IMG/VR virus record: IMGVR_UViG_3300035701_000015
Span: 1-12,008 of that record
Source of the DNA: a virus
Taxonomy: Duplodnaviria > Heunggongvirae > Uroviricota > Caudoviricetes
Direction: 5' to 3' (one strand)
DNA length: 12,008 nucleotides
Shown here: positions 1-12,008 of the stretch, piece after piece
How positions within the stretch are numbered: position 1 is the stretch's first letter
Layout: the number at the start of each line of letters is the position of its first letter
Notes under the pieces: generated by a model
What the model was told of the DNA's origin: nothing
Databases searched by the model: none
What the model saw: the letters and a program-made list of their open reading frames with translations, nothing else
Position numbers and translations under genes: made by a program

Positions 1-17
1 TAGGAGTAGGGTTCTAA

Positions 18-206
18 TTGCAAGTTGAAGTTATGAATATAGAAAAAGCAAAAGAGATCATATGTAAAGAGTTTGAAAAGACTCCAGAGCTAAAATTAAA
101 ATATATTGAAACTATATCTAGCTTATTAGAGAATAAGCTTGAGGTTGATAATCTTAAGGCTCTTCGTGTTGCCACTTCTATCGTTAAGATCCTCTTTGGA
201 GTATAA
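18..206 (+). CDS. Hypothetical protein (62 aa)
   Basis: TTG start with AGGAG upstream (2-6); ATG at 33 is an alternative start. No recognisable motif. Confidence 0.55.
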   Translation: MQVEVMNIEKAKEIICKEFEKTPELKLKYIETISSLLENKLEVDNLKALRVATSIVKILFGV

Positions 207-237
207 GTCTTTCCTAAAACTCACAAGTTAATCACAA

Positions 238-672
238 ATGCCGTACAAAGGTGATACTTGGTTTAGAATTAGAGGAGAGCCCACTTATAGAAGGTTTTTC
301 ATAAGATGTGCATTCGAAGAACCAAGGGATCATATACTACTATGGGATAGTACAATTAGAGAAAATTTAGATAGTCCAGGTAAGTGGACAGTAAGTACTA
401 ATTTAAATCTAACAGAACTTAGTCCGTATTCTATACATTATGAAACTACAAGAAGATTTAACAGTGAAGCTATTAAGATAAAAATAGGCCTATATAGAGA
501 TGGATTTCATATTACTATGAACGGATATGGCGATCTTCGAAAACATCTATTCAACGATGTAAACCAATATGGCTTATGGACGCAAGAAGCAGCCAAAGTT
601 GCACCAATGACTAACGAGCTTTTGAAAAAGATAGAAGCGTATTATTTCAAGCTAATAAATCCACTCAAATAG
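238..672 (+). CDS. Hypothetical protein (144 aa)
   Basis: Long ATG-initiated ORF, co-oriented with its neighbours. No family recognised. Confidence 0.7.
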   Translation: MPYKGDTWFRIRGEPTYRRFFIRCAFEEPRDHILLWDSTIRENLDSPGKWTVSTNLNLTELSPYSIHYETTRRFNSEAIKIKIGLYRDGFHITMNGYGDLRKHLFNDVNQYGLWTQEAAKVAPMTNELLKKIEAYYFKLINPLK

Positions 673-726
673 CTTCGTATTATTCTTATAATTAACATAG
701 ATAAATTATAAACTAGAGGTAATATT

Positions 727-1356
727 ATGAACGACATTCTGGCAAGCAAGGTTCTTGTACTTAATAGACTCTACAGACCGATTGGTGTAATCACAGCACG
801 AGATGCGTTCGTAAAACTCTACATTGAAATCGCAGAAGTTGTTACAGTCGAGAACGGATCATACTCAAACTATGATTTCAATAGTTGGGCCGATATCTCA
901 GACCTGAGAGAAAAACTCGAAGAGCTGGGTGATCTTGACGATGTAGTCTACACTGAGAGATTGACTCTTATTGTACCGAGAGTAATTCGTCTCATCAAGT
1001 ATGACCGAATGCCGAAGCAGACGCTTAAGTTGACTCGAAGAAATGTTTACATCCGAGACGAAAACACTTGCCAGTATTGTGGAAAGAAATTGCCGACTGA
1101 CAAGTTGAATATTGACCACGTAGTTCCGAAGTCTCAAGGCGGAAAGAACACGTGGGAAAATCTCGTATGCTCTTGCTTCAATTGCAATAGCAAGAAGGCT
1201 GGAAAGACTCCCGTACAAGCTCGTATGAAACTTAAGAAGCCAGCTCTCAAGCCGAAGTTCAATCCAGCTTTGAAAGTTCACATTTCTTCTAGGAAATATG
1301 AGGCTTGGACTTCGTTTATATCAGAGTCGTATTGGAATATAGAACTCGAAGAATAA
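727..1356 (+). CDS. HNH endonuclease (McrA/COG1403-like; VLVLN...PRVIRL...RD..CQYCG type)
   Basis: Motifs CQYCG, NIDHVVPKSQGGKNTWENLVCSCFNCNSKK. SD GAGGT at 716-720. Followed by a terminator. Confidence 0.92.
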   Translation: MNDILASKVLVLNRLYRPIGVITARDAFVKLYIEIAEVVTVENGSYSNYDFNSWADISDLREKLEELGDLDDVVYTERLTLIVPRVIRLIKYDRMPKQTLKLTRRNVYIRDENTCQYCGKKLPTDKLNIDHVVPKSQGGKNTWENLVCSCFNCNSKKAGKTPVQARMKLKKPALKPKFNPALKVHISSRKYEAWTSFISESYWNIELEE

Positions 1357-1360
1357 ACAG

Positions 1361-1386
1361 AGCGGCCTTAACTGGCCGCTTTTTTT
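1361..1386 (+). terminator. Intrinsic terminator
   Basis: AGCGGCC/GGCCGCT 7-bp stem with a 6-nt loop and a run of T, 4 nt after the HNH stop codon. Confidence 0.85.
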
Positions 1387-1409
1387 ATGTGTGTGTCAAA
1401 GATAAATAC

Positions 1410-1619
1410 GTGGCTAATAAAAACAAAATTTTTAAATATGAATGGCGCGGTGACAATATAGGTTTTGCTGTTTTTTATGAAGAAGATAGATACTTCTGGG
1501 TAGCTCTTGATAGCGAAACGAAAAAGATCTCATCGGGTTTTCAAGATGTTAGCGGTTTTCAAGAAAGTAAACAAGTTGAAATAAGAGAATTTTTTGAGGC
1601 TATTTTTGGAAATTTATAA
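1410..1619 (+). CDS. Hypothetical protein, tandem paralog A (about 69 aa)
   Basis: Start moved to GTG 1410 because the 1305 start of the ORF track spans the HNH end and the terminator. Shares K(F/Y)KY.W.G..IGFA...EE..Y.WVA and a C-terminal FF.AIF with the next ORF. Confidence 0.68.
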   Translation: MANKNKIFKYEWRGDNIGFAVFYEEDRYFWVALDSETKKISSGFQDVSGFQESKQVEIREFFEAIFGNL

Positions 1620-1857
1620 ATACAAGTGGACAGGCGGAATTGGTTTTGCTATTCTTCTTTTTGACGAAGAAAAAGGTTATCTTTGGGTTGCTGACCCAAC
1701 AAGCGATTCTTACGAAGGTTCTGGAGTTTTATACGGACACAAAGAAGATAAAAAGCGATTAATGACAACAGAAAAATCGCTAATAAAAATAAACCAAATT
1801 CCTCGAGATATAATACATTATTTTTTTAAGGCTATTTTTGAACCACGAGTAGCATAA
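1594..1857 (+). CDS. Hypothetical protein, tandem paralog B
   Basis: Clear similarity to the upstream ORF. TTG 1606 (GAGG at 1596-1599) is an alternative start. Confidence 0.68.
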   Translation: MRLFLEIYKYKWTGGIGFAILLFDEEKGYLWVADPTSDSYEGSGVLYGHKEDKKRLMTTEKSLIKINQIPRDIIHYFFKAIFEPRVA

Positions 1858-1887
1858 TTGATTTTATAGTTTTAACAGGAGGAAAAC

Positions 1888-2037
1888 ATGATTTTAATAG
1901 TAATAGCATTAATCATATGTGCTTATGTCGTTGGTTGGAACTGGCATGAACAACTAAACGCTGAGATTGTAAAAGCAGTAAAATGGGTTGGGCAGCAGAT
2001 CGTGAAGCTTTGGAAAGCTATTTGGAAAAAGAAGTAG
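1888..2037 (+). CDS. Small membrane protein (49 aa), absent from the ORF track
   Basis: Strong SD AGGAGG at 1878-1883. MILIVIALIICAYVVGWNWHEQLNAEIVKAVKWVGQQIVKLWKAIWKKK has one hydrophobic helix followed by an amphipathic Trp/Lys helix. Confidence 0.75.
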   Translation: MILIVIALIICAYVVGWNWHEQLNAEIVKAVKWVGQQIVKLWKAIWKKK

Positions 2038-2040
2038 GTA

Positions 2041-2051
2041 TTCGCATAAAT
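2041..2051 (+). promoter_or_regulatory. TTCGCATAAAT motif copy 1 (candidate phage promoter)
   Basis: Intergenic. Identical copy at 7602-7612 and a one-mismatch copy at 11094-11104. Confidence 0.3.
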
Positions 2052-2061
2052 CGGATAGTAT

Positions 2062-2301
2062 ATGAAAACGATAGAATACTACACGGTGGGACAAAACGAT
2101 TCGGCTGCTTCAATATTGAGGCGCTTAGATAAAAGATATAATCTATCGAACATATACCCGATTTCTCAACCTGTTAGTTTTATGGGTAATGCTAAAGTTT
2201 TAGAAATAAGAATAGTAAATAGTAATGCAAATATAAAAGTAGATGGACCGGGATTCATAATAGACTCAATTTATAATAAACTCAGAGAAAGAGAAAGATA
2301 A
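2062..2301 (+). CDS. Hypothetical protein (79 aa)
   Basis: ATG ORF following the repeated motif. 8 of its 10 Ile codons are ATA. Confidence 0.65.
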   Translation: MKTIEYYTVGQNDSAASILRRLDKRYNLSNIYPISQPVSFMGNAKVLEIRIVNSNANIKVDGPGFIIDSIYNKLRERER

Positions 2302-2363
2302 TGATTATGATAATCACCACAATCACTACACAGAATACGGATCCCCAAACAGATTCTGCGTAA
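2301..2363 (+). CDS. Candidate Thr/Ile-rich leader peptide MIMIITTITTQNTDPQTDSA
   Basis: ATG overlaps the upstream stop (TAATG). 6 Thr and 4 Ile in 20 codons. Ends just before an antiterminator/terminator pair that precedes tRNA-Thr. Confidence 0.45.
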   Translation: MIMIITTITTQNTDPQTDSA

Positions 2364-2386
2364 ATTGTGGGAAGTTATATAACGTT

Positions 2387-2416
2387 AGGGCTTCCCATAT
2401 AAGGAAGCCCTTTTTT
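2387..2416 (+). terminator. Intrinsic terminator (possible attenuator)
   Basis: AGGGCTTCC/GGAAGCCCT 9-bp stem, 7-nt loop, T6 tract. An alternative pairing 2366-2376 with 2389-2399 is available. Confidence 0.85.
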
Positions 2417-2417
2417 A

Positions 2418-2448
2418 TTGACATTTCGACGATATGGTATGGTATAGT
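2418..2448 (+). promoter_or_regulatory. Sigma70-type promoter for tRNA-Thr(TGT)
   Basis: TTGACA at 2418-2423 and extended -10 TGG-TATAGT at 2440-2448. The 19-nt spacer is long. Confidence 0.55.
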
Positions 2449-2458
2449 AGTAATAGAT

Positions 2459-2541
2459 GCCGAGGTCGGATAGTGGTTGATTCCACCTGATTTGTAATCA
2501 GGATCTGCAAAGACACGTGGGTTCGAATCCCACCCTCGGCT
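2459..2541 (+). tRNA. tRNA-Thr(TGT) with a long variable arm
   Basis: Acceptor GCCGAGG/CCTCGGC, U73. Anticodon arm CCTGA-TTTGTAA-TCAGG (TGT at 2493-2495). T-loop TTCGAAT. 14-nt variable region with TCT-GCAA-AGA hairpin. No CCA. Confidence 0.9.
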
Positions 2542-2590
2542 AATTCGAACTTTCCAAACAAGATAATTACGATGTCCTTGGAGGTTCGAA

Positions 2591-3148
2591 ATGGTTTGTG
2601 AAAACTGTGGCAAAGACCATAATGGTAGCTATGGGTCAGGCAGGTTCTGCTCTGGGCCATGTGCTAGATGTTTCAGTACAAAAAACAATAGAGACGAGAT
2701 AAATAGAAAAGTATCTGTTAGTCTCGGTGGAACCGGAGAAACAAAAGAAACAATCTGTGAAAATTGTGGCACTCAATTTCGTAGAAAAAACAAGAACGCT
2801 AAATACTGTTCTTTGAGTTGTCAGCATGCACATCAATGGGAATTGTATAAAAGAAAAGTAGAACTCATTGGTAGTTTTGAAATTAGTTTAAATGGTAGCG
2901 GCTCAAAAAGAGCCAAGAAGTATTTAGCAGAAGTGAGAAGCGATAAATGCGAAATTTGTGGTATTACAGATTGGTTAAGTAAACCACTAATCAAAGTTTT
3001 AGATCATATAGACGGAGATGCTATAAATAACAAACTAGACAATCTCAGATTACTTTGTTCAAATTGTGATAGCCAGCTTGAAACATATAAAAGTAAAAAC
3101 AGAAAGAGTAAAAGATTGTATAGACGTAGAATCGATAAAAGCTTATAA
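2591..3148 (+). CDS. Free-standing HNH endonuclease with N-terminal Zn-binding repeats (probable homing endonuclease)
   Basis: Two CxxC...CxxxC units, then CEICG...LDHIDGDAINNKLDNLRLLCSNC. Lies between two tRNA genes. Confidence 0.88.
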   Translation: MVCENCGKDHNGSYGSGRFCSGPCARCFSTKNNRDEINRKVSVSLGGTGETKETICENCGTQFRRKNKNAKYCSLSCQHAHQWELYKRKVELIGSFEISLNGSGSKRAKKYLAEVRSDKCEICGITDWLSKPLIKVLDHIDGDAINNKLDNLRLLCSNCDSQLETYKSKNRKSKRLYRRRIDKSL

Positions 3149-3149
3149 T
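3121..3149 (+). promoter_or_regulatory. Sigma70-type promoter embedded in the HNH 3' end, driving tRNA-Leu
   Basis: TAGACG (3121-3126), 17-nt spacer, TATAAT (3144-3149). Confidence 0.6.
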
Positions 3150-3155
3150 TGAATT

Positions 3156-3239
3156 GCAGCTGTGGTGGAATCTGGGATACACGTAGCGTTCAGAACGCTA
3201 TGCTCGTAGAGCTTGAGAGTTCAAATCTCTCCAGCTGCA
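3156..3239 (+). tRNA. tRNA-Leu(CAG)
   Basis: GCAGCTG/CAGCTGC acceptor, A73. TAGCG-TTCAGAA-CGCTA anticodon arm. Class II variable arm. T-loop TTCAAAT. No CCA. Confidence 0.95.
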
Positions 3240-3249
3240 AAGGTGATAC

Positions 3250-3945
3250 ATGATTTACTTAACGGGCGATACTCATTCTGATGTTAGAAGGTTTAGTAGT
3301 GAAGTGTTCCCTGCTGGTAAAGATTTAACCAAAAGAGATTATATGATTATTCTCGGTGACTTCGGTCTCATTTGGAATAAAGACGTCTCAAGTGATTATG
3401 AAAAATATTGGATTAATTGGTTAAGCGAGAAACCTTGGACTACTCTTTTTCTTGATGGAAATCACGAGAACTTTGATAGACTCGATAAGTTGCCGCAAAT
3501 GAAAATGCTTAGTGGTGAAGTTGGAATTGTCAGCGATAGCATATTTCATCTCAAAAGAGGGGAGATTTATAATATTGAAGGTATCAGACTTTTTACATTT
3601 GGAGGAGCCAACTCTATTGATAAAGCCCAAAGAGTTGAGAATGTTAGTTGGTGGTCTAGAGAGCTTCCAAATTTTGCAGAGTATGATCACGCTTTAGAGA
3701 ATTTAGAAAAACATGATTGGGACGTAAATTTGATATTGACTCATGACGCACCAGAATCAATTTACGATATTATAGCTCAAAAATATTTTTCTACTAAAAG
3801 ACCAAACTATGATTTGCCCAAGTTTCTTGAAGAAGTAAAAAAGAAAACTCAATTTGAGTCTTGGGTCTTTGGACACTTTCATATTAATGATACTTTTGAA
3901 AAACGTTTTACGTGTTTGTATGAAAAAATTGTTTTGTTAGAATAA
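3250..3945 (+). CDS. Calcineurin-like metallophosphoesterase
   Basis: Motifs GDTH, GDFG, GNHENF, THDAP and FGHFH. SD AAGGTG. Confidence 0.92.
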   Translation: MIYLTGDTHSDVRRFSSEVFPAGKDLTKRDYMIILGDFGLIWNKDVSSDYEKYWINWLSEKPWTTLFLDGNHENFDRLDKLPQMKMLSGEVGIVSDSIFHLKRGEIYNIEGIRLFTFGGANSIDKAQRVENVSWWSRELPNFAEYDHALENLEKHDWDVNLILTHDAPESIYDIIAQKYFSTKRPNYDLPKFLEEVKKKTQFESWVFGHFHINDTFEKRFTCLYEKIVLLE

Positions 3946-4019
3946 GGAGGCGTAGTTCAGCTGGTTAGAACGCTAGCCTGTCAAGCTAGAGGCCGCGGGT
4001 TCGAGTCCCGTCGCTTCCG
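3946..4019 (+). tRNA. tRNA-Asp(GTC)
   Basis: GGAGGCG/CGCTTCC acceptor, G73. CTAGC-CTGTCAA-GCTAG anticodon arm. T-loop TTCGAGT. Begins at the base after the upstream TAA. Confidence 0.95.
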
Positions 4020-4033
4020 AAGGAGAGACTAAT

Positions 4034-4588
4034 ATGAAATGGGTAAAATGGAGAAGCGGTCACAGTTCTGGATATAGTAAATGGAAATACATGCCACTCT
4101 ATGTGGATAAGGCTACAAAAGATATCGAAGAATCAGTAGAATACGAAATGCAAGAAAAAGCAGAAGAGTATTCTTGGTCTGAGCATTTTAGAGGAATTGA
4201 TTGGGAAATCATAGATCATAAGAAAGTTCCCAACATCAAAATAGAGGAGATTCACAAGAACTTGTTAGATTCTGTAGAAGATCTGAAAAGATCTATCAAA
4301 GTAAAAGAAGAAAACTCAATCCTTATCAAGAAACTTTTTGGCAAAGGGTCAAAGACTGACCCTGATGAAATTGCTTATGCTAAACATAGGAAAAAGATAG
4401 ATGCTCAATTGAAAAGACTTGAAAAAGAGAGGCAAGCTGAATATGAGAAATCAAAATCGAATAAGAGTTTAAGAACGATATGCAAATGTTGCGATGGAAA
4501 AGGATGGAAAAATAATAAATTTAATATCACAACATGTCCCGTTTGTAACGGAGAAGGAACTGTGAGTCTGATTGTTAACGGGCTGTAG
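4034..4588 (+). CDS. Hypothetical protein with a C-terminal DnaJ-type Zn finger
   Basis: SD AAGGAG. CKCCDGKG...CPVCNGEG (CxxCxGxG repeats). The stop codon lies inside tRNA-Pro. Confidence 0.8.
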   Translation: MKWVKWRSGHSSGYSKWKYMPLYVDKATKDIEESVEYEMQEKAEEYSWSEHFRGIDWEIIDHKKVPNIKIEEIHKNLLDSVEDLKRSIKVKEENSILIKKLFGKGSKTDPDEIAYAKHRKKIDAQLKRLEKERQAEYEKSKSNKSLRTICKCCDGKGWKNNKFNITTCPVCNGEGTVSLIVNGL

Positions 4589-4652
4589 CGTAGCGGTCTA
4601 ACGCACTTGGCTGGGGGCCAAGGGATCGCCAGTTCAAGTCTGGCCAGCCCGA
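4579..4652 (+). tRNA. tRNA-Pro(GGG)
   Basis: CGGGCTG/CAGCCCG acceptor, A73. CTTGG-CTGGGGG-CCAAG anticodon arm. T-loop TTCAAGT. Confidence 0.95.
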
Positions 4653-4655
4653 AAT

Positions 4656-4835
4656 ATGACAAAGAAGCAAATAACAATAAAACTTCTCAAAGAGAAAACA
4701 TGTGAAAACTGTATTACTTATAAAATCCATCATTCTTGTTCGGTGAAAGACTTGAATAATGGAACTTGTAGAAAGTTTTCTAAAGGATCAATGATTGAAC
4801 CGCCATATCCATGGCCAAGGCCAGCAAAGAGGTAA
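4656..4835 (+). CDS. Small Cys-rich hypothetical protein (59 aa), absent from the ORF track
   Basis: MTKKQITIKLLKEKTCENCITYKIHHSCSVKDLNNGTCRKF... has four Cys and exactly fills the gap between tRNA-Pro and the next ORF. No SD. Confidence 0.6.
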   Translation: MTKKQITIKLLKEKTCENCITYKIHHSCSVKDLNNGTCRKFSKGSMIEPPYPWPRPAKR

Positions 4836-4840
4836 AGCGA

Positions 4841-5056
4841 ATGGCTAGAGGAAAAAAGACTGTATTCAAACTCAAAAGCATAATGGCAGAAGTTGAGTGC
4901 AGTAAATGTGGAAAGTTTAAAATCAAACTCAGCGAAAACGATTTTCACGCAAGTGAATCAGAGTGTGATTTGTGCGGTAGCCATTTATCAATATCTATTA
5001 ATGTTGTTTGCCCTAAGTGCAAAAAATATGATTCAATAGATATTAATACTTGGTGA
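4841..5056 (+). CDS. Small Zn-finger protein (71 aa)
   Basis: Three CxxC motifs (CSKC, CDLC, CPKC). ATG 4841 is preferred over 4811 because of AGAGGT at 4828-4833. Confidence 0.75.
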   Translation: MARGKKTVFKLKSIMAEVECSKCGKFKIKLSENDFHASESECDLCGSHLSISINVVCPKCKKYDSIDINTW

Positions 5057-5071
5057 GGTGGATTACGAACT

Positions 5072-5145
5072 GCCAACTTAGCTTAGACGGTTAAAGCACT
5101 TGTCCCGTAAATAAGAGATCCCGGGTTCGACTCCCGGAGTTGGCT
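5072..5145 (+). tRNA. tRNA-Thr(CGT), with C at position 33
   Basis: GCCAACT/AGTTGGC acceptor, U73. CTTGT-CCCGTAA-ATAAG anticodon arm. T-loop TTCGACT. Confidence 0.88.
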
Positions 5146-5164
5146 TAAACTTTCAATTCTGAAT

Positions 5165-5237
5165 GCCCTTGTAGCTCAGACGGTAGAGCACCAACTTGGT
5201 AAGTTGGGGGTCTCCAGTTCGATCCTGGACATGGGCT
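5165..5237 (+). tRNA. tRNA-Thr(GGT)
   Basis: GCCCTTG/CATGGGC acceptor (one U-U mismatch), U73. CCAAC-TTGGTAA-GTTGG anticodon arm. Confidence 0.93.
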
Positions 5238-5253
5238 AAAGTCGGGAGGCAAT

Positions 5254-5475
5254 ATGAAAGTAGAAATAGATTTCCAAGATTTCAAAGAAGTAAGGCCAAA
5301 AACTAAAAAGTGGTACATCTGTATTGTAAAAGAATATCATGGCAACGAATGCCACAATACTTTACGTAGTGGATTTTGGGAAGATGGTCAGTTTTGGAGC
5401 AATGAGCGCGAAGACGCTTGGGGCATAGGAGAAGTTTTATATTGGGCAGATGCTGATGATTTTAACTCAAGATAA
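5254..5475 (+). CDS. Hypothetical protein (73 aa), loosely DUF551-like
   Basis: SD GGGAGG. Trp-rich with a C-terminal VLYWA reminiscent of the VTHWM motif. The family call is weak. Confidence 0.7.
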   Translation: MKVEIDFQDFKEVRPKTKKWYICIVKEYHGNECHNTLRSGFWEDGQFWSNEREDAWGIGEVLYWADADDFNSR

Positions 5476-5501
5476 TTTCGATGAGGGTTTATAATAAAGG
5501 T

Positions 5502-5693
5502 ATGAAAAACAAAAACTATCTTCAAGAAAATCTGCTTGACGGAAGAACCTTCGAAGATGTCCTCGATGAAGCTCTCGCTGAAGTTGTGAACGGGGAATGT
5601 AAAGAGGTATCTTGGGAGGATGAAATTGAACTTATTCGAACTCTTGAGAGAGATTCTCTTGGAGTCGGAGACTTTCACTCTAAAAGAAACTAA
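5502..5693 (+). CDS. Probable antitoxin (acidic, RelB/DinJ-type C-terminus)
   Basis: LDEALAEVVNGECKEVSWEDEIELI resembles the neutralising tails of RelE-family antitoxins. Lies directly upstream of, and overlaps, a YafQ-like ORF. ATG 5481 is an alternative start. Confidence 0.55.
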   Translation: MKNKNYLQENLLDGRTFEDVLDEALAEVVNGECKEVSWEDEIELIRTLERDSLGVGDFHSKRN

Positions 5694-5985
5694 AGCTTAT
5701 AGAAAAGGTCTTCCAGCATATATCTCGAAAGTAAAAGAAGCTTCTAAAAAATTAGAAGACATATTCAAGTATTTGCGTGTTGGTCAGATGCCACCAAGAG
5801 AATTGAATAGGCCACATAAAATAGAGAAAGGGAAAAGATGGTCTCATATACCTGGTGACATCTGGGACATTCATATTGGTTCCGCTAATTCAGACTGGAT
5901 TTTACTTATCAACAGAGATGAAGCTAATAAAATAATCAATTTGCTTGCAATAGGCACGCATTCAAAATTAGCTAATCTTCTCTGA
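5620..5985 (+). CDS. YafQ-like (RelE superfamily) mRNA interferase
   Basis: RPHKI...WDIHI...SDWILLI...LLAIGTHSKL matches the YafQ pattern H...R(D/E)xH(I/V)..DW(I/L)LIY...GTH. Confidence 0.8.
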   Translation: MKLNLFELLREILLESETFTLKETKAYRKGLPAYISKVKEASKKLEDIFKYLRVGQMPPRELNRPHKIEKGKRWSHIPGDIWDIHIGSANSDWILLINRDEANKIINLLAIGTHSKLANLL

Positions 5986-5988
5986 CAT

Positions 5989-6060
5989 TCGCTCGTAGTG
6001 TAATGGTAACACGACAGACTCTGGATCTGTATACTTGGGGTTCAAGTCCTCACGGGCGAG
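5989..6060 (+). tRNA. tRNA-Gln(CTG)
   Basis: TCGCTCG/CGGGCGA acceptor, G73. ACAGA-CTCTGGA-TCTGT anticodon arm. Confidence 0.93.
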
Positions 6061-6067
6061 CATATAT

Positions 6068-6138
6068 TCCGGTGTCGTATAATGGCAGTACGTTGGGCTT
6101 TGGACCCGAAGGTCGAGGTTCGATTCCTTGCACCGGAG
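6068..6138 (+). tRNA. tRNA-Gln(TTG)
   Basis: TCCGGTG/CACCGGA acceptor, G73. TTGGG-CTTTGGA-CCCGA anticodon arm. Confidence 0.95.
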
Positions 6139-6182
6139 AAAACATTTTAAAGTCAAGATAATATCGCTATGGAGGTTCTAAC

Positions 6183-6416
6183 ATGTCTGACGTTGAAAAA
6201 GAATTTGATGAAAGAGAATTAGAAGATGAATTTGGTGTTGAAGGAGACGACGAAGATGAAGAGCTTGAAAGCGAAGAAACCAAAGAAGACGAAGAAGAGT
6301 ATATCGACGAAGACCTCGATAAAGACGAAGAGTCCGAAGAAGTCAAAAAAGACAAATTCGGCTTCGACAAATATGACGTCGAAGATGAAGAAGATCCCCT
6401 CGACGGCTCCGAGTGA
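6183..6416 (+). CDS. Extremely acidic small protein (77 aa)
   Basis: SD GGAGG at about 6170-6174. 43 of 77 residues are Asp or Glu. Confidence 0.8.
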   Translation: MSDVEKEFDERELEDEFGVEGDDEDEELESEETKEDEEEYIDEDLDKDEESEEVKKDKFGFDKYDVEDEEDPLDGSE

Positions 6417-6429
6417 AAATTATTAAAAT

Positions 6430-7401
6430 ATGGGACTAACATATAAAGACACTGGAGTCGACATCGATAAGGGTGATCAGTTTGTAGAGATCATCAAGAA
6501 GAGGCTTCCTCCGAAAGATCAAGCTAACATTGGTCTATTCGGAGGACTCTTCGATATATCTTCTCTCGGTTATAAAAATCCCGTTCTTGTTTCAAGCACT
6601 GATGGCGTTGGCACAAAGTTGCTCGTCGCACGAGAAGCAAATAAGTTCGACGCTATTGGAATTGACCTCGTTGCTATGTGTGTAAATGATGTGATACCAC
6701 TTGGAGCGAAGCCACTCTTTTTCCTTGATTACCTCGCAACCGCTTATCTCGACCTTGAAACAGCTACAACAATTATTGATGGTATTTTAGAAGGATGTCG
6801 CCAAGCAGGGTGCTCTCTCCTCGGTGGTGAAACTGCTGAGATGCCGGGTGTATATAGAGAAGGTGATTATGAGCTCGCAGGTTTCACAGTTGGAATTGTA
6901 GAACGAGACAAGATCATTTACGGAAAGACGATCATCGAGGGAGATGCTCTTGTTGGAATACGCTCGAGCGGAATTCATAGCAACGGGCTCAGTCTTGCAA
7001 GAGCAGCGCTAGTAAATTTTAAATTTGAAGAGTCTTTATTACAAGAGCTCCTCGTTCCTACTCGCATTTACGTAAAGCTTGTTCTCGATCTCCTTACGAA
7101 AACAGAAATAAAAGGAATTGCCCACATAACAGGTGGCGGAATTTACGGAAATACAAAAAGACTTTTACCTAAAAATCTTGATCTTAACATTCACTGGGAC
7201 ATCTTACAACCGCAACCGATTTTCAAAATCTTGCAAGAAGCGGGCAATATTGAAGACGAAGAGATGAGGAAAACTTTCAATCTCGGCGTCGGGATGGTAT
7301 TCATTGTAAATCTTGAAAAAGAAAAAGAGTTCTGTTCTCTCCTCACCGAGATGGGAGAAGAGCCAATTTCAATTGGTGAAGTTGTGAAACAGCATATATA
7401 A
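6430..7401 (+). CDS. purM: Phosphoribosylformylglycinamidine cyclo-ligase (AIR synthetase)
   Basis: Motifs YKDTGVDID, STDGVGTK, GIDLVAMCVND, PLFFLDY, GGETAEMPG, GIHSNGLSL, AHITGGG and TFNLGVG. Confidence 0.97.
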   Translation: MGLTYKDTGVDIDKGDQFVEIIKKRLPPKDQANIGLFGGLFDISSLGYKNPVLVSSTDGVGTKLLVAREANKFDAIGIDLVAMCVNDVIPLGAKPLFFLDYLATAYLDLETATTIIDGILEGCRQAGCSLLGGETAEMPGVYREGDYELAGFTVGIVERDKIIYGKTIIEGDALVGIRSSGIHSNGLSLARAALVNFKFEESLLQELLVPTRIYVKLVLDLLTKTEIKGIAHITGGGIYGNTKRLLPKNLDLNIHWDILQPQPIFKILQEAGNIEDEEMRKTFNLGVGMVFIVNLEKEKEFCSLLTEMGEEPISIGEVVKQHI

Positions 7402-7404
7402 GAA

Positions 7405-7525
7405 TAAGGCATAACTCTAACGACTACGGGTCAGGCTGGCGAGGTCGATCCCAGCTAAGGGTTAAGTCGAAAGACTGAGCGTATCTAGCTTTAGCAAGCT
7501 GAACCCTGACTCGATTTATGCCTTA
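7405..7525 (+). ncRNA. Unassigned structured RNA (four-way junction on a long basal stem)
   Basis: 10-bp stem 7405-7414/7516-7525 and 9-bp stem 7427-7435/7505-7513, enclosing three hairpins including AGTC-GAAA-GACT. Confidence 0.6.
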
Positions 7526-7601
7526 AGATAAAAATGGATTTCCCGGAATAATAATTTCTCAGAGTGATTTCATAAATTTTCTAAGATGCTCTTCTTTTGG
7601 T

Positions 7602-7612
7602 TTCGCATAAAT
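7602..7612 (+). promoter_or_regulatory. TTCGCATAAAT motif copy 2
   Basis: Intergenic, 27 nt before the DHH start codon. Confidence 0.3.
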
Positions 7613-7639
7613 AAGCATATACTTTTCTAGGGAGATAAT

Positions 7640-8578
7640 ATGATGGTACACATTTTTTATCACAATAAAGATTTAGATGGACATTGTTCTGGAGCTATTG
7701 CAAAATACTACCATTTACAAAGTGGCACTTCGGTAGTTATGCACCCATATGATTATGGTGAGCCTTTCCCATTCGACAAAGTTCAAGATGGCTTAGACGT
7801 ATGGATGGTTGATATAACTTCTAGTCCATATGAAGTTCTGCTAGAAGTTCGCAAAAGATACAACCTTTTCGTCATCGACCATCACAAATCTTTCATCGAA
7901 AGCGAAGTCTGTAAAAAGATACCTGGTGTATTTGTAAACGGAACTGCAGCTTGTGAGCTAACTTGGAATCATTGTTTTCCAGACACAATGATGCCAAACA
8001 TAGTTCATAGACTCGCTCAGTATGATATCTGGGACAATAAGGACAAAAACATTTGGGACAAAGAGATAATGCCTCATCAAATGGGCATAAAGATGTATAA
8101 TACTGATCCGAGCGATGTTGTCGGATATGGCTTTTGGAAAAATTACTTCGACGACTTTTTCCGAAAACCTGAAGACGATCTAACTCCGAAGTTTGTTGCA
8201 ATAGAAGACGCAATAAGGAAAACTGGAACTACTATCATTAAATATCAAGGTCAAGAAGACGACAACACTGTTGGTTTTTATTCGTTCCCGGCTGAGTTTG
8301 AAGACATGAGAGCTATTTGTCTTAATAGCGCAAGATTCAATTCACAAGTATTCAAATCAGTTTGGGATAATGAAAAGTATGACATTATGCTTGCTTGGGT
8401 CAGCGTGAAAGGCGACTATTATAAAGTTTCACTTTATACCGACAAAGAAGGAATTGACGTAAGTAATATAGCAAAGAGATTTGGTGGCGGCGGTCACAAA
8501 CAAGCTGCTGGATTCATATGCCACAAGTTTTCAATAAGCAAATCCAGAGGAATTAAATTCATAACTGTAGAACCGTAG
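7640..8578 (+). CDS. DHH/DHHA1 family phosphoesterase (NrnA/NrnB-like)
   Basis: Motifs HNKDLDG, VDIT, IDHH, YDIW and GGGGHKQAAGF. SD GGGAG. Confidence 0.92.
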   Translation: MMVHIFYHNKDLDGHCSGAIAKYYHLQSGTSVVMHPYDYGEPFPFDKVQDGLDVWMVDITSSPYEVLLEVRKRYNLFVIDHHKSFIESEVCKKIPGVFVNGTAACELTWNHCFPDTMMPNIVHRLAQYDIWDNKDKNIWDKEIMPHQMGIKMYNTDPSDVVGYGFWKNYFDDFFRKPEDDLTPKFVAIEDAIRKTGTTIIKYQGQEDDNTVGFYSFPAEFEDMRAICLNSARFNSQVFKSVWDNEKYDIMLAWVSVKGDYYKVSLYTDKEGIDVSNIAKRFGGGGHKQAAGFICHKFSISKSRGIKFITVEP

Positions 8579-8588
8579 AGGTTAATAT

Positions 8589-9467
8589 ATGATTCCAGTT
8601 TTAAACGTGAAGGGAAAGACTTTACCTGAAGCTTATGAAAACTCTTTGATAGAACTTTATCGAAGCGGCGAAAGAATTAAAACTCAATACGACAATCCTG
8701 ACGATCTGCCTTCTGTAGATGCAACTGTAAACATAACAATTGAAGAACCTGAAGCAGACCCTATGATTTATAAAATCTTTCCTGGTGGAATCGAAGATCT
8801 TCGTGAATATGTGATGGAGCTTCAAGGCGCAAAAGATCACTGGGTCAAGAATATGAACGATCCAGAAGATAAACGTTGGGAATATACTTATCATCAAAGA
8901 TTAGTTGCTTGGGGGACCTGGAAAGAGAGCAACAAAATAGTGTCAATAACTAGACCGGTGAATCAATTTCAGGCAATGATTAAAAAACTTATTGATGCAC
9001 CTTATACACGCAGAGCTCAGGCTGTTACTTGGATGCCGTCTTTAGATAACATCGTCTACGATCCGCCCTGTTTGCAGTCAATCTGGTGTAGATTAACAGA
9101 CGAACTAGATGGTACATTAGCTCTGAACGCAAATATTAGGTTCCGAAGCAACGACGCCTGGGGCGCTGCATTTATGAACATGTTTGGTTTGACCATGCTC
9201 ATCAGATTAGAGATAGCTAACCCAGTTGAAGAAAGTTTAGGTAAACCGGTGAAGCTGGGTAGGATTAACTGGCAAGCTGATAGTTATCATGTTTACGGCA
9301 AAGATATCAAAGCTCTTGTGCAAAGAGTCATTAATAATTTCAAACCTCTTACTGAGAAAGTATATTATTTTTACAGTCCTGAAGTTCAAGAGATCTGGAA
9401 AGAAGCTTCATCTAAGATTAAGGATAAAATTAGAAAATACGACGAAGAGCATTCACTGGGGGAATAA
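8589..9467 (+). CDS. Thymidylate synthase (ThyA) superfamily enzyme, divergent/archaeal-like type
   Basis: Motifs YTYHQRL, RRAQAVTW, PPCLQ (catalytic Cys), FRSNDAWGAAFMN and DSYHVY. SD GAGGT. Confidence 0.88.
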   Translation: MIPVLNVKGKTLPEAYENSLIELYRSGERIKTQYDNPDDLPSVDATVNITIEEPEADPMIYKIFPGGIEDLREYVMELQGAKDHWVKNMNDPEDKRWEYTYHQRLVAWGTWKESNKIVSITRPVNQFQAMIKKLIDAPYTRRAQAVTWMPSLDNIVYDPPCLQSIWCRLTDELDGTLALNANIRFRSNDAWGAAFMNMFGLTMLIRLEIANPVEESLGKPVKLGRINWQADSYHVYGKDIKALVQRVINNFKPLTEKVYYFYSPEVQEIWKEASSKIKDKIRKYDEEHSLGE

Positions 9468-9468
9468 A

Positions 9469-9693
9469 GTGATTTGGATCGGCTTAATACTTTGGTATAT
9501 TATAGGCTTTTACTTTATGTTAAAAACGGGTATTCATACATTTGGTGGAGTTACTATTTTTGTACTATTGTCTTCTATGTTGATGGGAATTGGGGGACTG
9601 TTTATAATGGTTACATATTTAGATACTATTGGTAAAATAAACTTAAAACTCCCACCTTGGTGTGATACATATATTTGGAAAAAGAAAGGATAG
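9469..9693 (+). CDS. Small two-helix membrane protein (74 aa)
   Basis: GTG 9469 with GGGGGA upstream. The 9289 start of the ORF track overlaps the ThyA-like gene. Two hydrophobic stretches. Confidence 0.7.
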   Translation: MIWIGLILWYIIGFYFMLKTGIHTFGGVTIFVLLSSMLMGIGGLFIMVTYLDTIGKINLKLPPWCDTYIWKKKG

Positions 9694-9697
9694 AGAC

Positions 9698-9967
9698 ATG
9701 ATTGATTATTCTATTTTGCCAGAACATATGCAAGAAGGAATGAAGCTTTATATTGAGAAGGGAATTAAACCTGGACATTTTCTACGAGCAGTTCTAGAAA
9801 ATAATCTTGTTGAATCGTTTGCACGTGCAGATGACATTAATATTAAGAATATGTTCAATTGGGCTGATTTCATGTACAATCAATGCCCAGAAGAAGCTCG
9901 AGGAAGTAAAGAGAAAGTAGAACAGTGGATTCAGAGTTTTGAAAGAGACATAAGTGACAATAGATGA
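9698..9967 (+). CDS. Hypothetical protein resembling a conserved phage family (89 aa)
   Basis: SD AAAGGA and ATG 9698. LPEHM...Y...GIKPGHFLRAVLENNL...ARAD...GSKEKV..W resembles a phage family of unknown function (recognised from memory, not searched). Confidence 0.78.
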   Translation: MIDYSILPEHMQEGMKLYIEKGIKPGHFLRAVLENNLVESFARADDINIKNMFNWADFMYNQCPEEARGSKEKVEQWIQSFERDISDNR

Positions 9968-10148
9968 AGCAAAGAAATTCATCGGTAGGGAAGCTAGCTT
10001 TTCTAAAATTACTGGTAAAATAGTTAATGTACGCAAATTACCGTTTAGCGATATAATTGTAGCTTTTCTCGATGATGAAAGCGTTGTAAATATAGAAATT
10101 CTAAAGATCAAAGAAGAACCGAAAACTATAATTGAGGAAACAAAGTAG
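9954..10148 (+). CDS. Hypothetical protein (64 aa)
   Basis: GTG start coupled to the upstream ORF; fills the gap before the next SD. Confidence 0.65.
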   Translation: MTIDEAKKFIGREASFSKITGKIVNVRKLPFSDIIVAFLDDESVVNIEILKIKEEPKTIIEETK

Positions 10149-10159
10149 GAGGCAGTAAA

Positions 10160-10525
10160 ATGAATAAACTATTGATAGCAGTAATAGCTATAATTGTAGT
10201 TCTTGTATCATCAATTGCTTTTGCAACAAATTCGAAAGGAGAAGTAGAAGTATCGTTCTATGATTTTGGTCCTTACGAAGAAATGCTAACGATAGATGCA
10301 CAGTTCGGTATAGCAATTGGTCAAGATGGAAAGTTTCAGTTTTATCCATATATGAGATACTTTGCACCGGTAACTATAGTTCCTGGTAAAGATTTTGTTC
10401 TATCAGATCTTAGCTTAGGTACTTCATTTATATTGGGTAAATATTCAAGTTTTAGTGTTGAAGCTACAATGGACCAAAACACTAAATATAAAGGTACAAA
10501 ATCAAGTTTTAAGCTTGAATGGTGA
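10160..10525 (+). CDS. Secreted beta-strand-rich protein (121 aa)
   Basis: SD AGGAGG. Signal peptide MNKLLIAVIAIIVVLVSSIAFA. Alternating-residue strands and a C-terminal Trp (SSFKLEW). Confidence 0.8.
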   Translation: MNKLLIAVIAIIVVLVSSIAFATNSKGEVEVSFYDFGPYEEMLTIDAQFGIAIGQDGKFQFYPYMRYFAPVTIVPGKDFVLSDLSLGTSFILGKYSSFSVEATMDQNTKYKGTKSSFKLEW

Positions 10526-10543
10526 TGAAGAGAGGGCAGAGAA

Positions 10544-10861
10544 ATGAAGATCTTGATGATAATTTTAGCATTTTTTATACTTAGCACAACTATGTTATTT
10601 GCCGAAGGGAAAGACAACTTGGGAGAAATCGGATTTGACATCAACTATTTAGACCCTGACCAATCTTTATTCACTTTTGAGATGTCGCCACAGGTGAAGA
10701 TCGGTAGAAACAGTTTTATAGAGTTTTTAATAAGAGTTGATGTTAGCGCTCAATATATACCAGCTGAACTACGCTATTGTCCCAGGTTAGATAAAGAAGC
10801 ATATGATCCGTCTTATTTTGTGTATAATCCAAATAGTTATTTGGGACTAAACTTTACCTAA
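10544..10861 (+). CDS. Secreted beta-strand-rich protein (105 aa)
   Basis: Signal peptide MKILMIILAFFILSTTMLFA. Aromatic-rich alternating strands, ending YLGLNFT. Confidence 0.75.
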   Translation: MKILMIILAFFILSTTMLFAEGKDNLGEIGFDINYLDPDQSLFTFEMSPQVKIGRNSFIEFLIRVDVSAQYIPAELRYCPRLDKEAYDPSYFVYNPNSYLGLNFT

Positions 10862-10952
10862 ATATTGTAGATATCAAAACTAGCATCAATACTCTGGCGA
10901 CTTCATTACTGAGTTAGAGTAAATCTTAAATGAAACTAGGAGAAAATATTAA

Positions 10953-11060
10953 ACGGCTTATTTACACTGTCATTCCTGTGGGTGGAGTCAAGATGATTTT
11001 TGGACTCGTAAATACAATCCTATAACAAAAATTTTAGAACGACGTAAAGTGGTTGATTAA
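10953..11060 (+). pseudogene. Possible decayed or ACG-initiated CxxC ORF (xAYLHCHSCGWSQDDFW...)
   Basis: AGGAG at 10938-10942, then ACG at SD-compatible spacing. Protein-like reading frame of only 35 codons. Confidence 0.4.
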
Positions 11061-11093
11061 GCCAAAAGAAAATTTTGATATAGATTAAGAGTT

Positions 11094-11104
11094 TTCGCAT
11101 AGAT
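11094..11104 (+). promoter_or_regulatory. TTCGCATAGAT motif copy 3 (one mismatch)
   Basis: Intergenic, 33 nt before the ATG at 11138. Confidence 0.28.
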
Positions 11105-11137
11105 AATTCAAGATAAAGCAAAAGGAGTTTAAATTCA

Positions 11138-11218
11138 ATGTTGAAACAGTTAGCAATCTGGCACATATCGCTACCTCTCCCAAGATATAATATCGAAGGT
11201 GGAGTAGCAAGTGGATAG
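11138..11218 (+). CDS. Candidate leader peptide MLKQLAIWHISLPLPRYNIEGGVASG (26 aa)
   Basis: AGGAG at 11123-11127. The stop codon abuts an antiterminator arm. Contains one ATA codon (11165-11167). Confidence 0.45.
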   Translation: MLKQLAIWHISLPLPRYNIEGGVASG

Positions 11219-11249
11219 GGCAGAGAGCTATCTGTAGATTTGAGTTTAA

Positions 11250-11286
11250 AGCTCTCTGCTAAAAGATTTAGTAGAGAGCTTTTTTT
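11250..11286 (+). terminator. Intrinsic terminator with a competing upstream pairing
   Basis: 14-bp stem 11250-11263/11267-11280 plus T6. The 5' arm can instead pair with GGCAGAGAGCT (11219-11229). Confidence 0.85.
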
Positions 11287-11314
11287 GTTGATAGTTTCGA
11301 TGCATTATTATAAT
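11285..11314 (+). promoter_or_regulatory. Sigma70-type promoter for the tRNA-Ile/tRNA-Asn/RNase P RNA unit
   Basis: TATAAT at 11309-11314, with TTGTTG (18-nt spacer) or TTGATA (15-nt spacer) as the -35. Confidence 0.5.
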
Positions 11315-11344
11315 TATATTCAGACGGTCTCGGTCTTTGAAATA

Positions 11345-11417
11345 CCTCGGGTAGCTTAAAGGTTAAAGCAGGCTCCTTATAAGGGCAAGAGTGGTGGTTC
11401 AATTCCATCTCCGAGGA
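11345..11417 (+). tRNA. tRNA-Ile(TAT)
   Basis: CCTCGGG/TCCGAGG acceptor, A73. D-stem GCTT/AAGC. Anticodon loop CTTATAA (TAT at 11378-11380) on a stem with a G27-A43 mismatch. T-loop TTCAATT. Confidence 0.85.
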
Positions 11418-11426
11418 CATCCCACC

Positions 11427-11471
11427 GCCCTTGGCTATTTAAACTCCGCCAGTCAGTCTACAGCTGAGGGC
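11427..11471 (+). other. Inter-tRNA hairpin
   Basis: GCCCTTGGCT/AGCTGAGGGC 10-bp stem (2 G-U pairs) with a 25-nt loop. Confidence 0.45.
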
Positions 11472-11477
11472 ACTCTT

Positions 11478-11549
11478 TCCCCTGTAGCTCAACGGTAGAG
11501 CGTCTGCCTGTTAAGCAGTTGGTTGCAGGTTCGATTCCTGCTGGGGGAG
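11478..11549 (+). tRNA. tRNA-Asn(GTT)
   Basis: TCCCCTG/TGGGGGA acceptor, G73. Anticodon loop CTGTTAA. T-loop TTCGATT. Confidence 0.95.
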
Positions 11550-11604
11550 CAGATCTAATGCTAGCCTAAATTATGAAGAGTTAGCTTAGATAATTAAATT
11601 GATG

Positions 11605-11687
11605 GAGTGTTTGGCTGAAAGTCCTAGACTATATTATGAATCTAAATTTGCTGGCGTTAGCTAGCTCGGGAAGTAGGCGAAACACTC
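11605..11687 (+). ncRNA. Unassigned structured element upstream of the RNase P RNA
   Basis: 8-bp closing stem GAGTGTTT/AAACACTC, inner CCTA/TAGG pairing and a GCTGGC-GTTA-GCTAGC hairpin. Confidence 0.4.
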
Positions 11688-11709
11688 ATTTTAAGAAGAA
11701 ACAGAAAAT

Positions 11710-11903
11710 AACTCTGAGCCATCGCTGTAGTAGCAATACTACAGAGGAAACTCCAGACATCACTGCTTAATGTGGGAGGCTAACGCCGCTATCACCACAG
11801 AGGATGCAACACAAACAGACTGAGAGGGTGAGCAGCTCTATGAAGTCGGGTAGTGGCATTAGATAGATGATGGCATAAAACAGAATCTGGGTTATTCAGA
11901 GTT
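11710..11903 (+). ncRNA. rnpB: Minimal RNase P RNA (about 194 nt)
   Basis: P1 11710-11717/11896-11903. P2 GCCATC/GATGGC. P3 8-bp hairpin with GCAA loop. CR-I GAGGAAACTCC and CR-V AACAGAATCTGGGTTA form P4 with a bulged U. CR-IV AGATAGATGA. CR-II/III-like ATGCAACACAAACAGAC and GGTGAGCAG. Confidence 0.9.
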
Positions 11904-11915
11904 TAGGTTGAGCTG

Positions 11916-12008
11916 ATGCAGGGAATCTATATTATCAAAAACAAAGTAAATAAAAAAGCCTACATCGGCTCTTCTATTACAATTGAAGATAGACTTGAAA
12001 GACATAAA
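11916..12008 (+). CDS. GIY-YIG endonuclease (N-terminal part, runs off the window)
   Basis: MQGIYIIKNKVNKKAYIGSS...RLERH contains the GIY, YIG and conserved Arg signature. Confidence 0.88.
   Translation, partial: MQGIYIIKNKVNKKAYIGSSITIEDRLERHK

Follow-up and report, generated by a model that had tools for sequence, protein, structure and literature searches.

Can a virus set the output of its own tRNA genes by means of a translated leader peptide? The question is raised by a short, threonine-rich open reading frame in a viral DNA, which lies between the gene of a 79-amino-acid protein and a tRNA-Thr(UGU) gene and is followed by an intrinsic terminator. In an earlier note, made from the sequence alone, this arrangement was proposed to be a thrL-like attenuator controlling the tRNA gene. 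The observation behind that proposal was confirmed here, with the elements at the same positions.

The window, i.e. the whole stretch of 12,008 nucleotides that was analysed, makes up the first 12 kb of an IMG/VR virus record of 77.6 kb (IMGVR_UViG_3300035701_000015) with an estimated completeness of 39 %. The source is an uncultured giant phage, and sediment metagenomes contain DNA of the window; a look-up of RNA runs that contain it found none. The record has 42 tRNA genes, 10 of them inside the window (ARAGORN), and its + strand carries nearly all of its long ORFs. The predicted proteins of the window include HNH endonucleases, a metallophosphoesterase, a PurM-like protein, a DHH phosphoesterase, a thymidylate-synthase-like protein and a YafQ-like toxin. 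The features of the locus, all on the + strand, are the following.

2062-2301, +: ORF of 79 amino acids, function not assigned; its stop codon overlaps the start of the leader (TAATG)
2301-2363, +: leader ORF of 20 codons, with 6 Thr, 4 Ile, 2 Gln, 2 Asp, 1 Asn and 1 Pro
2299-2336, +: region 1, the 5' strand of a long leader hairpin, with its core (2317-2323) within Thr/Ile codons
2353-2387, +: region 2, the 3' strand of the leader hairpin, which covers the stop codon and contains the antiterminator arm 2366-2376
2387-2399, +: region 3, the terminator 5' arm and first loop bases, with region 2 or region 4 as its partner
2387-2416, +: intrinsic terminator (helix 3:4), with a 9-bp stem, a 7-nt loop and six T, -15.3 kcal/mol
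2418-2423 and 2443-2448, +: alternative promoter pair TTGACA / TATAGT with a 19-nt spacer
2425-2443, +: phage promoter-like motif TTCGA-N8-TATGGT, 16 nt upstream of the tRNA
2459-2541, +: tRNA-Thr(UGU), 83 nt, on a class II scaffold (long variable arm), first gene of the putatively gated block
3155-6139, +: rest of the tRNA block, with Leu(CAG), Asp(GUC), Pro(GGG), Thr(CGU), Thr(GGU), Gln(CUG) and Gln(UUG)

No close relative was found in public phage records, in which blastn searches with 1800-3200, 1-8000 and 2301-2420 returned tRNA-level or chance matches only, and none was found among the IMG/VR viral contigs when these were searched with the protein, the 3' half of the tRNA, arm 2 or two arm/terminator patterns. 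A single match to a GTDB genome contig fell within a GC-rich Clostridia coding region and was rejected as a chance match.

The leader and its competing RNA helices

The 20-codon ORF that had been described as coupled to the upstream gene by TAATG is present at 2301-2363, overlapping the 79-aa ORF (2062-2301). It sits at the 3' end of that gene, not at the 5' end of a transcript. Its six Thr codons (ACC, three ACA, ACT and ACG) and four Ile codons are as the note had counted them, and threonine accounts for 6 of the 19 leader residues, compared with 5.1 % in the long ORFs of the phage (binomial P 2.6e-4). The tRNA-Thr(UGU) gene at 2459-2541 was identified with ARAGORN and with the Rfam tRNA model (59.9 bits).

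The protein of 79 amino acids has 65 metagenomic homologues (profile search) and no Pfam or PHROG family. Its structure was predicted by AlphaFold2 with a pLDDT of 94, yet the structure had no convincing fold match (Foldseek E values of at least 0.03, best VIA Z 5.9), and the protein therefore cannot be named a regulator. It served as a handle for finding related loci that does not depend on the leader.

The terminator proposed at 2387-2416 consists of a stem at 2387-2411 with nine pairs, six of which are G-C, and six T at 2411-2416. The predicted antiterminator, in which 2366-2376 pairs with 2389-2399, also proved to have 11 bp, including three G-U pairs. When the leader is left out, 2360-2420 adopts it as the fold of minimum energy (-17.2 kcal/mol), and none of 1000 dinucleotide shuffles of the spacer reached the strength of its duplex. 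Folding of 2290-2420, which had been suggested as a check of the proposal, gave -36.9 kcal/mol (z = -5.3 vs shuffles), and in this full-length fold the terminator is intact, alongside the leader hairpin. The hairpin includes a helix that had been missed in the earlier note, here called helix 1:2, in which Thr/Ile codons (2317-2323) are paired with bases immediately 3' of the stop codon (2364-2370). Bases 2366-2370 are common to helix 1:2 and to the antiterminator (helix 2:3), so that the two helices are mutually exclusive, and a 1:2 helix that competes with the antiterminator gives the locus the full 1:2 / 2:3 / 3:4 layout of trp-type attenuators.

A ribosome terminating at the stop codon would be expected to cover region 2. 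The gap between the stop codon and arm 2 is 2 nt in the window and 1-10 nt over the nine loci that are compared below. When the footprint of a ribosome was masked over the Thr run, the terminator was still the equilibrium minimum-energy fold in all nine. Since the terminator always wins at equilibrium, any switch must be kinetic, and a thermodynamic switch is not claimed; the switch of the trp attenuator is likewise generally held to be kinetic.

Conservation in related loci

Eight metagenomic relatives were obtained, giving nine loci together with the window (L002-L006 and L013-L015 in addition to the window itself). All were found through the 79-aa protein, L002 on a contig of 906 bp, L003 in a metagenome scan and the rest via the profile search. 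In the eight relatives this protein has 42-70 % identity with that of the window. The nine loci are related, so that the counts given here are not counts of independent events. Remoter homologues of the 79-aa protein (L007, L008-L010 and L011-L012) have no such module next to them, their neighbours being response-regulator or histidine-kinase genes.

A frame of 17-21 codons that starts with ATG, contains 5-8 Thr codons and has a purine-rich stretch upstream was found in all nine loci. It is the sole frame that is open across all of them, the other two holding stops in several loci, and TAA, TGA and TAG are all used as its stop, at the same place. Two 3-nt indels and two synonymous changes distinguish the leader of L002 from that of the window, and at one aligned Thr position ACG, ACA, ACT and ACC all occur across the loci. 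Over the leader alignment, the minimum numbers of changes at the first, second and third codon positions are 18, 16 and 29. Threonine makes up 5-8 of the 16-20 residues, compared with a background of 5.1 % (P 4e-7 to 3e-3 per locus), and the combined share of Thr, Gln, Asn and Asp is 58-75 %, compared with 19 %. The recurring pattern of the peptide extends beyond threonine, as Thr-Thr-Gln-Asn/Asp ... Gln ... Asp. Read from this alignment, the frame behaves as coding, and it has outlived the divergence that took the neighbouring protein to 42 % identity.

The predicted fold consists of a leader hairpin and a terminator in all nine loci, with z values of -2.3 to -7.2. The terminators have stems of 8-11 bp and 5-7 T, and the antiterminators are of 6-11 bp with -9 to -15 kcal/mol; the free energies are -10 to -24 kcal/mol for helix 1:2 and -11 to -18 kcal/mol for helix 3:4. 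Pairs were counted in the nine-sequence alignment A5. The core of helix 1:2 (columns 31-37 with 84-90) is 92 % paired, with four of its seven pairs changed on both sides, and the terminator helix 3:4 is 94 % paired over the nine loci, with both sides changed in four pairs of nine. Taken jointly, the two helices are 93 % paired with 8 of 16 pairs changed on both sides, and their covariation score of 0.392, compared with 0.205 in shuffles, was reached in 0 of 500 shuffles; slid controls were at most 60 % paired. The changes in helix 1:2 couple coding bases to non-coding bases 3' of the stop codon, examples being A-U to G-C in columns 33/88 and U-A to C-G in columns 37/84.

Helix 2:3 is 93 % paired, with slid controls at 69 % or less. 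Its covariation is thinner, consisting of one column changed on both sides and three one-sided changes in which pairing is kept, and it rests on one clade, L003 and L013. In these two loci a C-G column has become U-A, with arm 3 changing from C to U, arm 4 from G to A and arm 2 from G to A. The duplex between the spacer and arm 3 is stronger than in shuffles in eight of the nine loci (P <= 0.014), the exception being L005, in which the 2:3 duplex is no better than in shuffles (P 0.53).

The comparison of related phages that had been suggested in the note hence found Thr codons that are conserved and helices that covary, in the case of 2:3 by one compensatory column. Loci that keep the terminator and have lost the Thr-rich frame and the antiterminator, named there beforehand as evidence against the proposal, were looked for and not found among the nine.

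The tRNA genes downstream and their promoters

In nine of nine loci the first tRNA downstream of the module is tRNA-Thr(UGU). The association is kept where a gene has been inserted between the terminator and the tRNA, i.e. an HNH gene in L013 and a small Zn-ribbon ORF in L006 and L015. Judged by gene order, the module is tied to tRNA-Thr(UGU). A third strong terminator before a tRNA, at 23186-23205 of the record and outside the window, was rejected as the ordinary end of a protein gene, having neither a leader nor an alternative pairing.

A promoter downstream of the terminator had been pointed out in the earlier note as a caveat. One is indeed predicted there, but rather than the sigma70-like pair suggested, the better candidate is the phage motif TTCGA-N8-TAnnnT at 2425-2443. 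This motif has three matches in the window compared with 0.29 expected. On the + strand of the record it occurs nine times, compared with about two expected, and in three cases a tRNA gene follows immediately. In the window, L002 and L004 its position is past the terminator and ahead of the tRNA or next ORF, with variants in L003 and L015; in L005, L006 and L014 it is upstream of the leader, with a variant in L015. From the T-run to the start of the tRNA there are 2 nt in L014 and 10 nt in L005, and in L006 the small ORF begins approximately 10 nt past the T-run. With this tight spacing, L005, L006 and L014 have the classical order of promoter, leader, attenuator and gene, with no room for a second promoter, and read-through appears, from this layout, to be the sole route to tRNA expression in them. 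In the window, where the promoter motif is behind the terminator, read-through can only add to a basal expression of the tRNA.

The tRNA block of the window, in which HNH, phosphoesterase and toxin-like genes are interspersed among the tRNA genes, was taken to be bounded by the next strong + strand terminator after 2416, at 11248-11282. The leader has a cognate codon for seven of the eight tRNAs of the block (Thr three times, Gln twice, Asp and Pro), whereas 2.3 would be expected from random peptides drawn from the codon usage of the phage (P 1.8e-4). In terms of codons, 11 of 19 correspond to tRNAs of the block (expected 3.0) and only 7 of 19 to the 32 anticodons further downstream (expected 15.5). 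Of the 34 downstream tRNA genes seen across all nine loci, 29 are matched by a cognate codon in their own leader. L003 has the sole tRNA found upstream of a leader, Thr(CGU), for which that leader contains no cognate codon. The choice of synonymous codons, given the peptide, did not match the tRNAs significantly (P 0.087), which places the signal of the codon match at the level of amino acids. The match was noticed after the data had been seen.

A second cassette of similar build was found at 11138-11287, close to the end of the window.

11138-11218: second leader, an ORF of 26 codons ending in TAG
11219-11229: arm of the second cassette, which abuts the stop codon and forms 11 bp with the 5' arm of the terminator 11248-11282
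11296 and 11345: promoter motif and tRNA-Ile(UAU), respectively, both downstream of the second terminator

The fold of this cassette has a z value of -5.3, and its arm duplex was matched in 0 of 2000 shuffles. Of the 32 anticodons downstream, 20 have a cognate codon in the second leader (expected 14, P 0.0011), compared with only two of the eight in the first block. No relatives of the cassette were found, the contigs of four sediment runs over 10900-11600 being identical pieces only. Further sediment-contig matches over this interval were rejected as cross-matches from tRNA-Asn of other organisms and held no informative variation.

Proposed function, alternatives and known systems

With the frame, the antiterminator, the terminator and tRNA-Thr(UGU) kept in nine of nine loci and the helices covarying, the attenuator reading of the earlier note is supported. 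The cassette is regarded, with moderate confidence, as a ribosome-mediated (leader-peptide) transcription attenuator fronting the first tRNA block of the phage. Confidence is set no higher because every functional step, i.e. translation of the leader, a switch of fold driven by stalling and read-through that alters tRNA levels, is deduced from sequence. The description as thrL-like holds for the layout of the attenuator; it does not hold for sensing of threonine only, since the leader is multivalent (Thr, Gln, Asp, Asn and Pro codons, 58-75 % of the leaders over the nine loci).

In the proposed mechanism, when the leader is untranslated, or is read fast to its stop codon, region 2 would be held by region 1 or lie under the terminating ribosome. 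With region 2 so occupied, the 3:4 terminator would form and transcription would stop at 2416. A ribosome stalled on the Thr-rich run, and probably also one stalled at the Gln, Asp, Asn and Pro codons that follow, would cover region 1. Once region 1 is covered, regions 2 and 3 could pair, the terminator would not form and the polymerase would reach tRNA-Thr(UGU) and the tRNAs beyond. As the codons of the leader are read by those very tRNAs, the circuit would feed back negatively on the supply of tRNA, and through it the phage would probably raise its own tRNA output when ribosomes are short of those tRNAs. Coupling of transcription and translation in the host cannot be assumed. That the cassette senses loss of tRNA to host anticodon nucleases, as the note had suggested, is speculation.

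The leader may also be more than a sensor of threonine, namely a codon 'barcode' of the tRNA block that it gates, a proposal that is put forward tentatively and with the balance of judgement slightly against it. The region of 42 tRNA genes would then be split into blocks, each with its own leader-attenuator gauging its codons. The leader at 2301-2363 would mirror Thr (three tRNAs), Gln (two), Asp and Pro, and the leader at 11138-11218 the broad set downstream of it, with four different Leu codons for four Leu tRNAs. If this is true, the virus runs a self-correcting supply of tRNA, for example during degradation or cleavage of host tRNA.

Three other explanations were weighed against the attenuator. 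The ORF could encode a functional micro-protein that ends the upstream operon, with the hairpin an ordinary terminator, the pairings by-products and nothing being sensed. This would agree with the conservation of the peptide beyond its Thr residues, with the position of the ORF directly 3' of the upstream gene in the window, L002, L004 and L013, and with a promoter motif restarting transcription past the terminator in the window, L002, L004 and L003; that the terminator always wins at equilibrium also fits. It is nevertheless considered unlikely, given that in helix 1:2 coding bases covary with non-coding bases behind the stop codon (four of seven pairs on both sides), that arm 2 tracks the change in terminator sequence in the L003 clade, and that L005, L006 and L014 have the order promoter, leader, terminator and tRNA with no space for a second promoter. 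The match between leader codons and downstream tRNAs would moreover be left unexplained. A related doubt concerns the window itself, where the cassette could have ceased to regulate the tRNAs and be an inherited insulator that ends upstream transcription, the tRNAs being driven by the promoter at 2425-2443. The tRNA is indeed preceded by the motif, downstream of the terminator, as are other tRNAs of the record, and the leader relies on transcripts from the upstream gene. A relic would be expected to decay, however, whereas the window and the three loci that share its promoter position have kept the frame, the Thr codons and all three helices intact, and read-through and promoter activity could add up; a mere insulator is thus held to be improbable.

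Little credence is likewise given to the view that the RNA is a real switch which is set by a trans factor, i.e. a TRAP-, PyrR- or LicT-like protein, possibly encoded by a neighbouring gene, or a tRNA acting as in a T-box, or that the hairpin is an RNase site in a pre-tRNA. Such a view can draw on three helices that are supported independently of translation, and on the 79-aa gene, which adjoins the module in all loci except L003, where a 112-aa gene is between them, an adjacency that is partly by construction, since the search for loci had started from this protein. It does not call for a frame, a start codon, a stop position and a third-position variation that are all conserved. No T-box or other riboswitch family scored in 2250-2560, even at E <= 10, and the 79-aa protein has no recognisable RNA-binding fold. 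Its gene is also separated from the leader by a gene in L003 and by a promoter in L005, L006 and L014, and its remoter homologues are found in loci without the module.

Attenuation by leader peptides is a textbook mechanism, the known targets of which are amino-acid biosynthesis and a few synthetase and resistance genes. A full-text search, with most subscription journals outside its scope, found no publication on tRNA genes, phage or cellular, that are controlled by leader-peptide attenuation. What appears to be new here is the known logic of the attenuator aimed at tRNA genes, in a virus. If the attenuator reading is correct, the speed of ribosomes on certain codons would be sensed and the tRNAs for those codons would be the product, which makes a direct feedback loop. 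To our knowledge, how large phages control their tRNA genes, and whether they respond to a loss of host tRNA at all, are poorly understood. The cassette makes the control of tRNA genes testable with short synthetic constructs and offers a sequence-based reading of which tRNAs a phage may handle as one regulatory unit.

Among known systems, T-box riboswitches share a terminator/antiterminator switch that answers to the state of a specific tRNA. They bind the uncharged tRNA directly, without translation, and have a conserved T-box sequence and a specifier loop, in contrast to the element described here with its conserved coding frame. The pheM leader of the E. coli pheST operon (phenylalanyl-tRNA synthetase) is also an attenuator over a translation component for the amino acid that is sensed, but it controls a synthetase and not tRNA genes, senses a single amino acid, and is cellular and not viral.

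The likeness is greatest to the enterobacterial attenuators trpL, hisL, pheL, leuL, thrL and ilvL. As in these, a short ORF is rich in the codons that would be regulatory, region 1 is in the ORF, region 2 is at the stop codon, the alternative partner is the 5' arm of the terminator, and the terminator is more stable than the antiterminator. The Rfam models Thr_leader (RF00506) and Phe_leader (RF01859) scored 14.0 and 25.9 bits, respectively, both below the gathering score of 55, and the match to Phe_leader spans the terminator only. The closest are the multivalent leaders thrL and ilvL, several amino acids being represented as Thr and Ile are in thrL. The cassette differs in that the leader of the window follows a gene and not a promoter, that a second promoter is predicted past the terminator, and that phage tRNA genes take the place of biosynthetic enzymes downstream, so that the product would replenish the very molecule that is sensed.

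Second leader and terminator cassette

A second cassette, with the same build as the one ahead of tRNA-Thr(UGU), is found at positions 11138-11345 of the window.

Features of the second cassette
11138-11218: second leader ORF, 26 codons, stop codon TAG
11219-11229: arm complementary over 11 bp to the terminator's 5' arm
11248-11282: terminator, its 5' arm able to pair with the arm at 11219-11229
11296-11314: promoter motif behind the terminator
from 11345: tRNA-Ile(UAU), downstream of the promoter motif

The folding z score of the region was -5.3. Codons of the second leader are cognate to 20 of the 32 anticodons encoded downstream (P 0.0011), and to two of the eight in the tRNA block behind the first cassette. 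No relatives of the second cassette were found when the contigs of four sediment runs were compared with positions 10900-11600.

The phage also encodes a tRNA with anticodon CUA (at 15239-15311 of the record, outside the window), and the stop codon of the second leader is TAG. If this TAG were read through, the frame would stay open over the antiterminator arm and the entire terminator, until the TAA at 11357-11359 (window 11216-11359).

Further genes and the build of tRNA-Thr(UGU)

Several further ORFs were noted in the window and in the metagenomic relatives carrying the first cassette (L numbers).

Further ORFs
Window 727-1356 and 2591-3148: HNH endonuclease genes
Window 5620-5985: ORF for a YafQ/ParE-like toxin, located within the tRNA block and matching Pfam YafQ_toxin at E 4e-7
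L006 2005-2166 and L015 1456-1635: ORF of 53-59 amino acids with two Cys-x-x-Cys pairs, conserved in these two relatives

The HNH gene at 2591-3148 separates tRNA-Thr(UGU) from tRNA-Leu(CAG), and because the same two tRNAs are adjacent in L002 and L004, the gene looks, from this gene order, like a mobile insertion. Another HNH-like gene lies between the attenuator and the tRNA in L013. The Cys-x-x-Cys ORF of L006 and L015 is located between the attenuator and tRNA-Thr(UGU), and would be co-regulated with the tRNAs if the attenuator model is true.

The tRNA-Thr(UGU) of the window (2459-2541), L002 (658-740) and L003 (2913-2999) is 83-87 nt long and of class II build, with a D-stem of 3 bp and a variable arm that forms a stem-loop. 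The stem of this arm shows compensatory differences among the three. An ordinary tRNA-Thr(UGU) of 72-74 nt occupies the equivalent position in L004-L006 and L013-L015. Both versions have the GCC...GGC acceptor stem, and U73 is present in each.

The 79-amino-acid protein and the candidate promoter motif

The 79-amino-acid protein (2062-2301) has 65 metagenomic homologues and no match in Pfam or PHROG. Its AlphaFold2 model was confident (pLDDT 94), with the order strand-helix-four strands-helix, and structural comparison of this model gave no convincing match. The more distant family members adjoin response-regulator or histidine-kinase genes.

A candidate phage promoter motif, TTCGA-N8-TATAAT-like, is present at three sites in the window.

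Candidate promoter motif
2425-2443
5477-5495
11296-11314

The + strand of the record carries nine copies of the motif, compared with about two expected, and its spacing does not match that of a sigma-70 -35/-10 pair.

Follow-up and report, generated by a model that had tools for sequence, protein, structure and literature searches.

Introduction

RNase P RNA is regarded as a universal housekeeping ribozyme of the cell. The locus described here raises the question of whether a phage can carry a ribozyme of this kind as well, at about half the usual size, and of what use it would be to the virus. We analysed a stretch of 12,008 nt, below called the window, with which a 77.6-kb IMG/VR virus record of 39% estimated completeness begins. 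A first-pass annotation, made from the sequence, had proposed an RNase P RNA close to the 3' end of the window, at the end of a group of tRNA genes.

In the full-text literature that was searched, nothing describes an RNase P RNA encoded by a phage, but most subscription journals fall outside of it and the word "undescribed" is provisional. The P finder paper (PMC7191817) mentions no virus, and the only viral precedent found in the literature searched is the RNase P-like RNA of orthopoxviruses, treated in PMC3001073.

Results

The locus and its match to bacterial RNase P RNA

The RNA of the window is a discrete element of about 195 nt on the plus strand (11709 or 11710 to 11903), and the Rfam model RF00010 (RNaseP_bact_a) spans it end to end, from model position 1 to 367, with 53.5 bits and an E-value of 9e-16 in a search of 459 nt, or 3.7e-17 when the whole 77.6-kb record is searched. 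The match appears with E-value reporting; at the curated thresholds of Rfam the window yields only ten tRNAs, and the score is about half of the 100 bits that are the gathering threshold of RF00010. The covariance-model check that had been suggested earlier has thus a divided outcome, with an E-value of about 1e-16 over the full length of the model on one side and a score below the cut-off on the other, and the low score would count against reading the region as a functional gene. Within the RNase P clan, the bacterial class A model is the best match (lower-scoring clan matches are suppressed in the output), and its alignment skips P18 and most of the specificity domain. The fold of the stretch beats 200 of 200 shuffled sequences (z -4.1). 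The minimum free energy fold of the single sequence has several helices wrong, and its helix 11785-11793/11849-11857 was dropped as the relatives do not conserve it. All features of the locus are listed in Table 1.

Table 1. Features in and around the miniature RNase P RNA gene, in window coordinates
Feature	Position	Strand	Remarks
Terminator-like hairpin	11248-11282	+	Consensus scan only
Sigma-70-like promoter, putative	11288-11317	+	Consensus scan only
tRNA-Ile(UAU)	11345-11418	+	ARAGORN and Rfam tRNA; CCA not encoded
tRNA-Asn(GUU)	11478-11550	+	ARAGORN and Rfam tRNA; CCA not encoded
Spacer, tRNA-Asn to P RNA	11551-11708	+	158 nt; two stable hairpins; MFE -41.1 kcal/mol, z -2.95
Miniature RNase P RNA gene	11709-11908	+	Structured part 11710-11903; RF00010 model 1-367, 53.5 bits
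P1	11710-11717 / 11896-11903	+	8/8 pairs in window
P2	11718-11723 / 11869-11874	+	Both-sided changes in 6/6 pairs; 97.4% paired
P3 hairpin	11725-11732 / 11737-11744	+	8 bp, GCAA tetraloop; four outer pairs all covary
CR-I and P4 5' strand (AGGAAACUCCAGA)	11745-11757	+	U11752 bulged; GAGGAA..UC at least 97% conserved
P4 pseudoknot	11749-11751, 11753-11757 / 11886-11893	+	8/8 paired in window; 7/8 covary; 97.3% paired (54 sequences)
P5	11758-11761 (CAUC) / 11803-11806	+	Second sample: 4/4 pairs covary, 99% paired
P6 pseudoknot	11763-11769 (CUGCUUA) / 11829-11835 (UGAGCAG, L17 loop)	+	96.9% paired
Reduced specificity module	11771-11799	+	29 nt; helix, conserved loop residues and small hairpin
S-module helix	11771-11775 / 11795-11799	+	5 bp; 4/5 pairs covary
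S-module hairpin	11778-11780 / 11785-11787	+	2/3 pairs covary
J5/15 CAA	11807-11809	+	RF00010 aligns it to model GCAA; conserved
P15-P16-P17 arm	11810-11857	+	RF00010 aligns it to its own P15-P17 and CGGGUA; 11/11 pairs covary
P15	11810-11812 / 11853-11855	+	
P16	11818-11821 / 11844-11847	+	
P17	11823-11826 / 11836-11839	+	
J16/15 GGGUA	11848-11852	+	RF00010 aligns it to model CGGGUa; GGU nearly invariant
CR-IV (AGAUAGAUG)	11861-11870	+	AGA..AUG at least 97% conserved; aligned to model uAGAugAAUG
CR-V and P4 3' strand (AACAGAAUCUGGGUUA)	11879-11894	+	ACAGAA and closing UA conserved; pairs with 11749-11757
GIY-YIG/NUMOD3 homing-endonuclease gene, start	11916-12008	+	PF01541 E 1.2e-11, PF07460 E 5.7e-5 (full ORF from record)

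Relatives of the RNA in other phages

Neither the region nor the whole window matched any of 50,697 GenBank phage records in blastn searches, and a strict P4 pattern gave no match either. A degenerate pattern of CR-I and CR-V led to two IMG/VR contigs with the same compact layout, and a first family pattern, made of the blocks common to the first three sequences, gave 25 loci with 17 distinct true members, five or six of the 25 matches being due to chance. It took degenerate patterns, or searches with other members of the family, to reach the relatives. The first pattern fixed three blocks (CAUCA..GCUUAA and GGAUGCAA), and the invariance of these in alignments A1 and A2 is an artefact of the search. 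A second, independent pattern without these blocks was built from L17, CR-IV and CR-V only, and gave at least 80 loci. Alignment A2, an unbiased MAFFT alignment of 13 members with no structural input, was the source of a family covariance model, R1, which scores the window RNA at 181 bits (the window being part of the R1 seed) and detects at least 56 matches, at least 54 of them distinct, at 50-192 bits in the IMG/VR phage contigs reached with the two patterns.

The members are about 190-320 nt long, and twelve of the loci are on contigs of more than 200 kb, the largest of 527 kb. Members are also present in huge-phage records that stand in GenBank without annotation: LR756502.1 of 642 kb (L197 1460-1667, 127 bits with R1), LR756501.1 of 735 kb (L198 1482-1710, 121 bits) and LR756503.1, where the member is known from blastn alone, by a match identical to that of LR756501.1. 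A candidate was found in a cultured phage, Stenotrophomonas phage vB_SmaS-DLP_6 (KU682439.2:105772-106018; L196 1300-1546), as an unannotated element of 247 nt between a hypothetical gene and a tRNA-Arg gene. It scores 55.5 bits with R1, has no match to RF00010 at an E-value of 0.01, and keeps P1-P5, CR-I, CR-IV, CR-V and the small module that stands in for the specificity domain, while its P15-P17 region differs; on this sequence evidence we list it as a candidate member only. In 185,579 cellular genomes the first pattern had 84 matches, and all of the 80 that were examined are chance matches, as none fits R1. In the collections searched the family is confined to phages.

Some members have insertions. 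A P18-like insert is seen in some relatives (e.g. L012, L016, L147 and L163), and one member (L011, minus strand, about 11147-11817) has an insert of roughly 620 nt inside the P3 loop, flanked by the two halves of a long P3 stem, which encodes an HNH endonuclease. The suspicion that this is a broken copy was rejected, the RNase P RNA being intact around what is a mobile element or else an intron of the ribozyme gene. In L144 and L189, P16-P17 are missing and replaced. In L150, L136 and L179 it is the 5' half that is degenerate. These incomplete members could be pseudogenes, split genes or the sites of further insertions.

Secondary structure and covariation

The structure that was tested is drawn by hand and has 48 pairs; P1 was tested apart because its register shifts slightly among the members. 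In A2, 94.6% of the cells are paired, whereas controls with the 3' partners shifted by 1-3 columns reach 33-42%. Changes on both sides are seen in 32 of the 48 pairs, and on each of the five measures all of 500 shuffles fall short. The homologue alignment with covariation that had been proposed as a check could be made with 54 distinct sequences from the two independent search patterns (alignment A4), and it speaks clearly for the structure: 94.8% of the cells are paired and 40 of the 48 pairs covary, which 0 of 500 shuffles reach. The pseudoknots P4 and P6 lie outside the search model, and their covariation is therefore free of model bias. The first sample shows no variation in P5 because the search pattern itself fixed it, and the covariation of P5 comes from the independent second sample. 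For P1, the cognate end duplexes of 50 relatives average -8.3 kcal/mol and the non-cognate ones -2.4 kcal/mol (p 1e-20). The P3 hairpin has GNRA or UNCG loops in the relatives and is 10-57 nt long. P6 joins J5/7 with the loop of P17, and both of its variable pairs covary (CG 27/UA 19 and UA 30/AU 9/CG 8).

All helices drawn are fully paired in the window RNA, and all of the core residues that are at least 90-97% conserved in the family are found in it: GAGGAA..UC, GCAA of J5/15, GGUGAGC of L17, GGU of J16/15, AGA..AUG, ACAGAA and the closing UA. The catalytic domain retained consists of P1-P5, the P4 and P6 pseudoknots, P15-P17, CR-I, CR-IV, CR-V, J5/15 and the GGU of J16/15. P18 is absent, with 5 nt only between P15 and CR-IV.

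The core helices P1, P2, P3 and P4 with its bulged U had been drawn correctly by the first-pass annotation, and they covary in the relatives. It had also seen a swapped pair beside the bulge; the C-G pair is real and compensated, and what was called a swap is ordinary variation in the family (CG 21, GC 14, UG 11). A helix 11760-11768/11848-11856, supposed to lead into the specificity domain, had to be abandoned, since it is paired in 84.6% of the cells compared to 81.8% in shuffled controls and shows no covariation; its strands belong to P6 (11763-11769), J16/15 (11848-11852) and the 3' strand of P15 (11853-11855). Of the losses that had been listed, those of P13/P14 and P18 are borne out, whereas P6, P15, P16 and P17 are present according to the RF00010 alignment and the covariation. 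The bare core that such losses implied is not what we see: the catalytic domain is nearly complete, and P6, P15-P17 and the CCA-binding GGU are kept.

The window RNA is a true and conserved homologue of RNase P RNA. Its fold is kept by compensatory change in at least 54 phage sequences, and purifying selection acts on this fold as well as on residues known for the active site and for contact with the 3' end of the substrate. This bears on the notion that the region is the decaying remnant of a captured host rnpB, or resembles RNase P RNA by chance. The score below the Rfam gathering threshold, and the parts that are missing in the incomplete members, would fit such a notion, but an E-value of about 1e-16, the intact helices of the window RNA and one and the same reduced architecture, kept by compensatory change in 54 divergent sequences when none of 500 shuffles does as well, contradict it and make it very improbable.

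The reduced specificity module

P7-P14 are missing, and in their place, between P6 and the 3' strand of P5, is a module of 29 nt, in which conservation is at least 97% at G11775, A11777, G11778, A11794 and C11795 (G-AG and A-C). The inner hairpin of the module, which invariant purines flank, has 8 nt at its smallest and grows to 108 nt in the relatives, as P12 does in cellular RNase P RNAs. The loss of P18 and P8 means that the known L18-P8 and L8-P4 contacts, by which the domains dock, are lost too.

Strands similar to CR-II and CR-III, the region that binds the T-loop, had been claimed to remain here, but they are not recognisable: RF00010 leaves the module unaligned in the window and also in the long relatives L127 and L176. 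The related idea, that about 6 nt stand where P12 would be, is partly upheld, as the inner hairpin does expand like P12, while homology of the module to CR-II/CR-III is, judged by the alignments, unproven.

A module that is strongly conserved in this way (G-AG and A-C), and unlike CR-II/CR-III, could belong to an active ribozyme with a changed range of substrates, in which it would steer the enzyme to tRNA-like RNAs, to polycistronic phage transcripts, or to phage pre-tRNAs over those of the host. We find this improbable, as the tRNAs of the phage are canonical (the ten tRNA genes in the window score 52-73 bits on the Rfam tRNA model), most family members are located in ordinary tRNA arrays, and no alternative substrate was identified.

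Genomic context

The record of the window has 42 tRNA genes, all on the plus strand and between 2.4 and 49 kb. None of the ten in the window encodes CCA, which has to be added before the conserved GGU can act. The elements recognised upstream of tRNA-Ile (11248-11317) possibly mark the start of a transcription unit of tRNA-Ile, tRNA-Asn and the RNase P RNA, as far as a consensus scan can suggest it. The spacer between tRNA-Asn and the RNase P RNA is not repeated elsewhere in the record, and its Rfam matches do not rise above noise. The sequencing runs listed for the sequence are DNA from sediment metagenomes only, with no RNA run among them.

Among the tRNA genes of the window there are also protein-coding ORFs (727-1356, 2591-3148, 3250-3945, 6430-7401, 7640-8578 and 8589-9467), and their products include two HNH endonucleases, the second of which is a weak, sub-threshold match, a metallophosphoesterase, and AIR-synthase-like, DHHA1-domain and thymidylate-synthase-like proteins. 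The GIY-YIG/NUMOD3 ORF begins 13 nt 3' of the RNase P RNA and continues to G000 12578 (L121 417-1079). Its frame crosses a tRNA-Trp gene (G000 12479-12552) before the first stop, and for this reason its annotated 3' end is probably not real.

In the family as a whole, tRNA genes are found at 40 of 54 loci. The strand of the RNase P RNA carries all of them in 38 of these 40, and six of seven in one more; the distance from the RNase P RNA to a tRNA gene is no more than 20 nt at 21 of the 54 loci. At two loci the same tRNA array holds a phage tmRNA gene as well (L005 929-1353 and L006 696-1063). What the first-pass annotation mainly proposed, an RNase P RNA of about half the normal length among the tRNA genes of a phage, is thus confirmed by the RF00010 match, the covariation in 54 relatives and the linkage to tRNA genes on the same strand.

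It was also right that no rnpA gene is near. A search for RnpA (PF00825) found none in the record of the window or in 16 related phage records, three of which are complete, whereas RnpA was recovered in this way from 10 of 14 control genomes. As the phage encodes none, a protein partner must come from the host, and the RNA could then be thought of as a sponge or regulator that has kept the surface for binding the protein and titrates or redirects host RnpA, for instance to stop the maturation of host tRNAs, and does not cut tRNA at all. The specificity domain is largely gone, which would suit such a role, and a function as decoy is discussed for the poxvirus RNase P-like RNA in PMC3001073. Against it, conservation of at least 97% extends beyond protein binding to the residues for catalysis and substrate docking (the bulged U, the adenosines of CR-I and CR-V, CAA of J5/15 and GGU of J16/15). 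The phage tRNA arrays in which the gene is located also depend on RNase P for their products, so that a block would harm the tRNAs of the phage itself. A sponge is accordingly quite unlikely in our judgement.

Discussion

Comparison with known RNase P RNAs

The phage RNA has in common with the bacterial type A RNA (rnpB, E. coli M1 RNA; RF00010) P1-P6, P15-P17, CR-I, CR-IV and CR-V, as well as the bulged U in P4, CAA of J5/15 and the GGU of J16/15 that pairs with the 3' CCA of tRNA, and its P6 pseudoknot, which joins L17 with J5/7, is a feature usual in type A and not in type B. It differs in being about 195 nt long when type A is 350-400 nt, in having no P18, in the 29-nt module that replaces P7-P14 and in which CR-II/CR-III are not recognisable, in the score of 53.5 bits compared to the cut-off of 100 bits, and in a genome that has no rnpA partner gene.

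Constructs of the C-domain, "Micro P" and the RNase P RNA of Mycoplasma fermentans show that a bacterial catalytic domain together with RnpA can cleave pre-tRNA, and P12, P13/14 and P18 are dispensable in engineered and minimal bacterial forms. These forms were made by deletion in the laboratory or, where they are cellular RNAs, measure at least 270 nt, whereas the phage family has evolved naturally and has members of about 190-320 nt.

In form, the natural RNA that comes closest to the phage RNA is that of type T, found in Thermoproteaceae (Pyrobaculum; Lai et al. 2010, cited in PMC7191817), which is about 200 nt long, is reported to be active, and has lost nearly the whole specificity domain, with P11, J11/12, J12/13 and P12. 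The reduction is of the same kind in both, but type T belongs to archaea, where an essential cellular gene encodes it and its partners are archaeal protein subunits. The phage RNA, on the other hand, has the bacterial class A model as its best clan match (lower clan matches being suppressed), a small conserved module in place of the specificity domain, and the bacterial P15-P17 arm with GGU.

The orthopoxvirus RNA, from camelpox virus, did not process pre-tRNA in vitro, according to PMC3001073. By analogy, its inactivity would count against a catalytic reading of the phage RNA. The two are different in that the poxvirus is a virus of eukaryotes and its RNA has only a loose structural similarity to RNase P RNA, while in the phage family no universal core element is missing and there is covariation.

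A proposed function

We consider it likely that a functional gene lies here, for a reduced RNase P RNA derived from type A, with which a huge and tRNA-rich phage matures the 5' ends of its tRNAs. The RNA would be transcribed on the strand of the tRNA genes, probably together with tRNA-Ile and tRNA-Asn, and its ends would be set by P1 and by the usual cuts of tRNA processing. It would then assemble with host RnpA, since the phage encodes none, and cleave the 5' leaders of the phage's own pre-tRNAs, of which the record has 42 genes. Because most of the specificity domain is gone, binding of the substrate would take place mainly via the acceptor stem, with the protein contacting the leader and GGU the 3' end, and the small conserved module may give a reduced contact with the T-arm. 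That a bacterial C-domain with RnpA cleaves pre-tRNA is in agreement with such a mechanism, and so is the reported activity of the type T RNA. Points against it are the lost docking contacts, the CR-II/CR-III region that is not recognisable, the tRNA genes of the window that encode no CCA, and the listed sequencing runs, which are all of DNA. The gain for the phage could be an extra capacity of RNase P when it floods the cell with tRNA precursors, or when the RNase P of the host is limiting.

A bolder and rather doubtful version is that the phages have evolved a structural class of RNase P RNA of their own, in which the module (G-AG and A-C with the P12-like hairpin) is a new device for recognition of the substrate and, with host RnpA or with an unrecognised phage protein, favours phage pre-tRNAs or tRNA-like RNAs. 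If so, the virus would control tRNA maturation independently of the host enzyme.

What the ribozyme would mean for large phages

The candidate in DLP_6 makes the proposed maturation of phage tRNAs directly testable in a cultured phage, and members of the family are also present, unannotated, in published genomes of 642 and 735 kb. If a phage-specific, half-sized form of RNase P RNA is real, it would be a natural minimal RNase P of the bacterial type, comparable to the archaeal type T, by which the need for the specificity domain can be gauged, and it becomes a question how a virus shares host RnpA or competes for it. The ribozyme would then join the translation-related functions of large phages, and would explain how precursors are processed in phages with dozens of tRNA genes.
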